A stretch of 64,000 nucleotides of DNA, taken from the IMG/VR virus record IMGVR_UViG_3300032116_022045. One strand, given 5' to 3'. Positions 1-64,000 of the stretch are shown here, in pieces; the stretch's first letter is position 1; each line of letters starts with the position of its first letter. Made by a program: the position numbers and the translations under genes. Source of the DNA: a virus. Its lineage: Duplodnaviria > Caudoviricetes. A model generated the notes under the pieces. The model did no database searches. It saw only the letters and a list, made by a program, of their open reading frames with translations, and was not told where the DNA came from.

Positions 1-233
1 AGAAGAACATAGTTGTCAGGTGAATCACTACCACCTAAACTATGTGGAACTATATGACATCTTTCTAATGAAGGGGTTTTATGTGATTTTCTAAATCTGT
101 CATCACCACAATTCCAACAGTGTGTGTGTGCATCGGCCCAATCGAAATTTAATTCTAGTTCACTTATATTACTATTTTTTATCCAGTAATCAGCAATATG
201 TTTTATAGTTGTTTTACAATATCTTGTCGCCAT
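1..233 (-). CDS. HNH endonuclease (partial, runs off the window start)
   Basis: Manual translation from ATG at 233: MATRYCK...HCWNCGDD...LERCHIVPHSLGGSDSPDNYVLL, i.e. CxxC plus H-IVP-x-S-x-GG-x-D-xxx-N HNH motif. Confidence 0.8.
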   Translation of the reverse strand, partial: MATRYCKTTIKHIADYWIKNSNISELELNFDWADAHTHCWNCGDDRFRKSHKTPSLERCHIVPHSLGGSDSPDNYVL

Positions 234-242
234 TATTATTAA

Positions 243-959
243 TTATTTTTTTCTACTTATTACCGAATCAATAATACCATATTTAAGTGCTTCATCAGCA
301 TTCAACCAAAGGTCCCTGTCAGCATCTTTCATAACTTGTTTTGCAGTTTTGTTTGTGTACTCACCAAGCAACCCAAATAATATTTCATTATATTTCTCAG
401 TTTCAGCAATTGTTAATCGCATGTCTTGAATAGTACCCCCCATTGAAGAAGAAACTTGGTGTAGCATAACTCTACTGAAACTTAAACTATACCTTTTACC
501 TTTGGTTCCAGCACCTAATAATACACTACCCATACTAGCGGCCATACCTGTGTTTATAGTGACGATATCAGAAGATATATAACCAATAACATCAACAATT
601 GATAAACCACTTTTAACGCTACCACCAGGTGTATCAATATGTAGAGTAATATCTTTTGTTTCCATATTATCAAGAAACATTAATTGTGCTTGAACAACCG
701 TGCTCATCCTATCGTTAACTGGTCCAGCTAACCATATAATCCTATCCATCATCATTCTATCAAACACTGACATTAGTGTTGCTCTGAATTCTCTTTCTTC
801 CAAAATCATCGGTGATAAAGAACCAAATACATTTACATTTGAATAAATGTTTTCTTGCAGTTTTTCCCAATAATATAGTTGCATACTGCTTATGCCCATG
901 TGTTTTGTTGCATAAGATTTGAATTCTTCATGCATACCAGTGTCTACTAAATTTTCCAT
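243..959 (-). CDS. clpP: ATP-dependent Clp protease proteolytic subunit, Bacteroidota-type
   Basis: DRIIWL, IDTPGGSV, AASMG (Ser), MLHQ (His), DRDLWLNADEALKYGIID (Asp); N-terminal EEFKSYATKHMGISS extension resembles Bacteroidota ClpP. Confidence 0.95.
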   Translation of the reverse strand: MENLVDTGMHEEFKSYATKHMGISSMQLYYWEKLQENIYSNVNVFGSLSPMILEEREFRATLMSVFDRMMMDRIIWLAGPVNDRMSTVVQAQLMFLDNMETKDITLHIDTPGGSVKSGLSIVDVIGYISSDIVTINTGMAASMGSVLLGAGTKGKRYSLSFSRVMLHQVSSSMGGTIQDMRLTIAETEKYNEILFGLLGEYTNKTAKQVMKDADRDLWLNADEALKYGIIDSVISRKK

Positions 960-966
960 TTTTTTT

Positions 967-1218
967 TTAATTGTTTAAACTTCTAACATAAATTGGTGTA
1001 TTTTCACCTAGCCAAGCACCTAAAATATTAAAATGATAATATTCTTCGGCTTCATCATATGACATATCATATTTATCGATTAATATTGATAACATTTTTT
1101 CTACATCATATGTTACAACTGGGTTTAAATTAATTCTTTCCGCAATACCTATTATTGCATCATCAAACCCATCACACATTAGTGCTTCTGGATTAATCAA
1201 TTCTATCTGTTCTTTCAT
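967..1218 (-). CDS. Conserved small phage hypothetical protein
   Basis: 83 aa; DGFDDAIIG...YDVEKM...EAEEY..FNI.GAW.GE.TP pattern recalled from many phage hypotheticals. Confidence 0.7.
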   Translation of the reverse strand: MKEQIELINPEALMCDGFDDAIIGIAERINLNPVVTYDVEKMLSILIDKYDMSYDEAEEYYHFNILGAWLGENTPIYVRSLNN

Positions 1219-1221
1219 ATT

Positions 1222-1413
1222 TTATTTAATAACTTCAATTTTAATTATTCTATCATCAGAAGAAAAATTTAACGGACTATCGTTAAAATTATCTGATATA
1301 AATCTATATGCTGCTGTTGGATTACAATTAAATTCGTCATGAAATGTTTTCTCGTCAATCATTTCTGTACAATCAAACTCAACTGTTATTCTAAAACCAA
1401 TATTCTTTTCCAT
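1222..1413 (-). CDS. Hypothetical protein
   Basis: 63-aa ORF tightly packed in the minus-strand operon. Confidence 0.6.
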   Translation of the reverse strand: MEKNIGFRITVEFDCTEMIDEKTFHDEFNCNPTAAYRFISDNFNDSPLNFSSDDRIIKIEVIK

Positions 1414-1415
1414 GA

Positions 1416-1952
1416 TTAATTATTAAAGCATTTCCTACATATAGGTATATAAGTTTTTTTATCACCGATATACATCAAATCAGTATTATTAACCATTCTT
1501 TTAGAATAGTTTGCCAAATTTTTCTTACAGACCATACAAATTGAATTAATCTTATCAACTTTATCAGCAATTGAAAATAATTTAGACATTGTTATAAACG
1601 GATTTCTTTCATAATCCAAATCTAAACCACTTATTATTATTCTTTTACCTTCATCAGCCATTCTTAATACAATCTTGTATAAATCTTCATCAAAGAATTG
1701 AGCTTCATCTATTGCAATAACTTCATAATCTTTACTCTTATTGTAGATATCATCAATGTTATCGACAACAACAGCTTGTAATTCACCACATAAATCATGT
1801 GTTGCTATTGCATTATTTTCCTTTTCGTTTCTACTATCAATGTTAGGTTTGAAAACAATGAAACTTGTTTCAGAAATTATAACTCTTTTAATTCTTCTAA
1901 TCAACTCTTCTGTTTTACCTGAAAACATAGGGCCACAAATAACCTCAATCAC
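1416..1952 (-). CDS. tdk: Thymidine kinase
   Basis: GPMFSGKTEEL Walker A, IDEAQFF, SGLDLDYERNPF, Zn-binding CMVC...CRKC. Confidence 0.95.
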   Translation of the reverse strand: MIEVICGPMFSGKTEELIRRIKRVIISETSFIVFKPNIDSRNEKENNAIATHDLCGELQAVVVDNIDDIYNKSKDYEVIAIDEAQFFDEDLYKIVLRMADEGKRIIISGLDLDYERNPFITMSKLFSIADKVDKINSICMVCKKNLANYSKRMVNNTDLMYIGDKKTYIPICRKCFNN

Positions 1953-1954
1953 TA

Positions 1955-2395
1955 TTACCTCCCTGTTCTACTTAAAGATTCGTCTTCAGATTGGTTTTCA
2001 GCATCGTAAAGACTTTTAATTGTTTCTCTAACATTTTCAATAACTTCAAATGTATGTTTTCTTAAGATACCGCTATGAGCCAAAAAGTCTGGTTCAGTAA
2101 TTAATACTTTATCTTTATCCATGTCATAAGCGATATATGCTACAGCTTCTTCAGCAACAATCATTTTTTGCACATCGGTTAATTGTTCAAAAATGTTTTG
2201 ATTAATAATAATGATAACATCATCACCAGTTCTGTACTTTAACAAATCATTAGCCCTCATAACTTTAAAAATCTTTTTTGATTTGTTATCTGCTAATAAC
2301 TTAATGTTTACACTTGGTGGTAATGTTGATTGGTTAACAACCACTTCATCAAATAAACTTTCAATGTCCTCATAAGGTTCTTCAAATCTTGCCAT
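1955..2395 (-). CDS. Hypothetical protein (possibly a degenerate phage metallopeptidase-like fold)
   Basis: 146 aa; DVIIIIN...LTDVQKMIVAEEAVAYI...PDF resembles the family layout but lacks HExxH. Confidence 0.5.
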   Translation of the reverse strand: MARFEEPYEDIESLFDEVVVNQSTLPPSVNIKLLADNKSKKIFKVMRANDLLKYRTGDDVIIIINQNIFEQLTDVQKMIVAEEAVAYIAYDMDKDKVLITEPDFLAHSGILRKHTFEVIENVRETIKSLYDAENQSEDESLSRTGR

Positions 2396-2427
2396 AATTA
2401 CTTTTTTTTTAACTTGTTATTTATAAT

Positions 2428-2551
2428 ACAAATATACTAATAATAATCGAACTAAACAAAAAAATGTTTTAATTTCGTGATATTTTTATTCTAAAATACT
2501 GTCGTAATTAAATACATATCAATTAGTTATAAAAATGTATTGCGTATAGCC
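2428..2551. repeat. 124-bp dispersed repeat, copy 1 (partner 25904..26027)
   Basis: Manual ungapped alignment, 112/124 identical. Confidence 0.95.
2429..2460 (-). promoter_or_regulatory. Bacteroidota sigmaA-type promoter (-33 TTTG / -7 TAnnTTTG)
   Basis: Minus strand TTTG-N20-TATATTTG upstream of ORF 1955..2395. Confidence 0.8.
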
Positions 2552-2568
2552 TGTTGTTATGTGCAAGG

Positions 2569-2853
2569 CTACAGTTCAATTTCAATCAAAGATGTTTCGA
2601 CAAGTTCAAACCAGCATTGATTATATGAACCGCTACCATCATCTTCCCAATTTCTTTTAAAGCCAAGCATATACCATTCTTCTGCCTTTAAATCTTTAGT
2701 ATCAATTTCATTAACCGATTCCCAAAGTTTATCAAAATCTTTTTTTACCAATGTTTCATTATCTCCAATTGAAGCAACTCTCAAATCAAATTCTTCAAAA
2801 GAAATTGAGCCATCAACTACGCTACTGTGTGTATAAATTTCAACGTAAATCAT
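2569..2853 (-). CDS. Hypothetical protein (cassette-like)
   Basis: 94-aa ORF flanked by attC-like boxes; ends in TAG. Confidence 0.7.
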   Translation of the reverse strand: MIYVEIYTHSSVVDGSISFEEFDLRVASIGDNETLVKKDFDKLWESVNEIDTKDLKAEEWYMLGFKRNWEDDGSGSYNQCWFELVETSLIEIEL

Positions 2854-2893
2854 TTCATTTCAAATTAAATTTAGTGCTGATAAACCGCCCAGC

Positions 2894-3023
2894 ACATAAC
2901 ATCGGTTTGGCAAAATTGGGGTTGACTTTTTTCTATCATTTTTTGTAGTTATTTAAACATTAGTAATTTTTATCTGTTTTTGTAGGTATTATCACACACT
3001 TCACCAAACTGTAGTCATTAGGT
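2894..3023 (-). repeat. Degenerate attC-like imperfect palindrome (~130 bp)
   Basis: Plus strand ACATAAC-ATCGGTTTGGCAAA ... TTCACCAAACTG-TAGTC-ATTAG; one terminal box degraded (ATTAG instead of GTTAG). Confidence 0.45.
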
Positions 3024-3206
3024 TTAATCATTAATTTGTTTTGAATCATCTATTGGTTTCACATCTGGAAGTTCGTTTATCCCCTGTTTTCCAATTGACT
3101 CAATAACATTCAACATTGGATGGTCTTTATCCATTTCAGTAAGTCCATCTAATAGACCACTCTCTTCCCATTTTTTGATAATTTCTTCTTTTCGTTTATT
3201 TTCCAT
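3024..3206 (-). CDS. Small hypothetical protein with a KWxxSGLLDGL motif
   Basis: 60 aa; has its own TACCTTTG promoter box at 3221-3228. Confidence 0.65.
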   Translation of the reverse strand: MENKRKEEIIKKWEESGLLDGLTEMDKDHPMLNVIESIGKQGINELPDVKPIDDSKQIND

Positions 3207-3220
3207 ATTTATATTTTTTA

Positions 3221-3228
3221 CAAAGGTA
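3221..3228 (-). promoter_or_regulatory. Bacteroidota -7 element
   Basis: TACCTTTG 14 nt upstream of ATG 3206; no well-spaced -33 box. Confidence 0.5.
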
Positions 3229-3246
3229 AAACAAATTAATGACTAA

Positions 3247-3300
3247 ACCTAACAAATGATAAACAACATTAAAACGATTGTTTATCATCGGACGTTATAA
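3247..3300 (-). repeat. Short attC-like palindrome (54 bp)
   Basis: Minus strand TTATAAC...GTTAGGT ends; perfect 11-bp inner arms ATGATAAACAA (3256-3266) / TTGTTTATCAT (3278-3288); the TAA stop of ORF 3295..3633 lies in the TAAC box. Confidence 0.6.
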
Positions 3301-3633
3301 GCCATTTTGACGAGCTACTACAACCATTCCGACCTCTGGATGATATTGGATAGCACATTTATATTCAGCAGCTAATTGATAAAACTTTTCAAGAAACTCC
3401 TTATGCTTACCTTCTGGAGTGTTGTGGTTAAGTTCAATCCTTTGCCCTTCTAAACTTGCTTTTCTTAACCCTATTTCAATTCCGTGTTTAATTCCTCTAT
3501 CCCAAGTTTCTCTCATTTCAACTTTAGAGTATTTATGAGTTCCAAAAAGCAAACTTAATCCGCTTTCTTTTTCTTGAAAAGATGTATCTCCTTTCATTTC
3601 TTCTCTGAAAATGTGTTCAATTCGTAAGTCCAT
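3295..3633 (-). CDS. Hypothetical protein (cassette-like)
   Basis: 112 aa, bracketed by two attC-like palindromes. Confidence 0.7.
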   Translation of the reverse strand: MDLRIEHIFREEMKGDTSFQEKESGLSLLFGTHKYSKVEMRETWDRGIKHGIEIGLRKASLEGQRIELNHNTPEGKHKEFLEKFYQLAAEYKCAIQYHPEVGMVVVARQNGL

Positions 3634-3661
3634 TTATTTTTGATTTGTGAAGAAAAACGGC

Positions 3662-3793
3662 TTATAACAGCACATTGCCAAAAGTGGCGGTTTAGTGCTA
3701 ATATCAACTGTTGTGCTTCGGTTTAACATTTGTGTTTATATCAAGTTTAGTGCTTCGATTTCGCCACCTTCGGCAATCTGCGGAACGTTATAG
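3662..3793 (-). repeat. Long attC-like palindrome (132 bp)
   Basis: Plus strand TTATAAC-A-GCACATTGCCAAAAGTGGCG ... CGCCACCTTCGGCAATCTGC-GGAAC-GTTATAG; arms pair 17/20; GC-rich arms in an AT-rich genome; the stop of ORF 3788..4045 lies in the TAAC box. Confidence 0.7.
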
Positions 3794-4045
3794 GTAATGC
3801 TTGACGAACCTATCTACTTTTGCTTGGCATTCTGCTTTACCTAAAAATTTTTGATACCATACCATTTGTTTAGTCTTTGTTTCAATTACAGCAATATCCA
3901 TAATTAACCCTTCATCACTTCCATATTCTAATGATTTAATTGCATCTTCAATAGTATTATGTTCATTATAATCAGTAACACCGAATCTATCAAAAATTGA
4001 AACAAAAGCACTACCTATAACAACAGGTTGTTTATTACTACTCAT
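3788..4045 (-). CDS. Hypothetical protein (cassette-like)
   Basis: 85 aa; stop overlaps the attC-like box. Confidence 0.7.
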   Translation of the reverse strand: MSSNKQPVVIGSAFVSIFDRFGVTDYNEHNTIEDAIKSLEYGSDEGLIMDIAVIETKTKQMVWYQKFLGKAECQAKVDRFVKHYL

Positions 4046-4053
4046 TTTTTTAG

Positions 4054-5046
4054 TTATTCGGTTATATTGTTTTCAATAATTCTTAATTTATTTATCACTT
4101 CTTTTTGTTCTTCTGTTATGCTTTTTGGTATTGATATATCAGCAATAACAAATAAATCACCACGTGAATTGCTTTTAAATTTATTTAATCCTTTTTGTGG
4201 TATTCTAAACATTTTATTTAATTCAGTATGTTCTGGTATGTTAATTCTTATTTTACCACCATCAATCGTTTCTATATCTATTTTATCACCTAATACTAAT
4301 TGGTCATATCTTAGCTTAACATTTAACTTTAAATCATCACCAGACCTAACATACGTGTCATGTGGTAATTCTTTAATTCTGACGATTAGATTACCATTTA
4401 TACCATTCCTAACAGCATTACCTCTACCATTTATATTAAAACCCATATTTTCAAAAACACCTTTTGGTATTTCTAATTCTATTTCGTCTGTTATCTTTTT
4501 AGTACCACTACCATTACAATCACCACAAACATCCTCATAAACAATACCATCACCTTCACAAACATTACAAGTTGTTGCTTGTTGGAAATAACCAAATGGT
4601 GTTTGTGTTACATTAATAATAACACCATCACCATTACATTTAGGGCAAGTCTTAGAATTTGTACCACCATGACCATTACATGTTTTACAACTATCCAATC
4701 TATCAAATCTATATTTGTTTTTTACACCATTATGTATCTCGTTAAGATTTAATTTAATTTCTAATAAAACATCACTACCAATCTTTTGTGGTTTCGCAAA
4801 ATCATTAAAATCAAATATTGAACGTCTTTTTTCTGTACCAAATCTATCATAATTTGACCTTTTTTCATCATCAGATAATACACCATAAGCCTCAGATATG
4901 TCTTTAAATTTTTCTTCAGCTTCTTTGTTGTCAGGATTCTTATCTGGATGATATTGCTTTGCCAACGTTCTATAGGCTTTTTTAATCTCATCCTTTGTTG
5001 CATCTTTAGCAACGTTTAAAATAGCATAATAATCTTTCTTTGACAT
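4054..5046 (-). CDS. dnaJ: DnaJ chaperone
   Basis: J domain with HPDKN, four CxxCxGxG Zn repeats, C-terminal GDL...IPEHT...RIPQKG domain. Confidence 0.95.
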
Positions 5047-5065
5047 AGCTTTATTTACTTTTTAA

Positions 5066-5097
5066 CAAAAATACTATATATTTATGATATAAACAAA
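5066..5097 (-). promoter_or_regulatory. Bacteroidota sigmaA-type promoter for dnaJ
   Basis: TTTG-N20-TATTTTTG on the minus strand. Confidence 0.75.
5078..5085 (+). promoter_or_regulatory. Putative phage late promoter motif ATATTTAT
   Basis: 16 nt upstream of ATG 5102; the same motif precedes many structural genes. Confidence 0.5.
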
Positions 5098-5101
5098 CAA
5101 A

Positions 5102-5758
5102 ATGACATATAGAGTAGTTTTATTAAGTAATGGTGAATATAAAAAAACCTTGTATAGATGTAAAACAAGGGAATCAGCTTTCATAAAATTCCATAAATTA
5201 AAAAAAGCTAATAATGTTTATTTCCCTAAAAAATACTTAAACACAAAAAAAATAAAACCAGTTAAGTTTCAAATATGTGTAACTAAACCTACTGAAGATA
5301 CAGATACTTTTAGATTACTAAGAGATGATTATGGTAAAGTATATGTAGAAAAACCATTAGGTGATTGGACTATATTACATTCTGATTCATACGAAGTTGA
5401 AGAAAAATTCTGGATATTCGGACATGACTCTAAAAAAAATAGACCAACAATTAAAGAAATTGTTAAAAAACTAATGGTTAACGCATATTCAGCTAAATTA
5501 GTGAAACAAGTAATCGTAGTTAATAACAAATTAGTTATTTATAACGAAACAGACTTTGATTTAGTCCTATGCAAAAACACTGAAGATGCACAAAGATTAC
5601 ATCATACACTACATAAGATAGCCAAAAAACATAGATATAGACATCTTATGTTTATGGGCACTGCCAGTAAATATATGATAAGTGTTATGTATGACTTAAT
5701 AGTTGAAAAAACAGGTTGGGATTACCCAAAAGTTAGAAGAATGACCACAAGACCTTAA
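5102..5758 (+). CDS. Conserved hypothetical protein
   Basis: 218-aa ORF with no long competing ORF; convergent with 5760..6224. Confidence 0.75.
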   Translation: MTYRVVLLSNGEYKKTLYRCKTRESAFIKFHKLKKANNVYFPKKYLNTKKIKPVKFQICVTKPTEDTDTFRLLRDDYGKVYVEKPLGDWTILHSDSYEVEEKFWIFGHDSKKNRPTIKEIVKKLMVNAYSAKLVKQVIVVNNKLVIYNETDFDLVLCKNTEDAQRLHHTLHKIAKKHRYRHLMFMGTASKYMISVMYDLIVEKTGWDYPKVRRMTTRP

Positions 5759-5759
5759 A

Positions 5760-6224
5760 TTAACTTTCAAGTGGTTTAGTGGAATCAATTGAAAAAGTAG
5801 TTTTTATATCATTAATAATACCATTTATCCTTTCCATATCTGGTTCTGAAACAATTACAGGGTTTATACACTCAATTCTTTCAACACCATCTGTTGGTAA
5901 AAAGAATGCTAAAACATTTGATTGTTTCTCATGTAACATTCTATTAACAGATTCAGCAAAAGGACCAATAATTTCTTTATTAGCCATTAAATCCCTATCA
6001 AGATAAAAAACTAAAATTAATGGATGTGGATTAGTAAATTCTTTTTCAATAACATCACTTAACTTGTAATCCTCACCTTCAAAATAATTTGATAGATATT
6101 CATTAACTATATTGTTAACCTCTTTCTTATCTTTAGCGATTGTTGCTTGTACATTAACTTTATTATGACGATAATAAACGATAATGTCACTATTGCTTAA
6201 TTGTTTAATTACTATTCTTTTCAT
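5760..6224 (-). CDS. Hypothetical protein
   Basis: 154 aa; LILVFYLDRDLM...FFLPTDGVERIECINP. Confidence 0.7.
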   Translation of the reverse strand: MKRIVIKQLSNSDIIVYYRHNKVNVQATIAKDKKEVNNIVNEYLSNYFEGEDYKLSDVIEKEFTNPHPLILVFYLDRDLMANKEIIGPFAESVNRMLHEKQSNVLAFFLPTDGVERIECINPVIVSEPDMERINGIINDIKTTFSIDSTKPLES

Positions 6225-6227
6225 ATC

Positions 6228-7658
6228 TTACAAACTTATTTTTGAATATCTTTCTGAGTTAACAATATCTAACATTATTTTTTCTGGTGAATAGTCAACA
6301 TCACCTAAAATATTTTTAAGTAATGTTGGTGAAAAACCACTAACTAAACAAACACCACTCTTATCGTATTTTACTGGGAAATTATTATTAGCACCATTTA
6401 AATTCCAGTAAATAACACTAGGCATTTTATAACCAGCATCATTATACATCCTTTCAATCATCTCTTGTGCAGATGTATTATATTTAACACCTTGATTAAA
6501 CTGCATATCTGACAATATCACAAGTGTATCTGGCATTTCATCAGCTGAAACTTTGTTTTTAACAGCTGAATTTAATACTAAATTGAAAACACTCTCTAAA
6601 TTGGTTGACATACCCCAATGAGAATTGCTCATTTGGATAAACCTTTCACTTAAAGTACCTTTAAGTATTTCTAATGTCGGTGATGATGAAAATGTAACAA
6701 AACCATCTTTAAATAACCCTTGATTTCTTTCAGAAATGTATATACCTAAAGATATAGCAACATCTAAACATGTTATTGTTTTACTACTACCAGCAGGACA
6801 TGACATAGAACCAGAAACATCTACGATAGGTAATAGTCTTTTTTTATTACCTTCCATATAATTAGGTAATGAATTCCATTGAACATCCGCACCATCTTTA
6901 TTACCATAACGCATATTTTTAATAATATCGTATGGATATACTGCACCAGCTTTAATAGTGGTTTTACCTGTCTTAACATCATTAATAAAAGATAAAAATC
7001 TTTCTTTATCATGTCTAATAAATACTGACATGTAATCACTCATGGCTTTTGATGGTATTTTATTATATTCAATAGAACCCCATTTATTAGAACACATAAG
7101 TTGTTCAACAGTATTTGACAAGTCACTTAGTAATATTCTATATTCTTTAGGTGACAATCCTAAACTTTTTCTAATTTGATTAGCCCAACGTTTTTTATCT
7201 TTATTATTAACATTAGGTCTTGGTAACCATTTTGCACATAACCCGTCTTTGGCTTTTAAACCCTCTCTAATGAGCGTTAATACGTTATCCTTTGCCTTGG
7301 TATCAATCAAAGGTAACATGTCATCCCATCGCCCATATTCGCTAATTAAATGGATATTATTAATTAACGTATTTAAATCGTTATCAGCAAGGTAAGTAAT
7401 AACATCTTTAAAGATTTGACGTTCACCTGCACCTTCTCTTACATCACGACTCCAAAATAAAATTTTAAGTGCTATTAATTTATTCTCATGGTATGCTTTA
7501 ATGAAGTTATTCATCAACGTTTGCTTATTGTGTTTACCTCTTAACGCACCAATACTGAAAAACAAATCAACACAATGATTGCTTGTCGTACTATTAGCCA
7601 ACATACCATTTGTTGTTAGCGTATCATTACTTGTCATACCGTTAAATAAGTTACTCAT
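6228..7658 (-). CDS. DUF2828-like / TROVE-like vWA-domain protein
   Basis: RDVREGAGER, EYGRWDD, AKWLPR, VDVSGSM (MIDAS), SDMQF, YWNL, VSGFSP. Confidence 0.8.
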   Translation of the reverse strand: MSNLFNGMTSNDTLTTNGMLANSTTSNHCVDLFFSIGALRGKHNKQTLMNNFIKAYHENKLIALKILFWSRDVREGAGERQIFKDVITYLADNDLNTLINNIHLISEYGRWDDMLPLIDTKAKDNVLTLIREGLKAKDGLCAKWLPRPNVNNKDKKRWANQIRKSLGLSPKEYRILLSDLSNTVEQLMCSNKWGSIEYNKIPSKAMSDYMSVFIRHDKERFLSFINDVKTGKTTIKAGAVYPYDIIKNMRYGNKDGADVQWNSLPNYMEGNKKRLLPIVDVSGSMSCPAGSSKTITCLDVAISLGIYISERNQGLFKDGFVTFSSSPTLEILKGTLSERFIQMSNSHWGMSTNLESVFNLVLNSAVKNKVSADEMPDTLVILSDMQFNQGVKYNTSAQEMIERMYNDAGYKMPSVIYWNLNGANNNFPVKYDKSGVCLVSGFSPTLLKNILGDVDYSPEKIMLDIVNSERYSKISL

Positions 7659-7680
7659 AAGTCGTTTTTAAATCTTTATA

Positions 7681-7713
7681 CAAAGATACTACATTTTAAA
7701 CCTAAAAAACAAA
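7681..7713 (-). promoter_or_regulatory. Bacteroidota sigmaA-type promoter
   Basis: TTTG-N21-TATCTTTG upstream of ATG 7658. Confidence 0.75.
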
Positions 7714-7729
7714 TTTTTTTTAAAAAAAA

Positions 7730-7954
7730 TTAAGGTAATTTAACAAATTTAACTAATATCCCATCAATCTCTACCTCAAACTCATCATTTGGTGTGAATG
7801 TCTTAGAATATTGATTAGTTTGTCTGAATAATTCTTCGTTTAACGCTGTATGTTCTTGATTTGTAAGGCTATAAGTTAAAGTTAACCCATTTTTATAGAT
7901 ATTAGGTTCTTGGATAATAGCTGATATTGTTTCTATTAGTTTTTCGTAAGTCAT
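7730..7954 (-). CDS. Hypothetical protein
   Basis: 74-aa ORF in operon. Confidence 0.65.
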   Translation of the reverse strand: MTYEKLIETISAIIQEPNIYKNGLTLTYSLTNQEHTALNEELFRQTNQYSKTFTPNDEFEVEIDGILVKFVKLP

Positions 7955-7956
7955 GA

Positions 7957-8178
7957 TTAAATTGTTTTGAAAAAATTTTTAATTGATTCTTTTAATTTAA
8001 CGTACCATGGTTTTTTTATTATTTTTATGGTTGTTAAATTTTTTTTCATTTCATCACCTAAACCATTTTTTAATTCGTTAATGAATTGTTGTTTTTTTAA
8101 AGAAGTCAAATACTCGTCATTTTTTGCTTCTTTTTCAAGTTTTTTAAGCTCTCTTACTAATAAGTCTTTATTATTCAT
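7957..8178 (-). CDS. Hypothetical protein
   Basis: 73-aa ORF, ATGA overlap with the Nudix gene. Confidence 0.65.
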   Translation of the reverse strand: MNNKDLLVRELKKLEKEAKNDEYLTSLKKQQFINELKNGLGDEMKKNLTTIKIIKKPWYVKLKESIKNFFKTI

Positions 8179-8708
8179 ATTTTAATTATTTTTTCTTTCA
8201 TATCACGGTATAAAGGTAACGGTATTCTTTTTTTTGAGAACCATCCACATTTTAGATTTTCATCATCTAATTTAGCTTTAAATTCATCTTCAGTAAAACC
8301 TTCATAATAATGAAATGTAACCCCATCATCATTTTTAACCACATTTATTTTTTTAAAATCAATTATATCAGGGTTTATTGAGATTTCTTCTTTTATTTCT
8401 CTCTTTAACCCTTCTAAAATATCTTCATTTTTTTCTATATGTCCAGCAACACATGACCAAGTTGGTTTTTTATCATTTCTTAATAATAAGAATATTCTAT
8501 CAGTTGATAAACATTTAATAAGTACTCCAGCGGCAACATTTGGTTTTGTTGAATAATTATTAGAATTATCATGACCACATTTATGGCAAACATATTTATC
8601 ATGTTCATCAGAGTCTACTGTATTCCAAGACCAACCACAGCTTGAGCAATTAACTATTTTATTTATTTCTTCTTTTAATAGTTTAGTTATTATAATTTTG
8701 TTGTCCAT
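8175..8708 (-). CDS. Nudix hydrolase with N-terminal leader and Zn ribbon
   Basis: Nudix box GHIEKNEDILEGLKREIKEEISI; CSSC...CHKC; N-terminus IIITKLLKEE. Confidence 0.88.
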   Translation of the reverse strand: MDNKIIITKLLKEEINKIVNCSSCGWSWNTVDSDEHDKYVCHKCGHDNSNNYSTKPNVAAGVLIKCLSTDRIFLLLRNDKKPTWSCVAGHIEKNEDILEGLKREIKEEISINPDIIDFKKINVVKNDDGVTFHYYEGFTEDEFKAKLDDENLKCGWFSKKRIPLPLYRDMKEKIIKI

Positions 8709-8790
8709 ATGATTTATTTATTTATTTATTTAAATAAATATTTACAAATATACTAAAAAAAATATAATTTATATATAGTTAACAAAGATT

Positions 8791-9117
8791 ATGAACACAT
8801 TATTATTTATTTTACTTTCTTATGGTATAACAAATATTTTATTATTTGGTAGTATTTTCTCTGGTTGGAGAAATTTTTGCTTAAAATATAGCCCTAATTT
8901 TTTTGGTAAGTTATTCACTTGTCCTATGTGTCTTTCGACATGGGTTGGTTTTATTCTATCTTATTTTTTTTCTTATTTAAATTATGAAACACCATTTACA
9001 ACATATGGTGTTGATATTTTGTATCTAAAGATTTTCTTAGATGGTTGTTTTACTAGCGGTTGTGTTTGGTTAATTCATAATTTTGAAGAAGCGTTTGAAA
9101 GACACCACAAAAAATAA
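8791..9117 (+). CDS. DUF1360-like small membrane protein
   Basis: Hydrophobic helices and LFTCPMCLSTWVG motif. Confidence 0.6.
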   Translation: MNTLLFILLSYGITNILLFGSIFSGWRNFCLKYSPNFFGKLFTCPMCLSTWVGFILSYFFSYLNYETPFTTYGVDILYLKIFLDGCFTSGCVWLIHNFEEAFERHHKK

Positions 9118-9120
9118 AAT

Positions 9121-9151
9121 AAAAAAACCACATTAATTATGTGGTTTTTTT
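9121..9151. terminator. Bidirectional intrinsic terminator
   Basis: AAAAAAACCACAT-TAATT-ATGTGGTTTTTTT between convergent genes. Confidence 0.8.
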
Positions 9152-9739
9152 ATTCTTCAACATTTTTCTGTTTATTTCAGCTCTTTTTTCTTCCTCTATC
9201 ATTTCAAGTTCTTCTTCACTTAATTGAAGAGGATTACCATGTTCATCTAAATATGGTATTTCATTTATAACATTTGTAGATTCTTCATTAATGGTTTCTT
9301 CGTAATAAGTATCATTTGTAATAGGTTCTGGTGTTTCTTCATTTATTGATGTATTATCAATCATTGGTAGAAAGTCATCATCATGAGAATTAAAAACAAA
9401 TTTTAACTCTTTTAATTTCTCTAATGAATTTTCTTTAAATAATTTTTTTAACTCATTAAACTTTACTTTTAACAATTCTTGTTTCTTTTCATGTTCAATG
9501 TTTAAATTAATTATTTTTCTAACATTCTCTAATAATTCATCAATACCTATTTCATTTGTTTCGCTATAAAACATAAAATAGTTGACTTCATCATTACCTT
9601 TTACTTTTTTAATTTTTGGGTCGTTTGTAACAACCCAATCATTTTTAAATACAACATCTATAAGCGGTTTACCATCTAAGTATCTAATACCTATAACATA
9701 AGGTTGTAATGATTCTAATGTTTTTTGGATGTTAGCCAT
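9137..9739 (-). CDS. Hypothetical protein
   Basis: 200 aa with an acidic C-terminal half. Confidence 0.7.
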   Translation of the reverse strand: MANIQKTLESLQPYVIGIRYLDGKPLIDVVFKNDWVVTNDPKIKKVKGNDEVNYFMFYSETNEIGIDELLENVRKIINLNIEHEKKQELLKVKFNELKKLFKENSLEKLKELKFVFNSHDDDFLPMIDNTSINEETPEPITNDTYYEETINEESTNVINEIPYLDEHGNPLQLSEEELEMIEEEKRAEINRKMLKNKKTT

Positions 9740-9746
9740 ATTAAAT

Positions 9747-9953
9747 TTAAAAAAGCGTGATTAAAACAGTTAATACATATGATATTGATAATCCTAATAA
9801 AATTAATGATTTTTCACTTAATTTATATTTAACTGGTTCTATTTGTTCATCTGTATTATTACTATTGACTATAATTGTTTGAAACAAAAAATAACCATGT
9901 CTTACAATATTCAATATTGATAAGAAAAACAAAATCATTAATATTTTATCCAT
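9747..9953 (-). CDS. Small two-TM membrane protein
   Basis: 68 aa, two hydrophobic segments. Confidence 0.6.
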   Translation of the reverse strand: MDKILMILFFLSILNIVRHGYFLFQTIIVNSNNTDEQIEPVKYKLSEKSLILLGLSISYVLTVLITLF

Positions 9954-9973
9954 GATATAAAAATATGATAGTA

Positions 9974-10150
9974 TTAGTTATTTTTCTTTGCGTCAGATAC
10001 ATTAACCCTTAAAGTTTGTGCTAATGCTTTAACTTCTTGCATACCTTTTCTAAGTCTGGTACCAGCAGATTTGTTTTCTTTTTCAAAGAATTTGTTTGCA
10101 TCATTTTCTAATGATAGGATTAAGTTTTTTAGTTCTAGAAATGTTTCCAT
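9974..10150 (-). CDS. Histone H1-like protein (Hc1 family, Bacteroidota-type); start revised to ATG 10150
   Basis: METFLELKNLILSLENDANKFFEKENKSAGTRLRKGMQEVKALAQTLR; the NK(S/A)AGTRxRK motif is typical of the family. Confidence 0.8.
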   Translation of the reverse strand: METFLELKNLILSLENDANKFFEKENKSAGTRLRKGMQEVKALAQTLRVNVSDAKKNN

Positions 10151-10160
10151 AAATTTTAAT

Positions 10161-10388
10161 TTAATTATTGTTATTATTGTTATTATTTTCGTCACGTTTT
10201 AACATATTTGTTAATTTGTTTAAATTATGTTCTAACGTGTTTATTTTGCTTAATTGTTCTTTAATTTTACTTATTTTTTCATTAATGTCAATATTTGAAT
10301 TCATTAACCTCTCTAATTCGTCTTCTGACTTCAATATATCAGAAGTTAATTCCATAGTTAAGATTTGAAATACCCTATTATAATCCAT
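10161..10388 (-). CDS. Small coiled-coil hypothetical protein
   Basis: 75 aa; TATATTTG box 4 nt before the ATG. Confidence 0.65.
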   Translation of the reverse strand: MDYNRVFQILTMELTSDILKSEDELERLMNSNIDINEKISKIKEQLSKINTLEHNLNKLTNMLKRDENNNNNNNN

Positions 10389-10392
10389 ATAA

Positions 10393-10400
10393 CAAATATA
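10393..10400 (-). promoter_or_regulatory. Bacteroidota -7 element (probably leaderless transcript)
   Basis: TATATTTG-TTAT-ATG; ATTG at 20-nt spacing. Confidence 0.6.
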
Positions 10401-10430
10401 CTAACTTTAATTCAGTATATCAATACTTTT

Positions 10431-10847
10431 TTAATCTTTTTTTTCTAATATCTTATATATTTCAATTAAGACATCTAATTCAGATTTAGTTTTTGGTTTA
10501 ACATAATCAAAAACATCTAACCAAAACTTTAAACTTTTTTTATCGGTATAATCACTATCTTTATTAGTGTTATTATAAAAAGTTTCATTTAGAAACTGAA
10601 AAAAATATTCCTTTGATTTTTCATTTGTTAAATGAAAACCTTCTTTTAAAAAATTATCTACGTTTTTATCCCAACACCAATCATAATGTTTTTTCTGTTG
10701 TTTTTTATTTGTTATATCATCACCTAAATAAGTGTCATATATTAACATTAATAATGATTGTACAAAATCACTATATAATTCACATCTTTCAAATTTTATA
10801 TTATTTGCTATATATGTGACATTTATGTTATTATTGTTTGTTCCCAT
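10431..10847 (-). CDS. Hypothetical protein
   Basis: 138-aa ORF. Confidence 0.7.
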   Translation of the reverse strand: MGTNNNNINVTYIANNIKFERCELYSDFVQSLLMLIYDTYLGDDITNKKQQKKHYDWCWDKNVDNFLKEGFHLTNEKSKEYFFQFLNETFYNNTNKDSDYTDKKSLKFWLDVFDYVKPKTKSELDVLIEIYKILEKKD

Positions 10848-10900
10848 TATTAATATATAATTTAAATAAAATTATTTATTAATAAATAGTTAAAACAAAC

Positions 10901-10930
10901 AAAAAACCCCTACATTTGTAGGGGTTTTTT
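10901..10930. terminator. Intrinsic terminator
   Basis: AAAAAACCCCTAC-ATTT-GTAGGGGTTTTTT directly after the stop at 10934. Confidence 0.85.
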
Positions 10931-10933
10931 TAA

Positions 10934-13045
10934 TTAATCTAATCCTGAATCTTCTTGCGAATCTTCAATCGCTGTAAATATTCTTTCAGCCCTATTTTTA
11001 GAAGTAGCATACCTGTCTAAAAACTGGCTAGGTACTGAATACATCGTATTTCCTTTTTTTACGATATATTCACTAGGATTGTCAGCGTTTCTTAATAACA
11101 TCGCCTTATTAGAATCACCTATAAAATTTTCTGGTGATTTTTCTTTGTTTAAATCAACATCAGATGGTTCTAATTCTATCATAGAATCATCTTCTATTTC
11201 TGGTTTATCTTCTATTTCTAATTCCTCATCTTCTGTTTCCTCTTCAGTATCAGTTTCATCTTCTTCTTCATCTTCTTCTTCATCATCTAATGTTACTTCA
11301 TAAACAATGTCATCTAAATCCTCTTCACGGTAAAATCTGTTCTCTTCGTCAGAATAGCTATAATTATCTTCTACATCTTCTACATCTTCTTCATCTTCTC
11401 TGTCTTCTAAATCCGCTTTTCTTTTTTCATCACCTCTTGTCATAGCATTCCACCATTCGTCATCTTCATCTTCATCTTCGTCTTGGTTCCAAGGTGCTCT
11501 AGGGTCATACTCAGCGCCTGGAGGGTAATTACTCTCACTAACTTCAATTTCATATATGTTTTCATCAATATCACCGTCCATATCTTCGTATATACCTTCA
11601 TCCATACCTTCATACATACCTTCGTACATATCTTCGTGCATATCTTCGTACATACCTTCGTACATGTTTTCATCCATATAATCAAGTTCATCAAGATTCA
11701 TACGACCTTCTGTTGACATATAATCAGATTCTTTAATATGTTTTTTAGCTTCAGGTGCTTGTTTTACTTTATTCTTTGGCATCTCTGTTGTTTCTTTTTT
11801 AACAGCAGACATTTTTGTTTTACCTGAGTTAATATGTTTTGTTGCTTCAGGTGCTTTTTTAGTAACTTCGTCAAAATTACCTTCATTATAGTCAGCTTGT
11901 GATTCTATATTTTTACCAGAAGAACTTTTAAGTGGTTTTTTAGCTTCAGGTGCTTGTTTTTTAGCTTTATCTGGATTACCAGCTGTTGCCTTTGCTATTG
12001 GGGTGTCTTTGCTAACAGAACCATGAATGTGTTTTGTTGCTTCAGGTGCTTTTTTAGTAACTTCATCCCAATTACCTTCTGTTGCTTTAACACCTTCCAT
12101 ATCAGAACCTTCACTTAATAGTTTTTTTGTTTTATCTAAAATACTACCAAATACTTTATTCTCATTAATTCTTTCATTACCTTTAACAATACCTAAAGTA
12201 TCTTGTGATTTATAACCAAAAAGTTGTTTCATTCTTGTGATATCTTCATTAACTAAATTTTTATCTGAAGCTACTAATACAACTGGTTTACCATTATTTG
12301 AACCTTCCCATCTGATTCTGTAACTTTCATTACCATCAGTCATTTCAAATACTTTATTATTAGTTTTATATGATTCTGGTATTAATTTTAAAGCATTACC
12401 TAAACCATTAAATTCTTTTTTAAACTTAAGTCTTTTCATTTTATTGTTTTCTGTTAATTTATTATTATTCTCTTTATTTTCAAACATTGAATGTTTAACA
12501 ATAGTTTTATTACCTTTATTAGATTCTGTTGTACTTTCAACATCGTCACCAAAACTATAAATACCTTTTTCAGCTTTTATTCTTTTATCAAAAGATGATT
12601 TTGATATTCTATTAAAATTTTTACCAAAATCATCTGAAGATGCACCAAATGTTTCTTGAGCATTACCTACTTCTTTACCACCTTTGTTACCCATTCTAGT
12701 AGAACCTTCGATTGCTTCTTTATTTCTTTTTTTAAATCCTTCGCTTGGTTCTCTATCATATTCTAACATCTCCATACCATTTCTTATTTCAATTTCATTA
12801 TGGTATTCAACTTCATCTTCATTTGTGTAATTAAATTTATTTACAGGTATTTTATCACCACCAGCTTCTTCTTTACCTAAACCTTTTTCATAGTTAGTTA
12901 ATTCTTTACTAGTATCAGATAACCCTTTTTTATTTATCTTATTATTTTGATTTCTTATAGAATTATTCATAGAAATGGCTGGTGTGGCATCTTCAGATAT
13001 GAATAAACTATGTAATTTTTGTTGTATTTTGTTTTTATTACCCAT
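10934..13045 (-). CDS. Large low-complexity, repeat-rich protein; putative internal head/scaffold-like protein
   Basis: 703 aa; KKAPEATKHI/KQAPEAKK repeats, MYEG repeats, highly acidic C-terminus; ATATTTAT motif at 13059-13066. Confidence 0.55.
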   Translation of the reverse strand: MGNKNKIQQKLHSLFISEDATPAISMNNSIRNQNNKINKKGLSDTSKELTNYEKGLGKEEAGGDKIPVNKFNYTNEDEVEYHNEIEIRNGMEMLEYDREPSEGFKKRNKEAIEGSTRMGNKGGKEVGNAQETFGASSDDFGKNFNRISKSSFDKRIKAEKGIYSFGDDVESTTESNKGNKTIVKHSMFENKENNNKLTENNKMKRLKFKKEFNGLGNALKLIPESYKTNNKVFEMTDGNESYRIRWEGSNNGKPVVLVASDKNLVNEDITRMKQLFGYKSQDTLGIVKGNERINENKVFGSILDKTKKLLSEGSDMEGVKATEGNWDEVTKKAPEATKHIHGSVSKDTPIAKATAGNPDKAKKQAPEAKKPLKSSSGKNIESQADYNEGNFDEVTKKAPEATKHINSGKTKMSAVKKETTEMPKNKVKQAPEAKKHIKESDYMSTEGRMNLDELDYMDENMYEGMYEDMHEDMYEGMYEGMDEGIYEDMDGDIDENIYEIEVSESNYPPGAEYDPRAPWNQDEDEDEDDEWWNAMTRGDEKRKADLEDREDEEDVEDVEDNYSYSDEENRFYREEDLDDIVYEVTLDDEEEDEEEDETDTEEETEDEELEIEDKPEIEDDSMIELEPSDVDLNKEKSPENFIGDSNKAMLLRNADNPSEYIVKKGNTMYSVPSQFLDRYATSKNRAERIFTAIEDSQEDSGLD
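11570..11665 (-). repeat. 12-bp coding tandem repeat (~8 units, MYEG/MYED)
   Basis: Units ATG TAC GAA GGT/GAT with variants. Confidence 0.85.
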
Positions 13046-13084
13046 ACTTTTTTTATTAATAAATATTGTATAATTTAAATAAAG

Positions 13085-15526
13085 TTAATTTATTTTATTT
13101 TTTTTAGCCTGTTCAGCTTCTTTATCAATCATATTTATTATGAATTCAGAAACTTTAGATATAATTTCTAAATTATTTTGAATTTTTTCTTTATTAGCTT
13201 TCCAAAGTGCCAAATAAGTTGAATGATGTTTAACTGGTAAATCATAATGTTTTAATACAACATAAGATACACTTTCAGCTTGTAATTCAACCAATTCATT
13301 TTTTTCTTTACCTTCACCATTATCAATATAATATATTGATGATTTTTTCCAATGCATTAATTCATGTGCTATTTCATGTATCATTGTTGATAATCTAGCA
13401 ACACCAGTTACGCTAGAAGTTAAATTAATATGGTCACCTGCCGAATAACCTTTCTCACCACTTTTAGAATCTGAAGATGTTACTTTAATTCCCATATTAT
13501 TAGCTATATCTTTAACATATTCAAATAATTCATCAGCTGTTTCTGATGGTGTGTTATCTCCCCACCATTGTGGCGTTTCTGGTATTTCACCTTCTGGACT
13601 TGTGGCTTCAGTATCGGCAATATCAAATACAGGTACTGCTCTAAATCCGCTAACATCTTTTTTGAAACCCAATTCATCACCAATTTCTTCATCTGAATCT
13701 TTTGTCTTTGTTATTATTGGTGCTAAAATAAAAATACTTTTAGCACCCTTTTTAACTTGTCTATTTTTTTCTTGCCATTTTTTATATGATGCTACACGTG
13801 TTGCATTTGGATTTTGTATAAAAATTAACATTCTATTATAGAAACTATAATTATGAAATTTAGAAAAAAATGTTAAATATCTTCTTATTTCAGCAGATAA
13901 AGCTTTTTCATCTGTAGCGTTAGCTAAATCATTAATATACATTTCAATTTTGCTTTTTAATAATGATTTTTTATCAGTAGCCGAATTATCAATCGCTTCT
14001 TCTAATTCTTCTAAACTATCTACAATATATTCAACTTTATTTACTAATGATAGTGTTTTTTTAGCAATATCCATTTTATCTTTACTTATCACCCAATTAC
14101 TACCATTCCATTGAAAACCATTTTGTTTTAAAATATTTTTATTTGTAAATGTCTCTTGACTAGCTGCTTTACCTTCTAAATCAGATATTACAATTAATTC
14201 ATTTTTTTCTTTATTAATTTGTAATTTTAAAGCCTCATTTAAAGATGGTGAAATTATATTACCTTTAGTTTTCTTTATCTTAACAACATTATCAATAGCA
14301 CCAGTACTACAACCACTACCAGCTGGTTTATTATTAAGTTTAACACAATCATTGAATTCTACAAATCCGCCATCAGGATATTGTGTTTTTTTCTGTGCTT
14401 TTGTTTTTTTAACTGGTTTAAAAGTGCCATCTCTGTTAATCCCTATTAAAGCATTTGTATCATATGGACCAACACTATCAGTACCTTGTGTTGTTTCATA
14501 AACTACTGGTATTTTACCAGCTATTGTTGGTCTGGTTATCGGTTTGCTAAATAATCCAGTGTATTGTCCAGAAGAACCAGCAGTAGTTATTTCATTTATA
14601 TCTTCTTCTTCTTCTTCTTCTTCTTCTTCTTCTTTTTCTCTTTTTTCTAATTCTTTTTTTCTTATATCAGCTATCTTAGCTAATAATTCTTCTCTATTAG
14701 TTTTTTTCTTATTTGAATCTATTCCCCTAGCTTTTTGTAAATCACCTTTAAATTTTTGCCATACATCACTAAACTCAGATTCTATTATAGACATTAAATG
14801 TTTATCTTTTTCATATATTTTTTTTAACTCATTTAATACATTTTCATCAATTAATTTTTCTTGGCCATCATCTTTATATTTCAATTTACAACTACCATCT
14901 TCATGTATCTCCATAATGAAGTCAGCATTCTCATATAAATTTCGTGATTTTTTGGCACTCTTTACTAGTCTATACCAAAGCTGCGGAAATTCTTTTTCGT
15001 TTGGTTCTAATATAACTTTAAAACCGTTTTCAAGACTTTTAAGCGCATCATCTTTAGTAGAATGGATTCTATTGACAATGTATTTATTTTCGTCAACATC
15101 AAATACTAAAACATTTTGTTCAACCAAAGATTTAACAACACTACCAAAAGTTAAATTCTTTTCTGATAATATACTAGGAAACTCAATATCTGAAACATTA
15201 ATATGCTGTGCTTTACCATTTTTCTGTAATTCTTTTATTTCATCAATATATAAATAATTAAGAAAATTTTCAGACAATTTTTTGTAATCAATCTTTGACT
15301 CGTTTTCCATTATTTGTTTTCCGACTTTATCTATATTTGACACACTAGGATTTGTTCTTTTTGGTTTAATTGTGTTTGAATACGTTATAGGTTCTATCTC
15401 ACCCTCACTAAAATATTTTTTAAATAATTTATCAACTCTTGTTTCACCACCTTTTACTTTAGGCGATTTATTCAAATTTTCTTTTATAAGATTATATTGT
15501 TCTTTGGTTATTTTTATTCTTTTCAT
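13085..15526 (-). CDS. Multidomain protein: leader/low-complexity N-terminus plus ArdC-like ssDNA-binding domain plus zincin metallopeptidase
   Basis: FSKFHNYSFYNRMLI..QNP.AT.VASYKKWQEKNRQVKKGAKSI.ILAP (ArdC-N); MIHEIAHELMH...ELQAESVSY (HExxH...E); N-terminus MKRIKITKEQYNLIKE. Confidence 0.8.
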   Translation of the reverse strand: MKRIKITKEQYNLIKENLNKSPKVKGGETRVDKLFKKYFSEGEIEPITYSNTIKPKRTNPSVSNIDKVGKQIMENESKIDYKKLSENFLNYLYIDEIKELQKNGKAQHINVSDIEFPSILSEKNLTFGSVVKSLVEQNVLVFDVDENKYIVNRIHSTKDDALKSLENGFKVILEPNEKEFPQLWYRLVKSAKKSRNLYENADFIMEIHEDGSCKLKYKDDGQEKLIDENVLNELKKIYEKDKHLMSIIESEFSDVWQKFKGDLQKARGIDSNKKKTNREELLAKIADIRKKELEKREKEEEEEEEEEEDINEITTAGSSGQYTGLFSKPITRPTIAGKIPVVYETTQGTDSVGPYDTNALIGINRDGTFKPVKKTKAQKKTQYPDGGFVEFNDCVKLNNKPAGSGCSTGAIDNVVKIKKTKGNIISPSLNEALKLQINKEKNELIVISDLEGKAASQETFTNKNILKQNGFQWNGSNWVISKDKMDIAKKTLSLVNKVEYIVDSLEELEEAIDNSATDKKSLLKSKIEMYINDLANATDEKALSAEIRRYLTFFSKFHNYSFYNRMLIFIQNPNATRVASYKKWQEKNRQVKKGAKSIFILAPIITKTKDSDEEIGDELGFKKDVSGFRAVPVFDIADTEATSPEGEIPETPQWWGDNTPSETADELFEYVKDIANNMGIKVTSSDSKSGEKGYSAGDHINLTSSVTGVARLSTMIHEIAHELMHWKKSSIYYIDNGEGKEKNELVELQAESVSYVVLKHYDLPVKHHSTYLALWKANKEKIQNNLEIISKVSEFIINMIDKEAEQAKKNKIN

Positions 15527-15528
15527 CT

Positions 15529-15780
15529 TTAATTTGTTTTATTGTCTAAATTATTAATCCAAGTTGCTCTTTTTATCCATAATGTTTTATATAATTGTGT
15601 TAAAACATTTTTTGTAATGTCAACAATTTTATCCTCAAGCTCTTTATCATTTTTGTAACGGTCTTTAATTATTTTCTCTATTTTTGATTCAAATGACTTT
15701 GAGTCAATAAAGTTTTTTAGCTCTTTTGTTACATCTGATTTTTTAAGCTCTTCTTTTATTAATATTTTATTTCTATCCAT
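15529..15780 (-). CDS. Hypothetical protein (late motif upstream)
   Basis: 83 aa; KILIKEE N-terminus; ATATTTAT at 15799-15806. Confidence 0.65.
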   Translation of the reverse strand: MDRNKILIKEELKKSDVTKELKNFIDSKSFESKIEKIIKDRYKNDKELEDKIVDITKNVLTQLYKTLWIKRATWINNLDNKTN

Positions 15781-15820
15781 TGTTAAAATAACTTAACAAT
15801 AAATATAATTTATAAATAAA

Positions 15821-15842
15821 AAAACCCATATAAATGGGTTTA
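15821..15842. terminator. Intrinsic terminator
   Basis: AAAACCCAT-ATAA-ATGGGTT(T) overlapping the stop at 15840. Confidence 0.65.
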
Positions 15843-16415
15843 TTTTTTTATTTTTATGTTATTTGTTACAGTTATTGTATCTCCTATACATTGGCTATAT
15901 ACAGCAGCCCTATAATGTGGTTTAAGTTTAATAAGTTTAAAGAAATACTTTTTATCCCAATCTTTATATATAAATGTTGTTAACGTATCATTAAAAGTGG
16001 TTTTATCAAAAAATATTGTATCTTTATTAATAAATCCAGAAAAACCATAACATTTTTGATTGAAATCGAAAGTTAATCTTTTTCTTAAAGTATCGACTTT
16101 AAGTGTTGTTGATTTAATCGTAGTATCTTTATAATTATAGGTTGTTTCAACAATATTTGTTACATTCTTAGTCTTAATGTTTATCTTTTCAGCAAGACTA
16201 TCTAATCTAGGATATAAAGCTTTTAATTCATTTACTGTATATTCTTGTTGTCTAGATTTATCTAAAATCAAACTATTTACATTTTCTGTAAACCTTTTTC
16301 TCTCTTCTTTCTCATTAGTATATAAATTATATAAAAAATAAAGAGATGTTGACAATAACATTATCAACCCAATTAATATTATTAATATTTTATTGCCTAT
16401 TGACATTGTATTCAT
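15840..16415 (-). CDS. N-terminally membrane-anchored coiled-coil protein (spanin-like candidate); start may be ATG 16406
   Basis: One N-terminal TM helix then a coiled coil; downstream of the amidase-fold gene. Confidence 0.45.
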   Translation of the reverse strand: MNTMSIGNKILIILIGLIMLLSTSLYFLYNLYTNEKEERKRFTENVNSLILDKSRQQEYTVNELKALYPRLDSLAEKINIKTKNVTNIVETTYNYKDTTIKSTTLKVDTLRKRLTFDFNQKCYGFSGFINKDTIFFDKTTFNDTLTTFIYKDWDKKYFFKLIKLKPHYRAAVYSQCIGDTITVTNNIKIKK

Positions 16416-16866
16416 TTGTTAATTTTAAAGACCATTCTTTTGCCCAAACATCATAATAGCCTTTTAATTTTGTTAATATTGTATTTACTTCATTAGTTAA
16501 TTCAACATTTTTCATTGTTGTTTCAATCTCACCACTAGCTAAAGACATTTTAAAGTTAATACCACTTTCACCATAGTTTTTATTTAAAAAAGACCCTTCT
16601 AATAACACATCATTATCTTTAACATAAATTTTGAAATTAGTTATTTTAACTCTTGGGTCAATAGTGTTTTGTAGTTTGGTTAACTCTTCTTTAAATAATG
16701 GGTCACCTTCTTTTGGTGCTATAGTATCTTTTTGGTCGTCAGGTATTGGTTTCATATCTGGACCAGTTATCGGTTCTTCGACCTCATTTATTAATTTTTT
16801 ATAACCACTTCTTATGACATTCATCATTTTTTTTGTCATGTCATGTTCATTTATAATTTCTTTCAT
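16390..16866 (-). CDS. Hypothetical protein
   Basis: 158 aa; N-terminus MKEIINE...KKLINE resembles the leader motif. Confidence 0.7.
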   Translation of the reverse strand: MKEIINEHDMTKKMMNVIRSGYKKLINEVEEPITGPDMKPIPDDQKDTIAPKEGDPLFKEELTKLQNTIDPRVKITNFKIYVKDNDVLLEGSFLNKNYGESGINFKMSLASGEIETTMKNVELTNEVNTILTKLKGYYDVWAKEWSLKLTNEYNVNRQ

Positions 16867-17474
16867 AGTTCTATTTTATCTTTAAATATATCAAATTTCC
16901 AATTAGGGTTTAAATCTGTAAAATGTTTTTCAATATTACTTTTATATAACACACCTTCAAAGTCATATAAGTCATCTATTTTAGTGTTATGAGCAACAAC
17001 TAATTTAGGTATATTTAAGTCACTACATAATGTTCTAACTAATTTTATTGCGGATTCTAATTGTTCATCATTGTATGGTGCCCAATAAACATAATCTCTC
17101 CATTTTTTTTCCATTATACCATCAATTTTACCATAATATTTTTCATTAAACCAATTTGTGTATTCATTTTTCTTATTATCTTTTGTTAACCAACCAATAT
17201 TTTCTATTAATATAACGACAGATTTAGTGTTTTGGTCTGGATTATTAAAATATCTTGAATAATACTTTGGGTCAAAATGTTGATAAATTTTACCCTTTTT
17301 ATCTATGGTAAAAGAAGCTGTTTTTTTATATTTACCATTATAACGTGTTTCCCAACCAAAAACATGTCTCATACCATCATTAAAAGTGTTACCTAAAACA
17401 ATTTGTTTTTTTTCACTTTCTAATGGGACATATTTATTTACATCTAATTTATACGTTTTGTCATCTATTATCAT
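16863..17474 (-). CDS. N-acetylmuramoyl-L-alanine amidase (Amidase_2/PGRP) fold, first Zn ligand apparently lost
   Basis: IVLGNT, ASFTIDKKGKIYQ, NTKSVVILIEN, YNDEQLESAIKLVRTL, VVAHN, TDLNP. Confidence 0.75.
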   Translation of the reverse strand: MIIDDKTYKLDVNKYVPLESEKKQIVLGNTFNDGMRHVFGWETRYNGKYKKTASFTIDKKGKIYQHFDPKYYSRYFNNPDQNTKSVVILIENIGWLTKDNKKNEYTNWFNEKYYGKIDGIMEKKWRDYVYWAPYNDEQLESAIKLVRTLCSDLNIPKLVVAHNTKIDDLYDFEGVLYKSNIEKHFTDLNPNWKFDIFKDKIEL

Positions 17475-18730
17475 TTATATCGTTTAAAAATAACTTTATC
17501 TTTATTACCATCTCTAATTATTTTATTTGCGCCTATTGATTCAATCATGTTATTTCCTTTTGGCATAGGTACATTAACTGAATAACCTCTGTTTTGCTCT
17601 TTTATTTCTTTAATATCTTCTAAAGTTATTTTATTCTTTTTTGGTTGGTCTTTAACCTCTTCTTCTTTTATTTTTTCTTCATTTTTATTTTCTTCTATTT
17701 GCTCTTCTATTTGTTCTTCTATTTGCTCTTCTATTTGTTCATTTTGTTCTACATATTCATCTTCTTCTATTTTTGTTGCATTTTCCTCTATAGTTTTTTC
17801 TACAATAGGTTCAACAATTACTTCTTTTTCATTGTTTTTTTTACTATTGATAACTTTAGTTATACTATCTAATAAATTAGCTTTATTAAATAGTTTATTA
17901 ACTTTTTTTTCTTGCTTGTTTTTAGGTTCTGTATGCTCATTTCTTTCTATTTGTAATACTTTGTTAGCAATTAATATTAAAGCAACAGCCAGAGGGTCAA
18001 AAACGAAAATAAATAGTAATATCAATATATTAACTATTTTTGACATTTCTTGATTAGTTAATTCAGATAAATATTTTAATGGACCTATTTCACCAGCTAT
18101 TTCACTATTAGCATTTAGTTCCAATGCTTTAATTGTAAAAGTATTTATTGAATCAGATAAAACATTATTTTTTTTATTTAATTCATCTATCTCATTATTT
18201 AATCTCTGTATTTCATCATTTGATGATTTAATATCATTTCTAGCGTTATTTCTACCTAAATTATTTTTAGCGTTATCTAATCTATTTTCTTGAGTTGACC
18301 TTAATGCTGATAATTGTTCAATTCTTTTATTTTTACTTTCAATAATTTTTTGATTATCATCAACACTTTTTTCAATAATAGCTTTTTTACTATCCAAAAC
18401 ATTTATTTCTCCTTGATGTATTTCAAGTTTGTTAGCTGTTTTTTGATAAGCGTTTGATAAAAACCCATAAATACCTATTGAAGTTATAGCCATTAAAACT
18501 AATATACTTATCGTTAAATAAATTTTTAATCCATTGGCTATTTTATCCCAATAATTATGTAATGCTGTTGTAGCAATAATTTTACTTATTTCTAATACAC
18601 TGGCCATTATAATAACAGCAACACTGGCACCAGCAAACAACTGACTTAATCCAAAAACAGAAAAATATGCTGCACAAGCTGCAACAACTAACGCAAAAAA
18701 TAATATTATATAACTAAATCTAATTTTCAT
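17471..18730 (-). CDS. Multi-TM membrane protein with long coiled coil (conserved in large phages)
   Basis: Three N-terminal TM helices, EISKIIAT, coiled coil, GPLKYLS, TM with VFDPLAVAL; IEEQ repeats. Confidence 0.7.
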   Translation of the reverse strand: MKIRFSYIILFFALVVAACAAYFSVFGLSQLFAGASVAVIIMASVLEISKIIATTALHNYWDKIANGLKIYLTISILVLMAITSIGIYGFLSNAYQKTANKLEIHQGEINVLDSKKAIIEKSVDDNQKIIESKNKRIEQLSALRSTQENRLDNAKNNLGRNNARNDIKSSNDEIQRLNNEIDELNKKNNVLSDSINTFTIKALELNANSEIAGEIGPLKYLSELTNQEMSKIVNILILLFIFVFDPLAVALILIANKVLQIERNEHTEPKNKQEKKVNKLFNKANLLDSITKVINSKKNNEKEVIVEPIVEKTIEENATKIEEDEYVEQNEQIEEQIEEQIEEQIEENKNEEKIKEEEVKDQPKKNKITLEDIKEIKEQNRGYSVNVPMPKGNNMIESIGANKIIRDGNKDKVIFKRYK

Positions 18731-18767
18731 AATCTTAATTATTTATAAATATATAAAACGAAAAAAA

Positions 18768-19607
18768 TTATTCATTAATTAGTGAATATAATTCACCTGA
18801 ATTGTACCTTAATTTACGTAACGAACTTTCTTTTATTTGACGTATTCTTTCTTTTGTTAGGTTATATTTTTCACCAATAGCTTCTAATGTCATACTTTCA
18901 ACATCTGGATTTAAACCAAAATAAGATATGATAATGTCTTTTTCTCTTTCATCCAAAATATTAAGAATATTCACTATACCATTTTTTATATCTGAAGTTA
19001 ATTCATATTTATCTTCTTCTTTTTCATCAATCCCTATCAAATCAATTAATTCATCATTGTTATCATTAACAAAATCATTTAATGATTTATTTTGATTATA
19101 CACTGATAAACCAAGATGTTCAGCCTCATTTGTTAATTCTTCATTTTCATAGTTAAAATTATCGTATTTTTTTAACTCTTTTAATATTTCTTTATTTAAA
19201 TTAGATAATCTGTTTATAACATTTGTTGGTAATCTTACCGTTCTAGCGTTTTCGTTTAGACTATTGATTATTGATTGTCTTACCCACCAAACAGCATAAG
19301 AAATGAATCTAAAACCCATTGTGTGGTCAAATTTCTTAGCTGCTTTTAATAAACCATAATTACCTTCATTTATTAAATCATTTATCGGTAAGCCTTGATT
19401 TTGATATTCTTTAGCTATTGTTACAACAAATTTTAAATTTGCTTCCACTAAACTTTTAACGGCATCTTCATCACCGTTTTTTATTCTTTCAGAAAGAATT
19501 ATCTCTTCTTCTTTTGTTATTACTTTACTTTTTCTTAAATCTTTAAAATATAAATTTAAATTGTTTAAAGAATCTTTTTCATAAAAAATTTGATTATTTT
19601 TTTTCAT
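18768..19607 (-). CDS. Sigma70-family RNA polymerase sigma factor (short Bacteroidota primary-sigma type)
   Basis: EANLKFVVTIAKEYQNQG, DLINEGNYGL.KAA.KFD...GFRFISYAVWWVRQSI, TLEAIGEKYNLTKERIRQI; no region 1.1. Confidence 0.92.
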   Translation of the reverse strand: MKKNNQIFYEKDSLNNLNLYFKDLRKSKVITKEEEIILSERIKNGDEDAVKSLVEANLKFVVTIAKEYQNQGLPINDLINEGNYGLLKAAKKFDHTMGFRFISYAVWWVRQSIINSLNENARTVRLPTNVINRLSNLNKEILKELKKYDNFNYENEELTNEAEHLGLSVYNQNKSLNDFVNDNNDELIDLIGIDEKEEDKYELTSDIKNGIVNILNILDEREKDIIISYFGLNPDVESMTLEAIGEKYNLTKERIRQIKESSLRKLRYNSGELYSLINE

Positions 19608-19631
19608 TAATTACATTTATTACATATTTTG

Positions 19632-20186
19632 TTATTTTGATAATAAAGTAAGCAGTCTTTTATCTAAATCGCTTAATTTATCAACACCCTTATCTATTAA
19701 TTCGTTAAATAAAGCTTCTTTCTCATCTTTTGATAAAGATGATATAAATTCGGTTATATCTATTTTATGGTTATTAAAAATTATTTTATCATTTGTTTTA
19801 TTATAACCATTTATTTCATCACCATGTTTTATTTCATGGATTTCAGGAATGTCATTAGTATCGTTTATGTCATTAATAAAATTTTTAGACATTTCATCCA
19901 AATCAATATCACCTAAAAAACTAAATAAACCATTTTCAACAGTTTTATCTTGTAAATTAAAAGAAGTAACATCCTCATTTAACTCAAAAATAAAATAATT
20001 ATTTTTACATGTTTTCAACAAATTTTTCATTTCTTTTGGTGTCATAATTGTTGAAAAAGTTGCAATATATAAACCAGTAGTGTATATATAATTAATTTTA
20101 ACCTCACTAATTTTATTTAGTTCTTCAAATGCAACTTCTTTATCAAACTTACCCAATAAAATCAAACAATAATTCTTAAATATCAT
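19632..20186 (-). CDS. Hypothetical protein
   Basis: 184 aa; TATATTTG box 4 nt before the ATG. Confidence 0.7.
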   Translation of the reverse strand: MIFKNYCLILLGKFDKEVAFEELNKISEVKINYIYTTGLYIATFSTIMTPKEMKNLLKTCKNNYFIFELNEDVTSFNLQDKTVENGLFSFLGDIDLDEMSKNFINDINDTNDIPEIHEIKHGDEINGYNKTNDKIIFNNHKIDITEFISSLSKDEKEALFNELIDKGVDKLSDLDKRLLTLLSK

Positions 20187-20190
20187 AATA

Positions 20191-20198
20191 CAAATATA
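20191..20198 (-). promoter_or_regulatory. Bacteroidota -7 element (probably leaderless transcript)
   Basis: TATATTTG-TATT-ATG; ATTG at 20-nt spacing. Confidence 0.6.
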
Positions 20199-20221
20199 CT
20201 ATTTTTTTAAAAATAAAACAA

Positions 20222-22573
20222 TTATTTAATAATAACATTAGATATGTTATTATTTTTTGTTACGGTAATAACATTATTTGCCCAATCTTTTACCATATCA
20301 TTATGCGTTATTAGAAAAACAATATCATACATTGTTTTAATTTTATCAAATAATGCTTTTAATTTTTCTATATTATCAGGAGCAACTTTACCCAATACTT
20401 CATCGAAAGTTATAAAATTAGGCATCGGTAATGTTGATACTTTTCCTAAGACACTTCTAAGAGCTAAACTTGACGCTGTTTTCTCAAACCCACTACCAGA
20501 TTTTAATAATTTTGTTGTATCATCTTTATTTATTAAAAACTGAACATCATTTTTTTCATCTATATAAATTTCTACTTCAAAATCACAAACATCTTCAAGT
20601 AATCTTTGTACTTCTGAATTTATAATTGGTAATACTGAACGTAAAACCAATTTACTGATTCCTTTTTTTCCAACCAACTCAATATAGATTTTAAAAATCT
20701 TTTCAATCTCTTCTTCTTTTTTAATCGTTTCAATTAATTTAGTTTTTGTTTGTATGTCGTTTTTATTGTTAGTTATATCAGAACTAACTCTTTCTATTCT
20801 TTTTATTAAATCGTCTTTCTCAACTTCTAAAACGTTTAAATCTGTCCTACTTTTAGTGATTAGAATTTCAACATTTTTATTATGTTGAATAGCATCTAAA
20901 TTCAGGTTGTATTTAGTCAATTCATTCTTTTTTTCAATAACCTTATTTCTTAGACCATCAATTTCAACTTCTAATCTATCTCTATCTAACTCTAATTTAT
21001 TTTTTTTATCTATTTTTACTTTAACCTCATTTAATGACTCTATTTTATTAGTTAATAGTTTTAATTCTTTTTCTATAATTAATAAATTATTTTCTTTTTC
21101 TTCTATTTCGTCATTATGTTTGTTAATGTGTGATGTATTATCAACATCATCTAATTTTCTATTACATGATTGGCAAATACCTCCAGCTATTAAATCTTTA
21201 ACAACTTTCTTTAAACGATTAATATCTGATGTGATTACAGCTTTATCTGAATTTTTTTTATTGTATTTTTTATTTAATTCATGGTATTCATCCTCATCAA
21301 AGTTTAATTCACCAATATTATCTATTTCTGTATTAATATTGGTTATTTTTTCTTTTGTTGTTTTACCTATCTTTGTTAATTCTTCTATCTTAGAATTTAA
21401 TGTTTCAGGATTTAAAGTGCTTATAGTAACATCTATCTTTTCTTTACTTGAAATATAATTTTCAATATCTCCCTTTGTTTTTTCTATTTTTACTTTTGTT
21501 TCAGTTAATTTATCATTTAACTTTACTTCAAGTTCATTAAATTGATTTATCTTTTCATTATGTTCTTCAATCTCTGTTGTTAATGTTACTATATCATAAT
21601 CATTTGATTTCTTTTTTCTTGAAAATTCATTATACATAATCCTAACAGCAGCTTCTTTCTGTTCCAATATTTCAAGACCAATTAATCTTGTTAATACTTT
21701 ACCAGATTCAGTAGTTGTTAAACCAATCATATCATCAAGATTTCTTTCTGTCGCTAATACTAGCATCTCAAAATCTTTTTCAGTACCAATAGTTTCTCTT
21801 AGTTTAATTGTTGTCCTTTTGGCATCTTCTTCATTCAACATTTTTTCTTCACCATCAGGTAAAATCTCATAATAATTAACTTTACTGACAACAGTCCATT
21901 CTCCAGTCTTTTTAGCCGTTCTCTTTAACTTTCTCTCTATTATGAACTCATGCCCATCAATCTCAATCATACCCTTAACAACGACCTCATTTTTGCCACT
22001 AAAGCTATTAAAGATTTGTTCGTTCTTATCAGTTTTTGTTGTACTACCATGTAACAAAAATTTCATACTGTCAATAGTTAATGTAGTTTTTCCACCCATA
22101 TTACTTGGAGAGGAATTAACAACAGTTAACCCATTTAACTTATTTATAGGAACATAATTATTCTCACCAAATGACAAGAAGTTATCAATCATTATCCATT
22201 TTATATTCCATTTTTTATGTTGTGTTTCAGTCAAATCAACATTTATTTCAGCATTAACTTTATCATCAAGTGCTATTATTCTATTGAAGTCAACTACTTT
22301 ACCATCTCTACTTATTAATTCCTTCATTAACACTCTTTGATAGTTAATATCCATAATATTATCTATACCAGCACCATCAACTTCAATTAACTCACCATTA
22401 TTATTAATTTTTACAGGTTTGTAAATAACCGTTACATTGTTTTTATTAACACCATATTTGTTAGCAAAATGGTTTTTTATTTTATTCTTAGCATCTTTAG
22501 AATAGTTTTCAGGTCTATCAGACCACTCTACTTTAATTTTAGAATATTTTGAAACTTCGTTTTTGTTAATCAT
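20222..22573 (-). CDS. Rad50/SbcC-like ATPase (T4 gp46-like)
   Basis: NFLSFGE, NMGGKTT Walker A, coiled coil with CQSC Zn hook, SGFEK signature, FDE Walker B, ITH. Confidence 0.92.
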   Translation of the reverse strand: MINKNEVSKYSKIKVEWSDRPENYSKDAKNKIKNHFANKYGVNKNNVTVIYKPVKINNNGELIEVDGAGIDNIMDINYQRVLMKELISRDGKVVDFNRIIALDDKVNAEINVDLTETQHKKWNIKWIMIDNFLSFGENNYVPINKLNGLTVVNSSPSNMGGKTTLTIDSMKFLLHGSTTKTDKNEQIFNSFSGKNEVVVKGMIEIDGHEFIIERKLKRTAKKTGEWTVVSKVNYYEILPDGEEKMLNEEDAKRTTIKLRETIGTEKDFEMLVLATERNLDDMIGLTTTESGKVLTRLIGLEILEQKEAAVRIMYNEFSRKKKSNDYDIVTLTTEIEEHNEKINQFNELEVKLNDKLTETKVKIEKTKGDIENYISSKEKIDVTISTLNPETLNSKIEELTKIGKTTKEKITNINTEIDNIGELNFDEDEYHELNKKYNKKNSDKAVITSDINRLKKVVKDLIAGGICQSCNRKLDDVDNTSHINKHNDEIEEKENNLLIIEKELKLLTNKIESLNEVKVKIDKKNKLELDRDRLEVEIDGLRNKVIEKKNELTKYNLNLDAIQHNKNVEILITKSRTDLNVLEVEKDDLIKRIERVSSDITNNKNDIQTKTKLIETIKKEEEIEKIFKIYIELVGKKGISKLVLRSVLPIINSEVQRLLEDVCDFEVEIYIDEKNDVQFLINKDDTTKLLKSGSGFEKTASSLALRSVLGKVSTLPMPNFITFDEVLGKVAPDNIEKLKALFDKIKTMYDIVFLITHNDMVKDWANNVITVTKNNNISNVIIK

Positions 22574-22917
22574 AACTCTCCGTATATATTTTTTTTGTTC
22601 TGTTCTAATGATTTTATTTTTTCTGATAGCTGATTATTTTTTTCTATTTGTTCAGCTAATGTGTTTTCCAAACTATTTATTTTTTCAGTTAAAGTTGATA
22701 TCTCTGAATTATCTGTTAAATATACAATTTTTTCAACTGGTACTTCAACAATTTTTTCAACAATCTTTTCTTGTATTTTTGTTGATGGTGTTGCACCAAA
22801 TTTTTCAACAGTAAACCCTTGTTTCATCAACTTTAACATAAAGTTATCTATATTTGTTATGTCATTTAACCTACAATAATCAAATATCTCATTTTTTAAA
22901 TCTTTAGGGATTTCCAT
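22570..22917 (-). CDS. Hypothetical protein with VEKIVE repeats and coiled coil
   Basis: 115 aa between the nuclease and ATPase genes. Confidence 0.7.
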   Translation of the reverse strand: MEIPKDLKNEIFDYCRLNDITNIDNFMLKLMKQGFTVEKFGATPSTKIQEKIVEKIVEVPVEKIVYLTDNSEISTLTEKINSLENTLAEQIEKNNQLSEKIKSLEQNKKNIYGEL

Positions 22918-22919
22918 TT

Positions 22920-23738
22920 CTAATTTAAATTTACTAAATTTTCAGAATTATTTTCTAAATCGTCAAGACTATTTATAGTGAATTTATAAAAAGAAAAAGG
23001 GTTGGCAACATCATGTTCAGTGTATGTTCTATTTTTAATATCCCAAAATAAAAACCCATGATTATTTATATTTTCACCAAAATCTTGTTGTATTGTACTA
23101 CCAGGCATAACTACCTTTGTGTTATTAATAGTTAAACAACTTCTTTTATGTATATCACCACACATAACAATATCACAACCATCAAAAATCTCCAACCCAT
23201 ATCCATGTTCAATCTCATAACCTATATCAGTTTTTAAACCATTTATAGGACCATGAAATAAACCTATATATGTTTTGTCATTACCAAACTCTTCTCTAGC
23301 AGATTCAATATCTGGTCTAGCGTTTTCTTCAAATATTGAATAGATGCACCAAACAATATTATTATCTAAATAACATTTACTCTCTTTAAAATAATTAATG
23401 TCTTTATCAGATAATAATTGAACAATTGGTGTTAATGAATCCATTCTGTCTTTATTATTTTCTAACATATCATGGTTCCCAGCTATCATAACAACTGTTG
23501 CTATTTCTTCTAAAGATTTAAGAAACCAAGTTGTTAATAATAATTGCTCATTTGATATTACTATCTTTTGATGTACAATATCACCAGCAACAACTATTCT
23601 AATTTCTTCTCGTTTATGACCTTCAATTACCTTTTTAATATCATTAAAGAGATTATTTAAAACGGTCTTATATTCTTCGTGATATCTATACGTTCTGATA
23701 TGTATATCACCAATGTGTATTACAAATTTTACTTCCAT
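22920..23738 (-). CDS. Mre11/SbcD-like metallophosphoesterase (T4 gp47-like)
   Basis: GDIH, AGDIVH, AGNHD, FHG, GDIHKR, PGS..QQDFGE. Confidence 0.92.
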   Translation of the reverse strand: MEVKFVIHIGDIHIRTYRYHEEYKTVLNNLFNDIKKVIEGHKREEIRIVVAGDIVHQKIVISNEQLLLTTWFLKSLEEIATVVMIAGNHDMLENNKDRMDSLTPIVQLLSDKDINYFKESKCYLDNNIVWCIYSIFEENARPDIESAREEFGNDKTYIGLFHGPINGLKTDIGYEIEHGYGLEIFDGCDIVMCGDIHKRSCLTINNTKVVMPGSTIQQDFGENINNHGFLFWDIKNRTYTEHDVANPFSFYKFTINSLDDLENNSENLVNLN

Positions 23739-23742
23739 ACTA

Positions 23743-25107
23743 TTAGTAAATTAAATATAAATTCTTTTTAGCTCTTGTTACTGAAGTATATAATAATTTA
23801 TTACGTTCTTCAATATCTTTTATTCTTAATACATCACAATAGATAACAATACTGTTTTCAAATGTACTGCCTTGTGATTTATGCACGGTTAAAGCATAAT
23901 TATATTTAGCGTCTACATATTTTTCAGCTAATTTATAATAATTAACCCATTTTAAACGTCTACTATAACTATCTTTTGTATTCATAGCTTCCTTTTTTAA
24001 GGATTGTAAAACATTATTAAAGGATAAAAAGCTATCTTCATGTAATAGTTTTATTCTATGTGTTTCACCTTCACTAATAACTTCTAAAGAATAATATTTA
24101 AAAGGAAACCCAACTGTTTCTGTATTGACTTCGTAAGATAAGACTTCAAATTCGTCATTATTATTCATTAATACTTTTTTACCTAAAACAATAGGTCTAT
24201 TAAGAACCATTTTTTCACCAATACATATTCTGTCGCAATTTTCACCATATATTGCTTGTCTAGCTTTATTATTATAATAATCAACAGCTGAATTAGTCCA
24301 AGCAAGTATTTTAATATAGTTTGGATTCTTTTTAAATTCTTCACTAGTGAAATATTCATTAATGAATGAATCCTCACCACCAAGTTTTATGTAATTGACA
24401 GAACCATTTTCGTTTATTTCATCAATAAACTCTAGTTTATTACCTTCTCTAATATTTTTAGATAACTCTATTATAGGATTACCATTTTCTTGTCTAATAA
24501 TATCACTAAGTGTATGTTTATTAGCTATTTTTTTAGTGAATAACACAAAGTCACCACCGTTTACTGGTGGAATCTGTTTTTCATCACCAATGAATAATAA
24601 CGGTATTGAATGACCTTTAGCTGTTTTAACTAATTTTTTATATAAATCATTGTCTAACATTGATGATTCATCAACAATTATTAATGAATAATCCTCAGCC
24701 TTTGACCCTAAAAAATCTGAAACATATGATTCACTACCATCACTATTTATTTCACGTTTAAGACCTAATAATGAATGTAATGTATAAAATTGAATACTTT
24801 CATTATCTTGGTTTAAATTATTTAATACTTTTAATACTTTAACAGCTTTATGTGTTGTTGCGGTTACTGCAACTGATGCTGTTTTATTATCGTATAAAAA
24901 TTTATTTATTATTTTACCAACCAAAAAAGTTTTACCAGTACCAGCATACCCAGTTAAAACATGTTCAGAAAAAACATCAAGTTCTATTTTACTTAATTTG
25001 TTATATATCTCAAGTTGTTTCTCAGTTAACATTGATATGTCTGGCATACCACCATTAAAAAATGGTCTCTTCTTAGCTTTTTTAATAAAGTTATTTTTCT
25101 TTGTCAT
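23743..25107 (-). CDS. SF1B helicase (Dda/RecD-like)
   Basis: GYAGTGKT, VDESSM, GDEKQIPPV, IIRQ, YALTVHKSQGSTF, YTSVTRAK. Confidence 0.92.
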   Translation of the reverse strand: MTKKNNFIKKAKKRPFFNGGMPDISMLTEKQLEIYNKLSKIELDVFSEHVLTGYAGTGKTFLVGKIINKFLYDNKTASVAVTATTHKAVKVLKVLNNLNQDNESIQFYTLHSLLGLKREINSDGSESYVSDFLGSKAEDYSLIIVDESSMLDNDLYKKLVKTAKGHSIPLLFIGDEKQIPPVNGGDFVLFTKKIANKHTLSDIIRQENGNPIIELSKNIREGNKLEFIDEINENGSVNYIKLGGEDSFINEYFTSEEFKKNPNYIKILAWTNSAVDYYNNKARQAIYGENCDRICIGEKMVLNRPIVLGKKVLMNNNDEFEVLSYEVNTETVGFPFKYYSLEVISEGETHRIKLLHEDSFLSFNNVLQSLKKEAMNTKDSYSRRLKWVNYYKLAEKYVDAKYNYALTVHKSQGSTFENSIVIYCDVLRIKDIEERNKLLYTSVTRAKKNLYLIY

Positions 25108-25113
25108 TTTAAA

Positions 25114-25899
25114 TTATATTCCGTTAATTACATTATAATGATGCATTTCTATTAATTTTTTTGCTTCGTTTTTCATATACATTATTTGTATTTTACTGAA
25201 TTTTTCAGCAACTTTATCCCAATACAAAACATATATCTGTCTACATTTTCTTTTAGGGAACTCAAGTTCATACATGTATGCATAAACACTTAATTGTAAT
25301 GTATAAATTGACCATTGACATGCTTGAAGATAATCGAATGGTTTTTTTAATGTCTCATACCCATAAGGATTATAGAAATTAAAAACTCTATTAGTTTTAA
25401 AATCAGCTACATCAAAAAAAACAGAATCAATATCAATAATCAAATCTGATGTTCCAGCCAACTCATATTGTTCAGCAAAAAGAATTCTTTCTGGCCACAT
25501 TGCTTCACCTTCATCTATTTTAAGCTCGTTAAAACCATCAATAACTTTTTGTTCAAATAACCCTTCGTCAGTATTTGGTGGAAAATACCATTTATTAGCT
25601 AATAAATAATCTTCTAATATATTATGTACTTTTGTACCATATTCGTTGGCTTCATCATTAAGTTGTTGCCAATAATCTAATATCTGTTGCTGTGTCATAC
25701 CAATGTAAACTTCTTGTTTAACATTGTCTTTTTGGTTAAAAATTGCTAATGACACATCTTCAGCATTAAAATGTGGTTCTATAGAACTTAGAGTTGTTGT
25801 TACAGATTTATACCGCTTACCAGTTTCTTTATGATAATATTTGTGTTCAATTGGTTCTAAATAAACCAAACATTTATCCCATTTTTTAATTTTTCCCAT
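25114..25899 (-). CDS. PD-(D/E)XK exonuclease; start revised to ATG 25899
   Basis: SVTT, GTKVH, PERIL, AGTSDL, DFKT, QLSVYAYM; the longer ORF start lies inside the promoter. Confidence 0.85.
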   Translation of the reverse strand: MGKIKKWDKCLVYLEPIEHKYYHKETGKRYKSVTTTLSSIEPHFNAEDVSLAIFNQKDNVKQEVYIGMTQQQILDYWQQLNDEANEYGTKVHNILEDYLLANKWYFPPNTDEGLFEQKVIDGFNELKIDEGEAMWPERILFAEQYELAGTSDLIIDIDSVFFDVADFKTNRVFNFYNPYGYETLKKPFDYLQACQWSIYTLQLSVYAYMYELEFPKRKCRQIYVLYWDKVAEKFSKIQIMYMKNEAKKLIEMHHYNVINGI

Positions 25900-25903
25900 A
25901 TTA

Positions 25904-26027
25904 ACAAATATACTATTAATAATCGAATTAAACAAAAAAATGTTTTAGTTGCGTGATATTTTTATCCTAAAATATTGTTGTAATTAAATATACATCAATT
26001 AGTTATAAAGATGTATTGCGCATAACC
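25904..26027. repeat. 124-bp dispersed repeat, copy 2, containing a TTTG-N20-TATATTTG promoter (25905-25936)
   Basis: 112/124 identical to 2428..2551. Confidence 0.95.
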
Positions 26028-26040
26028 GTTAGCACCAATA

Positions 26041-26310
26041 CTACTTTTCATCTTCGTAGATTGGTATAAAGTTTTCTGGATTATACCCAACAATTTTTCT
26101 ATGTTTATTATCCTCTATATATTTTTCTTCCTTTAAATGTTGTTCTTCAAACTCTTGGTTTAGTTTAAGTAATTCTTTTTTCATTTCTTGTGGTAAAGAA
26201 TCACTATCCAACATTTCTTGTCTAATTTGTTCGTGTTTTTGGGCTAATTTAAACCCATCTTCAATCATTTTGTTAATATCTTTTTCCATAATTTTTTTCA
26301 AATCTTTCAT
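26041..26310 (-). CDS. Hypothetical protein (cassette-like insertion)
   Basis: 89 aa between primase and exonuclease; ends in TAG; ATATTTAT at 26326-26333. Confidence 0.65.
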   Translation of the reverse strand: MKDLKKIMEKDINKMIEDGFKLAQKHEQIRQEMLDSDSLPQEMKKELLKLNQEFEEQHLKEEKYIEDNKHRKIVGYNPENFIPIYEDEK

Positions 26311-26344
26311 TATTTTATTTTATACATAAATATATAAAAAAAAG

Positions 26345-27295
26345 TTAAATCTCAAATTCAGATAATTTAGTAGCGGTCATTAATAATTTTACAATACCTT
26401 TATTACCTAATAATTCATATATTTTACTTGGGTCATATTCGTCAGGACATTTTACTATCTTAATCCTACCATATAAATCACCAAAATTTAATTTTCGGTA
26501 TATTTCTTTCGCATCATTATATGCGTCACCATCAAAAACTACAATAATATCACCACAAGCCTTATCATGTAACAAGTGTAACAAATTGTCAGATACATGT
26601 TTACCTAATAAAGGAACTGAATTTGGAACTACTATGTGGTCAAAAACACCTTCAACCAAATATATATTTGAATCAAAATTCAATTTGGCTTCATTGAATA
26701 TTATTTCACTTTTCTCTGCGTCTGGATTTAAATATTTTAATTTAGTGTAGTTATTATGATACCATCTACCTATAAAATAATTTACATTATTAAATTGGTT
26801 ATATGATGGTATAATAATACGATTTTTGTAATTTCCTTCTGTCGCATAACCAATATTATATTTCTCAATGATTTCTTCAGTTATGCCTCGTTTTTTTAAG
26901 TATTTTATTGCGATATTATAATCAATATCTTTTTTAACAACACCTGAAAGTTTTTTGTATTCTTTTGGTAATGAAACTGTTATCTTTTTTTCTTTATCTT
27001 CAACGTCATTAAATTCAAAATTTAAAAAACTAAATTCATCTAATAATCGTCTATTACCATATCTTTTTATTAAAGTAGGTATTTTACCATGCATATTGTT
27101 GGTGTCTTGACAGGCCCAACATTTAAATACACCAAATTTGTAATTTATTTCTAAATTACCTTTACCATCACCGTTATCAAGTCCTTTATCTTCCGAACAA
27201 GCAGGGCAATCAAAAGATATTTGGTGATTATCTTCGTTATGTTTTCTATAATCACCTAAAAATTTTTCAAGTATGTTGATTAGATATTCATTCAC
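26345..27295 (-). CDS. DNA primase (Zn finger + TOPRIM, T4 gp61-like)
   Basis: CPAC...CWAC, YLKKRG, RIIIPSY, KYLNP, LVEGVFD, DGD; GTG start. Confidence 0.9.
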   Translation of the reverse strand: MNEYLINILEKFLGDYRKHNEDNHQISFDCPACSEDKGLDNGDGKGNLEINYKFGVFKCWACQDTNNMHGKIPTLIKRYGNRRLLDEFSFLNFEFNDVEDKEKKITVSLPKEYKKLSGVVKKDIDYNIAIKYLKKRGITEEIIEKYNIGYATEGNYKNRIIIPSYNQFNNVNYFIGRWYHNNYTKLKYLNPDAEKSEIIFNEAKLNFDSNIYLVEGVFDHIVVPNSVPLLGKHVSDNLLHLLHDKACGDIIVVFDGDAYNDAKEIYRKLNFGDLYGRIKIVKCPDEYDPSKIYELLGNKGIVKLLMTATKLSEFEI

Positions 27296-27317
27296 AAAAA
27301 CAAATATACTAATTTTA

Positions 27318-27959
27318 TCACCAAATTCCCATTTTTTTCATGTAGCCTATACAAGCACAGTATGCATCACTAACATCAAAATTCTCTTTTTTAAGTTTGT
27401 TGTTTTTATCTAAAAACCATTTTATCTGTGGTTCTAATTCACATACTTTTTCAAATATAACCATTTTTTTATCTACGTTGTAGTCATACGCACCAAATAA
27501 AACTGGTTCATTTTTAGCTATTTGTTTTTCAGTCAATGGTGTACCATCTTTTTTAAATTTTCTAATACCCATAAGTTCTGGAAAACCAAATTTTCTAGCA
27601 TCATAAGACGAAATGAAATCTGGTACAATCCCTAAAACATCAAAAACAGATTTAGATATCATCCCATTAAATCTTAATAATGTTGCAATAGTATATACGT
27701 TATTAGATTGTAATAATGGTTCTTCAATGATAACTCTAGTTATACCAAAATCTTTATATTTGATTAAAAATTCTTCATTAAACACCTCAACTTTTTTAAA
27801 CAATTCCTCCATTTTATTTGTCGGTTTTGGTTTAATATTAGGTGTCACATGATGTAATAATTTAAGTTCTCCACTGTTACCATTATCTTGAAATAATGCA
27901 ATACCGATAGTACTTGTACTTACATCTAACGATAAAATGAATTTTGGTTTGTTATCCAT
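27318..27959 (-). CDS. RuvC-like Holliday junction resolvase
   Basis: LSLDVSTSTIG, IIEEP, DVSDAY (D-E-D-D). Confidence 0.8.
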   Translation of the reverse strand: MDNKPKFILSLDVSTSTIGIALFQDNGNSGELKLLHHVTPNIKPKPTNKMEELFKKVEVFNEEFLIKYKDFGITRVIIEEPLLQSNNVYTIATLLRFNGMISKSVFDVLGIVPDFISSYDARKFGFPELMGIRKFKKDGTPLTEKQIAKNEPVLFGAYDYNVDKKMVIFEKVCELEPQIKWFLDKNNKLKKENFDVSDAYCACIGYMKKMGIW

Positions 27960-28015
27960 AATAATTAATATACTTTAATTATTATGTTAATTAAAAAATA
28001 ACAAAAATAAAGACT

Positions 28016-29218
28016 TTATAGATTAATTTTTATATTAAATGCTAAGAATTCATTAACATTTTTTGTTACATGTCTATCAGTCTTTGCAATCGCAATGATA
28101 TTACCAACATTGTCATACAATAACACCTCACTTATTCTTGGTGTATCACTTGATTTAAATGTAGGATTTGTTGACGTTCCAAATTCACCTCTACCAGCAA
28201 TACATGTGATATTTTGAAATACTGTTGTTGAAACACTATTAAATGTTACTGATACACCTGTTGATGTTCCAGTATTATAATTATTTACTATTGTTGGGTC
28301 AGTTATAACTAAAAATCCTTTATCTAAATAAGCAACACCAACAATAGTATCCGCACTTAAACCTAAATTAGGGTTATCTTGAATGTTAAATAATTTTTTA
28401 TTTGCTAATGTAAATGGTTTTACTTGACCAAAACCTGTTGCCCAACTTAAAGTTGCATCACCACCGTTTGGTTTTTTAATCGTGTCAGAAAATAAAAAAG
28501 CTATATTATTACCTATTTTTGTTGATACTACAGATGTTTCAATATAGTTAGCATCTTCAACATTTAGTGATGTACTTTTATTTTGGAATGTGCTATAAAT
28601 AGTATAAGTACCAGCTGATGTAGGTAATTCTAATTTTATTTGTTTACCATCTAATAATTCACCATAGTTTGAATTGTTTATACCTAACACAACTATGTTT
28701 GTTTGTGCTAAACCACTGTATGCTGTATCAGAAAAACCACCATTTGCAAATGTTGTGCCAGTAAAATTAGCGTCTTGTGTTTGATTTAATGGTAAACCAA
28801 ATGAATAAAATAAATTAACTAATGGGTCTGTTGTGTAGTTATTTCTATTTATAACATTTTGTGAAATGTTATTACCAGTAATAGTTACTTGTCCATTAGA
28901 CTTAATCTCATTAATAATAGTTGTAGATTGTGATTCTACAGGCTTTATTAATGACCCACTTGGATTAGCAATCAAAAAACTCCTTATAGGCGGATTAGTT
29001 GTTGTACTATTACTAATTGAACCATTTGTACCAACATTACCAGAATCAGCTGGTATTTGTCCTGTTTCCAATAATACAGGTACGTTATAATTAGCATCTG
29101 AATCACCAAAACTAAATGATGTTATTAGTGAGTTATTATTAGATATTAATTTTGACCTGCCTATTGGTGTTAATTTAGCAGTTAATGTTGTTGTTGTTGC
29201 GGTACTATTGAATCCCAT
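28016..29218 (-). CDS. Virion structural protein (tail-collar/baseplate-like N- and C-terminal motifs)
   Basis: LTPIGR...FSFGDSD.NY N-terminus; ISEV.LYD..GNIIAIAK C-terminus; T/S/N/G-rich. Confidence 0.55.
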   Translation of the reverse strand: MGFNSTATTTTLTAKLTPIGRSKLISNNNSLITSFSFGDSDANYNVPVLLETGQIPADSGNVGTNGSISNSTTTNPPIRSFLIANPSGSLIKPVESQSTTIINEIKSNGQVTITGNNISQNVINRNNYTTDPLVNLFYSFGLPLNQTQDANFTGTTFANGGFSDTAYSGLAQTNIVVLGINNSNYGELLDGKQIKLELPTSAGTYTIYSTFQNKSTSLNVEDANYIETSVVSTKIGNNIAFLFSDTIKKPNGGDATLSWATGFGQVKPFTLANKKLFNIQDNPNLGLSADTIVGVAYLDKGFLVITDPTIVNNYNTGTSTGVSVTFNSVSTTVFQNITCIAGRGEFGTSTNPTFKSSDTPRISEVLLYDNVGNIIAIAKTDRHVTKNVNEFLAFNIKINL

Positions 29219-29250
29219 TTTTTATTTTATTTTATTTATTTTTTTATTTT

Positions 29251-31392
29251 TTAAAAATCCATACTTAATTCTAACATAATAGTATTAGCAGGTATTAATT
29301 TAACTGGATTACTAACTTTACCTATACATACTAAATTAAAATCAGAATCGTACACGCCAACTTCTGTTAATCTAATAGTAGCTGGATTAGTAGTTAAATC
29401 TTTACTTCTTGTTGGATTTGTTGTTGTGTTAAATACATTAGAATCAACACGTATATCAAATATTGTTTTATAAATTGATGCACCAATATATGTTTGAATA
29501 TTACCATAGAAAAATCTTTCATCACCAAATTGTAAAAGACTTGGTTGATTGGTATTTGGCATATTTAAAATATTTATTAAATTAAATTGTGATGATGCTG
29601 TATCTCTACCTTTCGTTAAAACAAAATCATTTGTTAAAGGGTTTTGATTTTCTAATGATACTGGGTTTATAGTTTCACCACTATTAGTTGTTATTGCTGT
29701 TGATGTATAATCATATACTTTCCATGCATTAGGGTCTGGTCTAGTGGTTGATGCTGAAACAATTTGATATACTAATTTAAACTTATCAGCATAAAAACCA
29801 AGTCCGTCATATCCAACAAGTTCTTTCTTTCTCATGTATGGTAATTCATCAACTTGATTTATCCTAAATTGTATGTCTTTAGCACTTGGTGTGTTATTTG
29901 TTACTTTAACATAATTTTGACAAGGTAAACTTGTTGTTAAACCAGTTGATAAACTATTTTCTAAAATATATGTTAAATATATCGTTTGATTTGATAACAA
30001 CACACCAGTTGATGTTCCACCACTTGGTGATACAATATTAGCAGCTAGGTTAGGTAATGTCCAATTTCTATTTGATTTGTAAGATATCGCTGAAACTATT
30101 TCATCATCATGTATTACAATCATTTTTAATTGTGGTAATACTTTACCAACAACCATTGGTGTTGCACCTGTTGATGAAATAAGTGAAGGTTCTTCAATTA
30201 AATCTATATATTCAATATCACTTGTACCGATATATTTTGTAGCACCTGAAGCAATAAATGTCATACCCATTGTTGTACCACTACCTGTTGAGAAATTTCT
30301 TCTGTGGTACATTAAATCTGGCATAATTACTTTGACTATTTTATTATTGGTTGCATCAACATATAAAAATTCACCATATAAGTTAGAAATAGAGTTATTT
30401 GTGAAATGTATGATAGACACTGATTTAGAAACGTCATCTGGATAACTAATACCAGGTCCATTACAATTAAAAGTCTCAGTATTACCACTAGAATCACATA
30501 AATATTCCAAATAAGGGTTCTTAGTACCCAAATAAGGGTATGACCCAAAACTTGTGTATTGTTCGTTAGGTGTAGGGTCTCCAGTTACCATACCTGCTAA
30601 ACTTTCACACCAAACATTATTCATATTCCAAACTGGCACATCATGACATGTTACATTTACAGAAGAATTAAATGATAATGTTCCAGAATCCCAATATGAT
30701 GTTGTATTACCTGTAGCAATCGTATCATAAACTTCACCACCCTTATATGCAATAATATATGAGCTAGCCGAATCACCAGAATAATTTGGTAAATTTCTAT
30801 CTAATACTAATGTACTACCACTTATACTTTGAACTTTATACCATAAATTTGGTATTGGTGTGGTTGTATTTGAACCAGCAATAGAACCAGTTGTACCGTT
30901 TGATAATCTTAATAATATTACATCTCCAACACTTATATTTGATACTGAACCAGTTAAAGTTAATGAAGTTGAACCACTTAAATTTGAGTTTGGAATAAGC
31001 TGATTATTAGATGTATAACCAGATGTCAATATAGTGGTGTTACTTGATGCACCACTAAAAAAACCTCTTTCTGTTGCTTCATTATTAACAACTGCTTTAA
31101 CAACACTTAAATTAGATGAATTAATTGGTTGATAAGGTGTTGCTGAATTATTAGGTGATATAAAATATTTTATATTTGGTTGTCTATCAAATGGTCTTAA
31201 AACTTTACTACTTGCAGATAAAGTTACATCATTAGGGTTAGCATCTACAATGGCTTCTCTTTCATAATTTATTTCTGAATCCCCTATTGCCCAATAAGAA
31301 AAATTTAATTTACCCATTGATAATTTTTCACGACCTTTTTCAGTTAGTTTTATGCTAACAAATGGACTGTTTGTATTAATAATATAACTCAT
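29251..31392 (-). CDS. Virion structural protein (paralogue of 28016..29218)
   Basis: LTEKGR...WAIGDSE.NY; LTEVGVYD...LVCIGK; ATATTTAT at 31419-31426. Confidence 0.55.
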   Translation of the reverse strand: MSYIINTNSPFVSIKLTEKGREKLSMGKLNFSYWAIGDSEINYEREAIVDANPNDVTLSASSKVLRPFDRQPNIKYFISPNNSATPYQPINSSNLSVVKAVVNNEATERGFFSGASSNTTILTSGYTSNNQLIPNSNLSGSTSLTLTGSVSNISVGDVILLRLSNGTTGSIAGSNTTTPIPNLWYKVQSISGSTLVLDRNLPNYSGDSASSYIIAYKGGEVYDTIATGNTTSYWDSGTLSFNSSVNVTCHDVPVWNMNNVWCESLAGMVTGDPTPNEQYTSFGSYPYLGTKNPYLEYLCDSSGNTETFNCNGPGISYPDDVSKSVSIIHFTNNSISNLYGEFLYVDATNNKIVKVIMPDLMYHRRNFSTGSGTTMGMTFIASGATKYIGTSDIEYIDLIEEPSLISSTGATPMVVGKVLPQLKMIVIHDDEIVSAISYKSNRNWTLPNLAANIVSPSGGTSTGVLLSNQTIYLTYILENSLSTGLTTSLPCQNYVKVTNNTPSAKDIQFRINQVDELPYMRKKELVGYDGLGFYADKFKLVYQIVSASTTRPDPNAWKVYDYTSTAITTNSGETINPVSLENQNPLTNDFVLTKGRDTASSQFNLINILNMPNTNQPSLLQFGDERFFYGNIQTYIGASIYKTIFDIRVDSNVFNTTTNPTRSKDLTTNPATIRLTEVGVYDSDFNLVCIGKVSNPVKLIPANTIMLELSMDF

Positions 31393-31441
31393 ATCTTTTC
31401 TTTTATTAAAATTTATTTATAAATATGTTCTTGTAAACAAT

Positions 31442-32866
31442 TTAGTAAGAATTTATTGAATTAGTTGCGATTGTTATCGGTATTGTATCGCTATATTCAA
31501 TACTTGTTATTATATCACCACATATTGTTTCATAGTTTTTTGTATTTTTAACTCTATAATACAATTTTGTACCAACATCACCACTAGCTATAAAACTATC
31601 ACTATATAGTGTTGTTCCGACAATATATTGTGTATTACCAGTAGAATAGAAAGTATTAAATGAAGTTCCAGTACTAACTTGTAAACTAAATGTACCAGCA
31701 GTTGTTTGTGGCGGTGTATTAATTTCCCATGAAACTGTTGGGTTGTTTGTTATTAAATCATTAACAACACTCATAAATGGAAAATAAACAATAGTGATTA
31801 TATCACCAATCATAACATCTCCATTAAGAATTATTCTTTTTGGATTTGTTGTTGATTGATAATAATCAACATTATTTGCTAATGTTACACCATTTATCAT
31901 TACAATGATTGTGTTAGGATTAAGTGGTGTTACTGTAGTGTATATTTCATATTTACCAGTTGTTGTATTAAAATAAGGGTTATTTGACCCTTGATTATTT
32001 GTTGAACCACTGGTAATTGTTGTTGTAACATTGATAATATCGTGTGAAAATTTACCAACCACACTATTTGTATAAATTACAGTTACAATATCATCTTCAT
32101 ATGTTTCACCACTTAGTGTTATAACATTACCTGTGAATGTGTAATCTAAATTTGGTGCTAATGTTAACCCGTTTAATGTAACAATAAAATCATTAAAATA
32201 TGGTGCACCAATAACAAATTCAGTTTGTCCTGATTGTGGTATTATCACTTGCTGTGTTAATTGACCAGGTGTTAATGTGTTATCGCTATTATTTATTATA
32301 ACTGGTTTATCAGCTACTTTCATCGCTATAAAATAAAAATCTAAATCTTTATTATATAGGTTATATTGTTGACCAATTTTATTAATAGAAGTATCAATTG
32401 TTTTACCTAATTTATTTAAAAAAGTTGTACAACTAGGGAAATCATAATAACCCTTTATTAGATACTCACCATCTAATGTTAATGCAGATACTGGTATATT
32501 TTGTAATGTTGTATTAGTTGCACTAAAAGATGGATAAGATAAATTATCTGATTTATAAACTGGTGGTAATAAAAAAGCTAAGTTATTTTTATTGTATTTA
32601 TATATTTCATATTTAAATGTCGCAGTATTTGCGGTGAATGTGTCAGTATTTGCAGTAAAATTAAAAGTTAATGGTATTGTTGTTGCTGTACTGATAACAT
32701 AAGATGTACCTGTAACACCACTACAATCTATTTTTGATGCCCCACTAATAGTAAATTGTGGTGCATTAAAAATACAAATATCAGAACTCATATTAACATT
32801 TAATAAGTCTCTATTCCTAGCACCGCTATGGGCATTTTGTATGTATATTAATTCTTGATATCTCAT
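31442..32866 (-). CDS. Virion structural protein with two beta-sandwich repeats
   Basis: Two V.(L/I)NG.TL....DY.......I.L.G.....D.I(V/T).Y units. Confidence 0.55.
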   Translation of the reverse strand: MRYQELIYIQNAHSGARNRDLLNVNMSSDICIFNAPQFTISGASKIDCSGVTGTSYVISTATTIPLTFNFTANTDTFTANTATFKYEIYKYNKNNLAFLLPPVYKSDNLSYPSFSATNTTLQNIPVSALTLDGEYLIKGYYDFPSCTTFLNKLGKTIDTSINKIGQQYNLYNKDLDFYFIAMKVADKPVIINNSDNTLTPGQLTQQVIIPQSGQTEFVIGAPYFNDFIVTLNGLTLAPNLDYTFTGNVITLSGETYEDDIVTVIYTNSVVGKFSHDIINVTTTITSGSTNNQGSNNPYFNTTTGKYEIYTTVTPLNPNTIIVMINGVTLANNVDYYQSTTNPKRIILNGDVMIGDIITIVYFPFMSVVNDLITNNPTVSWEINTPPQTTAGTFSLQVSTGTSFNTFYSTGNTQYIVGTTLYSDSFIASGDVGTKLYYRVKNTKNYETICGDIITSIEYSDTIPITIATNSINSY

Positions 32867-33108
32867 TAATAATCTATTGTTATATTGATTACTGGTATGT
32901 TATATTGATTTTTTAGTCCAAACTCTATTGGTTTTTCTAATAAATATATCTGTTCTGTTTTTGAAAAATTTTGTAGAAATGCCTCAAGTCCATATATGTT
33001 TATATAATCCTCTTTTTGTAAATCAGATGTTATTGATTTAACATATTTTACATTGCTATTATGGTTATCATAAAACTTAGCTTCAATACTTTTAATTAAC
33101 GTAGGCAT
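32866..33108 (-). CDS. Hypothetical protein
   Basis: 80 aa, abuts both neighbours. Confidence 0.6.
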   Translation of the reverse strand: MPTLIKSIEAKFYDNHNSNVKYVKSITSDLQKEDYINIYGLEAFLQNFSKTEQIYLLEKPIEFGLKNQYNIPVINITIDY

Positions 33109-33109
33109 A

Positions 33110-35869
33110 TTAAATTATTTCAAAATCTTTAGTTATTTTACAACAAGCACTATCTGTTATTGTCACGCTATGTATACCACCAATATTAAATGTTGTCGTA
33201 CTATCTGTTGAGCCATTACTCCATTGATAAGTAACTGGTGCCGTTGCATTTATTAAATTTAAACTAGCGTTAAAACCATTAAGTATTACTGTTGCGTTTA
33301 AATCACAATTAGTTATCACTTGTTGGTTTTTAGAACATTCAGCAAAATCATTAAAGGTTTCACCATTATCAGTATTTTCATTACCTATAATTGAAACAGT
33401 ACCAATAAATTCAGAACCATGATTCATCTGAGCTAAACATATTTCTGTACAAACACTTTTTATATCATTATCAACAGTGTCTCCAGTTAAATTAATATTT
33501 GTTGTTATTACTTCTATATTATTTTTACATTGACCATTTGGTTTATTTATTGGGCTTAATACATTTGGTAATATATTAGTGTAAGGGTTTTTACATAACA
33601 ATGAACTATATGACCTATATTTAAATTTTTGTTGGTCAAAGATTGAATTTTTATAAACTTTTACACTACCCCATATTGTTGTTGATGGTACAACTTGTTC
33701 AACTATATCAAACCAATAACCATTAATTAATTCAGTAAATTTATCAATTGATACATAATTAAAGGCTGAACTTTTTGTTGAACAATAATTCAAACTATTT
33801 AAATACCTATCATATAATGCTTTTATTGTAGGGTAAGCTGATATTGTTTGTCTATTTTTAGCATCTATTAATTCAGTTGCTAATACATTAACAAATTCTT
33901 CAACACTAGTTGTTGATGATAATGGTGTTGATAATAAACTATTAAAATCTATTTTATTATCACCACAACACAATGGTGGGAATAAACCGTCATCAGTTTG
34001 AGAAAACGGTATTGGGTCCATAGAAGCATCAAAAGGAGCACAACTTGATGTTGTTATACCATCTACATCTATTGGTGGGCAACTAGTATAACATGAATTA
34101 CAATTAGTCACACCAGTTAATATACATGGATTATCCAATGTATAGCACCAAACATCAGTTTCTATTGCTGATGCTATATCTATATTTAAGTCTATTTCTT
34201 TAGTGTTAATTACTAATCTTTCATCATTGACATCATAATTTGTTTGTCTTATACTATTTGTATCGTCAATATCAGAAATTTTAAAGTTTCTATTTACTCT
34301 AGTTGTATTATTTAACCAAGACTTTTTATTATCTATTACTTTTTCTAATTCAAAACCAGGACATTTAGTTACAAATATTTCCGTTTTTTCAATTATTTGA
34401 CAAACTTTATCAAGTTTTATGTTATCAATTAAAATACATACATCACCACAAGTATGATTTATTTTTAAACCTACTTTTATTTTCTTATTAGCTATTAAAC
34501 TAATAACATTAGGGTCATTAATAATGGTTGAAAAAGATAACCAATTTGATGTAAAAGCACTATTTGATAAAGTATTTTTAAATGTGTTAAATCCATTTGT
34601 TGTTCCACTTAAACCAGATTGTGCATATAATGTTTGAATAATATTGTTAATTACTAAATTACATGATGTGTCATTTGCATAATTAAGACCTGATGGGTCT
34701 GGTATTAATTTTAAATTAAAAGGTTTGCATGATTGTCCACCACAAACATAAAAGCCGCTATTTGGATTATTTAACAAATAAGAGTATAATAATCCACTAC
34801 CAATTTCTGGGAATAAATTAGTATCTTCATAAGCTGTTTGTAAAACATTATTAGAATCAACATATTCTAATGTCATAGACACATTTAACCCTTCAAACAT
34901 ATCAATAGGGTTTGTACAAGATATCTCTGTATTTTCAGCTAATTCGTTTTCTAATTCAATTAATTCTGACTCTAATGTTGTTAATGTTTCATCACATATT
35001 TTTTTGTTTATTTCTAATAACTCTTTTTGTTTTATTAAATAATATTTTGTATTAAATGGTACTTCACATTCATATACTAAATTAGCATTAGTTGAATTAT
35101 TTTGTGATAATAAATTTGTAACATCATTACAATCAAAAGAATTTTGGTCACCATTTAAAAATGCTTGAAATCTAACAGTACCTAAAATATTTTCCCAAGC
35201 AGTTAATCCATCAGGGTCTGTTAAACAAAAAAGTTTTGTATTTAAACTTTGTTTTAGATTGCAAAAAATTGAATATGGTGTATTAGTTATTTGTGTTGTA
35301 ACTATATCTATTTCATTTTGGATTGATTCACATAATGCTTTTTGATTTTCAATCTCTGTGTTTTTTTGATTTATATCATTTTTTATTTGTGTTGATAATG
35401 AATTTTGTGTGTTATTTTGATTTAGAAAACTAGCTAAAGTTTCACATTTTATTTTAAACAAATAATCAAAATCAACTTTAACAAAGCAATTATCAGTTTC
35501 ACCCAATTCAAAAATACTACCATCATTACCAATTGGATTTAACACTATTTTAAAAGTGTTTTCTATACTACAAGGTGGTTTATCAGCCCATAAACATTTT
35601 TGTGTTTCTTTGTCAAAAACATATCCGTTTTTTAATCTTGTACAACAATATTCATTTAAAATATATGGTACTAAACCACTAGTATTCCCAATAGGATTAA
35701 CTACAAAAACACTAACAGTACCATCTGAATTTTCTTTTATTTGACCACCATTGGTTAGAATTTCTTTTTCGCTTAAACATTTAGGTAAATTAATAAAATC
35801 CACACTGACATCAGAAGAATCACCAATACCTATTTCACCATTTATGTCTAAATTTATATCTAAACCCAT
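33110..35869 (-). CDS. Cys-rich virion structural protein with C-terminal SprB-like repeat
   Basis: 919 aa; ends ATAPVTYQWSNG...GIHSVTITDSACC. Confidence 0.55.
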   Translation of the reverse strand: MGLDINLDINGEIGIGDSSDVSVDFINLPKCLSEKEILTNGGQIKENSDGTVSVFVVNPIGNTSGLVPYILNEYCCTRLKNGYVFDKETQKCLWADKPPCSIENTFKIVLNPIGNDGSIFELGETDNCFVKVDFDYLFKIKCETLASFLNQNNTQNSLSTQIKNDINQKNTEIENQKALCESIQNEIDIVTTQITNTPYSIFCNLKQSLNTKLFCLTDPDGLTAWENILGTVRFQAFLNGDQNSFDCNDVTNLLSQNNSTNANLVYECEVPFNTKYYLIKQKELLEINKKICDETLTTLESELIELENELAENTEISCTNPIDMFEGLNVSMTLEYVDSNNVLQTAYEDTNLFPEIGSGLLYSYLLNNPNSGFYVCGGQSCKPFNLKLIPDPSGLNYANDTSCNLVINNIIQTLYAQSGLSGTTNGFNTFKNTLSNSAFTSNWLSFSTIINDPNVISLIANKKIKVGLKINHTCGDVCILIDNIKLDKVCQIIEKTEIFVTKCPGFELEKVIDNKKSWLNNTTRVNRNFKISDIDDTNSIRQTNYDVNDERLVINTKEIDLNIDIASAIETDVWCYTLDNPCILTGVTNCNSCYTSCPPIDVDGITTSSCAPFDASMDPIPFSQTDDGLFPPLCCGDNKIDFNSLLSTPLSSTTSVEEFVNVLATELIDAKNRQTISAYPTIKALYDRYLNSLNYCSTKSSAFNYVSIDKFTELINGYWFDIVEQVVPSTTIWGSVKVYKNSIFDQQKFKYRSYSSLLCKNPYTNILPNVLSPINKPNGQCKNNIEVITTNINLTGDTVDNDIKSVCTEICLAQMNHGSEFIGTVSIIGNENTDNGETFNDFAECSKNQQVITNCDLNATVILNGFNASLNLINATAPVTYQWSNGSTDSTTTFNIGGIHSVTITDSACCKITKDFEII

Positions 35870-35890
35870 TTTTTATATATAATTATTTAA

Positions 35891-38545
35891 TTATTTTGTT
35901 TTTAACTCAGATTCGTCACATTTTATTTTACCAATATTTCTTTGAAAATAAATGTTGCTTATTTGACCATAAATACCTAATTGTAAATCTTGTAACCCTT
36001 TGTCTGTTAATTGACAAGCATACCCTATTTGACCTGTATATGGGTCTTTTATATTTGGTACAGGGATTGTATATGGTGATACACAATTACAACCATCTGG
36101 TGTTACTATAGCTTGTGAACCATCTTCAGTTGTGAATTGTAAGAAATTCCTAGGTATCTGTGTTTGAGTTACTGGACCAGAAACATATGGATTCATATTT
36201 ACTTTCCATTTACAAGCTAATGTACAACCACATTTACCAGTACTATCACAACAATAATAACCAGTATTTATAACTATATTGTTAAAATATTCTTTATTTA
36301 AAACTGGTGTTCCATTGTTTGATTTACAACATTCTTGTGTTGTATATTTTGTGTTATTAGTAATAAATTTTCCGTTATTATCAATTAAATAATTACCATT
36401 AATATCTTTTTGATAATATGAAAAATTTAAAAAACCTGTGTTATCTGAAGAAGGTTTACCAAATATATCAGGACACACATTTAAATTACCATTATCTGGG
36501 TTAGGATTTTTTTCCAAACAAAGACTTAAAACATTATCTGGACCAATATCTTTACAACCACATTCTGTTAATTTTAAATCATAATTAGGGTCTTGAATGA
36601 TACTTGGTTTAAAAATAACACAATCTTCAATTGCAGCACCAAATTCATCAAATATATCTACATTTGTTACTGTTTGTGCAGTTAAAGAATTATTATCAAA
36701 TGTACCATCTTCATAATTTTCATATAAATTTGTTACGTTTTCTGTTACAGTTATTGAACTTAATATTGTTGGTACAAAATTAGGTATTAAACACCTAAAC
36801 TGGTCAATATATCTAGAACCACCATCATATGGACCTAAATGCGGATTATTACCAGTTAAAATATCTATTGTTGCACCACTACCACCAGTTTCTCTATACC
36901 ATAAACCATAGTTTTGGAAATACATATCTGGTGTGTCTGGTAAAGTTCTAGGATAACCATTAGAATCTATCGGATATATAGATAAATCTAAATCTAAATT
37001 ATTTTTACTTAATACTTGTAAAAATAAATCAATATCTATTGGTGCTGTTGCTCTATATATATGTTCATTAAATTTAATTAAACCATTTGGGGTTCCAATA
37101 AAATTTAATAAAAATTCTATAGATTTTCTACTACCTTTTGATTTCCAAAGCCATGGTGAATTTAATATTATTCTTCTCCATAATTCAATATCATATTCAA
37201 CAGGTGTTAAACCATATGTTTGACCAGAAAATGATGATACTGGTGTGTTAATGTAATTCATTAATAAATCGTTTTCAACAACTGATGAAACCAATTCCCA
37301 TCCTAATACTCTAGCAATATTTTTTAAATAGATATCTGGTGTGTTATCCATTTTATTATATGTTACAGTATTCGCATACTTTATACCAGTAATATAATTA
37401 TTTATTTTATCATATGAAGCACCATATATTTGAAGTGTTTTATTCATTTTTTGACCAGTTTCATCATGGTCAATATTTGTAACATATATTGGTGAAGTAT
37501 CAAATGCGGTTATTGATTCAGCGACCAAAAACCTGTTCATTAAATCACTATTATTTATATCATTGTTTTTTGCTATATCTAATAACCTTGTGGCATAATA
37601 AACATATTCTGTTGTATCAAAATCAATATTATATCCATCACTTACTGGCCATGTTACACTATCAGTAAAATACAATATAATACCATTTTCAGTCTTAACT
37701 GGAAATGAAAATGTAGCCGTATATAAAGGTACTACTGAACGATTTAATAGATAAGCCTCAAGTTCTGGTAATGTGTTAAAAAAGCTATCATATTTAATCT
37801 TATTAGGTTTTATATGATATGTTGGGTAGGCATTTGTTAAACCAGAAAACGGATTACCTTTTACCTTAAAATATATTGAATCATTTTTTACATTAGTAGA
37901 ACCCGTAAAGTTTAAAATATCATATTCTTGGTTTTGATAAAAAATATTATAAGATAAATAATTAATATTTAAATTTCTTAAATTATTTTGTTGGTTTGTG
38001 TTATTTGTATAGTTAATACCAAATTTATTTACTAATGTATTTGTATTTACCTTAAATGTTGATGTTTCACTTAAAACATCATAAGTATAATTTTCTATTG
38101 TAAAACCAATTTGTTCACTACCAAAGATATCAATAAAAATAGGGTTTGCATATAAAGAAGCTGGCCAATTTAATATAATATTTTCTAATGAAACTCTTAC
38201 ATATTCAGTTAAAGAACCAAACAAAGCATAATAATTTAGATTTCTTTTATCTAAATTTAAATAAGCTTTTTCATTATCATTTATTATAGTTGGTGCTGTT
38301 TGTTGTGTAACACTTAATGTATTTAAAGTATAATAATTAGAAAATTTATTAGTTAAAAAAAACTTATTGTTTTTAGGCTCTAAATTTGTTGTTAAACTAA
38401 AATTACCAAATGTTAATAATGGTGTGCTACCTATACTTGTGGTTTGTAAACCAACTAAGTCAGGTGAAAAATTACGATACTCTATACCATTATCGTATAT
38501 TACCTTTTGCGCATAACCTACTACTTTTATTTTACTAGTTGACAT
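35891..38545 (-). CDS. Baseplate wedge-like protein (P2 gpI/T4 gp7-like motif)
   Basis: YLKNIARVLGWEL...WRRI...WLWKSKGSRKSIEFLL. Confidence 0.6.
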   Translation of the reverse strand: MSTSKIKVVGYAQKVIYDNGIEYRNFSPDLVGLQTTSIGSTPLLTFGNFSLTTNLEPKNNKFFLTNKFSNYYTLNTLSVTQQTAPTIINDNEKAYLNLDKRNLNYYALFGSLTEYVRVSLENIILNWPASLYANPIFIDIFGSEQIGFTIENYTYDVLSETSTFKVNTNTLVNKFGINYTNNTNQQNNLRNLNINYLSYNIFYQNQEYDILNFTGSTNVKNDSIYFKVKGNPFSGLTNAYPTYHIKPNKIKYDSFFNTLPELEAYLLNRSVVPLYTATFSFPVKTENGIILYFTDSVTWPVSDGYNIDFDTTEYVYYATRLLDIAKNNDINNSDLMNRFLVAESITAFDTSPIYVTNIDHDETGQKMNKTLQIYGASYDKINNYITGIKYANTVTYNKMDNTPDIYLKNIARVLGWELVSSVVENDLLMNYINTPVSSFSGQTYGLTPVEYDIELWRRIILNSPWLWKSKGSRKSIEFLLNFIGTPNGLIKFNEHIYRATAPIDIDLFLQVLSKNNLDLDLSIYPIDSNGYPRTLPDTPDMYFQNYGLWYRETGGSGATIDILTGNNPHLGPYDGGSRYIDQFRCLIPNFVPTILSSITVTENVTNLYENYEDGTFDNNSLTAQTVTNVDIFDEFGAAIEDCVIFKPSIIQDPNYDLKLTECGCKDIGPDNVLSLCLEKNPNPDNGNLNVCPDIFGKPSSDNTGFLNFSYYQKDINGNYLIDNNGKFITNNTKYTTQECCKSNNGTPVLNKEYFNNIVINTGYYCCDSTGKCGCTLACKWKVNMNPYVSGPVTQTQIPRNFLQFTTEDGSQAIVTPDGCNCVSPYTIPVPNIKDPYTGQIGYACQLTDKGLQDLQLGIYGQISNIYFQRNIGKIKCDESELKTK

Positions 38546-38552
38546 TTATATT

Positions 38553-39476
38553 TTAGATTGATGTAATATTAGTGAATGATTTAGTAAAATCAATATTAGT
38601 TCTTTGTTCTCTAACTTCAAATAATGGATTACCATTAAACACATCTTTAATTTCGTATAGAGTATATTGTTTGTAAATGTCATTACTAAAGTTATATATA
38701 GTATAAATACCATCTTCAAGTGATTTAGTCTGATTACCAAATAATCCAAATGCAAGTGATTCAATATCGTATTCAACCATCTCTATTTCAATCATAATAG
38801 GATTAAAAAAAGTATTAGTTATTATAACTTGTTGATTTGGTTGACCAATAAAAGGAAAAGCATTTGGTTTAACATTTGATGCAGATGATGGTGATAAAGT
38901 ACAAAATACTAATGTAGAATTATCATTGAATCTATATCTAATAGCTTTTTGATTAGAATTAGTTAAATTCTGATTTACTGGTTCTGCACGATTATTTGAT
39001 GTTACTATCCTAAATAAATTATTTATTTTAGCATCTGGTGCTGATGTATTTGTATTTAAATACTCTATCCTATATCCAACTAAATTATTATTCTCAAATT
39101 TTGATAAAAAATTACTTGGTATTGTTGCTGTATCAAATAATACACCATTTATGTCTGGATATGCCGATAAAACACCAATATCAACTATTCTTGTACGTAT
39201 TTCAACAGGTTTTATAATTATGGTATAAAAACCTTTAATACCAAATGTTGTAGCTGGTAATTTTAATGTATATAACCCACCAAAAATTTCAAAACCAACT
39301 ACATTTGATTGTGTTTTATTAGGGTTATCTACTTTTAATAACACATCATTAGAATTCAATTTTATTAAGCTGGTATTACCTATTTTATCTCTAGATGGTG
39401 TGAAATGATAAAATATTTCAACATCCTCTGGACTTACATCTGATGGTCTTACTATACCTACTGTTCCTGTTGCCAT
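38553..39476 (-). CDS. Conserved structural-module protein
   Basis: 307 aa within the baseplate operon. Confidence 0.55.
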   Translation of the reverse strand: MATGTVGIVRPSDVSPEDVEIFYHFTPSRDKIGNTSLIKLNSNDVLLKVDNPNKTQSNVVGFEIFGGLYTLKLPATTFGIKGFYTIIIKPVEIRTRIVDIGVLSAYPDINGVLFDTATIPSNFLSKFENNNLVGYRIEYLNTNTSAPDAKINNLFRIVTSNNRAEPVNQNLTNSNQKAIRYRFNDNSTLVFCTLSPSSASNVKPNAFPFIGQPNQQVIITNTFFNPIMIEIEMVEYDIESLAFGLFGNQTKSLEDGIYTIYNFSNDIYKQYTLYEIKDVFNGNPLFEVREQRTNIDFTKSFTNITSI

Positions 39477-39488
39477 TTATTTATTTTT

Positions 39489-40352
39489 TTAAATTGTTGT
39501 TATATTATAAAATCCATTACCATATTTAATTAAATTATCTAAATTCTTTATTTCAGATAATCTTAAATGTAAATCTATAACAGATGTTATTGTTCTATCT
39601 ATAAATACATCGTTTCTAACTTCTGGTTGAGAAATTATTCCAAATAAATATTCTTCTTTGGTTATCGCTGATAATGAAACGTTTGTATTATTTATTCCTT
39701 CAGTTGTGTATTTAAAAGTTGTTAACGGTACTAATTCTAAATTACCATCTATTAAGACTTGTCTTGATGTACCAGTATAATCGTAATATAAGAATCCTGT
39801 TGTTTGGTTATTTGTACCGACAAATAAATTATCTTCAGCGTCAATAGCATATATTTTAGGTTCTGAATTACTTGTAACTCTACTAACACCACTTATTGGT
39901 ATATTTTTATAATTTAAATATCCTTCTTTTTGTATATTTAAACCAACTTTATATCTATCATTTCTATCGTAAGATGTAACTTCATCAATTTTACTTTCAG
40001 TAAAACCAGTTAATACATTATTACCATAATTATAAAAATCAGATTCAACTTTAGATGGTAATCTGACTGTTAATTTTTCTGTTGGGTTTGTTATTTGTGG
40101 CATAGTTGGTGTAACACCAACCATAAATGGAAATGTAATACCACTAGATGATAATTTATTTGTTAATATACTATAGTTGACAGGTGTTTGACTTTTTTCA
40201 TTAAATTCAATGTCTGTAAATAACCCCATGTTATCAATATTTTGCGTTAAAAAAACATTGATATAAAAAGTATCAGCAGTTAATTTACCCCAGTTCTTAT
40301 CTGTTCTGGATATACTGTCTTCTAAATATATTTTTCTTTTAATAACCTCCAT
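39489..40352 (-). CDS. Conserved structural-module protein
   Basis: 287 aa within the baseplate operon. Confidence 0.55.
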   Translation of the reverse strand: MEVIKRKIYLEDSISRTDKNWGKLTADTFYINVFLTQNIDNMGLFTDIEFNEKSQTPVNYSILTNKLSSSGITFPFMVGVTPTMPQITNPTEKLTVRLPSKVESDFYNYGNNVLTGFTESKIDEVTSYDRNDRYKVGLNIQKEGYLNYKNIPISGVSRVTSNSEPKIYAIDAEDNLFVGTNNQTTGFLYYDYTGTSRQVLIDGNLELVPLTTFKYTTEGINNTNVSLSAITKEEYLFGIISQPEVRNDVFIDRTITSVIDLHLRLSEIKNLDNLIKYGNGFYNITTI

Positions 40353-41179
40353 TATAACGCTTGTATTTTAAATAAATTTATTGATACACTTGATGGGTTT
40401 TGTGTGTATGTAACGTTATTTTGTGTGGAAGGACCATTGCCTTGATATGTATCATCTATTTGATAGTAATAGCCTGTCTGGGTTCTAAATAGTTTATATC
40501 TGGTATAAACTTCTCTAATCAAAATATCTATTGGTTGTGCGTTTGGCTTAACCATTAGATTTGTTGACTTACCATCTTTAGCGTTTTTAAAACTTGCTTT
40601 CATATATAAATATTTGAACTCACCAACCTTTAATATATCTCTATAATCATATAAATAGTAACCTTCTAAGAAACCTCTCTGATTTGTTAAAGGATTTTCT
40701 AAAACAAATGTCAATGGTATTTGATTGGCTGGTTTTGGTTGACCAGGTAATCCAACAATAGTATTAAATGGTAACAAATCACTAGGTTTTAATTGAGAAA
40801 AAATAGTCTGTGTTGTTACTAATTGTTGTGTCATTGGGTTATCTGTATCATAAAAAGATAAATTTAAAAACGTTTGTTTAAAATTTAATTTTTTAAATTT
40901 AATATCATCATCACTAAATCCTATATCACCATAAGTTGTTAAACCACTTAAATCAACAACATAATTAATCTTATTTATTTGATTATTATTTAAATCAACT
41001 GGTATATATCTTGTTTTATCAAAATCTATGATAGGGTTAATCGCATTTTCTGTTTCAACATCAACAAATACTCTATCTATTAATTCTGCTTGGTCAGCTA
41101 ATTGATATTCCATAGTAAATGGAATATTAATTGTTGTTGCTGTTGTTGTACTATCTATTCTTATTTGGTATCTATTCAT
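40352..41179 (-). CDS. Conserved structural-module protein; start revised to ATG 41179
   Basis: Revised start removes the overlap with the upstream stop at 41185. Confidence 0.55.
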   Translation of the reverse strand: MNRYQIRIDSTTTATTINIPFTMEYQLADQAELIDRVFVDVETENAINPIIDFDKTRYIPVDLNNNQINKINYVVDLSGLTTYGDIGFSDDDIKFKKLNFKQTFLNLSFYDTDNPMTQQLVTTQTIFSQLKPSDLLPFNTIVGLPGQPKPANQIPLTFVLENPLTNQRGFLEGYYLYDYRDILKVGEFKYLYMKASFKNAKDGKSTNLMVKPNAQPIDILIREVYTRYKLFRTQTGYYYQIDDTYQGNGPSTQNNVTYTQNPSSVSINLFKIQAL

Positions 41180-41184
41180 AATAA

Positions 41185-42891
41185 TTAACAAACATCTTCA
41201 GCAGAATTGGTATTAAACCTATCTGTAACTTTATTTTCAATAGGGTCAGCTGGAAACTTAGCATAATATAACCCCCACTCATTAAATGGGTCTTGTCTTT
41301 TAACTAAAAAACAATAATTACCATACATATAATGAGCATTGTTTGTAAAAGGATAGTCTAAGAATTCATTAGTCGTATCATTATACCCAATTGGTAATAA
41401 ATCTCTCCACAAATATCTACCATCACCCATGTTAATAGCATATGATGGTTTGTTTTCTGTAAATTCATCACCTTGCTCAATATAACTTGAAAAGTTTCTT
41501 ATTTTAATCAAGTGATGTGATTTATAATAATAACCCTCTTGTCTAGGTCCTAAATTAATTGTTGTATTTGTAACTAATTGTGGGTTAGTTTCCCTATTGT
41601 TTGTATTAAATCTATGGTAAACATCAGCTAATACCGTTTCTATAAGCTCATTTTGGTTATAATCAACTAAATCACCATAAAAATCAGTGCTACTAAATAA
41701 AACATTATTCTCTAATGGTATATGTGTAGGAAATGGTGATGACCCACCATTATGTATTTTATTTATTACTGGTATTGATGTTAAATACGTATTTGTTAAA
41801 CTAGTATTTAAATTAGATATAAATGGTGTTTCAATACCTGAAGATACATTTGTAAATAACCCATTGCTACTTGTTTTAACTATAGTTAAATATAATTCAC
41901 TTAAAGGTCTGCCAAGATTATCAACTAAATTAGATACATCAATATCCTCATTAAATGTGAATTGGGTTATAAAATCAGAAAATATATTTTGACTAAAAGC
42001 CAATTTATATATTTCGTAATCATCTGGTTCTATTACTTGTGAATTTCTTGTTTTTATTTTTCTAAAAATTCTAAAATAATATTTTGATTCAAAACCATCA
42101 GATAATCTTTTAATTCTTGAGTTACCAGATATAGCACCTGTTGGTGGTCTATTTATAACAAAATAGTTTTCTTTTAAATCACCATTATCTAAACCAGTTC
42201 TAACAACAGTATGGTCACCATCATAACCGTTTGTACCTGTTATTCTAACCGTATCTCCTATAGATAAATTATGTTTACATGGTAATCCTATCGCCACCAT
42301 TGATATTGTTGATATAGTCGCTGGTAACGCATCGCAAATTAATAACCCGTTTAATACCATAGTATGACCAGAATCAACAGCAGCTGGATATGTTATAGTT
42401 AAATCCCAATTACTGATAGGTTGTGGTACTGAAGTATTATATGGTTTAATATCTGATATAAATGAAAACCTTTCTCTTTTTGGTTCCATGTCAATAAAAT
42501 TACATAACCCAAAAGTTGTTTTATTAGGGTTATAATATCCAAACCAACCATCAATATCTTTTAAATTATTTGTTATTCTATCAAAATATGTGTCACCATT
42601 AAAAATTGTGTTATTGAAAGTACTATAAGTATACTCATCATTAACCAATGAATTATTTAAGTTAATTAATCCATTTGATACTGTTGAATTTAATGTGCCA
42701 ATAATTCTATAAAAAGAACATTTGTTTCTTTCTCTATCAAATATTTCACCAACGTCAACAATATTATTAATATCATCATTTGGTAATAATTTTTGTGTGC
42801 TATCTAAATTTATTTTTAATAACGTATCTGTATTAACAGAATTTTTTGACGTATTTACATTCAGTATTTGTTGTATTCTTTCTTCGTTCAT
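41185..42891 (-). CDS. Virion structural protein; start revised to ATG 42891
   Basis: HNLSIGDTVRITG...YDG small beta-barrel motif; revised start follows the upstream stop at 42894. Confidence 0.55.
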   Translation of the reverse strand: MNEERIQQILNVNTSKNSVNTDTLLKINLDSTQKLLPNDDINNIVDVGEIFDRERNKCSFYRIIGTLNSTVSNGLINLNNSLVNDEYTYSTFNNTIFNGDTYFDRITNNLKDIDGWFGYYNPNKTTFGLCNFIDMEPKRERFSFISDIKPYNTSVPQPISNWDLTITYPAAVDSGHTMVLNGLLICDALPATISTISMVAIGLPCKHNLSIGDTVRITGTNGYDGDHTVVRTGLDNGDLKENYFVINRPPTGAISGNSRIKRLSDGFESKYYFRIFRKIKTRNSQVIEPDDYEIYKLAFSQNIFSDFITQFTFNEDIDVSNLVDNLGRPLSELYLTIVKTSSNGLFTNVSSGIETPFISNLNTSLTNTYLTSIPVINKIHNGGSSPFPTHIPLENNVLFSSTDFYGDLVDYNQNELIETVLADVYHRFNTNNRETNPQLVTNTTINLGPRQEGYYYKSHHLIKIRNFSSYIEQGDEFTENKPSYAINMGDGRYLWRDLLPIGYNDTTNEFLDYPFTNNAHYMYGNYCFLVKRQDPFNEWGLYYAKFPADPIENKVTDRFNTNSAEDVC

Positions 42892-42893
42892 AA

Positions 42894-45800
42894 TTATCCT
42901 GTTATTGTTATTGTGCAACCAACATTATCTGTTATTGTTACTGTTATTGGTGAATTGCTAGTTATAGCCTGATTAATAGGGAATGGTGTGCTAGTGTATG
43001 GTGAGAACCCACCTGTTGGTGTGTTTATTGTTCTAATGTTACCACTAACAGTTATTGTAGAATTTAATGGTGCTATTGGTAGCGGCATTATGAATATAGG
43101 TATCTGTATTTCATTACTAACACATGTATAATTAGATGTATTACTAAATCTTATTCTAATATTAGAGTTTAATTGATTTGATGGTATTGTTAATGTCATA
43201 GGTGTACTTGAATTAACAAATGGCATTGTTGTTTGTATATAGGTACCACCATCTAAACTATATTCAACATACGCTGTGCTATTTGGATTTAAACCAGATG
43301 TAATCCTAAATGTTACAATATATTGATTAGGACTACATTGTTTTGTTAATTCTGCTTGTGTCCCAGCAGATATTGTTAATTGCTGATTTAATGAACTAAC
43401 AATAGTGCTAGTTGTTGCTGATGTATTGTTAGAATCAACTACGTTTGTTATATATGTACCAGATGTTAAATTCTGTAAATTTAATGACGTGCTAAAGAAG
43501 CTATTAGGTCCAGTTGTTTGAACACCATATGGTTGTGTTCCGCCATTAACTGTAATTAATATAGACCCATTACCACTATTAAAACATTGTTCATCTGTTT
43601 TAGTTGTTGTTACCGCAATTGAAGTTGGTCCACCTACTGTTAATCCGCTAATTAATGTCGTTTGTTGTGGAAGTGAATTATCAGTTATAGTTAATGAATA
43701 TCCTATAGTATTATCAACTGGTAAATTTGATAACACTAATGGTGGTGTTATGTTATTACCTGTTGAAATAATCCCACCAAGACCATTTCTTAAGATATAA
43801 GAATATGGTGGTAATCCACCACCAACAGAAGCAATAGTTATTTCACCATCATTAGCCAATACTGATGATACGTTCTTTGTTACACTAACAACACCATACA
43901 ATGGTATTGGTCCACCTACTGTTATTGTTTTATTAACTGGATAACCTAAACTATCTGTACCGCTTATTATGTATTGTCCTTGTACTAAACCATTTAATAC
44001 TACTTGATTATTACCTTGTACTGTACCAGTGTTATTATATGAATTAGGTCCAGTAACAGTATATGAAAATGGTGAATTAACACCAATAAATGAGAATGTT
44101 ATTGTACCATTATTTAAAGCTTGATTATTAACCACTGTTGATGTTGCGTCAATTGTTAAGACACTTTTTTGAACAACAGGGCAAGTTACAAAATATTTTT
44201 TTGTTAATTTTTCAACAGCTGATTTACCTGGTATAATACCAAAATAAAAATAGTAAGAATGTTTTGGTTGTGAAAAACTAGTCTGATAATTACTAGGATT
44301 AAACCCTCTAAATTCCACATATTCTTTACCATTTTCTGTTAATGAATCAACTGAAAAAGTGTTTGTATTATTTTTATTAAAAAGAGTATCTGGTATTGTA
44401 TTTAAAGAGTATGGTTTATTTAAAATTGTAAAATCATTTCTAAATTGAATACCAAAATCTGTATCAATATCGTTACTACCAATAACACCATCTGGTGCTA
44501 TTATAGTATTATTAACTGGGTCTATTTTTTGTTCATCTATATCAACACCATATTCACATATGTGTCTAATATTTGAACATTGTCTAGAATCAACATGGAC
44601 ACCACAACAATTGATAGCAAAAAATAACCCATCTTTTTTATCTGTTAAATCAATCATACCAGTTTCAACTAATATTTTATTATTGTTGTTGTCTTCAAAA
44701 TATTCTGATATATCTGGTGGTAATTTATATGTTGTTGGAATTAAAAACTGTTGTAGTTTTGGTTGTCCTTGCCAATCACAATCAAATACTGAACCTAATG
44801 ATATAATATCTGTTGCAAAGAATTTAACATCACCATTTCTTGATGTTGCGGCATAATATAAATCATCATTAAACTTTTTTACAAGCCCTTCTCTATTGTT
44901 TAGTATAAAATCTTTATATTGTGCTTGACAATCATCAAAACCACCGCCTGTTAAACCGCCTAAAGAACATGCTTGAGTATATACACTAGCTCCATTACAA
45001 TTATAACAAGTATCAATTAACTTAACATTGTTACAATTATTTTCTGAATCTCCTATACGACAATCGACATCACAAAATTTTTCTTTTTTATTTCTTCTTA
45101 TTTTTTTATATTTTAATAAAAAAGAATATAATGAACCATTAATCCAATCATTATAAAAATCAAATTCAAATAAACCTAAAGCCTTTGCAATTTGTAATGA
45201 AATACATTCATCAAGACTACATAAATTAAAGACACCATCTATACCAGTTGGACAATTTTTTCCTGGGTATACATCTATTGGTTTTCTATCATTAGCTGTT
45301 TCCCAAGTTGTTTTCCATTTTGGTTCAACATCATCAGGGAATTTTAATTTTTTATTACCTAAAATAATTGCAAATAAATTTACTATTTGACCCAATGTAA
45401 AATGTAAAATACCAGCTACAATATAAAAACTAAATTTAAAAAGTTTAATCGCCCTATTTTCAAGTATATTATCTTTTCTACAACCTGGTGCGTATACTTT
45501 TGGTGAGTCTTCACCACATTCTATTGTTAAACAACCAATATTATTGCCATCAGCGTCTTCTAATATTTTTTTAAGGGGGAAATTTTTTTCTAACTCATAA
45601 AAAGCACACCATAAGCTTTTTGTTTTAACATTTGGGTCAAAACATCTACTTTGTGAAGGGTTTACGAAATCTCTTAACTGTTGACCTAGTGATGGTGCTA
45701 ATAAGCTTATTGGTAACGAAATAGCAAATAATATTATAGATATAATACCTAAAACTATAAATAAAATAACAATTAATACTGCCAATATAGGGTTTATTAT

Positions 45801-47303
45801 ATAAGCTACAATTGTATTAACAACCCAAGTGAATATATAAAATAAAACATTTATTGGTGGTAATATAAGGTTATTTAAACCCCAAACAATTTGTCCAATT
45901 ATATTAATTAATAAACATAATACTGAAAAAATTGGATTTGTGTCTGTATGTATTTTATTATAAGGAAATGGTGTTTTATCTCCAACGCAATCATCAATAT
46001 TCTTTAACCCTGTTGAATTTCTATCTCTTGGACCAGCACCAACTTTTTGATACCTTGATATAAATGAACTTACTGTATATATCTTATTCCAATATAAATC
46101 CCTAAAACTTGTATCTTTTGTGTCTGGACCAAATTCATAATCAATTTCACTCTGGTTTTGTGGGTTATTTGGTACCAAATATTTTGCTCTTGTCCTAAGT
46201 CTACCTTCACCACCAGTATCATCCATACCTATTTTAAACCTAACACTAGCTCTTGTTGGTATTCCAACATTAGGGTCTTCTGTTAATTGTAAATTACCAA
46301 ATTCATCAGTAACAACATAATCAAGATTCATAGGTATCTGATAAGCCCAAGCACCATTTTCATCAATAACTTGTCCACCCTCAACATCAAAAGATTCTAT
46401 TGAACCATCAATAGTTTTTCTAATCATATTAATGGTTCCTTGACTTGTTTCTTGTTCACATAATAAACCTAATTTTCTTCTTGGTCTACAATTTTTATTT
46501 ACACTATTTTTATCTTGGTCACCAAATATACTACCCATAAAAATAGCATTAGGTATTAATGTATAGTTTAAATCAAAATCAACCCTTGTTATTCCTATCT
46601 CACACGTTTCAAAATTTCCCCAAAAAGGTCTGACATTAACACCAGCATTTGATGTTTTTATTTGTGGTAATTTATCTAAATTTGTACCACCTTTAAATTT
46701 TGTTGTACTTTCAAATAACTTTTCAGATGAACCTTGATTTATTAAATCATAAGGCCTCTGTGATGCGATACCAATGTCTGATATATCAGCATCAATATGT
46801 AAGGTATAAGTTCCAACAGGGACTCCAAAAAGCATAAAATCACCAGCGTGATTTGTTGTTGTGGTGAATTTATAATATTTACAATATATTTTATTTAAAA
46901 CTTCATTATTAAGTATCTCACGCTTATCAGGGAATGTTCCAACTGGTGTATAGCAATCATTACCAACATCAGCATTTTTAGGCAATAGATTATATCTTAC
47001 ACCATCAATATTCCTATCAGTAATAACTTCATAAGGATATAGACCACTAATTAATGGGTCTTCTTTATCAATATCATCAATAGGTATAAAAACACTTACC
47101 TTGGCATTAGGAACCCCAAATCCAGAGTTTATTGTTACCCTCCCAACTATTGCACCATAATCAGCACAAAAGTTCCTATAAGCCTCTTCTTGAGATATTC
47201 TTAAACTTAATATCTCAATAAAATCAAATTCTTGTTCAATAGGTACTTTTATGTACTTATCTAATCCATTTGGTGTTGTTCTTATTCTTATTGTTTTAGA
47301 CAT
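42894..47303 (-). CDS. Very large virion protein: transthyretin-like N-domain, central hydrophobic segments, C-terminal SprB-like repeats
   Basis: GRV...GVPNAKVS...TNHAGDF...VP.GTY; ~75-aa hydrophobic stretch; G.I......GG..PY.Y...L..GTY...V.D repeats. Confidence 0.65.
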   Translation of the reverse strand: MSKTIRIRTTPNGLDKYIKVPIEQEFDFIEILSLRISQEEAYRNFCADYGAIVGRVTINSGFGVPNAKVSVFIPIDDIDKEDPLISGLYPYEVITDRNIDGVRYNLLPKNADVGNDCYTPVGTFPDKREILNNEVLNKIYCKYYKFTTTTNHAGDFMLFGVPVGTYTLHIDADISDIGIASQRPYDLINQGSSEKLFESTTKFKGGTNLDKLPQIKTSNAGVNVRPFWGNFETCEIGITRVDFDLNYTLIPNAIFMGSIFGDQDKNSVNKNCRPRRKLGLLCEQETSQGTINMIRKTIDGSIESFDVEGGQVIDENGAWAYQIPMNLDYVVTDEFGNLQLTEDPNVGIPTRASVRFKIGMDDTGGEGRLRTRAKYLVPNNPQNQSEIDYEFGPDTKDTSFRDLYWNKIYTVSSFISRYQKVGAGPRDRNSTGLKNIDDCVGDKTPFPYNKIHTDTNPIFSVLCLLINIIGQIVWGLNNLILPPINVLFYIFTWVVNTIVAYIINPILAVLIVILFIVLGIISIILFAISLPISLLAPSLGQQLRDFVNPSQSRCFDPNVKTKSLWCAFYELEKNFPLKKILEDADGNNIGCLTIECGEDSPKVYAPGCRKDNILENRAIKLFKFSFYIVAGILHFTLGQIVNLFAIILGNKKLKFPDDVEPKWKTTWETANDRKPIDVYPGKNCPTGIDGVFNLCSLDECISLQIAKALGLFEFDFYNDWINGSLYSFLLKYKKIRRNKKEKFCDVDCRIGDSENNCNNVKLIDTCYNCNGASVYTQACSLGGLTGGGFDDCQAQYKDFILNNREGLVKKFNDDLYYAATSRNGDVKFFATDIISLGSVFDCDWQGQPKLQQFLIPTTYKLPPDISEYFEDNNNNKILVETGMIDLTDKKDGLFFAINCCGVHVDSRQCSNIRHICEYGVDIDEQKIDPVNNTIIAPDGVIGSNDIDTDFGIQFRNDFTILNKPYSLNTIPDTLFNKNNTNTFSVDSLTENGKEYVEFRGFNPSNYQTSFSQPKHSYYFYFGIIPGKSAVEKLTKKYFVTCPVVQKSVLTIDATSTVVNNQALNNGTITFSFIGVNSPFSYTVTGPNSYNNTGTVQGNNQVVLNGLVQGQYIISGTDSLGYPVNKTITVGGPIPLYGVVSVTKNVSSVLANDGEITIASVGGGLPPYSYILRNGLGGIISTGNNITPPLVLSNLPVDNTIGYSLTITDNSLPQQTTLISGLTVGGPTSIAVTTTKTDEQCFNSGNGSILITVNGGTQPYGVQTTGPNSFFSTSLNLQNLTSGTYITNVVDSNNTSATTSTIVSSLNQQLTISAGTQAELTKQCSPNQYIVTFRITSGLNPNSTAYVEYSLDGGTYIQTTMPFVNSSTPMTLTIPSNQLNSNIRIRFSNTSNYTCVSNEIQIPIFIMPLPIAPLNSTITVSGNIRTINTPTGGFSPYTSTPFPINQAITSNSPITVTITDNVGCTITITG

Positions 47304-47312
47304 TTAACAGAA

Positions 47313-47663
47313 TTAATTTTTACTTGTTATGTCTTCAACATCCAATAATACAACATCATCTTCAGTTAATACGCTTAATTCTTCATAATCATCATCTTCC
47401 TCTGGCTCTTCATTTAATTTAACATTCATTTTCTTAGCCACAATCGCTAATAAATTTGTAATATCAATATTCTGATTAACAACAATAGTTTTAAATAAAA
47501 ACCAAATAAAAAATATATTAATAAATGGTAAACCAATTATTAATACAAATAAAAAATACATACTATTAATTAACGTATTTTTAACGTTACTAACAGAAAT
47601 TTTATTTTCATTATTACTTAAATTTGTTGGTGTTATATCACCACTTTTACATCCACAACTCAT
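47313..47663 (-). CDS. Small membrane protein
   Basis: MSCGCK N-terminus, one long TM stretch, acidic tail. Confidence 0.65.
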   Translation of the reverse strand: MSCGCKSGDITPTNLSNNENKISVSNVKNTLINSMYFLFVLIIGLPFINIFFIWFLFKTIVVNQNIDITNLLAIVAKKMNVKLNEEPEEDDDYEELSVLTEDDVVLLDVEDITSKN

Positions 47664-47720
47664 TGTTTTTATCGTTTTATTATTAAATAATATAATTATT
47701 TTATTGTTAAAGAAAACAGT

Positions 47721-49541
47721 TTATTTGACCCTTACTTTAATATCAGTTTCAGGGAATTTAATTTCATATAAACTTGTTGGTTCCCCGAATAAAGTAAAAT
47801 CTTGTGATATATCAACTTGTCTGGTTGTTGAATCCAAATAAGGTTGTGAAATCTCATTTAAACTATATTTACCTTCACCTACTTTATTAAACACTCTTAA
47901 ATCAATTACGTTTAATACACCACCAACATTATTTATTGCCTCAATCAATTGTGACATGTATATATTATCACCCATTTCAAAATTATTGATATTCATATAA
48001 TTCTGTATGGTTATTATTACTTGTGTTACAATGCTTGATTGTGGTTGTCTCTTATCAATATATAAATCAACTTCAAACGCTAAATTTATTATCCTACCGT
48101 TAGTTACTTGAACATAATCATTTAACATTCTATATTGAGCCAAATAAGTGGCTATATTATCTCTTAATGTGCTTGTTGATGTATTGCTTAGTTTTCCTTG
48201 TGCATTTAATCCTAATATGTATATGTTTATTTTGTTTTGTTCTTCAAAGACACCACATCTAAATGGTACACCAAATCTACCAGGCATTAATGCAATTCTT
48301 GCTTGATAATCTTTAATTGTAACTGCTCTATTCTGAGAAGCAAAATTATATTTAACCAAATTCCTTAATTCATTAACACTAGGTTCATCTCTACCACCTA
48401 ACGCTGGAAATGCGTTATTGACAGTTAATGATGTTCTAACAGCACTATTTATTGTCTGGTCTGGGCCATTTACTGTCATATCTAGTAATCCTAATCCATT
48501 AATAACATTAACCCCAAGATTTGTATCAGCACCACCACCAACTCTATATTTAACAAATAATGTTGTATTTGGTTTTAGTGTTTCACCTAATGTGTTATTA
48601 TTAACGAAATCACCAATTTGATTTATTAAAGCAATATTTGAATCAAAATCACATAAACTTGTGACATCTCTTGAACCACTACCAAAAATCATTTTATAAA
48701 AACCCAAGTCAGTGTATTCTGTCATGAATTTTTTTGTTGTTTTTATCCATTTACCAACCAAAACATTTGAATTATCTGATGCTCTTGTTGTATCTTCAAC
48801 ATAAATTTTATCTTCAGCCAAAGCATCAACTTCAAACCACCTTAAATCATTATTAAAAAAGTTATCAATATTTGGTGTTGTTGGATAATTTGTGCCATCT
48901 AATGTAATTACTGAATCAATAGACAAAACATTTGTATCTGGTAATACAACTTCTAAAAAAGGAACAACATCACTAACTGTAATTGGTCTTTGATAATATT
49001 TTGTGTAACCATTAACGACCATTTCTCTCTTTACCAAATTATAATTTATAACATTGCCATTAGCATCAAAATTTGGTAGAATTAATCTATTTGGTATACC
49101 ACCAATTGTAAATGGACTTGAAAAATCAATATCTGACATAGTTTCAAATACTTTACCTGCACCAGTTACTTGTGAACCAATTCTTATTATTGGCGCATAT
49201 GAAACATCAAATGTATCACCAAATGTCGGTACTGTTACCGTGAAATCAACAATTGTTACACTAGGTCTTTTACCTGGTACCTTTAACCCAAATGTCCTTG
49301 CTAATGATAATATAGATTTTCTCTCTTGTGCATAATCTATTTGTGTCTCTTGGAACATTCTGTCAGTATTATGTGACAACATGTCACCTACAGCTGCATT
49401 GAGTTCCAGAAGCATTAGTCCGATGGATGCATCGTTAAAATCATTAAAAAACTCACTATAATATTGTCTAACCATATTAATAAGGTCAGTACGTATATCC
49501 ACAAAGTTTCTGGAAGAGTAATTAATACCTTGATTTGCCAT
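47721..49541 (-). CDS. Baseplate wedge protein (T4 gp6 / baseplate J-like)
   Basis: SRNF..IR.DL, DFNDASIG..LLE..A.VGDML, YRVGGG...N, GGRDEPS...L, QNRAVT..DY. Confidence 0.85.
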   Translation of the reverse strand: MANQGINYSSRNFVDIRTDLINMVRQYYSEFFNDFNDASIGLMLLELNAAVGDMLSHNTDRMFQETQIDYAQERKSILSLARTFGLKVPGKRPSVTIVDFTVTVPTFGDTFDVSYAPIIRIGSQVTGAGKVFETMSDIDFSSPFTIGGIPNRLILPNFDANGNVINYNLVKREMVVNGYTKYYQRPITVSDVVPFLEVVLPDTNVLSIDSVITLDGTNYPTTPNIDNFFNNDLRWFEVDALAEDKIYVEDTTRASDNSNVLVGKWIKTTKKFMTEYTDLGFYKMIFGSGSRDVTSLCDFDSNIALINQIGDFVNNNTLGETLKPNTTLFVKYRVGGGADTNLGVNVINGLGLLDMTVNGPDQTINSAVRTSLTVNNAFPALGGRDEPSVNELRNLVKYNFASQNRAVTIKDYQARIALMPGRFGVPFRCGVFEEQNKINIYILGLNAQGKLSNTSTSTLRDNIATYLAQYRMLNDYVQVTNGRIINLAFEVDLYIDKRQPQSSIVTQVIITIQNYMNINNFEMGDNIYMSQLIEAINNVGGVLNVIDLRVFNKVGEGKYSLNEISQPYLDSTTRQVDISQDFTLFGEPTSLYEIKFPETDIKVRVK

Positions 49542-49598
49542 AATATTTTTAATTATAAATATATAGCATGAAAAAAATTAATGAATAATTATTTTTTG

Positions 49599-49985
49599 TT
49601 ATATTTTAACTATAATAAAATCTCTTGCTGTAAAAACACCGTCATTAATTGTGTATTCTAATTTTATTACAGCGGTATATTCTCTTTCTTCATCTTCTGT
49701 AACTGATAAATTATCAATATTAATTGTGGGGAAATATTTTTTTACTGTTGTTGATATTTCATCTTGTAAGTCACTATATGTGATACTATCATTTGGTTCA
49801 AATATATATAATAATAAATTAGTACCAAAATCTGGATTATATAATCTCTGACCCTTTCTTGTTAATATTAAATGCATTAAATCAGCTTTAATTGCAGCAT
49901 TATCTGTTGTCGTTAAATCAAGAAAAAAACCCTCTGGACTATTCTTAAACGGAAAATTAATATTTATATATCTCTTGCTAGCCAT
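49599..49985 (-). CDS. Baseplate wedge subunit (T4 gp25 / GPW-like)
   Basis: IKADLMHLILTRKGQRLYNPDFGTNL...FEP. Confidence 0.88.
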   Translation of the reverse strand: MASKRYININFPFKNSPEGFFLDLTTTDNAAIKADLMHLILTRKGQRLYNPDFGTNLLLYIFEPNDSITYSDLQDEISTTVKKYFPTINIDNLSVTEDEEREYTAVIKLEYTINDGVFTARDFIIVKI

Positions 49986-50024
49986 ATATCTTTATTTTAT
50001 AAATATATTAAAACATAATTTTAT

Positions 50025-50088
50025 ATAAATAAAAAAACCCCTAATGTTATTTAGAGGTTTTATTATTTTTGTGTGGTGGGGTTATTTA
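50025..50088. repeat. Direct repeat containing a terminator-like hairpin, copy 1
   Basis: ATAAATAAAAAAACCCCTAATGTTATTTAGAGGTTTTATT...TGTGGT.GG(G)TTATTTA; partner 50474..50536. Confidence 0.9.
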
Positions 50089-50399
50089 TTAAATATTTTT
50101 TTAACTTCATCCCAAGTTTTATTCTCTAAATTTACGGCATTTATTTTAGCAATTTCATCATCTTTAATACCTATAATATTTTTTAACATTGTGATTCTAA
50201 CCCACAATGCACCATTTTCCCATTTATCATCATCGTCTTTAAAAGAATGGATTGAATTCATTCTTGGGTCGTGGAACATACCAATCTCATCTTCCTTAAT
50301 AACCCCTTCAGTAATCTTTTGTTTTCTGGTAGTTTCTGTAATAATCTTATCGATTAAATTAACCAATTCACTTTCTTTAATTCTTACAACTTTTTTCAT
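50082..50399 (-). CDS. Leader-tagged protein A (105 aa); start revised
   Basis: MKKVVRIKESELVNLIDKIITETTRKQKITEG leader plus unique cargo; the longer ORF start reads through promoter and poly-T. Confidence 0.8.
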   Translation of the reverse strand: MKKVVRIKESELVNLIDKIITETTRKQKITEGVIKEDEIGMFHDPRMNSIHSFKDDDDKWENGALWVRITMLKNIIGIKDDEIAKINAVNLENKTWDEVKKIFNK

Positions 50400-50452
50400 A
50401 TCTTTTTTATGTTTTATAATAAATACATTAAGAAAAAAAAAAACCACAAATT
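50305..50452 (-). repeat. ~148-bp promoter + leader repeat, copy A
   Basis: Near-identical to 51029..51176 and 52112..52258. Confidence 0.95.
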
Positions 50453-50473
50453 TAATTATTTTTTTATTTACTA

Positions 50474-50536
50474 ATAAATAAAAAAACCCCTAATGTTATT
50501 TAGAGGTTTTATTCTTTTTTTGTGGTAGGTTATTTA
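50474..50536. repeat. Direct repeat containing a terminator-like hairpin, copy 2
   Basis: Partner of 50025..50088. Confidence 0.9.
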
Positions 50537-50577
50537 AAATAATTTTTTATTCTTAAATTTTCACTAACTTTTTGTTG

Positions 50578-51123
50578 TTAAGCTTGTGGTTTCGGTGCAT
50601 TGGGTCTTTGATTTGGATTTACCTCTCCACCCTTTCTTGTTGTTTTAGGACCTAGGGTAAGTCTGGCATAAGAATCTTTTTCTTCACCACCCCATCCGCT
50701 TCCAATCTCTATATATTCACCACTTAATCCTTTTTTTAGTTCTAGGTCTGGAAATTGCTTAGCAACTAAATTACCGTATTTTTGAGCATTAGCTTTATTA
50801 ACACCCCTAATATCAACATGTAATACATCACCATAAGCACTAATAAAAACGTTTTGATTTTTAACATCTGGACTTGTTACTTTTTTACCACCAAAATCTA
50901 GAAGTGGTGTCGCTCCTTCTTTTTTAAATAAAGAATATAATTGTTTACCGTAATTTTTTAATACTAAAGCATCTTCTTTCAAAACCATTTCTTCATTAAT
51001 AATCTGTTTTCCAGCTAAGTTTCTAACACCTTCAGTAATCTTTTGTTTTCTGGTAGTTTCTGTAATAATCTTATCGATTAAATTAACCAATTCACTTTCT
51101 TTAATTCTTACAACTTTTTTCAT
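50578..51123 (-). CDS. Leader-tagged protein B (181 aa); start revised
   Basis: Same leader, then IINEE/LKE motifs and unique cargo. Confidence 0.8.
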   Translation of the reverse strand: MKKVVRIKESELVNLIDKIITETTRKQKITEGVRNLAGKQIINEEMVLKEDALVLKNYGKQLYSLFKKEGATPLLDFGGKKVTSPDVKNQNVFISAYGDVLHVDIRGVNKANAQKYGNLVAKQFPDLELKKGLSGEYIEIGSGWGGEEKDSYARLTLGPKTTRKGGEVNPNQRPNAPKPQA

Positions 51124-51176
51124 ATCTTTTTTATGTTTTATAATAAATATATTAAGAAAAAAAAAAACCACAAATT
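51029..51176 (-). repeat. ~148-bp promoter + leader repeat, copy B
   Basis: Includes ATATTTAT (51143-51150) and half of the AAACCACAAA-TT-TTGTGGTTT terminator. Confidence 0.95.
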
Positions 51177-51222
51177 TTGTGGTTTTTTTCATTTGTGTAA
51201 TACCATTATATTCTCAATAATT

Positions 51223-52206
51223 TTACAAAATATCAGTTGATATAGAATCTTTATCAACTTCTAATTTATCGCCATTAGATTTTTTAAGTTTAAAAGTAAC
51301 TTCTTTAGTGGGTTCATCACCACTTTGAGATGTAACAATAATTGTATATTCTACACCGACTTGAAAATCTCGTTCATCCATCGACCCTTGACCATAAGAT
51401 TCTAAAGCATAAGCAAAATCTTCAGAATTTACTTCACCTAAATTATCTGGAATAATAACAGATTGAGTTCCATCTTGTCCTCTATGATAATATTCTTCTT
51501 CATTAATCATTTGTCTAATAGTTTTATTTGATTCTGTAATAATTTTATCGATTAAATTAACCAAATCACTTTCTTTAATTCTTACAACTTTTTTATTTTC
51601 ATTTATTTCTTTAGAATCAGGTATAATAACAGCATATCTTCCACCCCATTCTGATGTTCTTGGTATATTTGGGTCTCCTGGGAAAGCGGATAATACAATA
51701 TATTCATTAGGTATTGCAGTGCCTTTTTCATCTTTTTTTGGTCTAACGATTATTGTTAATTCATCTGTTCTAAATTGGTTTATTGGTGCTGTTGTTTTAA
51801 TTGCTGGTACTTTTATTTTATTAGGACCTTCAATTTTCTCAACTTCAGTTTCTTGAGCATTAGGTAATTTTTTAGCATCTTCTATTGGTAGTACCAAATT
51901 GTAACCAATATTTGGTACTTTAATATTTACTGTTCCAGTTGTATTAGCAATTTTATCAATATCATTTCTTTTATTTAATGTGTCTTGAACTATATTTAAA
52001 ACATCATCAATAGATTTAGCAAAAATAGAACCTTGACCAACTTTACCATGTACATCCTCTAATTTATCTTTTAATGACCAACCGCTAACATCTTTTGTTG
52101 GTATTGTAACGCCTTCAGTAATTTTTCTTTTTCTAGTAGTTTCTGTGATAATTTTATCGATTAAATTAACCAATTCACTTTCTTTAATTCTTACAACTTT
52201 TTTCAT
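51223..52206 (-). CDS. Leader-tagged protein C (327 aa) with two leader-cargo units; start revised
   Basis: Leader at the N-terminus and again internally (KKVVRIKESDLVNLIDKIITE, 51532..51594). Confidence 0.8.
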   Translation of the reverse strand: MKKVVRIKESELVNLIDKIITETTRKRKITEGVTIPTKDVSGWSLKDKLEDVHGKVGQGSIFAKSIDDVLNIVQDTLNKRNDIDKIANTTGTVNIKVPNIGYNLVLPIEDAKKLPNAQETEVEKIEGPNKIKVPAIKTTAPINQFRTDELTIIVRPKKDEKGTAIPNEYIVLSAFPGDPNIPRTSEWGGRYAVIIPDSKEINENKKVVRIKESDLVNLIDKIITESNKTIRQMINEEEYYHRGQDGTQSVIIPDNLGEVNSEDFAYALESYGQGSMDERDFQVGVEYTIIVTSQSGDEPTKEVTFKLKKSNGDKLEVDKDSISTDIL

Positions 52207-52258
52207 ATCTTTTTTATGTTTTATAATAAATACATTAAGAAAAAAAAAAACCACAAAT
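52112..52258 (-). repeat. ~147-bp promoter + leader repeat, copy C
   Basis: A few mostly synonymous changes versus A/B; terminator AAACCACAAAT-ATTTGTGGTTT at about 52248-52270. Confidence 0.95.
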
Positions 52259-52294
52259 ATTTGTGGTTTTTTGTTTGTGTTATTTATTATTATT

Positions 52295-53389
52295 TTAACT
52301 TGAACAACCAAAACATTCAAATTGACTGTCGGTTGGTTTTTTGGTAACGGTTATTTGTGTTGAAGCTAATTTTGTATTAGTGTCAAGCTTTGATTTTGTT
52401 CTAGTATAATAAACACCAGTTTTTAATCCACCTTTCCAAGCATACATTAATGCACTGGCAATTTTACCATATTTAGCATCAGAATGATAAACATTTAATG
52501 ACTGTGATTGGTCAACATATTTGTTTCTAATTATAGCTAAATCTAATAAAACTCTTTGTGGTATTTCCCATACATCTTTATACCTATACCTAACCTCTTC
52601 AGGTATTTCAGTAATGTTCTGTATACTTCCCTTATTCTTAATAACCTTATCAATCATTTCAACATCCCAAAGATTATTTTCAAGCAATTCATTAACAAGA
52701 TATTTGTTGATAACCAAAAACTCACCTTGACCAACACGCCTTGTAAATAAATTTGATGTTACAGGTTCAAATGATTCAAAAACACCTAATAAAATCGCAC
52801 TGGTAGCTGTAGGCATTAATCCTAATAACAAACTGTTATACAATGGTATTGGTTCTCCATTTGGTTTTGGTGACCATCCTTCAATATATGTTTCACCCTT
52901 TGAATATAAACTACCTTCCCAAGCTGGATAATTAACACCAAGTTCTTCAGCAATTGTCATTGATTCAATAATTGCTGATTTATACATTGTTTCAAATATC
53001 TTATGTGTCCATTCTTTAGCTTCTTCACTTTCAAAAGATATTTTTTTCTTTGCAAAGAAATCAGCTAAACCAGCTACACCAATTGCTAATGCTCTTTGTT
53101 CTAAACCAGCAGATTCGCTCCATTCATCACTCCATTTATTTTTATTTATAACCTCATTTAATCCTCTAACCAATATCTTTGTTGATGTTTCTATTGTATC
53201 AATATCATCATGTTCAGATAAATTAATTGATGCTAATGTGCATTGAGATGTTTTTCTTGGTGAGCTGGCCTGGAAAATTTCTGCACAGTTGTGGATAAGT
53301 ATTCCATTTGCAAAAAAATTATTATTACCATCTATCGTTAAATCATATACTGGTAATGTTGTCTCGATTTTTCTTATTTTAATCCCCAT
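52295..53389 (-). CDS. nrdA: Split-intein C fragment (34 aa, 53288..53389) fused to the C-terminal half of class Ia ribonucleotide reductase alpha
   Basis: MGIKIRK...VYDLTIDGNNNFFANGILIHN|CAEIFQ; CTLASINL, RALAIGVAGLAD, MPTATS, DQSQSLN, LKTGVYYTR. Confidence 0.93.
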   Translation of the reverse strand: MGIKIRKIETTLPVYDLTIDGNNNFFANGILIHNCAEIFQASSPRKTSQCTLASINLSEHDDIDTIETSTKILVRGLNEVINKNKWSDEWSESAGLEQRALAIGVAGLADFFAKKKISFESEEAKEWTHKIFETMYKSAIIESMTIAEELGVNYPAWEGSLYSKGETYIEGWSPKPNGEPIPLYNSLLLGLMPTATSAILLGVFESFEPVTSNLFTRRVGQGEFLVINKYLVNELLENNLWDVEMIDKVIKNKGSIQNITEIPEEVRYRYKDVWEIPQRVLLDLAIIRNKYVDQSQSLNVYHSDAKYGKIASALMYAWKGGLKTGVYYTRTKSKLDTNTKLASTQITVTKKPTDSQFECFGCSS

Positions 53390-53390
53390 A

Positions 53391-54428
53391 TTATTTTATT
53401 ATTTCATTTATGTTTGTTAATACTTTTTTTAGGTATACGTATCTTATTTTATTTTCATTACAATATTTTTTAGCGGCATTAATTTTCATTTCTTCATTTA
53501 ATTTTCCTTTTACACCCCTAATAAACCCTTTAATCTCTAATAATATTTTTTCACCATTATATTCGATTAAAAAATCTGGTAAGTATAACGTACCGTTTTC
53601 CTTTTCAATATAAAAAGGTTCATAACTATATATTATATTATTTAGTTCTAAAAATTCTATTGTTTTAAATTCCCAAGAACTTCTATACCTTATTATACTT
53701 TTATTTAAACAATTCTTTACTTTAATAAAACCAGTTTTAAAGAATTTTGTTGACCCCATATTTTCATTCCTATTCATGCTAATAGTTGATATTATTGACA
53801 TCATTTTTGTGTGTATAGTATTTATATTTTCATCACATATATTAATATCATTAATTTCATTCTTAAAGTTTAAAAATATCGTTTCATTTAAATATTTATT
53901 AGATTTTAAAAAATTTTTAACCTTTTTTATCTTATATTGTTTTGATTTTCTTAAATCTGAAATTGTTAATCCATATAATTTATTTATTTCATCTTCCGTT
54001 TTTAATGTTGTATCTATGTTTTTATTATTTAAAAATTTTATTTTAAAATTAATACTAGAGTTTTGAATTTTTTTTGTTTCTCTAAACGAATCGCCTCTAT
54101 TAATACCCTTCATTTTTATTTTCATCTTTTCAGAATGTTCTGGTCTTAATTTACCTTTACTATGATAACCCTTAAAAAAATTAACGCAGTCATCAGGCCA
54201 TGCAAATCTACCGTTCTTCCATATTTTTAATATGTTGTTATTTGAGTAACAATTCTTAAAATTATCAAATGTTAATACGTTATTTAAATATAAGTTTTTC
54301 AAAGCTTTGTGTTTTTGATATACATCTTTTATTATTTTATCAATATATTTAATTAATTCTGAATCAAATAACGTTATAAAATCTTTGTTATTAATTAATT
54401 CATTTATTTTTGTGTGTTTTTTTATCAT
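53391..54428 (-). mobile_element. Free-standing homing endonuclease, PD-(D/E)XK (TnsA-N/gp4-like) type
   Basis: YRSSWE...F.E...I.Y.YEP...YLPDF...LEIKG; basic repeats upstream; sits between the two intein halves. Confidence 0.75.
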
Positions 54429-54480
54429 ATAAATTGGTCTTTTTAATAAATATTTTAATTTATTAAAAAGACCAATTTAT
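54429..54480 (-). promoter_or_regulatory. 22-bp perfect hairpin abutting the endonuclease start codon, with an embedded late motif
   Basis: ATAAATTGGTCTTTTTAATAAA (54429-54450) / TTTATTAAAAAGACCAATTTAT (54459-54480); ATATTTAT on the minus strand at 54446-54453. Confidence 0.8.
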
Positions 54481-54487
54481 GTTTAGG

Positions 54488-55969
54488 TTATTGTAATATT
54501 TTTAACATATCGTTTTCAATTAAGTCTTTAGCCATAACATACCCTCTATTAATTGTATATATTTTATGTTCTGGTGTGCATATTAGTTTTTTATTTGTTT
54601 TATCATCTATTATTTCTAAAACTTCTGCATCTTTACTAGTCATAGCTGATGCTAATAGCTGTTTGTATTCTATAATATCGTTTTCAATATTATAAGATTT
54701 AACTAATATATTCTTATTGACTTTAAATAATTCATTTAATGTTTTGATATCAACCTTATGTTCTTCATTATCTAAAATTATGTCTATTATTGAATCTTCA
54801 GATATGCATAGATTACTCATTTTAATTGGACCAATATTTGATTGCATATTTCTTTTGTTAGCGTTGTCTTTATACATAACATAAGGTCTGCCACTCTCAA
54901 CTTGAGATTTAATAATAGAGTCAAATATTTCTTTAGGATTTACTTTCTTACCTATACCTAGATTAACAGCTTTTTCATACTCTTCATTAAATTCAGTACC
55001 ATATAAATCATATAATGGTCTTAATCCAGCTTTTTTAATATCATTAGGACAAAATAAATACCAATCACCACCAGTTTCTAATCTCTCCATAAACAAATCA
55101 TTTATTACAACAGCTGTAAATAAATCACGTGTTCTTAATTGTTCATCCCCAATTGGTAATGTTAATTCTAAGAAATCAATAATATCTTTATGCCAAACAG
55201 ATAAATATAAAGCGCAACTACCAGAACGAGAACCTTGTTTATAAAATCTCATTTTTGATTGTACCATGTCAGCAAATCTAACAATACCACCAGCATTACC
55301 TTGAAAAGATTCTACAACACTTTCTTTGCTTCTTAATGGGTCAACCAATAACCCAATACCAGAACCTTCTTTAGATGCTGCTGATATCATCGTTAATGTG
55401 TTTTCTATTTCTTGAAAGCTATCCCCTTCTAAATGTGTTAAGTTACAAGAAATCATACCACCTCGTTTATCAATACCAGCATTGGTATAAATTGGTGTGG
55501 CAAAATTAATTCTTTTTAAATTAAGCTCATTTATTAAATTATTTCTTAACTCTTCATTATCACCATGTAAATGATTTGCAACCCTTTCATACATACATGA
55601 TGGTAATTCAATAGGGTTTTTATTAGAATCTCTTTTAGAATATTTAGTTAAAAAAGTTGTTGCAGCAAAAAAATCATATGTTAAATCAACTGGTTTTAAT
55701 TCTTTACCAATTAATTTAGATTGTCTACTTAATAAAATCCTACCACCAAGTAATGAATAATCTGGGTGTTGTATTATCTTGTCAGCCGCTTTAAACGCTA
55801 TTATCTCGTCAATCTCAGTTGTTGTTATGTTATCCGTTATCAATGGTATAACCTCTTGAAATAATGAATCAGAATCAATTTTTAATCCATTTGATTGACC
55901 TTTTATTCTACTTAGAATCTTATTTGGCATAAATGCCTGTGTCGTTTTATCTCTCTTTAATATTCTCAT
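54488..55969 (-). CDS. nrdA: N-terminal half of ribonucleotide reductase alpha (387 aa) fused to split-intein N fragment (106 aa, 54488..54808)
   Basis: ATPIYTNAG, ISCNL, EGSGIG, QGSRSGS, SGRPY, KMSNL|CISEDS...CTPEHKIYT.NRGYV.AKDL...*. Confidence 0.93.
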   Translation of the reverse strand: MRILKRDKTTQAFMPNKILSRIKGQSNGLKIDSDSLFQEVIPLITDNITTTEIDEIIAFKAADKIIQHPDYSLLGGRILLSRQSKLIGKELKPVDLTYDFFAATTFLTKYSKRDSNKNPIELPSCMYERVANHLHGDNEELRNNLINELNLKRINFATPIYTNAGIDKRGGMISCNLTHLEGDSFQEIENTLTMISAASKEGSGIGLLVDPLRSKESVVESFQGNAGGIVRFADMVQSKMRFYKQGSRSGSCALYLSVWHKDIIDFLELTLPIGDEQLRTRDLFTAVVINDLFMERLETGGDWYLFCPNDIKKAGLRPLYDLYGTEFNEEYEKAVNLGIGKKVNPKEIFDSIIKSQVESGRPYVMYKDNANKRNMQSNIGPIKMSNLCISEDSIIDIILDNEEHKVDIKTLNELFKVNKNILVKSYNIENDIIEYKQLLASAMTSKDAEVLEIIDDKTNKKLICTPEHKIYTINRGYVMAKDLIENDMLKILQ

Positions 55970-55976
55970 ATAATTA

Positions 55977-56008
55977 CAAATTTACTACTTTTTTTTAAAT
56001 ATAACAAA
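55977..56008 (-). promoter_or_regulatory. Bacteroidota sigmaA-type promoter for nrdA
   Basis: TTTG-N20-TAAATTTG, 7 nt before the ATG. Confidence 0.75.
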
Positions 56009-56080
56009 GAAACAAATAACAAATAAAATATAAAAAAAAAATTATTATTTATAAAAAATCAATACTTTTTTTCTTTTAAC

Positions 56081-56088
56081 ATATTTAT
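56081..56088 (+). promoter_or_regulatory. Putative late promoter motif ATATTTAT for the tail tube gene
   Basis: Upstream of ATG 56144. Confidence 0.5.
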
Positions 56089-56143
56089 TATTAACAATAA
56101 CAAAAATAAAAAAATAACAATTAACTAAAAAAAATAAATTACT

Positions 56144-56632
56144 ATGGCCGATTTACTCATGAAAATGCCACTACCTTATGAACCTAAAAGAAAAAATAGG
56201 TGGCTTATTACTTTTCCAGCAGATTTAGGTATTCAACAATGGTGGTTGTCTTCAGCTTCAAGACCATCAATAACACAAAATGAAACTGAAATAGCATTTT
56301 TAAATACCTCAACTTGGGTTGTGGGTCGTTTTAATTGGGAAGCTATTGATGTTACTTTCCGTGACCCTATCGGACCTTCAGCTTCTCAAGCTATTATGGA
56401 ATGGGTTCGTTTACACTCAGAATCAATTACTGGTAGACAAGGTTATGCAGTTGGTTATAAAAGACCTGTAGAATTGGAAATGCTTGACCCTACTGGTGTT
56501 GTGGTTGAAAAATGGTTACTTGATGGTACTATGTTAACTAACGTTAATTTTGGTGACCTTTCTTTTGAAGATGATGGTATTGCTGAAATTACAGCAACTT
56601 TAAGATTTGATAGAGCAATACTCCTTTTTTGA
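56144..56632 (+). CDS. Tail tube protein (T4 gp19-like)
   Basis: YEPKRKNRW, S.SRPS, GRFNWE.I.VTFRDPI.PSASQA.MEW, YK....L.MLDPTG..VEKW.L.G, F.DL...DD....I..TLRFDRA. Confidence 0.85.
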   Translation: MADLLMKMPLPYEPKRKNRWLITFPADLGIQQWWLSSASRPSITQNETEIAFLNTSTWVVGRFNWEAIDVTFRDPIGPSASQAIMEWVRLHSESITGRQGYAVGYKRPVELEMLDPTGVVVEKWLLDGTMLTNVNFGDLSFEDDGIAEITATLRFDRAILLF

Positions 56633-56668
56633 TTTTTTGATTATCAACTACTTACGTATTTTTTTAAT

Positions 56669-56696
56669 AAAAACTCTTTCAAACGAAAGAGTTTTT
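56669..56696. terminator. Bidirectional intrinsic terminator
   Basis: AAAAACTCTTTC-AAAC-GAAAGAGTTTTT. Confidence 0.85.
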
Positions 56697-56718
56697 TTAT
56701 TTTAATATAATTAAGTGT

Positions 56719-56802
56719 ATGTCAGAATCAGAAATTATGTTATCTAGAGGTATAAATAAGATATATGATTGTGGTACTGTTAAATGGGTAATTAATTACT
56801 AA
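56719..56802 (+). pseudogene. Remnant of the C-terminus of a phage mobile endonuclease
   Basis: Translates MSESEIMLSRGINKIYDCGTVKWVINY*, resembling the recalled E.EIM..RG..(R/K)I(Y/W)DCG..K tail. Confidence 0.5.
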
Positions 56803-57685
56803 ACGTGTCAAAAATTTTTCTATGGAACTCATCGTAGGTTAAATCTGGTGATATTGTTACAATAGGGTTAATTTTTATTTCTAAATTTATTGGTAGTTCT
56901 TTATTTAATATTTTTGCTGCCATATATCTATGATGACCATCTTCTATATAAAACCCTGGTTTTTTATTTTTAATTTTTAAAAATGAGACATCAATTGGTT
57001 CTGATAAGTTTATTTTTTTAGCCCATTCTTTTGGTGATAAACCGCTTTTTTCTATTTCATATACAACATTTTCCAAATCGGCTAACCATTTTAATTTTAA
57101 TTCTTTTGGTTTTAAGGTTTTAATATCTTCTTCAGAAAAACCATGTGCTAATCTATCTAATAGTTCTATTGATAAACCACCACTTCTAAGTAATTGTTCT
57201 GATGTTTCATATTTTGATAATTCTTTTTTTAAATCATTAATGTATAAATCATTTTTAAATTTAAAAACATCATTATATAATGTGTTTTCAGTTATTAGTT
57301 CGTCAAAAATAACATCCCATTTGGTTAGAGGTATCCACCCATATTTTGTTTTTATTTCTAATTTATTTACTGGGATATTTTCAAATGTTATATATTCATC
57401 ACCTTTATTATTTTTTATTCTGTTAGACAATTCAAAATCATCAGTTAAAATTGTTCTTAATATTACCATTCTATCTTTACCACCTTTAGACATGGCATAA
57501 TATTTTGCATAATCAATATCGTTTGTGAAGCTAATTGAAGGTTTTATTTCACCAACATTATTTGTTTTAATATAACCATCTTTTTTTATATTGTTTGCAG
57601 CACCTTTACTAGTCCCATGATAAAGATAAATCTGTTCATTATTATTGGTAATTTCCCTTAATAGTTTTCTTATTAGTTGTTTCAT
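56792..57685 (-). CDS. Leader-tagged ADP-ribosyltransferase-like domain plus ParB-like domain
   Basis: MKQLIRKLLRE; YLYHGTS...I...G...SFT.D..YA..YA...E; C-terminal IEDGHHRYMAAK. Confidence 0.7.
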   Translation of the reverse strand: MKQLIRKLLREITNNNEQIYLYHGTSKGAANNIKKDGYIKTNNVGEIKPSISFTNDIDYAKYYAMSKGGKDRMVILRTILTDDFELSNRIKNNKGDEYITFENIPVNKLEIKTKYGWIPLTKWDVIFDELITENTLYNDVFKFKNDLYINDLKKELSKYETSEQLLRSGGLSIELLDRLAHGFSEEDIKTLKPKELKLKWLADLENVVYEIEKSGLSPKEWAKKINLSEPIDVSFLKIKNKKPGFYIEDGHHRYMAAKILNKELPINLEIKINPIVTISPDLTYDEFHRKIFDTFSN

Positions 57686-57700
57686 TTATCTTTTTTTTTA

Positions 57701-58210
57701 TTAAAATAAATCAATATAATATTTTTGGGTGAATTCTTCTATTTTAAATAGGGTTCTGTTCATATCATTTATTATTCTATCTAATTCGTTTTTTGGTATT
57801 TCTTCATTATTTTTTACCATTATTTCTTTATTATAAGATAGGGTTTCATTTAAACCTTTCATCGCAATAATAAAAACTCTAAATGTTAAATCATCCATTT
57901 CTTTTGGTTGCATTGTATGAAATTGATTTTTTATAATAAATTTATGAAACGTATTATCATTTATTTTATGTGGGTAATAAATGATTTCAGATGAGATGTT
58001 TAACTGTGGGAATTTTATTATTTCATCACCCATCATCATTGTTACGTTTTCATTATAAACTACTCTTTGTGCTTCTAATCTTTTTTCGTCTCTAGGGTGT
58101 TTAAATATATTATATTCTTTAAGAAAAGGGATTCTTTTAATTAATATATCTTTAATATTATTGTTTGATTCTAAGTTTTCTCTTAGTAATTTTTTAATTA
58201 ATTTTTTCAT
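57701..58210 (-). CDS. Leader-tagged hypothetical protein; start revised to ATG 58210
   Basis: MKKLIKKLLRENLE N-terminus. Confidence 0.7.
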   Translation of the reverse strand: MKKLIKKLLRENLESNNNIKDILIKRIPFLKEYNIFKHPRDEKRLEAQRVVYNENVTMMMGDEIIKFPQLNISSEIIYYPHKINDNTFHKFIIKNQFHTMQPKEMDDLTFRVFIIAMKGLNETLSYNKEIMVKNNEEIPKNELDRIINDMNRTLFKIEEFTQKYYIDLF

Positions 58211-58214
58211 GTTA

Positions 58215-58790
58215 TTAATGGTCTCCGACAATAGCGTTAATTGGTTTTTTTAATTCTTCACCATTTATTTTAATTATTTTCACATTAGTACCTTTATTTA
58301 GCGCACATTCCCATTGGTCTTCACCATACCAAATAAATGAATGAAACCCATAAATCCAATCTATATCTTTTGGGTTAATAATAGCTTCTAATATATAAGG
58401 TTCACCCGTTTTCATCATTTTTATATTTGGGTGTCGCTCTCCGTATGCCCCAACGCCATTTTCATCAAATGACCAATGCTTACCTATATCTTTTATATCT
58501 AAATCTTTTATAGAATTTAATTTAATTAATCTATAAATTGTTATTTTATTACTGTTTTTTAATTCATTATATTTATCAACATATAGTTCTATTCTTTCTA
58601 TATAATTATCTCTAGAGTATTCTGCTTGTATATCATTTTTATCTTCTTCATACGCATCAAAAGATTCAGCAACGTCTTCTATATTTTCATAAGCGTATTT
58701 TGTCGCTGTTTCGTAGTTAGATAAAAATGAATCATATTCATTATATTCATTTAAATTTTCTCTTAATATTTTTTTAATTAAATTTTTCAC
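58215..58790 (-). CDS. Leader-tagged R-S-E-clan ADP-ribosyltransferase-like protein
   Basis: MKNLIKKILRENLNE (GTG start); TIYR...HWSFD...EDQWEC.L..G. Confidence 0.6.
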   Translation of the reverse strand: MKNLIKKILRENLNEYNEYDSFLSNYETATKYAYENIEDVAESFDAYEEDKNDIQAEYSRDNYIERIELYVDKYNELKNSNKITIYRLIKLNSIKDLDIKDIGKHWSFDENGVGAYGERHPNIKMMKTGEPYILEAIINPKDIDWIYGFHSFIWYGEDQWECALNKGTNVKIIKINGEELKKPINAIVGDH

Positions 58791-58791
58791 G

Positions 58792-59631
58792 TTACTTTTC
58801 TTTACTCATTTTATATAAATTAATTTTTTCTGATGTTCCAATAAGATTGCCGCTATCATCATAGTTAGAAATAGTTTGATAGGTATATTTAACATATTCT
58901 GAACCTTCTTTAATTAAATTTGTACAATATTTATATAATGTATTAGACTGTGTGTCATTAGTTTCTTTAATAATTTCTTCAGCTGCTCTTAACCCACCAT
59001 TAGCTAAGTTTATACTAGCCTCACCAAATGTTTTAATGTCTTCTGGGTTAACAACACCATGTGACTCTCTTAATCTTATTAAATATATTATTGCTTTAGT
59101 TACCATGTTAGTATCTCTTAAATGTTCTGACCCTCTTTCTTTCATATCCATTATAAAACCTATGGCAATATTTATATGCATTTCACTTATTGGTTGATTA
59201 GTTGTACTAGCGTATGCTAATGAAGCTGAAATAATTAAAAAAACCATAACTAATATAGTTAAGTTAATAAGTTTAAATACTACAGGGTATTTTTCTCTAA
59301 AAGATAGAACTGTTTTTGATACCCAATTAATAAAAGTTTTTAATTTTTCTAATATTTTTAATCCTATTTTAGATGCGTTTAACAAAAAAGTGTTTAACAC
59401 TTCTATTATCTTTTGGTTTATTTTTTCAGATATATTTGAAAATATATTTTCATTAATTGTTAAATTTAATTCTTTAATATATTCTTTTTCACTTATTTTA
59501 TTTTCAATAAAATTTTTTGTTAATTTATGTTCTATTAAGAATTCTTTATTAAACTCAATTTTAGTGTGATTTTGTTGTTCTTCTAATAAGTTCTTAAACT
59601 TATTCATAAACATTCTCATTTCTTTGCTCAT
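58792..59631 (-). CDS. Leader-tagged protein with one central TM segment
   Basis: MSKEMRMFMNKFKNLLEE; VFKLINLTILVMVFLIISASLAYA; ATATTTAT at 59649-59656. Confidence 0.7.
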   Translation of the reverse strand: MSKEMRMFMNKFKNLLEEQQNHTKIEFNKEFLIEHKLTKNFIENKISEKEYIKELNLTINENIFSNISEKINQKIIEVLNTFLLNASKIGLKILEKLKTFINWVSKTVLSFREKYPVVFKLINLTILVMVFLIISASLAYASTTNQPISEMHINIAIGFIMDMKERGSEHLRDTNMVTKAIIYLIRLRESHGVVNPEDIKTFGEASINLANGGLRAAEEIIKETNDTQSNTLYKYCTNLIKEGSEYVKYTYQTISNYDDSGNLIGTSEKINLYKMSKEK

Positions 59632-59668
59632 AATATATTAATTTTTATATAAATATATTAACAATAAA

Positions 59669-59692
59669 AAAACCCACTTTAAAGTGGGTTTA
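59669..59692. terminator. Intrinsic terminator after nrdB
   Basis: Perfect palindrome AAAACCCACTTTAAAGTGGGTTTT. Confidence 0.8.
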
Positions 59693-59697
59693 TATTT

Positions 59698-60651
59698 TTA
59701 GAATTCTTCATCAAAAATACCATCCATTGTTTTTGGTATTTCAATTCTTGTGTATTCACCTTCTCTTTTTTCAAAGAAATTATTTTTTGTTGATAGACCT
59801 ATTCTTGACATAAAATCAAGTGGATTTGAGACCATAAATTCTCTTTCGCAACCAAAGTCATTTAAAACGATATCTGTAACATATTGTATATATTTTAACA
59901 TATCATTTTTTGTCAGACCTTGAAGACCATCTGGCATACTTTCTTCAACAAATGTTTTTTCTACATCATAGCAACCAAGAATTATATTTCTAATTTCTGT
60001 TTTATTTAGCTTATATTCTTCTTTTAGATAGTTTTTATATAAGTTTAATGCGAACTCGTAATGAAATGTTTCATCTCTTAATATAAGTTCATTCATAGCT
60101 GCTAAACCTTGCATTTTATTTCTACTTCTAAACCAGAACACACCAGAGAACACACTAGCAAATGAAATACCTTCAACACAAGCAAAAGCTAATAATCTAT
60201 GTGGAAATGATGGGTGTTGTATCCATTTTTCAGCCCATTCAGCTTTTTTAAATACAGCTTTGTTTGTTTCCATCGCATTAAATAAATCTTCTTTTTCTTG
60301 TAGATTTTTTATGTAGGTATCGATTAATAATGAATAACCATTTGCATGAACTTGTTCAATAAATGTTTGGTGTCCATAAAAATATTGTGCCTCTAACAAT
60401 TCAACTTCATTTAAAAAGTTTGTTGCTAAGTTATCAATAACGAGACCATCAGATACAGCAAAGAAAGCTAAGATGTTTTTAAGATATGTTTTTTCATTAT
60501 CTTTTAGTTCATCGAATTTATCTTTACTCAAATCAGTTTCTTCAGCAACCCATGTTTGGGATTCTGCTTTTTTATACATTTGCCATAAATCATTGTGTAT
60601 GATTGGGAAAATGGAATATCTTTTTTTAATTGTTGAATCTTTCAGGTACAT
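59698..60651 (-). CDS. nrdB: Class Ia ribonucleotide reductase beta subunit
   Basis: FFAVSDG, EQVHANGYS, VEGISFASVF, RDETFH, NNFFE. Confidence 0.95.
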   Translation of the reverse strand: MYLKDSTIKKRYSIFPIIHNDLWQMYKKAESQTWVAEETDLSKDKFDELKDNEKTYLKNILAFFAVSDGLVIDNLATNFLNEVELLEAQYFYGHQTFIEQVHANGYSLLIDTYIKNLQEKEDLFNAMETNKAVFKKAEWAEKWIQHPSFPHRLLAFACVEGISFASVFSGVFWFRSRNKMQGLAAMNELILRDETFHYEFALNLYKNYLKEEYKLNKTEIRNIILGCYDVEKTFVEESMPDGLQGLTKNDMLKYIQYVTDIVLNDFGCEREFMVSNPLDFMSRIGLSTKNNFFEKREGEYTRIEIPKTMDGIFDEEF

Positions 60652-60657
60652 ATGTTT

Positions 60658-62067
60658 TTAATTTTCTTCTGTTGTTATGTTTAATAAATTCTTTCTATTA
60701 TTAAATATCTCGGCAACTCTTTGTTGGTTCTCTTTTTGTGTATTATTTTTTATTTCTGTTCTTGTTACACCAAAAGTAGTATTATCCATAGATACTGCTA
60801 TTCTTGAGTTATCGAATTCAACATCTTCAAATACCATTCCATCTTTACCAAATCTTGATTTAAGGATTGTTATTGTTGCTTTATGTGTTTCTCTTTGTGG
60901 TAATGATTTACCTACAGACATTATAAAGTGAGCTACTTGACCTTTTTTGATTGACCCACCCATTTTATCTGCTTCAACAATCTCTGAATTTAAGCTTTGT
61001 CTATTCCCTTGAACAGCTGTCCAACCTGCCATATCAAAATCAGATAATATCGTCTCAAATTGTCTCATTACAGCACCTTCACTTGTAAAGACATCTGTAT
61101 ATTCCTTTGAAGGGCTAACGCAGTCTATATAGTCTAATAATACGATATCTGGTCTAAAACCTTCTGATATTTTCTTTTCAATGTGTTTTCTAATCATTGG
61201 CATTGTTATACCATCGCTAGGAAGTTTTAACAAAACCAATCTACCACCATTTTTTTTCATTTCTTCAGTTTTATTGAAGACTTCTTCTTTATGGTTATGT
61301 AGTTCATTTAATTCAATACCAGTCCAACATGCCAAATGTTTTCTCTGAATTATTTTTGTTTTATCTTCAAAAAATATTTGTAATACCTTATAACCATCAT
61401 TATATGCTGTGTTAGCCATTTTGGTGATTAGAGTTGTTTTTCCGACCCCAAATGGGGCCAATATAAGCCCCAATTCACCTTTTGATAGTCCACCATTCAT
61501 TATCTCATCAAGCTTCGTTATACCTGTTCTAATTGGCTTTCTGAAGTCATCTGATAAAGCTTCTGTTATATTATGTAGAATATCTACACCATCATTTTCT
61601 GTATTACCATAACTTATAGCTGTTTTAAGAATTTCTAGACACTCATCATACTTTTCATGTTGATGTTTTGAGATTATCTTTTGTATTTGCTGTACGGCTT
61701 TATTAATTTCTTGTTGTTTAAAAAACTTTTTAGAAACATCTTGAATATAAAGCGCATCATGCACAACCAATTCTTTAATTTTGGCTATGGTTTTAATTAG
61801 ATAATTTTTCTTTAATTCTTTTAAATCTAATTCAGCTGCTCTTATTAATAAGCTATCAAAATCTGGTACAACATTATAATCTTTTTTACTTTGTTTTATT
61901 AAAGAGATTATTAATTTACTTTCATCGTTACTAAAATAATTTGGGTTAACAATATCTATAATGTTATTACCAAACTTTTGGTCTACGATTATTTGATTAA
62001 TAAGTTTCTCTTCATATTTAACACCTAAGTAATCTAAAGTTGCTTCTTTATTTATACTATCATTCAT
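60658..62067 (-). CDS. Replicative DnaB-like helicase (T4 gp41-like)
   Basis: TG...LD...GG...GEL...APFGVGKT, DYID, QGNR, KSRFG. Confidence 0.92.
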   Translation of the reverse strand: MNDSINKEATLDYLGVKYEEKLINQIIVDQKFGNNIIDIVNPNYFSNDESKLIISLIKQSKKDYNVVPDFDSLLIRAAELDLKELKKNYLIKTIAKIKELVVHDALYIQDVSKKFFKQQEINKAVQQIQKIISKHQHEKYDECLEILKTAISYGNTENDGVDILHNITEALSDDFRKPIRTGITKLDEIMNGGLSKGELGLILAPFGVGKTTLITKMANTAYNDGYKVLQIFFEDKTKIIQRKHLACWTGIELNELHNHKEEVFNKTEEMKKNGGRLVLLKLPSDGITMPMIRKHIEKKISEGFRPDIVLLDYIDCVSPSKEYTDVFTSEGAVMRQFETILSDFDMAGWTAVQGNRQSLNSEIVEADKMGGSIKKGQVAHFIMSVGKSLPQRETHKATITILKSRFGKDGMVFEDVEFDNSRIAVSMDNTTFGVTRTEIKNNTQKENQQRVAEIFNNRKNLLNITTEEN

Positions 62068-62094
62068 TTATATTTAAATTATTTGTTATAAATA

Positions 62095-62586
62095 TTAAAT
62101 GCTAATATTAAGATACGTCTTGGTATAGTTTTTTTTGCTTAGTTTACTTCTAATCTCAGAGATAATATCTGGGATGATTTCTTTAATATCAACAGCGTAT
62201 CTAAATTTTTGGTGGAATGATGTTCCAGAAAAAATAGATTTAGCAACTGTTTTTCTATCTATTTTAATTTCAAAACTGAAATTATCTTCTTTATCTGAAG
62301 GTTGTTTAACAGCCTGTTCAGATTGATTCATAAAATAATGAGAGTTGGCCAACATAAATTCGATTGTTTTATTCTTAAGATATGTTGGGATAATACCCAT
62401 ACTCCCATATTGACCATTATTCATACCACAAATATTATCCATTAATTCTTTAATCTCATAAGACTTTACTGAATTAGGATTAAAGTTATTTATTGGAAAA
62501 TAACGTTGACAAATAATGTTGTCATTGATGTAGAGTACGAACTCAAATCTTTCTTGTTCAATTTTTTTTGCTTCTTCTTTTTTCAT
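62095..62586 (-). CDS. Conserved hypothetical protein
   Basis: 163 aa; FVLYINDNIICQRYF...VDIKEIIP.I. Confidence 0.7.
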   Translation of the reverse strand: MKKEEAKKIEQERFEFVLYINDNIICQRYFPINNFNPNSVKSYEIKELMDNICGMNNGQYGSMGIIPTYLKNKTIEFMLANSHYFMNQSEQAVKQPSDKEDNFSFEIKIDRKTVAKSIFSGTSFHQKFRYAVDIKEIIPDIISEIRSKLSKKNYTKTYLNISI

Positions 62587-62605
62587 TTTATTTATTTATT
62601 TAAAT

Positions 62606-63658
62606 TTAATTCATATTACAATCACGATTCGCTAATTTTTTAAATGGTATTAGAAAATCGTCATATCTTGATGCACCCATTGCTTTATCTAATCCATCTC
62701 TTTTCATCAAACCCAATATTGTTTTAAGTGAAAAATCAGTATAATCAAAGTTACCGTTTATTAGTTCATTTAATTCATCCATGGCTTTTTCAGTAATCAT
62801 AGGTTTTTTTAAATTAACCAATCTTTCATTTATCTCGTAAATGTTTTCTTTTTGAACCCCATCAGTAACTTTATTTATTATATTATTTAATACTTTAAGT
62901 GGTTTTTTCTTTTCAGATAAACGTTGGTTTTGTCTAGCGTTAGCCAATTCAATTACTTCATCAATAGTTAATTTTCTTTCATTCAACTCAGGGATTAATT
63001 TTAATAATGTTTTTTCACGCAATCCTTTAATACCTTTTATCGTATCACTATTATCTCCAAGTATTGTTTTCAATAACATTGCGTTTTCTTGTATATAACA
63101 AAAATACGAAGAATAATTACTAATTTCAACATATTGTCTTAAATCAAGAAAATAAATTTTTATATCATTGGAAATCAGCTGTAAAAAATCTCTGTCTGTT
63201 GATGCTATGGTGATAGTTTCATTTTCTTTTTTGTTTAGACAATAATAACCTATAAAATCATCACTTTCTACGATTTCATCTGTTAATTGTCTAACGTTTA
63301 ATGCATTTAGATAATCCCATATCTTTTTTCTTTGTTCTAGTTCAGCTAAGTCTATTGGGTGTGTACCATTTTCATAGTCTTTACCTCTAGAACTTTTGTA
63401 TGGTTTATATATTTCATATCTTAACTTACCGCTAAGTTTACCGTCCCAAAAAACAAATACTTTATGGTATAAATCTTCATTCAATAATTTTCTCATAATA
63501 ACTAAAAATGAGTATAACCCACCGATGTGTTCACCGTTTGTGTTATACTCATTCTTAGCACCAAGATATGAGAATTTAAATAAAGCATTACCATCTATAA
63601 GTAATGTATTTGTTTTTTTTATTTTATTTTCTCCGTTTTTTGGTGGTCTTCTATTCAC
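62606..63658 (-). CDS. 5'-3' exonuclease / T4 RNase H-like flap nuclease
   Basis: LLIDGNAL, WDG..S...R...Y..YK..R, ESDDFIG, STDRDFLQL, GDNSDTI.GI.G. Confidence 0.93.
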   Translation of the reverse strand: MNRRPPKNGENKIKKTNTLLIDGNALFKFSYLGAKNEYNTNGEHIGGLYSFLVIMRKLLNEDLYHKVFVFWDGKLSGKLRYEIYKPYKSSRGKDYENGTHPIDLAELEQRKKIWDYLNALNVRQLTDEIVESDDFIGYYCLNKKENETITIASTDRDFLQLISNDIKIYFLDLRQYVEISNYSSYFCYIQENAMLLKTILGDNSDTIKGIKGLREKTLLKLIPELNERKLTIDEVIELANARQNQRLSEKKKPLKVLNNIINKVTDGVQKENIYEINERLVNLKKPMITEKAMDELNELINGNFDYTDFSLKTILGLMKRDGLDKAMGASRYDDFLIPFKKLANRDCNMN

Positions 63659-63660
63659 AA

Positions 63661-64000
63661 TTACGCTTTGAAATCGTTATCGCTTAAATTACTTTCTTCT
63701 TTTTCGATGATAAAGTCATCATATTCAGTATTTAAACGGGTTTTAATATACTCTTTATGAATTTCTTTATATTCGTTTAATCTATCTGGGTTCCAATAAC
63801 CATGTGGTGTTGATGCTAATCTACCTTTTTGCTCAATACCGTTAACTTGGTTTTTTTCACATCTAATTTTAGTTTCAACACCAAACTGATATTCTTCACC
63901 ATTTAGTGTTGCTTTTAATTTTTCTGTTGAATGTGTTAAAATACCGCCAAAATGGAAAATTAATCTTGGGGAATAGAAAAACGCTTCACCGCCTTTATGT
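63661..64000 (-). CDS. recA: RecA/UvsX recombinase, C-terminal part (starts outside the window)
   Basis: Manual translation HKGGEAFFYSPRL...GVETKIRCEKNQV...; stop at 63661. Confidence 0.75.
   Translation of the reverse strand, partial: HKGGEAFFYSPRLIFHFGGILTHSTEKLKATLNGEEYQFGVETKIRCEKNQVNGIEQKGRLASTPHGYWNPDRLNEYKEIHKEYIKTRLNTEYDDFIIEKEESNLSDNDFKA

Follow-up and report, generated by a model that had tools for sequence, protein, structure and literature searches.

A probable recombinase-less gene-cassette array of integron-like type in a freshwater giant phage

Organization of the cassette array

Positions 2556-4021 (minus strand) of the 64,000-nt stretch of DNA analysed here (the window), which comes from a freshwater giant phage, probably represent a recombinase-less row of four gene cassettes that forms part of a site-specific recombination system, integron-like in type, of Bacteroidota phages. 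Four ORFs on the minus strand (3788-4045, 3295-3633, 3024-3206 and 2569-2853) are separated by non-coding spacers, in agreement with the original prediction, in which four small ORFs alternated with attC-like palindromes. The array is built of four gene units (3787-4021, 3294-3668, 3017-3253 and 2556-2900, here A to D), every one of which opens with GTTA and closes with TAAC, or with TAAT in the exceptional unit C; the units are separated by three elements, of which one is a long hairpin, one a 40-nt hairpin and one decayed. Each unit is closed by an inverted repeat of its own, about 15 bp long and with a G·T mismatch at position 11 in four cases out of four; the unit termini pair with each other (9-25 nt) and not with the adjacent palindrome. 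This complementarity between the two ends of a single unit had escaped the original prediction.

Unit A (3787-4021, minus strand, 235 nt; GTTATAGGTAGTGCT ... AGCATTACCTATAAC) is paired at 15 of 16 positions, position 11 being G·T (repeat I17), and holds most of an 85-aa ORF (3788-4045), the TAA stop of which lies inside the TAAC core. The stop codon of the 112-aa ORF (3295-3633) is likewise placed within the TAAC core of unit B (3294-3668, minus strand, 375 nt; GTTATAAGCCGTTTT ... AAAATGGCTTATAAC; paired at 14 of 15 positions, with position 11 again G·T; repeat I21), and the stops at 3788-3790 and 3295-3297 correspond to the two that had been predicted to fall in a TAAC box. Unit A recurs in a relative (L031) between two different neighbours, homology setting in about 7 nt before GTTA, and a 400-nt metagenome contig matches exactly positions 3294-3667 of unit B and diverges beyond them. 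The metagenome runs consisted of assembled contigs only, which cannot show circles, read-level junctions or strand; one metagenome joint, from 2560 to 3653, had only 21 letters on one side and was excluded from the evidence.

The most extensive pairing is found in unit C (3017-3253, minus strand, 237 nt; GTTAGGTTTAGTCATTAATTTGTTTT ... AAAACAAATTAATGATTAAACCTAAT; repeat I1), where 24 of 25 positions are paired, G·T at position 11 being the sole mismatch, and where decay has turned the 3′ core into TAAT. This 25-nt repeat, for which the expected number of matches in shuffled sequences is 0, surrounds a 60-aa ORF (3024-3206), preceded at a distance of 15 nt by a TACCTTTG box (3221-3228) resembling the Bacteroidota -7 promoter element. 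In LR756500, as in metagenome contigs, another ORF lies between the ends of unit C, and the unit itself is present in five IMG/VR loci (93-95% identity), homology stopping at the 3′ core. In unit D (2556-2900, minus strand, 345 nt; GTTATGTGCTGGGC ... GCCTTGCACATAAC), which carries a 94-aa ORF (2569-2853), positions 1-9 and 12-14 are paired, with T·T at position 10 and G·T at position 11. The box at 2556-2562, previously taken for a half site, is indeed present, but it is the TAAC end of this fourth unit and not a half site. The 5′ leader of unit D, with its small conserved hairpin (TGCTG-GGCGGTTTAT-CAGCA), is found before unrelated ORFs in 105 IMG/VR loci; an H-type pseudoknot in this leader was dropped as sterically unlikely, by reasoning only.

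The head junction of the array (4022-4060, minus strand) lies between the 3′ end of a DnaJ-like gene (stop 4054-4056) and the first GTTA core, which is immediately preceded by CCTGTT; it lacks a hairpin and contains the ATG and first 8 codons of ORF 3788-4045. The tail flank (2396-2555, minus strand) is the intergenic promoter region of gene 1955-2395, with TATATTTG at 2429-2436, and is outside the cassette system. It is found in three copies in the contig, homology beginning directly after the last TAAC core; the ORFs that precede its other two copies were expected to have self-complementary ends, and none were found. TAAC and GTTA/GCTA cores are 1-5 nt apart only at array-tail junctions in the source contig.

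None of the four array ORFs matched a Pfam or PHROG family, searching the whole window against Rfam gave nothing at gathering thresholds, and tRNA and tmRNA genes were not detected. When the whole contig (108 kb, about 31% complete) was scanned for extra units, only background pairs lacking the position-11 signature came up. Each of the three inter-unit elements occurs just once in the contig, and an explanation in terms of a genome-wide promoter or repeat was therefore rejected.

Related arrays in other phages

The anatomy of the window array is shared by more than 150 IMG/VR phage contigs, by Flavobacterium phages 6H and 2A and by Polaribacter phage P12002L, and the arrays of these relatives reach 15 or more units. 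Among 271 non-redundant units, positions 1-10 and 12-15 of the unit ends form Watson-Crick pairs in 80-100%, their sequence being free and covarying, 209 units have G·T and 29 have A·C at position 11, and pairing ceases beyond position 15. Flanking repeats of the GTTA...TAAC kind numbered 1638, against about 480 for comparable 4-mers, and an inverted partner scoring at least 9 was present for 136 of 188 element ends in relatives, compared with 16 of 188 random starts. The AAC and GTT cores are invariant (41/41 hairpin copies, 271/271 units). The match of the window boxes, in gene sense, to the attC consensus RYYYAAC/GTTRRRY is partial: 5/7 and 5/7 for CTATAAC/GTTATAA, 5/7 and 7/7 for TTATAAC/GTTAGGT, and 6/7 and 6/7 for ACCTAAT/GTTATGT of the decayed element. 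In 49% of units GTTA is followed by T, in conflict with GTTR.

The cargo of these arrays is very diverse, 308 units falling into 281 clusters. Where copies of one unit stand in differing contexts, homology breaks 0-8 nt from GTTA and 0-4 nt from TAAC, even when the neighbouring hairpins are unrelated. Breakpoints away from the GTT boxes, which would have refuted the cassette interpretation as originally formulated, were not encountered in this comparison of relatives. One pair of arrays (L147 and L149) shares the recombinase-side flank and differs in its set of units; in another pair (L003 and L160) the hairpin moves together with the downstream unit. Of 239 single-ORF units across the family, 104 have the ORF start inside the preceding hairpin, 61 have the stop codon within the TAAC box, and only 18 have an ORF running past TAAC. 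Leaders of 40-50 nt are conserved ahead of unrelated ORFs.

The exact core of the short hairpin was found in at least 48 viral contigs, as against one 1.4-kb MAG contig among 185,579 prokaryote species genomes. On this single probe, the elements are not copied from host chromosomes.

Inter-unit hairpin elements

Element 1, the long hairpin (3669-3786, minus strand, 118 nt), has arms GCAGATTGCCGAAGGTGGCG and CGCCACTTTTGGCAATGTGC separated by a variable loop, and is 72-89% identical to elements of Flavobacterium phage 6H and of IMG/VR contigs, in which the arms covary. The palindrome that had been proposed at 3662-3793 is real: it folds at -20.5 kcal/mol on the gene-sense strand (z -2.8), compared with -13.0 kcal/mol (z +0.4) on the opposite strand. 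Its GC content of 42%, against 27% for the window, agrees with the GC-rich arms described initially, a description that does not extend to the other elements. Equally real is the palindrome at 3247-3300 (-8.4 kcal/mol, z -3.1), which corresponds to element 2, the short hairpin (3254-3293, minus strand, 40 nt), composed of a 5-nt unpaired spacer, an 11-12 bp stem and an invariant loop, TCGTTTTAATG, with TT preceding GTTA. Across 41 distinct copies of the short hairpin, 97.6% of the stem cells are paired (73.9% in shuffles), 140 cells show compensatory changes (36 in shuffles), and such changes affect 11 of the 12 stem pairs. Element 3 (2901-3016, minus strand, 116 nt) is a decayed element of the long type, and the description of 2894-3023 as degenerate proved accurate: it folds no better than shuffles (z +0.6 and +1.5), and TAAT stands in place of TAAC as the upstream core. 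Its outer arms (ACTACAGTTTGGTGAAGTG and TTTTGCCAAACCGAT) are still recognisable, the 3′ one matching the TTTTGCCAAACCGCT|GTTATG arm of about 100 IMG/VR loci. An asymmetric internal loop, 5 nt versus 2 nt, lies beside the core, and single bulged bases are not evident.

Such hairpins invite a regulatory explanation, which we regard as unlikely without being negligible, namely that the units are PeSL-type cassettes, with hairpins and leaders acting as terminator/promoter or RNA-processing/stability elements, the unit-flanking repeats pairing in mRNA, and shuffling achieved by homologous recombination in the absence of a dedicated recombinase. PeSL-mediated shuffling is documented (PMC2839356, PMC4122927), and several properties of the arrays speak for such a role: the gene-sense strand folds much better than the antisense one, the fixed G·T mismatch would become a stable G·U pair at the RNA level, ORFs often start within the hairpin (the 104 of 239 units above), 40-50 nt leaders are kept before unrelated ORFs, and the TACCTTTG box stands ahead of ORF 3024-3206. 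However, a T-run is missing after the window hairpins, TAnnTTTG is not enriched in the window (128 matches versus 136 expected), and a promoter or terminator needs no 15-bp covarying stem around each gene. Moreover, the flanks at homology breaks share only the 4-nt core and a few bases, which leaves little substrate for homologous recombination, and the linkage of the arrays to a tyrosine recombinase, through a conserved junction, is tight and directional. Regulatory cassettes and cassette recombination are not mutually exclusive: given the better-folding sense strand, the ORF starts inside hairpins and the promoter-like box, the hairpins may also, or instead, act in RNA, and exchange between identical 40-nt hairpins could proceed by ordinary homologous recombination.

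The array-linked tyrosine recombinase

Support for a cassette-recombination system comes from a tyrosine recombinase of the Xer/IntI superfamily (~265-295 aa), present in 14 of 50 element-bearing records; in 13 of these 14 the array ends just upstream of the recombinase gene. When recombinase homologues were used as an independent starting point, arrays were located upstream in four of four contigs, downstream in none, and with the same junction. The array end lies 36-52 nt upstream of the start of a recombinase of 265-280 aa in 17 of 18 relatives examined, at a conserved junction (TAAC followed by TATTATATA) that the last unit joins directly at TAAC, without a hairpin, and the array genes of these relatives read towards the recombinase.

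The motif positions R, K, H-x-x-R, H and Y are conserved and align with XerA and VchIntIA, and on these residues the array-linked recombinase looks intact. Its best PDB match is XerA (4a8e), with a full-length, continuous alignment, whereas the alignment with VchIntIA (2a3v) is split (query 20-179 to chain 17-180, query 193-264 to chain 244-313), indicating that about 50 residues, including the IntI-specific segment, are missing. That segment is held necessary for recognition of folded attC sites. The best NCBIfam match is XerA_Arch (186-198 bits, cut-off 220), while the scores for XerD (156-175 bits, cut-off 330) and TIGR02249 (151-164 bits, cut-off 265) are also insufficient; judged by these profiles, the enzyme is Xer-like, yet it remains under every curated cut-off.

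No integrase had been seen in the window, and none emerged from the whole 108-kb contig, where PF00589 and TIGR02249 profile searches gave no match. Searches of the source contig with three array-linked recombinases (tblastn) and with their junctions (blastn) gave chance-level hits only, and a recombinase stump is therefore not visible in it. Since the recombinase is absent from this contig (about 31% complete), the window array is an orphan. The recombinase was not found either in three essentially complete giant phages with elements. The original inference that the phage captures or carries gene cassettes by means of a host or phage tyrosine recombinase is nevertheless supported by the cassette family, the complementary ends, the breakpoints at the cores and the adjoining phage-encoded recombinase of the relatives.

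Could the array be a classical CALIN, made of true attC sites that come from, and are served by, a host bacterial integron integrase (IntI)? The invariant AAC...GTT cores and the imperfect palindromes of 54-132 nt, inside the attC size range, are compatible with this origin. In the only publication that we found to touch these sites, Qi et al. 2023, a CALIN was reported in Polaribacter phage P12002L and one site, P12002L_attC1, was flagged as a predicted attC by HattCI (PMC9892861). This site is of the same short-hairpin type as 3254-3293 of the window. However, P12002L_attC1 was the only one of six sites not recombined by IntI1, with no verified recombinants, and it was unconfirmed by the Infernal step (PMC9892861). 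The hairpin is also 5′ and not 3′ of the gene, the paired box measures 15 bp with a fixed mismatch and not 7 bp, the linked enzyme lacks the IntI-specific segment and scores under the TIGR02249 cut-off, and the short-hairpin core is practically missing from 185,579 prokaryote genomes. A CALIN in this strict sense is consequently very improbable.

Weaker still is the notion that the units are miniature TIR transposons or IS200/IS605-type hairpin-guided single-strand elements, moved by an unlinked transposase and inserted beside a TAAC target: terminal inverted repeats on each unit fit it, as does a resemblance to IS608, which inserts adjacent to a fixed tetranucleotide and has sub-terminal hairpins, but each unit has a different repeat sequence, a variation incompatible with a sequence-specific transposase, target-site duplications are not seen, and the units follow one another head to tail in ordered arrays that adjoin a tyrosine recombinase, so that we give it hardly any credence.

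Comparison with known systems

As a cassette-recombination system, the phage arrays resemble integrons and CALINs in their same-strand order, their small, diverse and promoter-poor genes, their imperfect palindromes with AAC/GTT cores and the occurrence of enzyme-less orphan arrays. As in integrons, the two ends of each cassette are complementary to each other and not to the neighbouring site, and a tyrosine recombinase gene lies beside a non-palindromic junction at one end of the array. The hairpin palindrome is, like attC, conserved in structure more than in sequence, as seen from covariation of the short hairpin and from the folding of window elements 1 and 2 (element 3 being decayed), and the cassette 5′ end complements the inverse core of its own site, here over 15 bp, longer than in integrons. 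Conversely, attC has a paired box of 7 bp, lies 3′ of the ORF and undergoes crossover between the G and TT of R′ on the strand opposite the gene, whereas the phage box measures 15 bp and has an invariable G·T as its position 11, the phage hairpin lies 5′ of the gene and the sense strand folds better. The recombinase aligns continuously with XerA and, unlike IntI, is without about 50 VchIntIA residues; in further contrast to integrons, the genes read towards the recombinase and the arrays are phage-borne, not on bacterial chromosomes (on one probe). The phage sites are attC-like in design; they are not attC.

Xer/dif modules of Acinetobacter plasmids depend on the Xer branch of recombinases, to which the phage enzyme is linked by its best matches, XerA and XerD, though at scores under the curated cut-offs, and like the phage arrays they consist of gene modules between inversely oriented arms, with a palindromic inner part (...TAA / TTA...) and a variable outer one, which are reshuffled between replicons (PMC6449649). 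Unlike dif, a 28-bp site made of two 11-bp arms and a 6-bp central region, the phage sites have their arms 40-120 nt apart with a hairpin between them. The outer arm is unit-specific and covaries with the other end of the unit, and the enzyme is phage-encoded at the array end, by a single recombinase gene compared with the XerC/XerD pair.

The PeSLs of T4-type phages share with our arrays a location in plastic regions of large lytic phages, where small variable ORFs alternate with conserved non-coding stem-loop blocks that border gene gain, loss and replacement; PeSLs are thought to act via homologous recombination and have no recombinase of their own (PMC2839356, PMC4122927). Only the phage arrays described here have gene-enclosing covarying stems, invariant 4-nt breakpoint cores and a linked tyrosine recombinase.

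A precedent for a Xer-family enzyme working on a hairpin from one DNA strand is provided by CTX-phi, the attP(+) of which is a folded single-strand site used by XerCD; unlike the phage arrays, CTX-phi is not a gene-cassette array and integrates its whole genome at the host dif site.

Proposed mechanism

In the mechanism that we infer, a cassette would comprise a hairpin and the gene downstream of it. The free circular cassette would form one composite site, with a 15-bp lower stem contributed by the two ends of the unit and, above it, the asymmetric internal loop, the upper stem and the terminal loop. This site may fold in single-stranded or cruciform DNA, probably from the gene-sense strand, and would be bound by two recombinase monomers, by analogy with IntI on folded attC. 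Strand exchange is predicted to occur at or beside the TAAC core; since breakpoints are found at both GTTA and TAAC cores, the exact position of the crossover is undecided. The recombinase-proximal junction would serve as the point of entry for new cassettes, and recombination between pairs of sites would excise or reshuffle units. Because the source contig has no recombinase gene, its units would be mobile only with an enzyme supplied in trans, or are now fixed. No recombination was demonstrated, and no circle, deletion junction or insertion was observed.

With only slight preference, we lean towards a broader interpretation, in which Bacteroidota phages, lytic jumbo phages among them, operate a self-contained analogue of the integron that is independent in design. 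It would combine a minimal XerA-like recombinase devoid of the IntI-specific segment, folded hairpin sites, and a 15-bp cassette-specific lower stem with a fixed wobble pair, the hairpin 5′ of the gene doubling as its start region. Co-infecting phages would trade hundreds of accessory genes by this route, and the window array would be stranded yet mobilisable in trans.

Significance

Integrons are the textbook device by which bacteria capture and shuffle genes, with a chemistry that is believed to require a special segment of IntI. The window array is not the best specimen of the phage system, because its recombinase is missing; as an orphan four-unit case, it helps to map the spread and decay of that system. 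If the proposed mechanism holds, there is a second, phage-borne cassette system that relies on a simpler, Xer-type enzyme, which would imply that folded-site cassette capture arose more than once, or that it predates IntI, and would allow the need for the IntI segment to be tested directly. Such a system would, in addition, account for the way in which large Bacteroidota phages of fresh and marine waters gain and trade their numerous small genes of unknown function, host-takeover and counter-defence genes probably among them.

Organization of the array

The array is carried by an IMG/VR viral contig of 108,651 bp (GC ~27%; CheckV completeness estimate, 31%), in a region where every gene lies on the minus strand. 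A full-length DnaJ-like gene with J, zinc-finger and C-terminal domains (4054-5046) precedes four small ORFs of 85, 112, 60 and 94 aa (3788-4045, 3295-3633, 3024-3206 and 2569-2853), for which no family was matched in Pfam and PHROG searches. The phage genes flanking the array on its other side encode, in order, a phage-metallopeptidase-like protein (1955-2395), thymidine kinase (1416-1952) and ClpP protease (243-959). The original prediction described the small ORFs as alternating with attC-like palindromes, and its observations were confirmed: the long imperfect palindrome (3662-3793), the short hairpin (3247-3300) and a degenerate element (2894-3023) are correctly placed, and two of the ORFs do stop in a TAAC box. 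Its reading of the region as a cassette array is likewise supported in substance.

What had been overlooked is that each small ORF sits within an inverted repeat of its own. Read on the gene strand, the four units, designated A to D (3787-4021, 3294-3668, 3017-3253 and 2556-2900, all minus strand), start with GTTA and end with TAAC (TAAT in one unit), and the first and last 14-25 nt of each pair with one another rather than with the neighbouring palindrome; stem position 11 is a G·T mismatch in all four. The units are separated by a long hairpin of 118 nt (3669-3786), a short hairpin of 40 nt (3254-3293) and a decayed element of 116 nt (2901-3016), each present once in the contig. The long hairpin is predicted to fold at -20.5 kcal/mol (z -2.8) on the gene strand, versus only -13.0 kcal/mol (z +0.4) on the opposite strand. 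The first 8 codons of the 85-aa ORF (3788-4045) come from outside unit A, while at the related IMG/VR locus L031 the body of unit A is fused to another N-terminus of ~20 codons, encoded in the upstream hairpin, by its loop and arm. Since the start of this ORF differs between the two loci, N-termini appear to be swappable by cassette moves.

Conserved structure in related phages

At the nucleotide level, the inter-unit elements have matches in phages that are not otherwise related: three published huge-phage genomes (identity up to 95%) and Flavobacterium phages 6H and 2A. Exact-pattern scans of IMG/VR with three short conserved stretches returned 105, 48 and 11 loci, from which 271 non-redundant units were taken for stem statistics. 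Their flanking stem is 15 bp long, with pairing falling to background beyond position 15. The first four positions are always GTTA/TAAC. Sequence is unconstrained at positions 5-10 and 12-15, yet 80-100% of the units have Watson-Crick pairs there; at position 11, 209 units have G·T and 29 have A·C. An inverted partner was found for 136 of 188 element ends, compared with 16 of 188 from random starts, and GTTA...TAAC pairs are ~3.4 times as frequent as pairs made from comparable 4-mers.

In the short hairpin it is the loop that is constant: the 11-nt TCGTTTTAATG (window 3262-3272) is identical in all 41 distinct short hairpins (loci L114, L182 and others), whereas the 12-bp stem varies freely in sequence. 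Stem cells are nevertheless paired in 97.6% of cases, a rate that drops to 73.9% in shuffles and does not exceed 62% when the partners are slid; compensatory changes occur in 11 of the 12 stem pairs. The same loop also tops "empty", gene-less GTTA-N5...N5-TAAC stems, for example GTTATGGCT-loop-AGCCATAAC. These patterns suggest that the loop is a recognition element in its own right. A further small hairpin, TGCTG-GGCGGTTTAT-CAGCA, lies in the leader of unit D (2854-2900), ~22 nt upstream of the start codon and overlapping the 5' arm of the unit; it is kept before many unrelated ORFs (105 IMG/VR loci, L005-L109) and exists as two covarying variants, GTGCTG...CAGCAC and CCTGCTG...CAGTAGG.

Cargo turnover and breakpoints

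The cargo is extremely diverse: clustering by sequence divided 308 units into 281 groups. Where one unit is found in two contexts, homology is lost at, or only a few bases from, the cores. The L031 copy of unit A lies between two unrelated hairpins, copies of unit C occur at five loci with homology stopping at the 3' core, and the ends of units C and D surround other ORFs in LR756500 and in metagenome contigs. Loci L003 and L160 share a block consisting of a hairpin and the next unit, bounded by TAAC at both ends; L147 and L149 have a recombinase-side flank in common, with different sets of units between this flank and one shared unit. The best-fitting place for the crossover is at or next to TAAC. 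This position, which is inferred, must be regarded as unsettled because breaks are also seen at GTTA, among them one where the window's own array starts. Genes resembling GIY-YIG/NUMOD homing endonucleases are present in or near the arrays of relatives (L194, 606-1247; L196, 1322-2008 and 13597-14307), one of them within the L196 array region.

An array-linked Xer-like recombinase

Matches to PF00589 were detected in 20 of 50 element-bearing records, 14 of which encode a recombinase of ~265-295 aa (E-values 1e-34 to 1e-40). In 13 of these 14, the array, comprising up to at least 14 units, lies on the same strand as the recombinase gene and stops 36-52 nt upstream of that gene's start codon, at a conserved junction (...ATT-N5-TAAC|T(A/C)TTATATA...). 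The association also holds in reverse: in four contigs picked by protein search for recombinase homologues, independently of the elements, arrays were found upstream in all four and downstream in none, with an identical junction. The enzyme has a SAM-like N-terminal domain and a catalytic domain, with conserved motif residues near the catalytic tyrosine. Its best matches are, in order, archaeal XerA, XerD, IntI and XerC, each under the curated cut-off. It aligns over its full length with XerA (4a8e), whereas the match to the integron integrase of Vibrio (2a3v) is interrupted by a gap of ~50 residues at the site of the IntI-specific segment.

Status, abundance and hosts

The window's own contig, an incomplete record (31% by CheckV), contains neither a tyrosine recombinase nor a stump of one; one of its three inter-unit elements and one core have decayed, and the array tail adjoins a promoter-bearing intergenic repeat instead of a recombinase junction. 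On these grounds the array is regarded as an orphan. The intergenic block (~120-137 nt, ~91% identity) has three copies in the contig (window 2427-2563 and 25904-26020, and contig 101155-101291, outside the window) and holds a TATATTTG box resembling the Bacteroidota -7 promoter element. In all three copies homology starts right after an ORF-terminal ...TAAC core, with GTTAT or GCTAT 1-5 nt later.

Summed over freshwater metagenome contigs, depth at the short hairpin exceeds that of the flanks by a factor of 50-150, and variants with other cargo within the same unit ends are common, which shows abundance and modularity, not activity. The hairpins and leaders (window 3242-3375, 2840-2973 and 3644-3777) reach summed contig depths 5-150 times those of neighbouring genes in four freshwater or "fungus" metagenomes (contig runs X3, X9, X13 and X14), from which it follows that the elements are shared by many other genomes in these samples. 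The exact short-hairpin core was found a single time in 185,579 prokaryote species genomes, on a 1.4-kb MAG contig, a count that applies to this type of hairpin alone.

Comparison with integrons

Of 239 single-ORF units, 104 have an ORF that starts within the hairpin before it and only 18 have one that runs past TAAC; stop codons concentrate in the 3' arm of the unit (offsets -1, -13 and -11). In relatives, the last unit adjoins the recombinase junction at TAAC without a hairpin. The functional cassette is thus best taken as a hairpin plus the gene after it, the mirror image of the ORF-then-attC order of integrons; the recombinase also differs from the Vibrio integron integrase in lacking ~50 residues that include the region of the IntI-specific segment.

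Among the few phages for which Qi et al. (2023; PMC9892861) described attC clusters is Polaribacter phage P12002L, in whose genome we find methyltransferase genes separated by elements of the present family. The P12002L_attC1 primer sequence from that study belongs to the short-hairpin type and has an identical loop; this site was predicted by HattCI only and was the sole one of six without verified IntI1 recombinants. Full-text literature searches returned no account of the element family, the self-complementary units or the Xer-like recombinase, the nearest other analogies being dif modules and the PeSL promoter-terminator cassettes of T4-type phages. A purely regulatory, PeSL-like role combined with homologous exchange is the main rival explanation; we consider it improbable, and it is compatible with the recombination system that we favour. 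For the latter, folding, binding, crossover point and insertion site are each inferred and none has been measured. Taken with this reservation, the window array is probably a set of four orphaned cassettes belonging to an integron-like system of Bacteroidota phages in which a Xer-type enzyme carries out the recombination.

Follow-up and report, generated by a model that had tools for sequence, protein, structure and literature searches.

The window analysed here (a stretch of 64,000 nucleotides from a freshwater, uncultured giant phage) carries three tandem cassettes, C, B and A, all on the minus strand and each with a single ORF between terminators, and the shared start of their genes probably encodes a cleavable head-targeting leader that is borne on PeSL-like recombination handles (Table 1). 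This reading draws on observed features, namely the repeat architecture, the replacement of cargos between relatives, the motif at the junctions and, in other phages, the head-module context and a scaffold motif. A cassette is self-contained and comprises a terminator for the preceding gene, a promoter-like motif, the leader segment, an exchangeable cargo ORF and sometimes a 3′ terminator of its own. The leader helix would anchor the protein in the core or scaffold of the prohead during assembly; cleavage after the Glu by an S77 prohead protease of the T4 type would then free the cargo inside the head, and any delivery of the cargo to the host would follow. The product of gene C would be a polyprotein from which cleavage at ITE-31, INE-203 and INE-236 yields two cargos. 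Because every cassette holds ~160 nt of near-identical DNA, homologous recombination could occur between cassette heads, and this, together with recombination between the 78-nt 3′ terminator repeats, would add, delete or replace cargos.

Table 1. Features of the cassette array and its flanks (window coordinates).
Feature	Position	Strand	Remarks
Gene A, 105 aa	50082-50399	-	leader (ITE-31, IKE-36) and ~70-aa cargo
Gene B, 181 aa	50578-51123	-	leader extended to INE-44 and LKE-50; cargo B from D51
Gene C, 327 aa	51223-52206	-	leader, cargo C1, internal leader, cargo C2; AF2 model
Leader codons of C, M1-V33, ITE-31	52108-52206	-	
Cargo C1, residues 32-203, end ...EINE	51598-52113	-	widespread, well-folded domain, pLDDT 80-96
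Internal leader copy in C, without promoter, N204-E236, end INE	51499-51597	-	predicted single long helix
Cargo C2, residues 237-327	51226-51498	-	before or after C1 in relatives
Cassette head C, terminator-like hairpin (CCACAAAtattTTTGTGG + T-run) after nrdA-C	52245-52272	-	-12.3 kcal/mol, z -3.6
Cassette head C, promoter-like motif GTATTTAT	52226-52233	-	27 nt 5′ of ATG
Cassette head B, terminator-like hairpin	51160-51190	-	-13.6 kcal/mol
Cassette head B, ATATTTAT motif	51143-51150	-	
Cassette head A: half hairpin, T-run, GTATTTAT (50419-50426), 5′UTR	50400-50465	-	
3′ repeat copy 1, after gene B	50474-50551	-	terminator hairpin 50483-50510
3′ repeat copy 2, after gene A	50025-50102	-	terminator hairpin 50034-50061
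Constant upstream flank, NrdA C-terminal part	52295-53389	-	97% nt identity to L009 and L010 up to 52274
Constant downstream flank, gp25-like baseplate wedge gene	49599-49985	-	

When the starts of the three genes are aligned, ~60 nt of upstream DNA and 99 coding nt are 92-100% identical, which confirms the single block described in an earlier note on this DNA (part of a terminator, the (A/G)TATTTAT motif, the 5′UTR and the leader codons). The ~60 nt comprise a T-run, (A/G)TATTTAT and an A-rich 5′UTR, and the coding part amounts to 33 common codons; identity ends past the codons for ...ITEGV, where unrelated, non-aligning cargo begins, and the abrupt stop after ITEG reported in the same note also stands. 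The corresponding repeat family (D1) has 166-nt copies at 50300, 51024 and 52107. The degenerate pattern KKVVRIKES(E/D) has four matches against 0.01 expected, the fourth (51566-51594) being an in-frame internal copy in gene C, which is missing from the earlier text. A ~63-bp repeat with a terminator had further been claimed at the 3′ ends of A and B; terminator and position hold, and the length is revised to 78 nt at 85% identity (D3). The intrinsic-terminator hairpins of the D3 copies have energies of -11 to -15 kcal/mol (z -4 to -7), and terminator-like sites number six against 0.8 expected. The hairpin of cassette head A is present as its 3′ half alone, and such a half-head junction is seen again in the relatives L009 and L010. 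The promoter-like motif of cassette head C also lies 21-28 nt 5′ of gp25, gp6 and many other genes of the genome, and no sigma-70 consensus enrichment was detected. Since ATATTTAT precedes a helicase-like gene as well, a promoter at this motif cannot be called late.

The flanks of L009 and L010 are 97% identical to those of the window, homology breaks at 52274 and resumes at 50103, and the arrays in between differ: the window has C, B and A, L009 has a 37-aa ORF followed by 150-aa, 181-aa and B-type genes, and L010 has a 37-aa ORF followed by genes of 150, 130, 280 and 173 aa. The pattern that the earlier note had proposed to look for, one leader kept while the cargo at the locus changes, is thus present in near-identical phages, and the note's suggestion that the repeats serve as recombination handles is supported: the repeats are the breakpoints of cassette gain, loss and replacement. 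At another locus, L013 carries three other cargos behind the window's leader. A DNA search of the window locus against 50,697 phage records gave no match. Assemblies break at the cassette heads, and contig joints at the repeat spacing (50079>50528, 51189>52284 and 50465>50992), which have short sides, fit cassette-loss variants and may be taken as a weak hint of such loss. One RNA library contained three small contigs, 100% identical and lying inside A, B and C, which is no proof of transcription.

The leader, 31-50 residues in length, is built from an amphipathic helix (KKVVRIKESELVNLIDKIITE), a short basic linker and an (I/L/V)-x-E site (ITE-31). The IKE, ITE and ITE triplets noticed earlier are indeed found, at IKE-9, ITE-22 and ITE-31, and a further IKE, INE or LKE lies past ITE-31 in A and B, at the cargo border. 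Triplets of the h-x-E type are common in K/E/I/N-rich proteins. A Sec signal was rejected, as the leader is not hydrophobic, and so was a RiPP-like leader/core arrangement, as the cargos are folded domains of 70-170 aa. A leader profile search of 1.84 billion proteins returned 52 clusters (50% identity), mostly with the leader at residue 1. In 34 of 50 copies of the leader, the helix is followed by a basic linker and, 9-13 residues on, by an h-x-E site, which is kept across at least 15 different linker sequences, the background being 0.017 per residue. The leader motif is also found at C-termini, in tandem, fused to coiled coils and in small leader-only proteins; its C-terminal and leader-only copies are not predicted by a simple N-terminal CTS. 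The window's own leader has no copy in LR756508, Mel-JY01 or Flavobacterium phage immuto by leader profile, tblastn of leader proteins against cultured phages gave no match, and a metagenome scan with leader patterns yielded five loci only, none in a head module (the metagenomic context of P0056 being a 1-kb contig).

C1 has at least 184 homologues, and (L/I)-x-E, the motif of the T4 prohead protease, directly precedes the domain in all 108 with a recognisable domain start, independently of the upstream sequence; with few exceptions, the residue that opens the junction triplet is I, L or V. Cargos B, C1 and C2 are all present in other phages behind different leaders, and homologues of B follow four other leaders, joined mostly at LNE|D. 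A homologue search with C2 alone found none, C2 being recovered only within C1 matches. Pfam and PHROGs searches with A, B, C and ten further cargos gave nothing significant, and the ESM Atlas gave nothing usable for B and C. The AF2 models of B (pLDDT 73) and C (pLDDT 75), compared with PDB, BFVD, AFDB clusters and VIA-wide, matched uncharacterised proteins only and no known fold or family. The fold of C1 matches CdiA-CT, YxiD, MafB and RelE-like RNase-toxin folds at Z 5-6.6, a range that lies within the noise of the tool, so that no functional call is made for C1.

The link to the head is provided by other phages. Of the five longest IMG/VR records with C1, three encode Peptidase_S77, in two of them adjacent to C1. 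In T4-like relatives, C1-C2 has the S77 prohead protease on one side and the genes for scaffold and capsid on the other: the order in G004 and G005 is portal-position protein, S77 protease, leader-tagged genes including C1-C2 and acidic scaffold-position protein, with the terminase first (read in G004 only) and the MCP after the scaffold-position protein in G005. The scaffold-position proteins themselves end in those phages' leader motif (G005 ...SRWQMLAGITKY; G003 ...IKRMQKLANIIK), and that of the cultured Flavobacterium phage immuto ends in ...SRWQKLAGIIK. In this phage (vB_FspM_immuto, host Flavobacterium sp. LMO8), the leader is borne by immuto35A_42 and immuto35A_187, which begin with MKKQILSEQF(K/R)RMQ.LAGIITES. 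This correspondence between leader family and scaffold C-terminal peptide suggests targeting by scaffold-tail mimicry. As far as the compared sequences tell, the link holds for the RMQxLAGI leader of other lineages and not for the window's leader, which a lineage scaffold ending in a VRIKESELVNLIDKI-like peptide, if found, would tie to the head. Because a cultured Flavobacterium phage carries a scaffold-matching leader, the head-loading idea is directly testable. The capsid loading proposed in the earlier note is strongly, if indirectly, supported by the (L/I)-x-E junction, by the cargo beside S77 in other phages and by the scaffold-peptide match; it is still something we infer, as the 108-kb record that holds the window (~31% of the genome) has no prohead protease, MCP, scaffold or other head gene and gave no match in S77 and Gp23 Pfam searches. 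Walks of 10 kb past both record ends likewise met no head genes, leading into tail and baseplate genes on one side and small early-type ORFs on the other. An ADP-ribosyltransferase reading of the neighbouring operon found no Pfam support.

The leader could instead be a docking or oligomerisation helix for a non-head target, such as a baseplate or tail site or a cytoplasmic hub, in which case cleavage would not be required. Such a role, likened to that of the conserved N-terminal anchors of exchangeable tailspikes, would suit the position of the cassettes, which immediately precede gp25/gp6 in the window and a T4_baseplate-like gene in L013, the presence of C1 among replication genes in L024 and L027, and motif copies that are C-terminal, in tandem or fused to coiled coils. 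However, we hold it to be unlikely, given that (L/I)-x-E is invariant at cargo boundaries, that C1-C2 sits between protease and scaffold in G004 and G005, that the leader motif forms the scaffold C-terminus and that the cargos, at 70-170 aa and in part with TM helices, do not resemble receptor-binding proteins. The motif on the scaffold, and the existence of small leader-only and leader-plus-coiled-coil proteins, would also be compatible with tagged proteins that are parts of the prohead core or scaffold, cut up and expelled at maturation and neither retained nor injected, as are T4 gp22, gp67 and gp68 (PMC5694885). This seems less probable still: C1 is a compact, highly conserved globular domain (60-79% identity across lineages) with h-x-E sites only at its borders, and it is typically accessory rather than structural functions that turn over between near-identical phages as the cargos do.

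Returning to the head-targeting leader, its peptide is, to judge from the changes that it tolerates, under selection. Among 13 copies compared, the differences are synonymous third-base changes or V/I, R/K and E/D exchanges only, internal copies retain the peptide in frame although they have no promoter, and in more divergent relatives the amphipathic pattern and the h-x-E site persist despite different codons and linkers. All three observations speak against a repeat that is a mere expression and recombination module, i.e., a PeSL reaching into the coding region, with a peptide devoid of function; the near-identical DNA of the window's three copies, as from gene conversion, and the breaks of assemblies would agree with such a module, which we nevertheless regard as very improbable. 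An ordinary tandem paralogue family, to which tandem order and a common N-terminus might point, is already contradicted and can hardly be maintained, as the cargos of A, B and C do not align with each other, the full-length paralogy envisaged as an objection in the earlier note being absent, and have homologues of their own behind other leaders.

If the leader directs head loading, the packed proteins of uncultured giant phages would become predictable from sequence, and cargo would be traded as ready-made cassettes with their own terminator, promoter and address label. Proteins packed beside the DNA are likely first-strike accessory or anti-defence factors. More tentatively, and with distinctly less confidence than for the window itself, it can be proposed that in an aquatic group of T4-related phages, whose members range from Flavobacterium phages of 160 kb to freshwater ones of at least 290 kb, a few interchangeable helical labels that copy the phage's own scaffold C-terminal peptide bring into the head a set of small proteins that has no fixed limit, is traded horizontally and includes multi-cargo polyproteins, each protein being freed by (L/I)-x-E cleavage. 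Should this apply group-wide, the packaged proteome could be read from sequence, and label, promoter and terminator would form one recombination unit. Phage engineering, which has already used the T4 CTS in this way, might also gain new packaging tags from the leaders.

Among known systems, the whole is an enlarged variant, with swappable parts, of the T4 CTS and internal proteins combined with PeSLs, from which it differs by a tag that moves together with the regulatory signals. MuF-type polymorphic toxins of temperate phages also have a constant N-terminal head-associated part and a variable C-terminal part (PMC12226406), yet MuF itself, a large folded domain, comes with immunity genes; no immunity-like ORF was found beside the cassettes among the window ORFs and the relatives' arrays. 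The head and ejection proteins of phiKZ and SPN3US share other features: in giant phages, propeptides are long and contain several sites, TM helices can be present in ejection proteins, and paralogues such as gp53/gp54 have identical N-termini (PMC5694885). In contrast, their S80 protease cuts (A/S/G)-x-E instead of (I/L/V)-x-E, and their families are paralogous, whereas one tag is found here on unrelated cargos.

The T4 Ips have only an N-terminal packaging leader in common and are encoded in a hotspot (PMC12373910, PMC3012670). The present cassettes likewise share a short N-terminal peptide alone between unrelated accessory proteins of a variable hotspot, as with the CTS that gp21 removes from Ip1-3 and Alt, and in related phages the cargo gene also lies beside the S77 protease. 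Both leaders end in (I/L)-x-E, T4 Alt being cut at ITE-6 and LTE-619 (PMC5694885) and ITE-31 being known from sequence only. T4 leaders, however, have 10-20 residues (PMC5694885), as opposed to the 31-50 of the helix, basic linker and site described here. Other departures from T4 are the number of cargos (dozens), the interchangeability of several leader families and the existence of polyproteins with internal leaders. The window's leader is not known to resemble the T4 CTS.

PeSLs of T4-type phages (PMC2839356, PMC4122927) are similar in that units with a terminator hairpin and a promoter-like motif flank ORFans and mark the points at which indels and replacements set close relatives apart. 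Unlike in PeSLs, the repeat extends here ~100 nt into the ORF, so that a protein tag is shuffled with the signals, and the motif is ATATTTAT rather than sigma-70-like and is also found 5′ of baseplate genes.

Every gene in the cassette part of the window lies on the minus strand, and an alignment of the starts of the three tandem cassette genes, A, B and C, confirms that they share a head and then continue into unrelated sequence, as the earlier note had claimed. The head consists of a hairpin (CCACAAA..TTTGTGG), a T run, the motif (A/G)TATTTAT, an A-rich UTR, the ATG and 33 codons encoding MKKVVRIKESELVNLIDKIITETTRK(Q/R)KITEGV, the leader; the unrelated part downstream is referred to as cargo. 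To the three leader copies reported at gene starts must be added a fourth, in frame within gene C (residues 204-236), with neither promoter nor hairpin ahead of it (degenerate leader pattern: 4 matches against 0.01 expected). The terminator-bearing 3′ repeat is present after both A and B, but it measures 78 nt, not 63. The head hairpins and both repeat copies fold like intrinsic terminators (6 terminator-like sites against 0.8 expected). In head A the hairpin is reduced to its 3′ half; since relatives show the same half-head situated after a 3′ terminator, it reads as a standard junction type and not as a unique break. The ATATTTAT motif, probably a phage promoter element, lies 21-28 nt ahead of the ATG in about 25 coding-strand genes of the whole record, often just past a terminator hairpin, and precedes baseplate genes and a helicase-like gene alike.

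Coordinates of the cassette array and of other features in the window phage and its relatives
Feature	Location	Strand
Split nrdA	window 52295-55969	
nrdA C-terminal half, flank of array	window 52295-53389	-
Gene C, 327 aa	window 51223-52206	-
Gene B, 181 aa	window 50578-51123	-
Gene A, 105 aa	window 50082-50399	-
gp25-like baseplate gene, other flank of array	window 49599-49985	-
ATATTTAT example sites	window 50006, 49562, 31426, 13066, 62095	
Three adjacent genes with the shorter tag	window 56792-58790	
Other genes with the shorter tag	window phage genome record, C1 (not the cargo) 3919, 76926, 89840, 94111, 97809, 107780	
37-aa basic ORF	L009 7266-7379; L010 5823-5936	
Mom-like/DUF7487 gene, 588 aa	L009 9830-11596	opposite
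Scaffold-position protein of phage immuto	L072, MW353176.1 125582-126823	
Example of C-terminal tail	L058 429-971	
IS605 OrfB/TnpB gene	L075/L076 6255-7454	

At the level of sequence, comparison with related contigs establishes modular cassette exchange. L009 and L010/L011 are 97% identical to the window in nucleotides as far as 52274 and once more from 50103 on. Between these positions the arrays differ: the window has C, B and A, L009 has a basic ORF of 37 aa followed by genes of 150 aa, 181 aa and B type, and L010 has the 37-aa ORF followed by genes of 150, 130, 280 and 173 aa; only the heads and cassette B are in common. Cassette A, with its half-head, is flanked by both copies of the 78-nt repeat, as expected for recombination-driven insertion there, and a different phage (L013) carries three other cargos behind the same leader at a separate locus. 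Assemblies from other samples end at heads, and a few contigs bridge exactly one cassette; their flanks being short, they are counted only as a hint of cassette loss. The 37-aa ORF, first in both arrays that carry it and absent from the window, is extremely basic (MPTHKRKGHKRIIETRKGSTNSRKVVRVSKTTVKRKK).

Differences among 13 leader copies from four loci are confined to synonymous third-base changes and V/I, R/K, E/D or N/T swaps, a pattern indicating that conservation acts on the leader peptide and not merely on DNA. A leader profile search returned 52 clusters among 1.84 billion representatives, with the leader mostly at residue 1 and sometimes internal, at both ends or doubled in small basic proteins; distant members (MKKTIRLTESELTNLV.KIINE) retain the amphipathic pattern. 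A candidate prohead-protease site (h-x-E), here (I/L/V/M/F)-x-E, follows the helix by 9-13 residues, behind a basic linker, in 34 of 50 leader copies, and 15 or more clearly distinct linker sequences retain it (background frequency 0.017 per residue). Internal leader copies mostly have h-x-E just ahead as well, as in gene C (...EINE-NKKVV...) and protein P0043 (...NVNE-TKKIV...). In a further group of giant phages, among them a TARA Oceans scaffold, a conserved gene present once per genome (L006, L007, L069, L070, L071) encodes a protein of 62-68 aa that consists of the leader helix and a coiled coil (..VKIKE.DLVNLIDKIV.E..KKKEW..EQ..); its neighbours are an RNase H-like gene and one for an LRR protein. 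This small protein may be a partner or ancestor of the tag.

The cargos behave, in sequence comparisons, as independent modules that move between leaders. Homologues of cargo B carry four other N-terminal leaders, e.g., MATKKITLNELRSIVKQIIKEE and MKQ.INEI.RMQ.LAGI..ES, joined at LNE-D in nearly all cases. Cargo C1, the first of two in gene C, occurs in at least 184 clusters at 60-79% identity, and (L/I)-x-E stands directly ahead of the domain start, (A/V/G/S)VEVP(T/S)W, in every one of the 108 sequences where that start can be recognised (LNE 37, ITE 15, LAE 14, LTE 13, plus others), regardless of what precedes it, be it leader, spacer or some other domain. Cargo C2 precedes C1 in some relatives and follows it in others, so gene C encodes two cargos on one chain; its AF2 model fits this reading, with C1 as a confidently predicted domain, the internal leader as a single long helix and C2 as a small domain. 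None of the cargos has a recognisable family or fold, and the RNase-toxin-like fold matches of C1 (Z 5-6.6) fall inside noise. One RNA library contains three small contigs that map within A, B and C, a weak hint of expression. In lineages with the RMQxLAGI leader, many tagged proteins (P0005-P0019, P0088, P0091, P0111, P0140) end in a common tail, ..(I/V)V(N/D)(E/K)AL.K(Y/F/I)R..K, usually with h-x-E ahead, which the A, B and C proteins lack; this tail may serve as an additional propeptide at the C-terminus, comparable to that of T4 Alt.

Three of the five longest IMG/VR records encoding C1 also encode a Peptidase_S77 (T4 gp21-type) prohead protease above the Pfam cut-off. The gene order in two C1-encoding phage records, G004 and G005, is terminase (read only in G004), a portal-position protein (assigned in G004 from its size and location, without family match), a protein with N-terminus MDIKEYIK.L.RE.LDE, a protein of about 545 aa, the S77 protease (phrog_207, 3e-54), leader-tagged proteins including a C1-C2 polyprotein, an acidic scaffold-position protein and the major capsid protein (phrog_138, 8e-74; in G005, whose locus extends that far). 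The scaffold-position proteins end in the leader motif of those same phages: ...SRWQMLAGITKY in G005 and ...IKRMQKLANIIK in G003, where a second coiled-coil protein ends in ...IRKMQYYAGISK. In the cultured Flavobacterium phage immuto, the homologue, annotated "DNA polymerase phi-like", looks like a scaffold protein and not a polymerase, because it is very acidic, lies between the annotated prohead protease and gp23 and ends in ...SRWQKLAGIIK; two immuto ORFans start with MKKQILSEQF(K/R)RMQ.LAGIITES. Scaffold C-termini bind shell or core in other phages, and a cargo tag copying that peptide would therefore be a plausible route into the prohead. The match concerns a leader family other than the window's, and the link reaches the latter only because cargos B, C1 and C2 sit behind both. 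No protease, capsid or scaffold gene was found on the window's own 108.7-kb IMG/VR record (26.8% G+C, estimated 31% complete) or in short walks past both its ends.

The swappable capsid-loading module proposed earlier thus stands as regards exchange, and it is well motivated and fairly likely that the leader acts as a capsid loading and cleavage signal. The leader may instead dock on a target other than the head, since the cassettes adjoin baseplate genes in the window and L013 and C1 is located among replication genes in some phages. As a loading signal, the leader would have counterparts in T4, where a packaging leader at the N-terminus is all that Ip1-3 have in common and where these proteins, encoded at a genomic hotspot, are injected (PMC12373910, PMC3012670), and where gp21 cuts off CTS propeptides, Alt being cleaved at ITE-6 and LTE-619; giant phages have longer, multi-site propeptides, and TM helices occur in some of their ejection proteins (PMC5694885). 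PeSLs are terminator-plus-promoter repeats driving ORFan shuffling in T4-type phages (PMC2839356, PMC4122927). The window cassettes unite both ideas; unlike the T4 CTS, they involve a leader of 31-50 aa, several interchangeable leader families and polyproteins, and, unlike PeSLs, they include the tag in the recombining repeat. New in the present analysis are the invariance of the h-x-E junction, the placement of the cargo in a head-gene cluster, the match between a leader and the scaffold tail, and a cultured phage, immuto, that can serve as a test system.

The same phage is found in public contigs of up to 293.5 kb, and the window stretch in some 19 DNA runs belonging to 15 studies, for the most part with a freshwater label. 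The phage's gp6 baseplate protein shares 27-29% identity with its counterparts in immuto, Microcystis phage Mel-JY01 and an uncultured phage of 484 kb. The phage encodes a SprB-repeat protein and no Shine-Dalgarno sequences were seen in its genes, which together hint at a Bacteroidota host. The nrdA gene flanking the array is split, an arrangement conserved in L008-L011: its N-part (493 aa) closes with an intein N-fragment (Pfam Intein_splicing, weak), its 364-aa C-part starts with an intein C-fragment (...GILIHN-CAEIF), and between the two parts lies a 345-aa ORF whose N-terminal domain is of the TnsA-like endonuclease type (PF08722, E 1.2e-4). Three adjacent genes and several more in the window phage genome begin with another N-terminal tag, shorter than the leader, MK.LIKKLLRE.L(N/L)E; a gene of this kind (280 aa) also lies within the L010 array. 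Pfam gave no family for these proteins, which leaves an ADP-ribosyltransferase identity unsupported. The Mom-like/DUF7487 gene of L009, absent from the window, is inserted between gp25 and gp6, and a second Mom-like gene (518 aa) stands upstream of nrdA where the window has a 297-aa gene. Just beyond the record end region, the window phage genome carries an IS605 OrfB/TnpB (Cas12f-like) gene.

Follow-up and report, generated by a model that had tools for sequence, protein, structure and literature searches.

A four-gene unit of a T4-type jumbo phage encoding ADP-ribosyltransferase-like proteins with putative capsid-targeting tags

Of all phage proteins, enzymes that are packaged in the head and injected encounter the host first, and to our knowledge the well-described models of such enzymes are limited to Alt of phage T4 and the computationally defined polyvalent proteins. 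A cluster of four genes in the window analysed here, a stretch of 64,000 nucleotides, raised the question of whether small tagged proteins with ADP-ribosyltransferase (ART)-like domains could be delivered in a similar way.

Layout and control of the four-gene unit

The window comes from an uncultured freshwater T4-type giant (jumbo) phage and its record is 31% complete. The phage clade is widespread in freshwater, with metagenomes from 16 studies, and no cultured relative or virion proteome was found for it. The four tightly packed genes span 56792–59631 on the minus strand, are separated by gaps of 1, 4 and 15 nt and are flanked by two terminator hairpins. They were named ORF4 (58792–59631; 279 aa, N-terminus MSKEMRMFMNKFKNLLEE), ORF3 (58215–58790; 191 aa, GTG start, MKNLIKKILRE), ORF2 (57701–58210 from its ATG; 169 aa, MKKLIKKLLRE) and ORF1 (56792–57685; 297 aa, MKQLIRKLLRE). 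All four reading frames, their N-termini and the one ATATTTAT upstream of them were found as the original prediction had described them. The upstream boundary of the unit is a terminator-like hairpin (59670–59691, minus strand) with a 9-bp stem and a T-run, which ends the upstream nrdB transcript. The downstream boundary is a bidirectional terminator hairpin (56669–56696) with a 12-bp stem and A/T runs on either side, common to the unit and the convergent tail-tube gene. A 4.2-kb scan returned three terminator-like hairpins against 0.8 expected from shuffles, and none of them was inside the unit.

The unit sits between nrdB and nrdA, among nucleotide-metabolism genes and outside any head-gene module. 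DnaB, nrdB and nrdA are contiguous in the relative G001, relative to which the four genes are an insertion, and in one metagenome contig the sequences on either side of ORF1 appear to be joined, a hint of presence/absence variation. The ATATTTAT element (59649–59656, minus strand) lies 25 nt 5′ of the ORF4 ATG and is likely a late promoter. In this record, 14 of its 21 upstream occurrences are position-locked at 21–28 nt before starts, baseplate wedge genes being among those preceded by it. In G001, 29 of the 57 occurrences are found at 19–30 nt (p 3e-6) and the genes behind them include terminase, prohead protease and baseplate wedge. As the element is also present ahead of DnaB and endonuclease genes, late expression is likely rather than certain. 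The four genes are best read as an accessory, and probably late, transcription unit of a T4-type jumbo phage.

Domains of the encoded proteins

Only 17 residues, made up of the tag and a linker, stand ahead of the N-terminal domain of ORF1 (residues 18–127; 57305–57634, minus strand), which is clearly predicted to have an ART fold (AF2 model, pLDDT 91.8). The top 50 Foldseek matches of this domain in the PDB were all ARTs, and so were 50 of the top 50 in VIA-align, including KptA (Z 9.5; 84 aa, 2.5 Å), TreX (Z 9.1) and LT-A (Z 8.3). The profile of the ORF1 family matched Tpt1 best (7e-5), followed by cholix toxin, PARP15/14 and ExoA. Relatives of the domain are embedded in polyvalent proteins of 1.2–4.5 kaa. 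Among 66 relatives, 19 matched ART-PolyVal, 13 PTS_2-RNA and 10 PARP; the 19 ART-PolyVal matches (best 5e-6) were mostly under the cut-off, the gathering threshold of PF18760 being 31.2 bits. ORF1 itself reached no Pfam ART threshold and gave no match to PF18760 at E up to 1, and the Pfam search of the whole record found none either.

The residues expected at the active site were then located in this domain. His23 on strand 1 belongs to a Y-H-G-T motif that aligns with the YHGT motif of Tpt1, and Glu110 opens the predicted strand 110–113 at the start of strand 5, where it is a candidate catalytic acid in the model. Both are kept in at least 90% of the 66 relatives, and K67 and R77 are nearly invariant. 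The strand-2 Tyr of the H-Y-E class is absent from ORF1 and from its close relatives, where the segment reads I-S-F-T (Ser52), and distant members of the family have Y-F-[ST]; with Ser52 replacing the Tyr, the activity of ORF1 may differ or be lost. The ORF1 N-domain is assigned to the H-Y-E-class ARTs as kin of ART-PolyVal, PARP and the NAD lobe of Tpt1, with the predicted triad H23/S52/E110. It was ruled out as a Tpt1/KptA orthologue because the N-terminal RNA-binding lobe is absent and only residues 91–180 of KptA were matched.

The L-I-T-E sequence at the end of this domain (residues 130–133; 57287–57298, minus strand) marks its junction with the C-terminal domain and is a candidate processing site. 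In relatives, the ART domain closes with IF[DN]E[PL]L.E or with another [LI]-x-E site, or the protein stops there, and the ART and ParB-like domains occur among them in either order or each alone. The C-terminal domain (residues 148–297; 56795–57244, minus strand) has 60–70% identity with over 190 proteins from metagenomes, of which many are free-standing and about 177 aa long. Its D-G-H-H-R motif is invariant in 45 sequences and aligns with the G-x-H-R segment of sulfiredoxin. The profile links of this family were weak: Srx at E ~1.4, DUF1015 in 44 of the 45 members (best 8e-5), ParBc_2 in four, DndB in two and PHROG 1033 at 1e-4. The Pfam scan of the ORF1 C-domain matched neither ParBc nor a DdrB-type ParB family. 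The earlier description of a ParB-like GHHR domain was supported by the DGHHR motif and by weak sulfiredoxin and DUF1015 profiles but not by the ParBc HMM, and the domain may be called ParB/sulfiredoxin-like at the level of motif and weak profiles only. ORF1 combines two unrelated effector domains, ART and ParB-like, on one polypeptide, and its relatives permute or extend this set with ankyrin repeats, ART-PolyVal or an ORF3-type domain.

ORF3 begins with a helical bundle behind its leader (residues 18–77; 58560–58739, minus strand; AF2 pLDDT >90), which gave generic helical matches only, and continues into an ART-like α/β domain (residues 81–185; 58236–58550, minus strand) that contains R87, S107 and Q159-x-E161. 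The ORF3 model has a pLDDT of 88. In 25 relatives R87 and W106-S107-F108 are invariant, E161 is nearly invariant and Q159-x-E161 is conserved, and the predicted strands 83–91, 105–107 and 161–164 bear the R, S and E motifs. ORF3 has one Ser of the S-T-S motif and a paralog has Val there. The structural matches of the β-domain were IcmQ (Z 5.3), TreX (Z 5.1), CARDS toxin (Z 4.9) and KptA (Z 4.5), with weak Foldseek values (E ≥0.5); 44 of the 50 re-aligned rows were ART, and the alignment ranges put R87 opposite R9 of pertussis toxin and R7 of cholera toxin. The Q-W-E of ORF3 aligns with E-R-E in a fused paralog (P0003; E 4e-5), in which a ParB-like domain, an ORF1-type ART and an ORF3-type domain form a single chain, and another tagged protein encoded in the record, 528 aa long, also contains a paralogous domain (E 8e-8). 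When ORF3 and 24 relatives were searched against Pfam, PHROG and PDB profiles, no match to any ART family was obtained. By sequence profile ORF3 does not belong with T4 Alt, ModA and ModB (Alt/VIP2 clade). Because its structural matches are almost all ARTs but weak (Z 5.3 or less), the modelled β-domain of ORF3 is a moderate ART candidate.

The motifs quoted in the original prediction were all present, namely YHGT (H23), ISFT (S52), YAKYYA, DELITE (128–133) and EDGHHR (248–253) in ORF1 and Y86-R87, W106-S107 and Q159-W-E161 in ORF3. The profile and structure searches, in which a missing ART fold would have spoken against it, left the ORF1 N-domain unambiguous; ORF3 was weaker but consistent, with an ART-like fold and conserved R, S and Q-x-E.

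ORF2 gave no match in Pfam, PHROGs, the Atlas, viral contigs or cultured phages, and no known family or relatives were found for ORF4. The ORF4 protein carries a type-B tag (MSKEMR...NLLEE, residues 1–18), followed by a helical N-terminal part, one transmembrane helix (residues 117–139; 59215–59283, minus strand; Kyte–Doolittle 19-residue mean 2.56) and a C-terminal domain. It is by its predicted topology a single-pass membrane protein, and this makes it a poor fit with a DNA-filled head. Elsewhere in the record a single further gene carries the type-B tag, as do two genes that flank the ORF3 ortholog in G001.

N-terminal tags and candidate cleavage sites

Three of the four genes that had been described as leader-tagged, ORF1–3, share one near-identical leader, MKxLI[KR]K[LI]LRE, but ORF4 has the different tag of a membrane protein. 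The codons of the three leaders differ synonymously (CTA/TTA, ATA/ATT, AGG/AGA) while the peptide is retained, and chance or gene conversion was therefore ruled out as the source of the common leader. The ORF1 leader (residues 1–11; 57653–57685, minus strand) would form a strongly amphipathic helix ending in L-R-E, with a hydrophobic moment of 0.93 as compared to 0.58 at the 95th percentile of internal 11-mers, and helix 2–12 was predicted with lower pLDDT. The ORF3 leader (MKNLIKKILRE-NLNE, residues 1–15; 58746–58790, minus strand), modelled as a low-confidence helix apart from the fold, ends in L-x-E just ahead of the conserved domain. The tags end in L-R-E at residues 9–11 in ORF1–3 and in L-E-E at residues 16–18 in ORF4.

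The design of a short N-terminal peptide with [LI]-x-E recurs on diverse cargos among orthologs and paralogs. In 20 of the 21 close ORF3 orthologs an [LI]-x-E stands ahead of the conserved YN core, and their leader type follows the resident genome, where otherwise unrelated cargos carry the same type; several leader types coexist per genome. At the tag/domain junctions the motif is enriched: 35 of the 58 small relatives have it no more than 22 aa ahead of the ART domain, against a background of 21% and 2 of the 11 giant proteins. Each single site is weak evidence, as the motif is short and the proteome is rich in Lys, Ile, Leu, Glu and Asn. Other tagged genes in the record encode ArdC-N with an M78-like region, NUDIX and PolyA_pol nucleotidyltransferase domains, families that are described by Iyer et al from virion-delivered polyvalent proteins or packaged NAD-ADPr enzymes (PMC5512222, PMC9503650).

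Ten residues at the start of IPIII are enough for head targeting in T4, where gp21 cleaves after L/I-x-E (PMC9026906). The record, 31% complete, yielded no prohead protease gene. An S77 prohead protease is encoded in two of the four related records that have an ORF3 ortholog, including the complete 288-kb G001, whose protease is of the gp21 type (Peptidase_S77, 85.6 bits; PHROG, 8e-40).

Proposed delivery, rival readings and known systems

The reading that we prefer, to which we attach about an even chance, is that the unit encodes effectors packaged through T4-like tags, processed by a protease and injected. ORF1 would be a two-domain "mini-polyvalent" effector with an H-Y-E ART and a ParB/sulfiredoxin-like DGHHR domain, ORF3 a minimal ART-like domain of the R-S-E type, with Q-x-E, behind a helical bundle, ORF2 a soluble protein and ORF4 a single-pass membrane protein. 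The amphipathic N-terminal peptides of 11–18 residues ending in [LI]-x-E would act like the T4 capsid-targeting sequence, bringing the soluble proteins into the core of the prohead, and would be removed after Glu by a prohead protease of the gp21 type, which may also split the ORF1 domains at L-I-T-E. The mature enzymes would reach the next host together with the DNA, and a protein or nucleic acid of the host would be modified there at the expense of NAD+, in the service of takeover or counter-defence. With ART-type domains joined to T4-like tags, ORF1 and ORF3 are probably enzymes that would be carried in the phage head and act on the host. Packaging is made more plausible by the promoter motif shared with morphogenesis genes, the gp21-type protease of relatives, the enrichment of [LI]-x-E at the junctions and the polyvalent-type cargo domains; like cleavage, injection, catalytic activity and the targets, it is inferred.

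The four starts all lack a Shine-Dalgarno-like purine run ahead of them, and A/T is extremely abundant in the leader codons, which would also suit real ARTs and a ParB-like protein that stay unpackaged and act in the cell where they are made, like ModA and ModB of T4. The N-terminal helix would then mediate oligomerisation or attach the protein to some structure of phage or host, or the leader would be an A-rich, structure-free translation start suited to a host without Shine-Dalgarno use. The place of the unit among nucleotide-metabolism genes and the ATATTTAT ahead of non-structural genes agree with this. We consider it rather unlikely, as the leader codons differ synonymously with no change to the peptide, to its amphipathic periodicity or to the Glu at its end, leader-like segments with [LI]-x-E also occur inside fused relatives at the junctions of domains, where the start of translation plays no part, and the housekeeping proteins of the record are without such leaders. 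A conflict cassette for exclusion between phages or between phage and host, working as superinfection exclusion or a toxin-immunity module instead of through injected takeover factors, seems improbable; ORF2 would in this case be the immunity or neutralising partner of ART toxins and ORF4 a membrane component. That ORF2 and the ARTs share a leader is unexpected for an immunity protein that stays in the producer cell, a secretion or delivery domain is absent, and ORF3 orthologs elsewhere form single-gene cassettes without ORF2 or ORF4 neighbours. This is set against the closest structural matches of both ARTs, which include polymorphic toxins with immunity proteins (TreX, TreTu, Tne2), the position of the small ORF2 between the two ART genes, the membrane anchor of ORF4, the insertion relative to G001 and the presence/absence variation suggested at ORF1.

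The expected catalytic positions are the most conserved ones in both families, a pattern typical of active enzymes. One or both ART-like domains are hardly likely to be catalytically dead NAD+- or nucleotide-binding modules with a binding or sensing role, such as sequestering NAD-derived defence signals, as in Legionella IcmQ or pseudo-PARPs. IcmQ binds NAD+ and is not known to have transferase activity, and its ART-like domain is the best structural match of ORF3; the missing strand-2 Tyr of ORF1 and the single Ser of ORF3, with Val in a paralog, point the same way.

The preferred reading of head-packaged effectors may be extended, more tentatively, to jumbo phages that have "unbundled" the polyvalent protein into dozens of tagged single- or double-domain effectors, any cassette that acquires a tag being head-loaded and delivered. 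The effector set would comprise ARTs, ParB-like, NUDIX, ArdC-N/peptidase, nucleotidyltransferase and kinase-like proteins, with tags homogenised within each genome and ending in a prohead-protease site. If true, this would be a natural modular, recombining protein-delivery system, and among its families no fewer than two of ARTs and one of ParB/Srx type would be new to the domain databases. The locus links both models of injected enzymes by presenting polyvalent-protein domains as small genes with T4-like address tags, and it supplies candidate catalytic residues and predicted cleavage sites for two ART families and one ParB/Srx-like family missed by current Pfam models. If the tags direct packaging, they would be short portable signals to load foreign proteins into large phage heads, and injected effectors would be predictable from sequence alone.

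When compared with known systems, ORF3 has the order of R-S-E toxins (pertussis toxin S1, C3-like, Scabin/pierisin) and of the Rhs ARTs TreX and TreTu, with Arg on strand 1, Ser on strand 2 and Q-x-E ahead of strand 5. It differs from them in its low similarity (Z 5.3 or less), the one Ser in place of S-T-S, the short R-to-S spacing of 20 residues, the N-terminal helical bundle and the lack of a sequence-profile link. The ORF1 N-domain resembles the RNA 2′-phosphotransferase Tpt1/KptA, its best structural (Z 9.5) and profile (7e-5) match, in the YHGT strand, but lacks the N-terminal lobe that in KptA holds part of the catalytic Arg/His tetrad.

The likeness of the putative tag system to the T4 capsid-targeting system (IPI–III, Alt, gp21; PMC9026906, PMC3012670) comprises a peptide of about 10 residues that begins with MK and ends in [LI]-x-E on unrelated cargos, an ART among these cargos (Alt in T4), a gp21-type S77 protease in relatives and the promoter motif shared with morphogenesis genes. 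Unlike in T4, the leader sequences here are unrelated, more basic and more amphipathic, several leader types occur per genome, one tagged protein is membrane-anchored and the ARTs lie outside the Alt/VIP2 family. With the polyvalent proteins (ART-PolyVal PF18760, ParB; Iyer et al, 2017, PMC5512222) the locus shares the ART family of ORF1, which sits in such giant proteins, the pairing of ART with a ParB-type domain that is typical there, and the ArdC-N with metallopeptidase-like region, NUDIX and nucleotidyltransferase domains of the other tagged genes. Whereas a polyvalent protein is one giant chain processed by a zincin-like MPTase, the effector domains here are single or paired, each with its own short tag.

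Genomic setting and layout of the four-gene unit

The window represents the minus strand of an IMG/VR virus record of 108,651 bp with 31% completeness (CheckV) and a GC content of ~27%, in which T4-type baseplate wedge and tail-tube genes are present. As the original prediction had it, four genes occupy 56792–59631. They are minus-strand ORFs that fill the region, namely ORF4 (58792–59631), ORF3 (58215–58790), ORF2 (57701–58210) and ORF1 (56792–57685), with spacings of 1, 4 and 15 nt. The unit is flanked by nrdB (59698–60651) on one side and by a convergent tail-tube gene and then a split nrdA on the other. A terminator-like hairpin at 59670–59691 closes the nrdB transcript, a second one at 56669–56696 closes the unit, and a hairpin scan found none inside it. 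The single promoter-like motif ATATTTAT expected ahead of the unit was located at 59649–59656, 25 nt before the ORF4 start, and a sigma-70 promoter scan gave no improvement over shuffles. The frequency of ATATTTAT is not above composition expectation, yet it is position-locked: 14 of the 21 upstream occurrences in the window's record lie 21–28 nt before a start, and the genes concerned include two for baseplate wedge proteins plus six or more others whose N-termini are leader-like. In the complete relative G001 (287,855 bp), 29 of 57 occurrences lie at 19–30 nt (p 3e-6), and the genes behind them include terminase large subunit, prohead protease, baseplate wedge, many tagged genes and also endonucleases. 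The sequence TAAC directly before the ORF3 and ORF2 starts, overlapping the upstream stop codon (58791 and 58211–58214; also in G001 cassettes), may be a coincidence.

Because DnaB, nrdB and nrdA are contiguous in G001, ORF1–ORF4 together with the tail-tube gene were taken as an insertion at the nrd spot. The lone convergent tail-tube gene amid the nrd genes (56144–56632, plus strand) matched PHROG 4542 (E 9e-26) and is 84% identical to its G001 counterpart, which is located away from the contiguous nrdB–nrdA of that genome. Near-identical copies of the stretch were found in metagenomes from 16 studies (freshwater, lagoon and other). The 50,697 records of cultured phages gave zero matches in a DNA search of 56000–60000 and in protein searches with ORF1, ORF2 and ORF3. 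The metagenome contigs across the unit are population variants only. A 90-nt contig (run X10) joins the ORF2 3′ end straight to sequence immediately beyond the ORF1 stop codon (56795–57698), with a depth of 26 against 7.8 for the contig containing ORF1; this suggests a population variant that would lack exactly ORF1, the junction sides being short (36 nt) and the evidence weak.

ADP-ribosyltransferase and ParB/Srx-like domains

ORF1 had been predicted to carry an ADP-ribosyltransferase (ART) domain followed by a ParB-like domain, and ORF3 a second, different ART. The single sequence of ORF1 matched nothing in Pfam and only weakly an RNA 2′-phosphotransferase in PHROGs, and single-sequence PDB searches with ORF1 and ORF3 returned nothing relevant. 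An exhaustive search with the ORF1 N-domain (residues ~18–127) collected relatives in 78 cluster representatives, many embedded in proteins of 1,200–4,500 aa, with segments that are sub-threshold on ART-PolyVal, PARP and PTS_2-RNA; among 66 aligned relatives these families were matched by 19, 10 and 13, respectively. The family profile found solved Tpt1/KptA as best match (E 7e-5), followed by cholix toxin, PARP15/14 and exotoxin A, and ARTs made up 30 of the 32 matches listed. The AF2 model of the domain (pLDDT 91.8) gave ARTs as all 50 best Foldseek matches in PDB. When it was aligned with VIA-align to 48,161 representative chains, only 104 reached Z ≥2 and the best 50 rows were again all ARTs, including KptA (Z 9.5; 84 aa, 2.5 Å), TreX (Z 9.1; 102 aa) and LT-A (Z 8.3; 102 aa). 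A putative triad of H23 (strand 1), S52 (strand 2) and E110 (start of strand 5) was assigned from secondary-structure position and conservation; the position of S52 is Tyr in more distant relatives, and K67 and R77 are nearly invariant. Thus, both profile and structure bear out the ART claim for ORF1, and assignment of its N-domain to the H-Y-E class of ARTs is strongly supported. The polyvalent-protein ARTs described by Iyer et al. (PMC5512222) are close to this domain, which scores below the Pfam thresholds. A Tpt1 orthologue was ruled out since the NAD lobe alone is present and the RNA lobe is missing.

The ORF1 C-domain (148–297) shares 60–70% identity with over 190 metagenomic proteins, many free-standing (~177 aa) and others fused in either order to an ORF1-type ART, ART-PolyVal or other domains. 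The GHHR motif that had led to the ParB-like assignment is part of a D-G-H-H-R segment invariant in this family. DUF1015 matches 44 of 45 members across that segment, ParBc_2 and DndB match a few, the PHROG match is a ‘ParB-like partition protein’ (1e-4) and the sole PDB match of the family is sulfiredoxin (E ~1.4). These family links are weak but agree in direction, and a new family of the ParB/Srx superfamily is plausible from the sequence.

For ORF3, 55 relatives were found on contigs that reach 288 kb and more; most share 60–70% identity with it along the entire length. An alignment of 25 sequences shows that Y70, Y74, R87, G103, W106, S107, F108, G112, G114, Y116, G117 and S151 are invariant and E161 nearly so. 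The model (pLDDT 87.9) consists of a poorly defined N-terminal helix (2–13), a helical bundle (18–77) and an alpha/beta domain (81–187), in which the first strand bears R87, the second bears S107 and Q159-W-E161 leads into strand 161–164. Foldseek gave no significant match, the best weak rows being IcmQ, KptA, TreX, PARP13, exotoxin A, PltA and pertussis S1. With VIA-align, residues 81–183 matched IcmQ (Z 5.3), TreX (Z 5.1), CARDS toxin (Z 4.9) and KptA (Z 4.5), the remaining high rows being helical chance matches to the bundle, and on re-alignment ARTs accounted for 44 of 50 rows. In the aligned ranges, model residues from 81/82 on are paired with pertussis S1 starting at residue 4 and cholera A1 starting at residue 1, which places R87 opposite the catalytic R9 and R7, respectively. 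An Atlas search added DUF3990 and DRAT, and BFVD gave uncharacterised phage proteins (E ~1e-4) and weak ART-annotated rows. The family profile found only a chance Rpb4 match in PDB, hhalign detected no relation to the ORF1 N-domain family, and none of 25 relatives scanned with Pfam matched an ART family.

Two paralogous domains support this motif reading. The C-terminus of P0003, a fused ART/ParB-like protein, is 31% identical to ORF3 (E 4e-5) with E-R-E opposite Q-W-E. The last domain (408–524) of a 528-aa leader-tagged protein is another paralog (E 8e-8) which keeps the Arg and has E-N-E, with Val replacing the Ser of ORF3. The latter protein lies outside the window on the same record (L024:9477–11063, plus strand; G000:C1:98476–100062), and upstream in it two FHGT/YHGN segments resemble further ART-type domains, for which no profile matched. 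As P0003 combines a ParB-like domain, an ORF1-type ART and an ORF3-type domain in a single chain, ORF1 and ORF3 are tied together functionally. The ART claim for ORF3 is thus moderately supported by the conserved R, S and Q-x-E and by structural matches that are weak (Z ≤5.3), although a profile link was not obtained, and we consider an ART fold in this protein quite probable.

Leader peptides and their spread

The N-termini of ORF1 (MKQLIRKLLRE), ORF2 (MKKLIKKLLRE) and ORF3 (MKNLIKKILRE, GTG start) are present as predicted. Their codons differ at synonymous positions, indicating that the peptide and not the DNA is conserved. The leaders are strongly amphipathic, with hydrophobic moments of 0.69–0.93 (95th percentile of internal 11-mers, 0.58). 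The claim of four alike leader-tagged genes held for these three but not for ORF4, which has a different tag, MSKEMRMFMNKFKNLLEE, and a clear transmembrane helix (117–139). Tags of the MSKEMRMFMNKFKNLLEE type also occur elsewhere: one more gene of the record has such a tag, as do two G001 genes that flank the ORF3 ortholog there. For ORF2 and ORF4, scans of Pfam, PHROGs, ESM Atlas and viral contigs yielded no usable match, with no relatives beyond near-identical contigs, and ESM Atlas itself models ORF4 poorly (pLDDT 0.58).

The leader type of ORF3 orthologs is that of the resident genome, a pattern of concerted evolution, and in G001 an identical 17-residue leader with the promoter heads at least three cargos without detectable mutual similarity. 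In metagenome contigs, other genes carry the 40-nt ORF3 leader region as exact copies. A 9.7-kb contig of another freshwater metagenome (run X8) carries the 40-nt start/leader region (58749–58789) twice, ~450 nt apart, with 0 and 5 mismatches, and the sequences on either side of the copies are unrelated; the leader is therefore also a DNA module that spreads on other small genes. In G002 (675 kb, provirus class), the ORF3 ortholog is one of seven consecutive small genes that all start with MK[YHK]LKL[YF]E[NE]F. This is a third type of leader, and three or more of the seven have Y-H-[GS]-T ART-like starts. Shared leaders were also seen at 50–52 kb of the window. A strict heuristic detector, too crude for a census, picked out 4.3% of N-termini (5 of 116) compared with 0.9% of internal windows, and the replication and nucleotide-metabolism proteins of the record are without such leaders.

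Possible targeting of the cargo to the capsid

In T4, head targeting requires no more than the first 10 residues of IPIII, the prohead protease gp21 cleaves after L/I-x-E, and Alt is an ART that is injected and trimmed at both ends (PMC9026906, PMC3012670, PMC5512222). By analogy, the ORF1–ORF3 leaders would act as a T4-like capsid-targeting sequence, and the cargo would be packaged and injected. An [LI]-x-E site among the 22 residues that precede the ART domain is found in 35 of 58 small relatives against a background of 21%, and in 2 of 11 giant polyvalent proteins. In close ORF3 orthologs it stands directly before the conserved core in 20 of 21, in a low-confidence linker. It also follows the C-terminal boundary of the ART domain in most relatives, and the internal LITE site noted in the original prediction holds this place in ORF1 (L-I-T-E, 130–133). 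Predicted cleavage points are E11 and E133 in ORF1 and E11 or E15 in ORF3, in each case on the C-terminal side of the Glu. Single [LI]-x-E sites are weak evidence because of the amino-acid composition here. Neither a prohead protease (PF03420) nor ART-PolyVal (PF18760) was detected in the record that holds the window, which is 31% complete. G001 contains both an ORF3 ortholog (69% identical) and a Peptidase_S77 gene (85.6 bits; PHROG head maturation protease, 8e-40), and a second relative likewise has a Peptidase_S77 gene. Packaging and injection are the best available explanation of the leaders and stand at about an even chance, with cleavage and packaging as predictions. The main rival is that the products are late intracellular enzymes whose N-terminal helix serves another role, which we regard as possible but rather unlikely; the membrane protein ORF4, an odd cargo for a head, speaks against packaging.

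Other tagged genes of the record have recognizable domains. An 813-aa protein (13085–15526, minus strand) with the leader-like N-terminus MKRIKITKEQYNLIKENL has an ArdC-N anti-restriction domain (E 1.7e-10) beside a weak M78/IrrE-like metallopeptidase region, a combination that marks classical polyvalent proteins. A 177-aa tagged protein (MDNKIIITKLLKEE; 8175–8708, minus strand) behind ATATTTAT combines a Cys-rich zinc-ribbon-like segment with a NUDIX domain (E 2.7e-12), and may be an ADP-ribose/nucleotide-processing partner of the ARTs. Outside the window, a 521-aa tagged protein (MKNYIKFKLRNLLNE; L024:841–2406, plus strand), also behind ATATTTAT, ends in a PolyA_pol/CCA-adding-type nucleotidyltransferase head domain (E 4e-20). 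Weakly kinase-like proteins are also among the tagged products. Such cargo families are known in virion-delivered polyvalent proteins or packaged NAD-ADPr enzymes according to Iyer et al. (PMC5512222, PMC9503650). The locus holds ART-type and ParB/Srx-like families missed by current domain models. Compared with T4 capsid targeting, T4-like address tags would here be carried by effector domains of the polyvalent-protein type.
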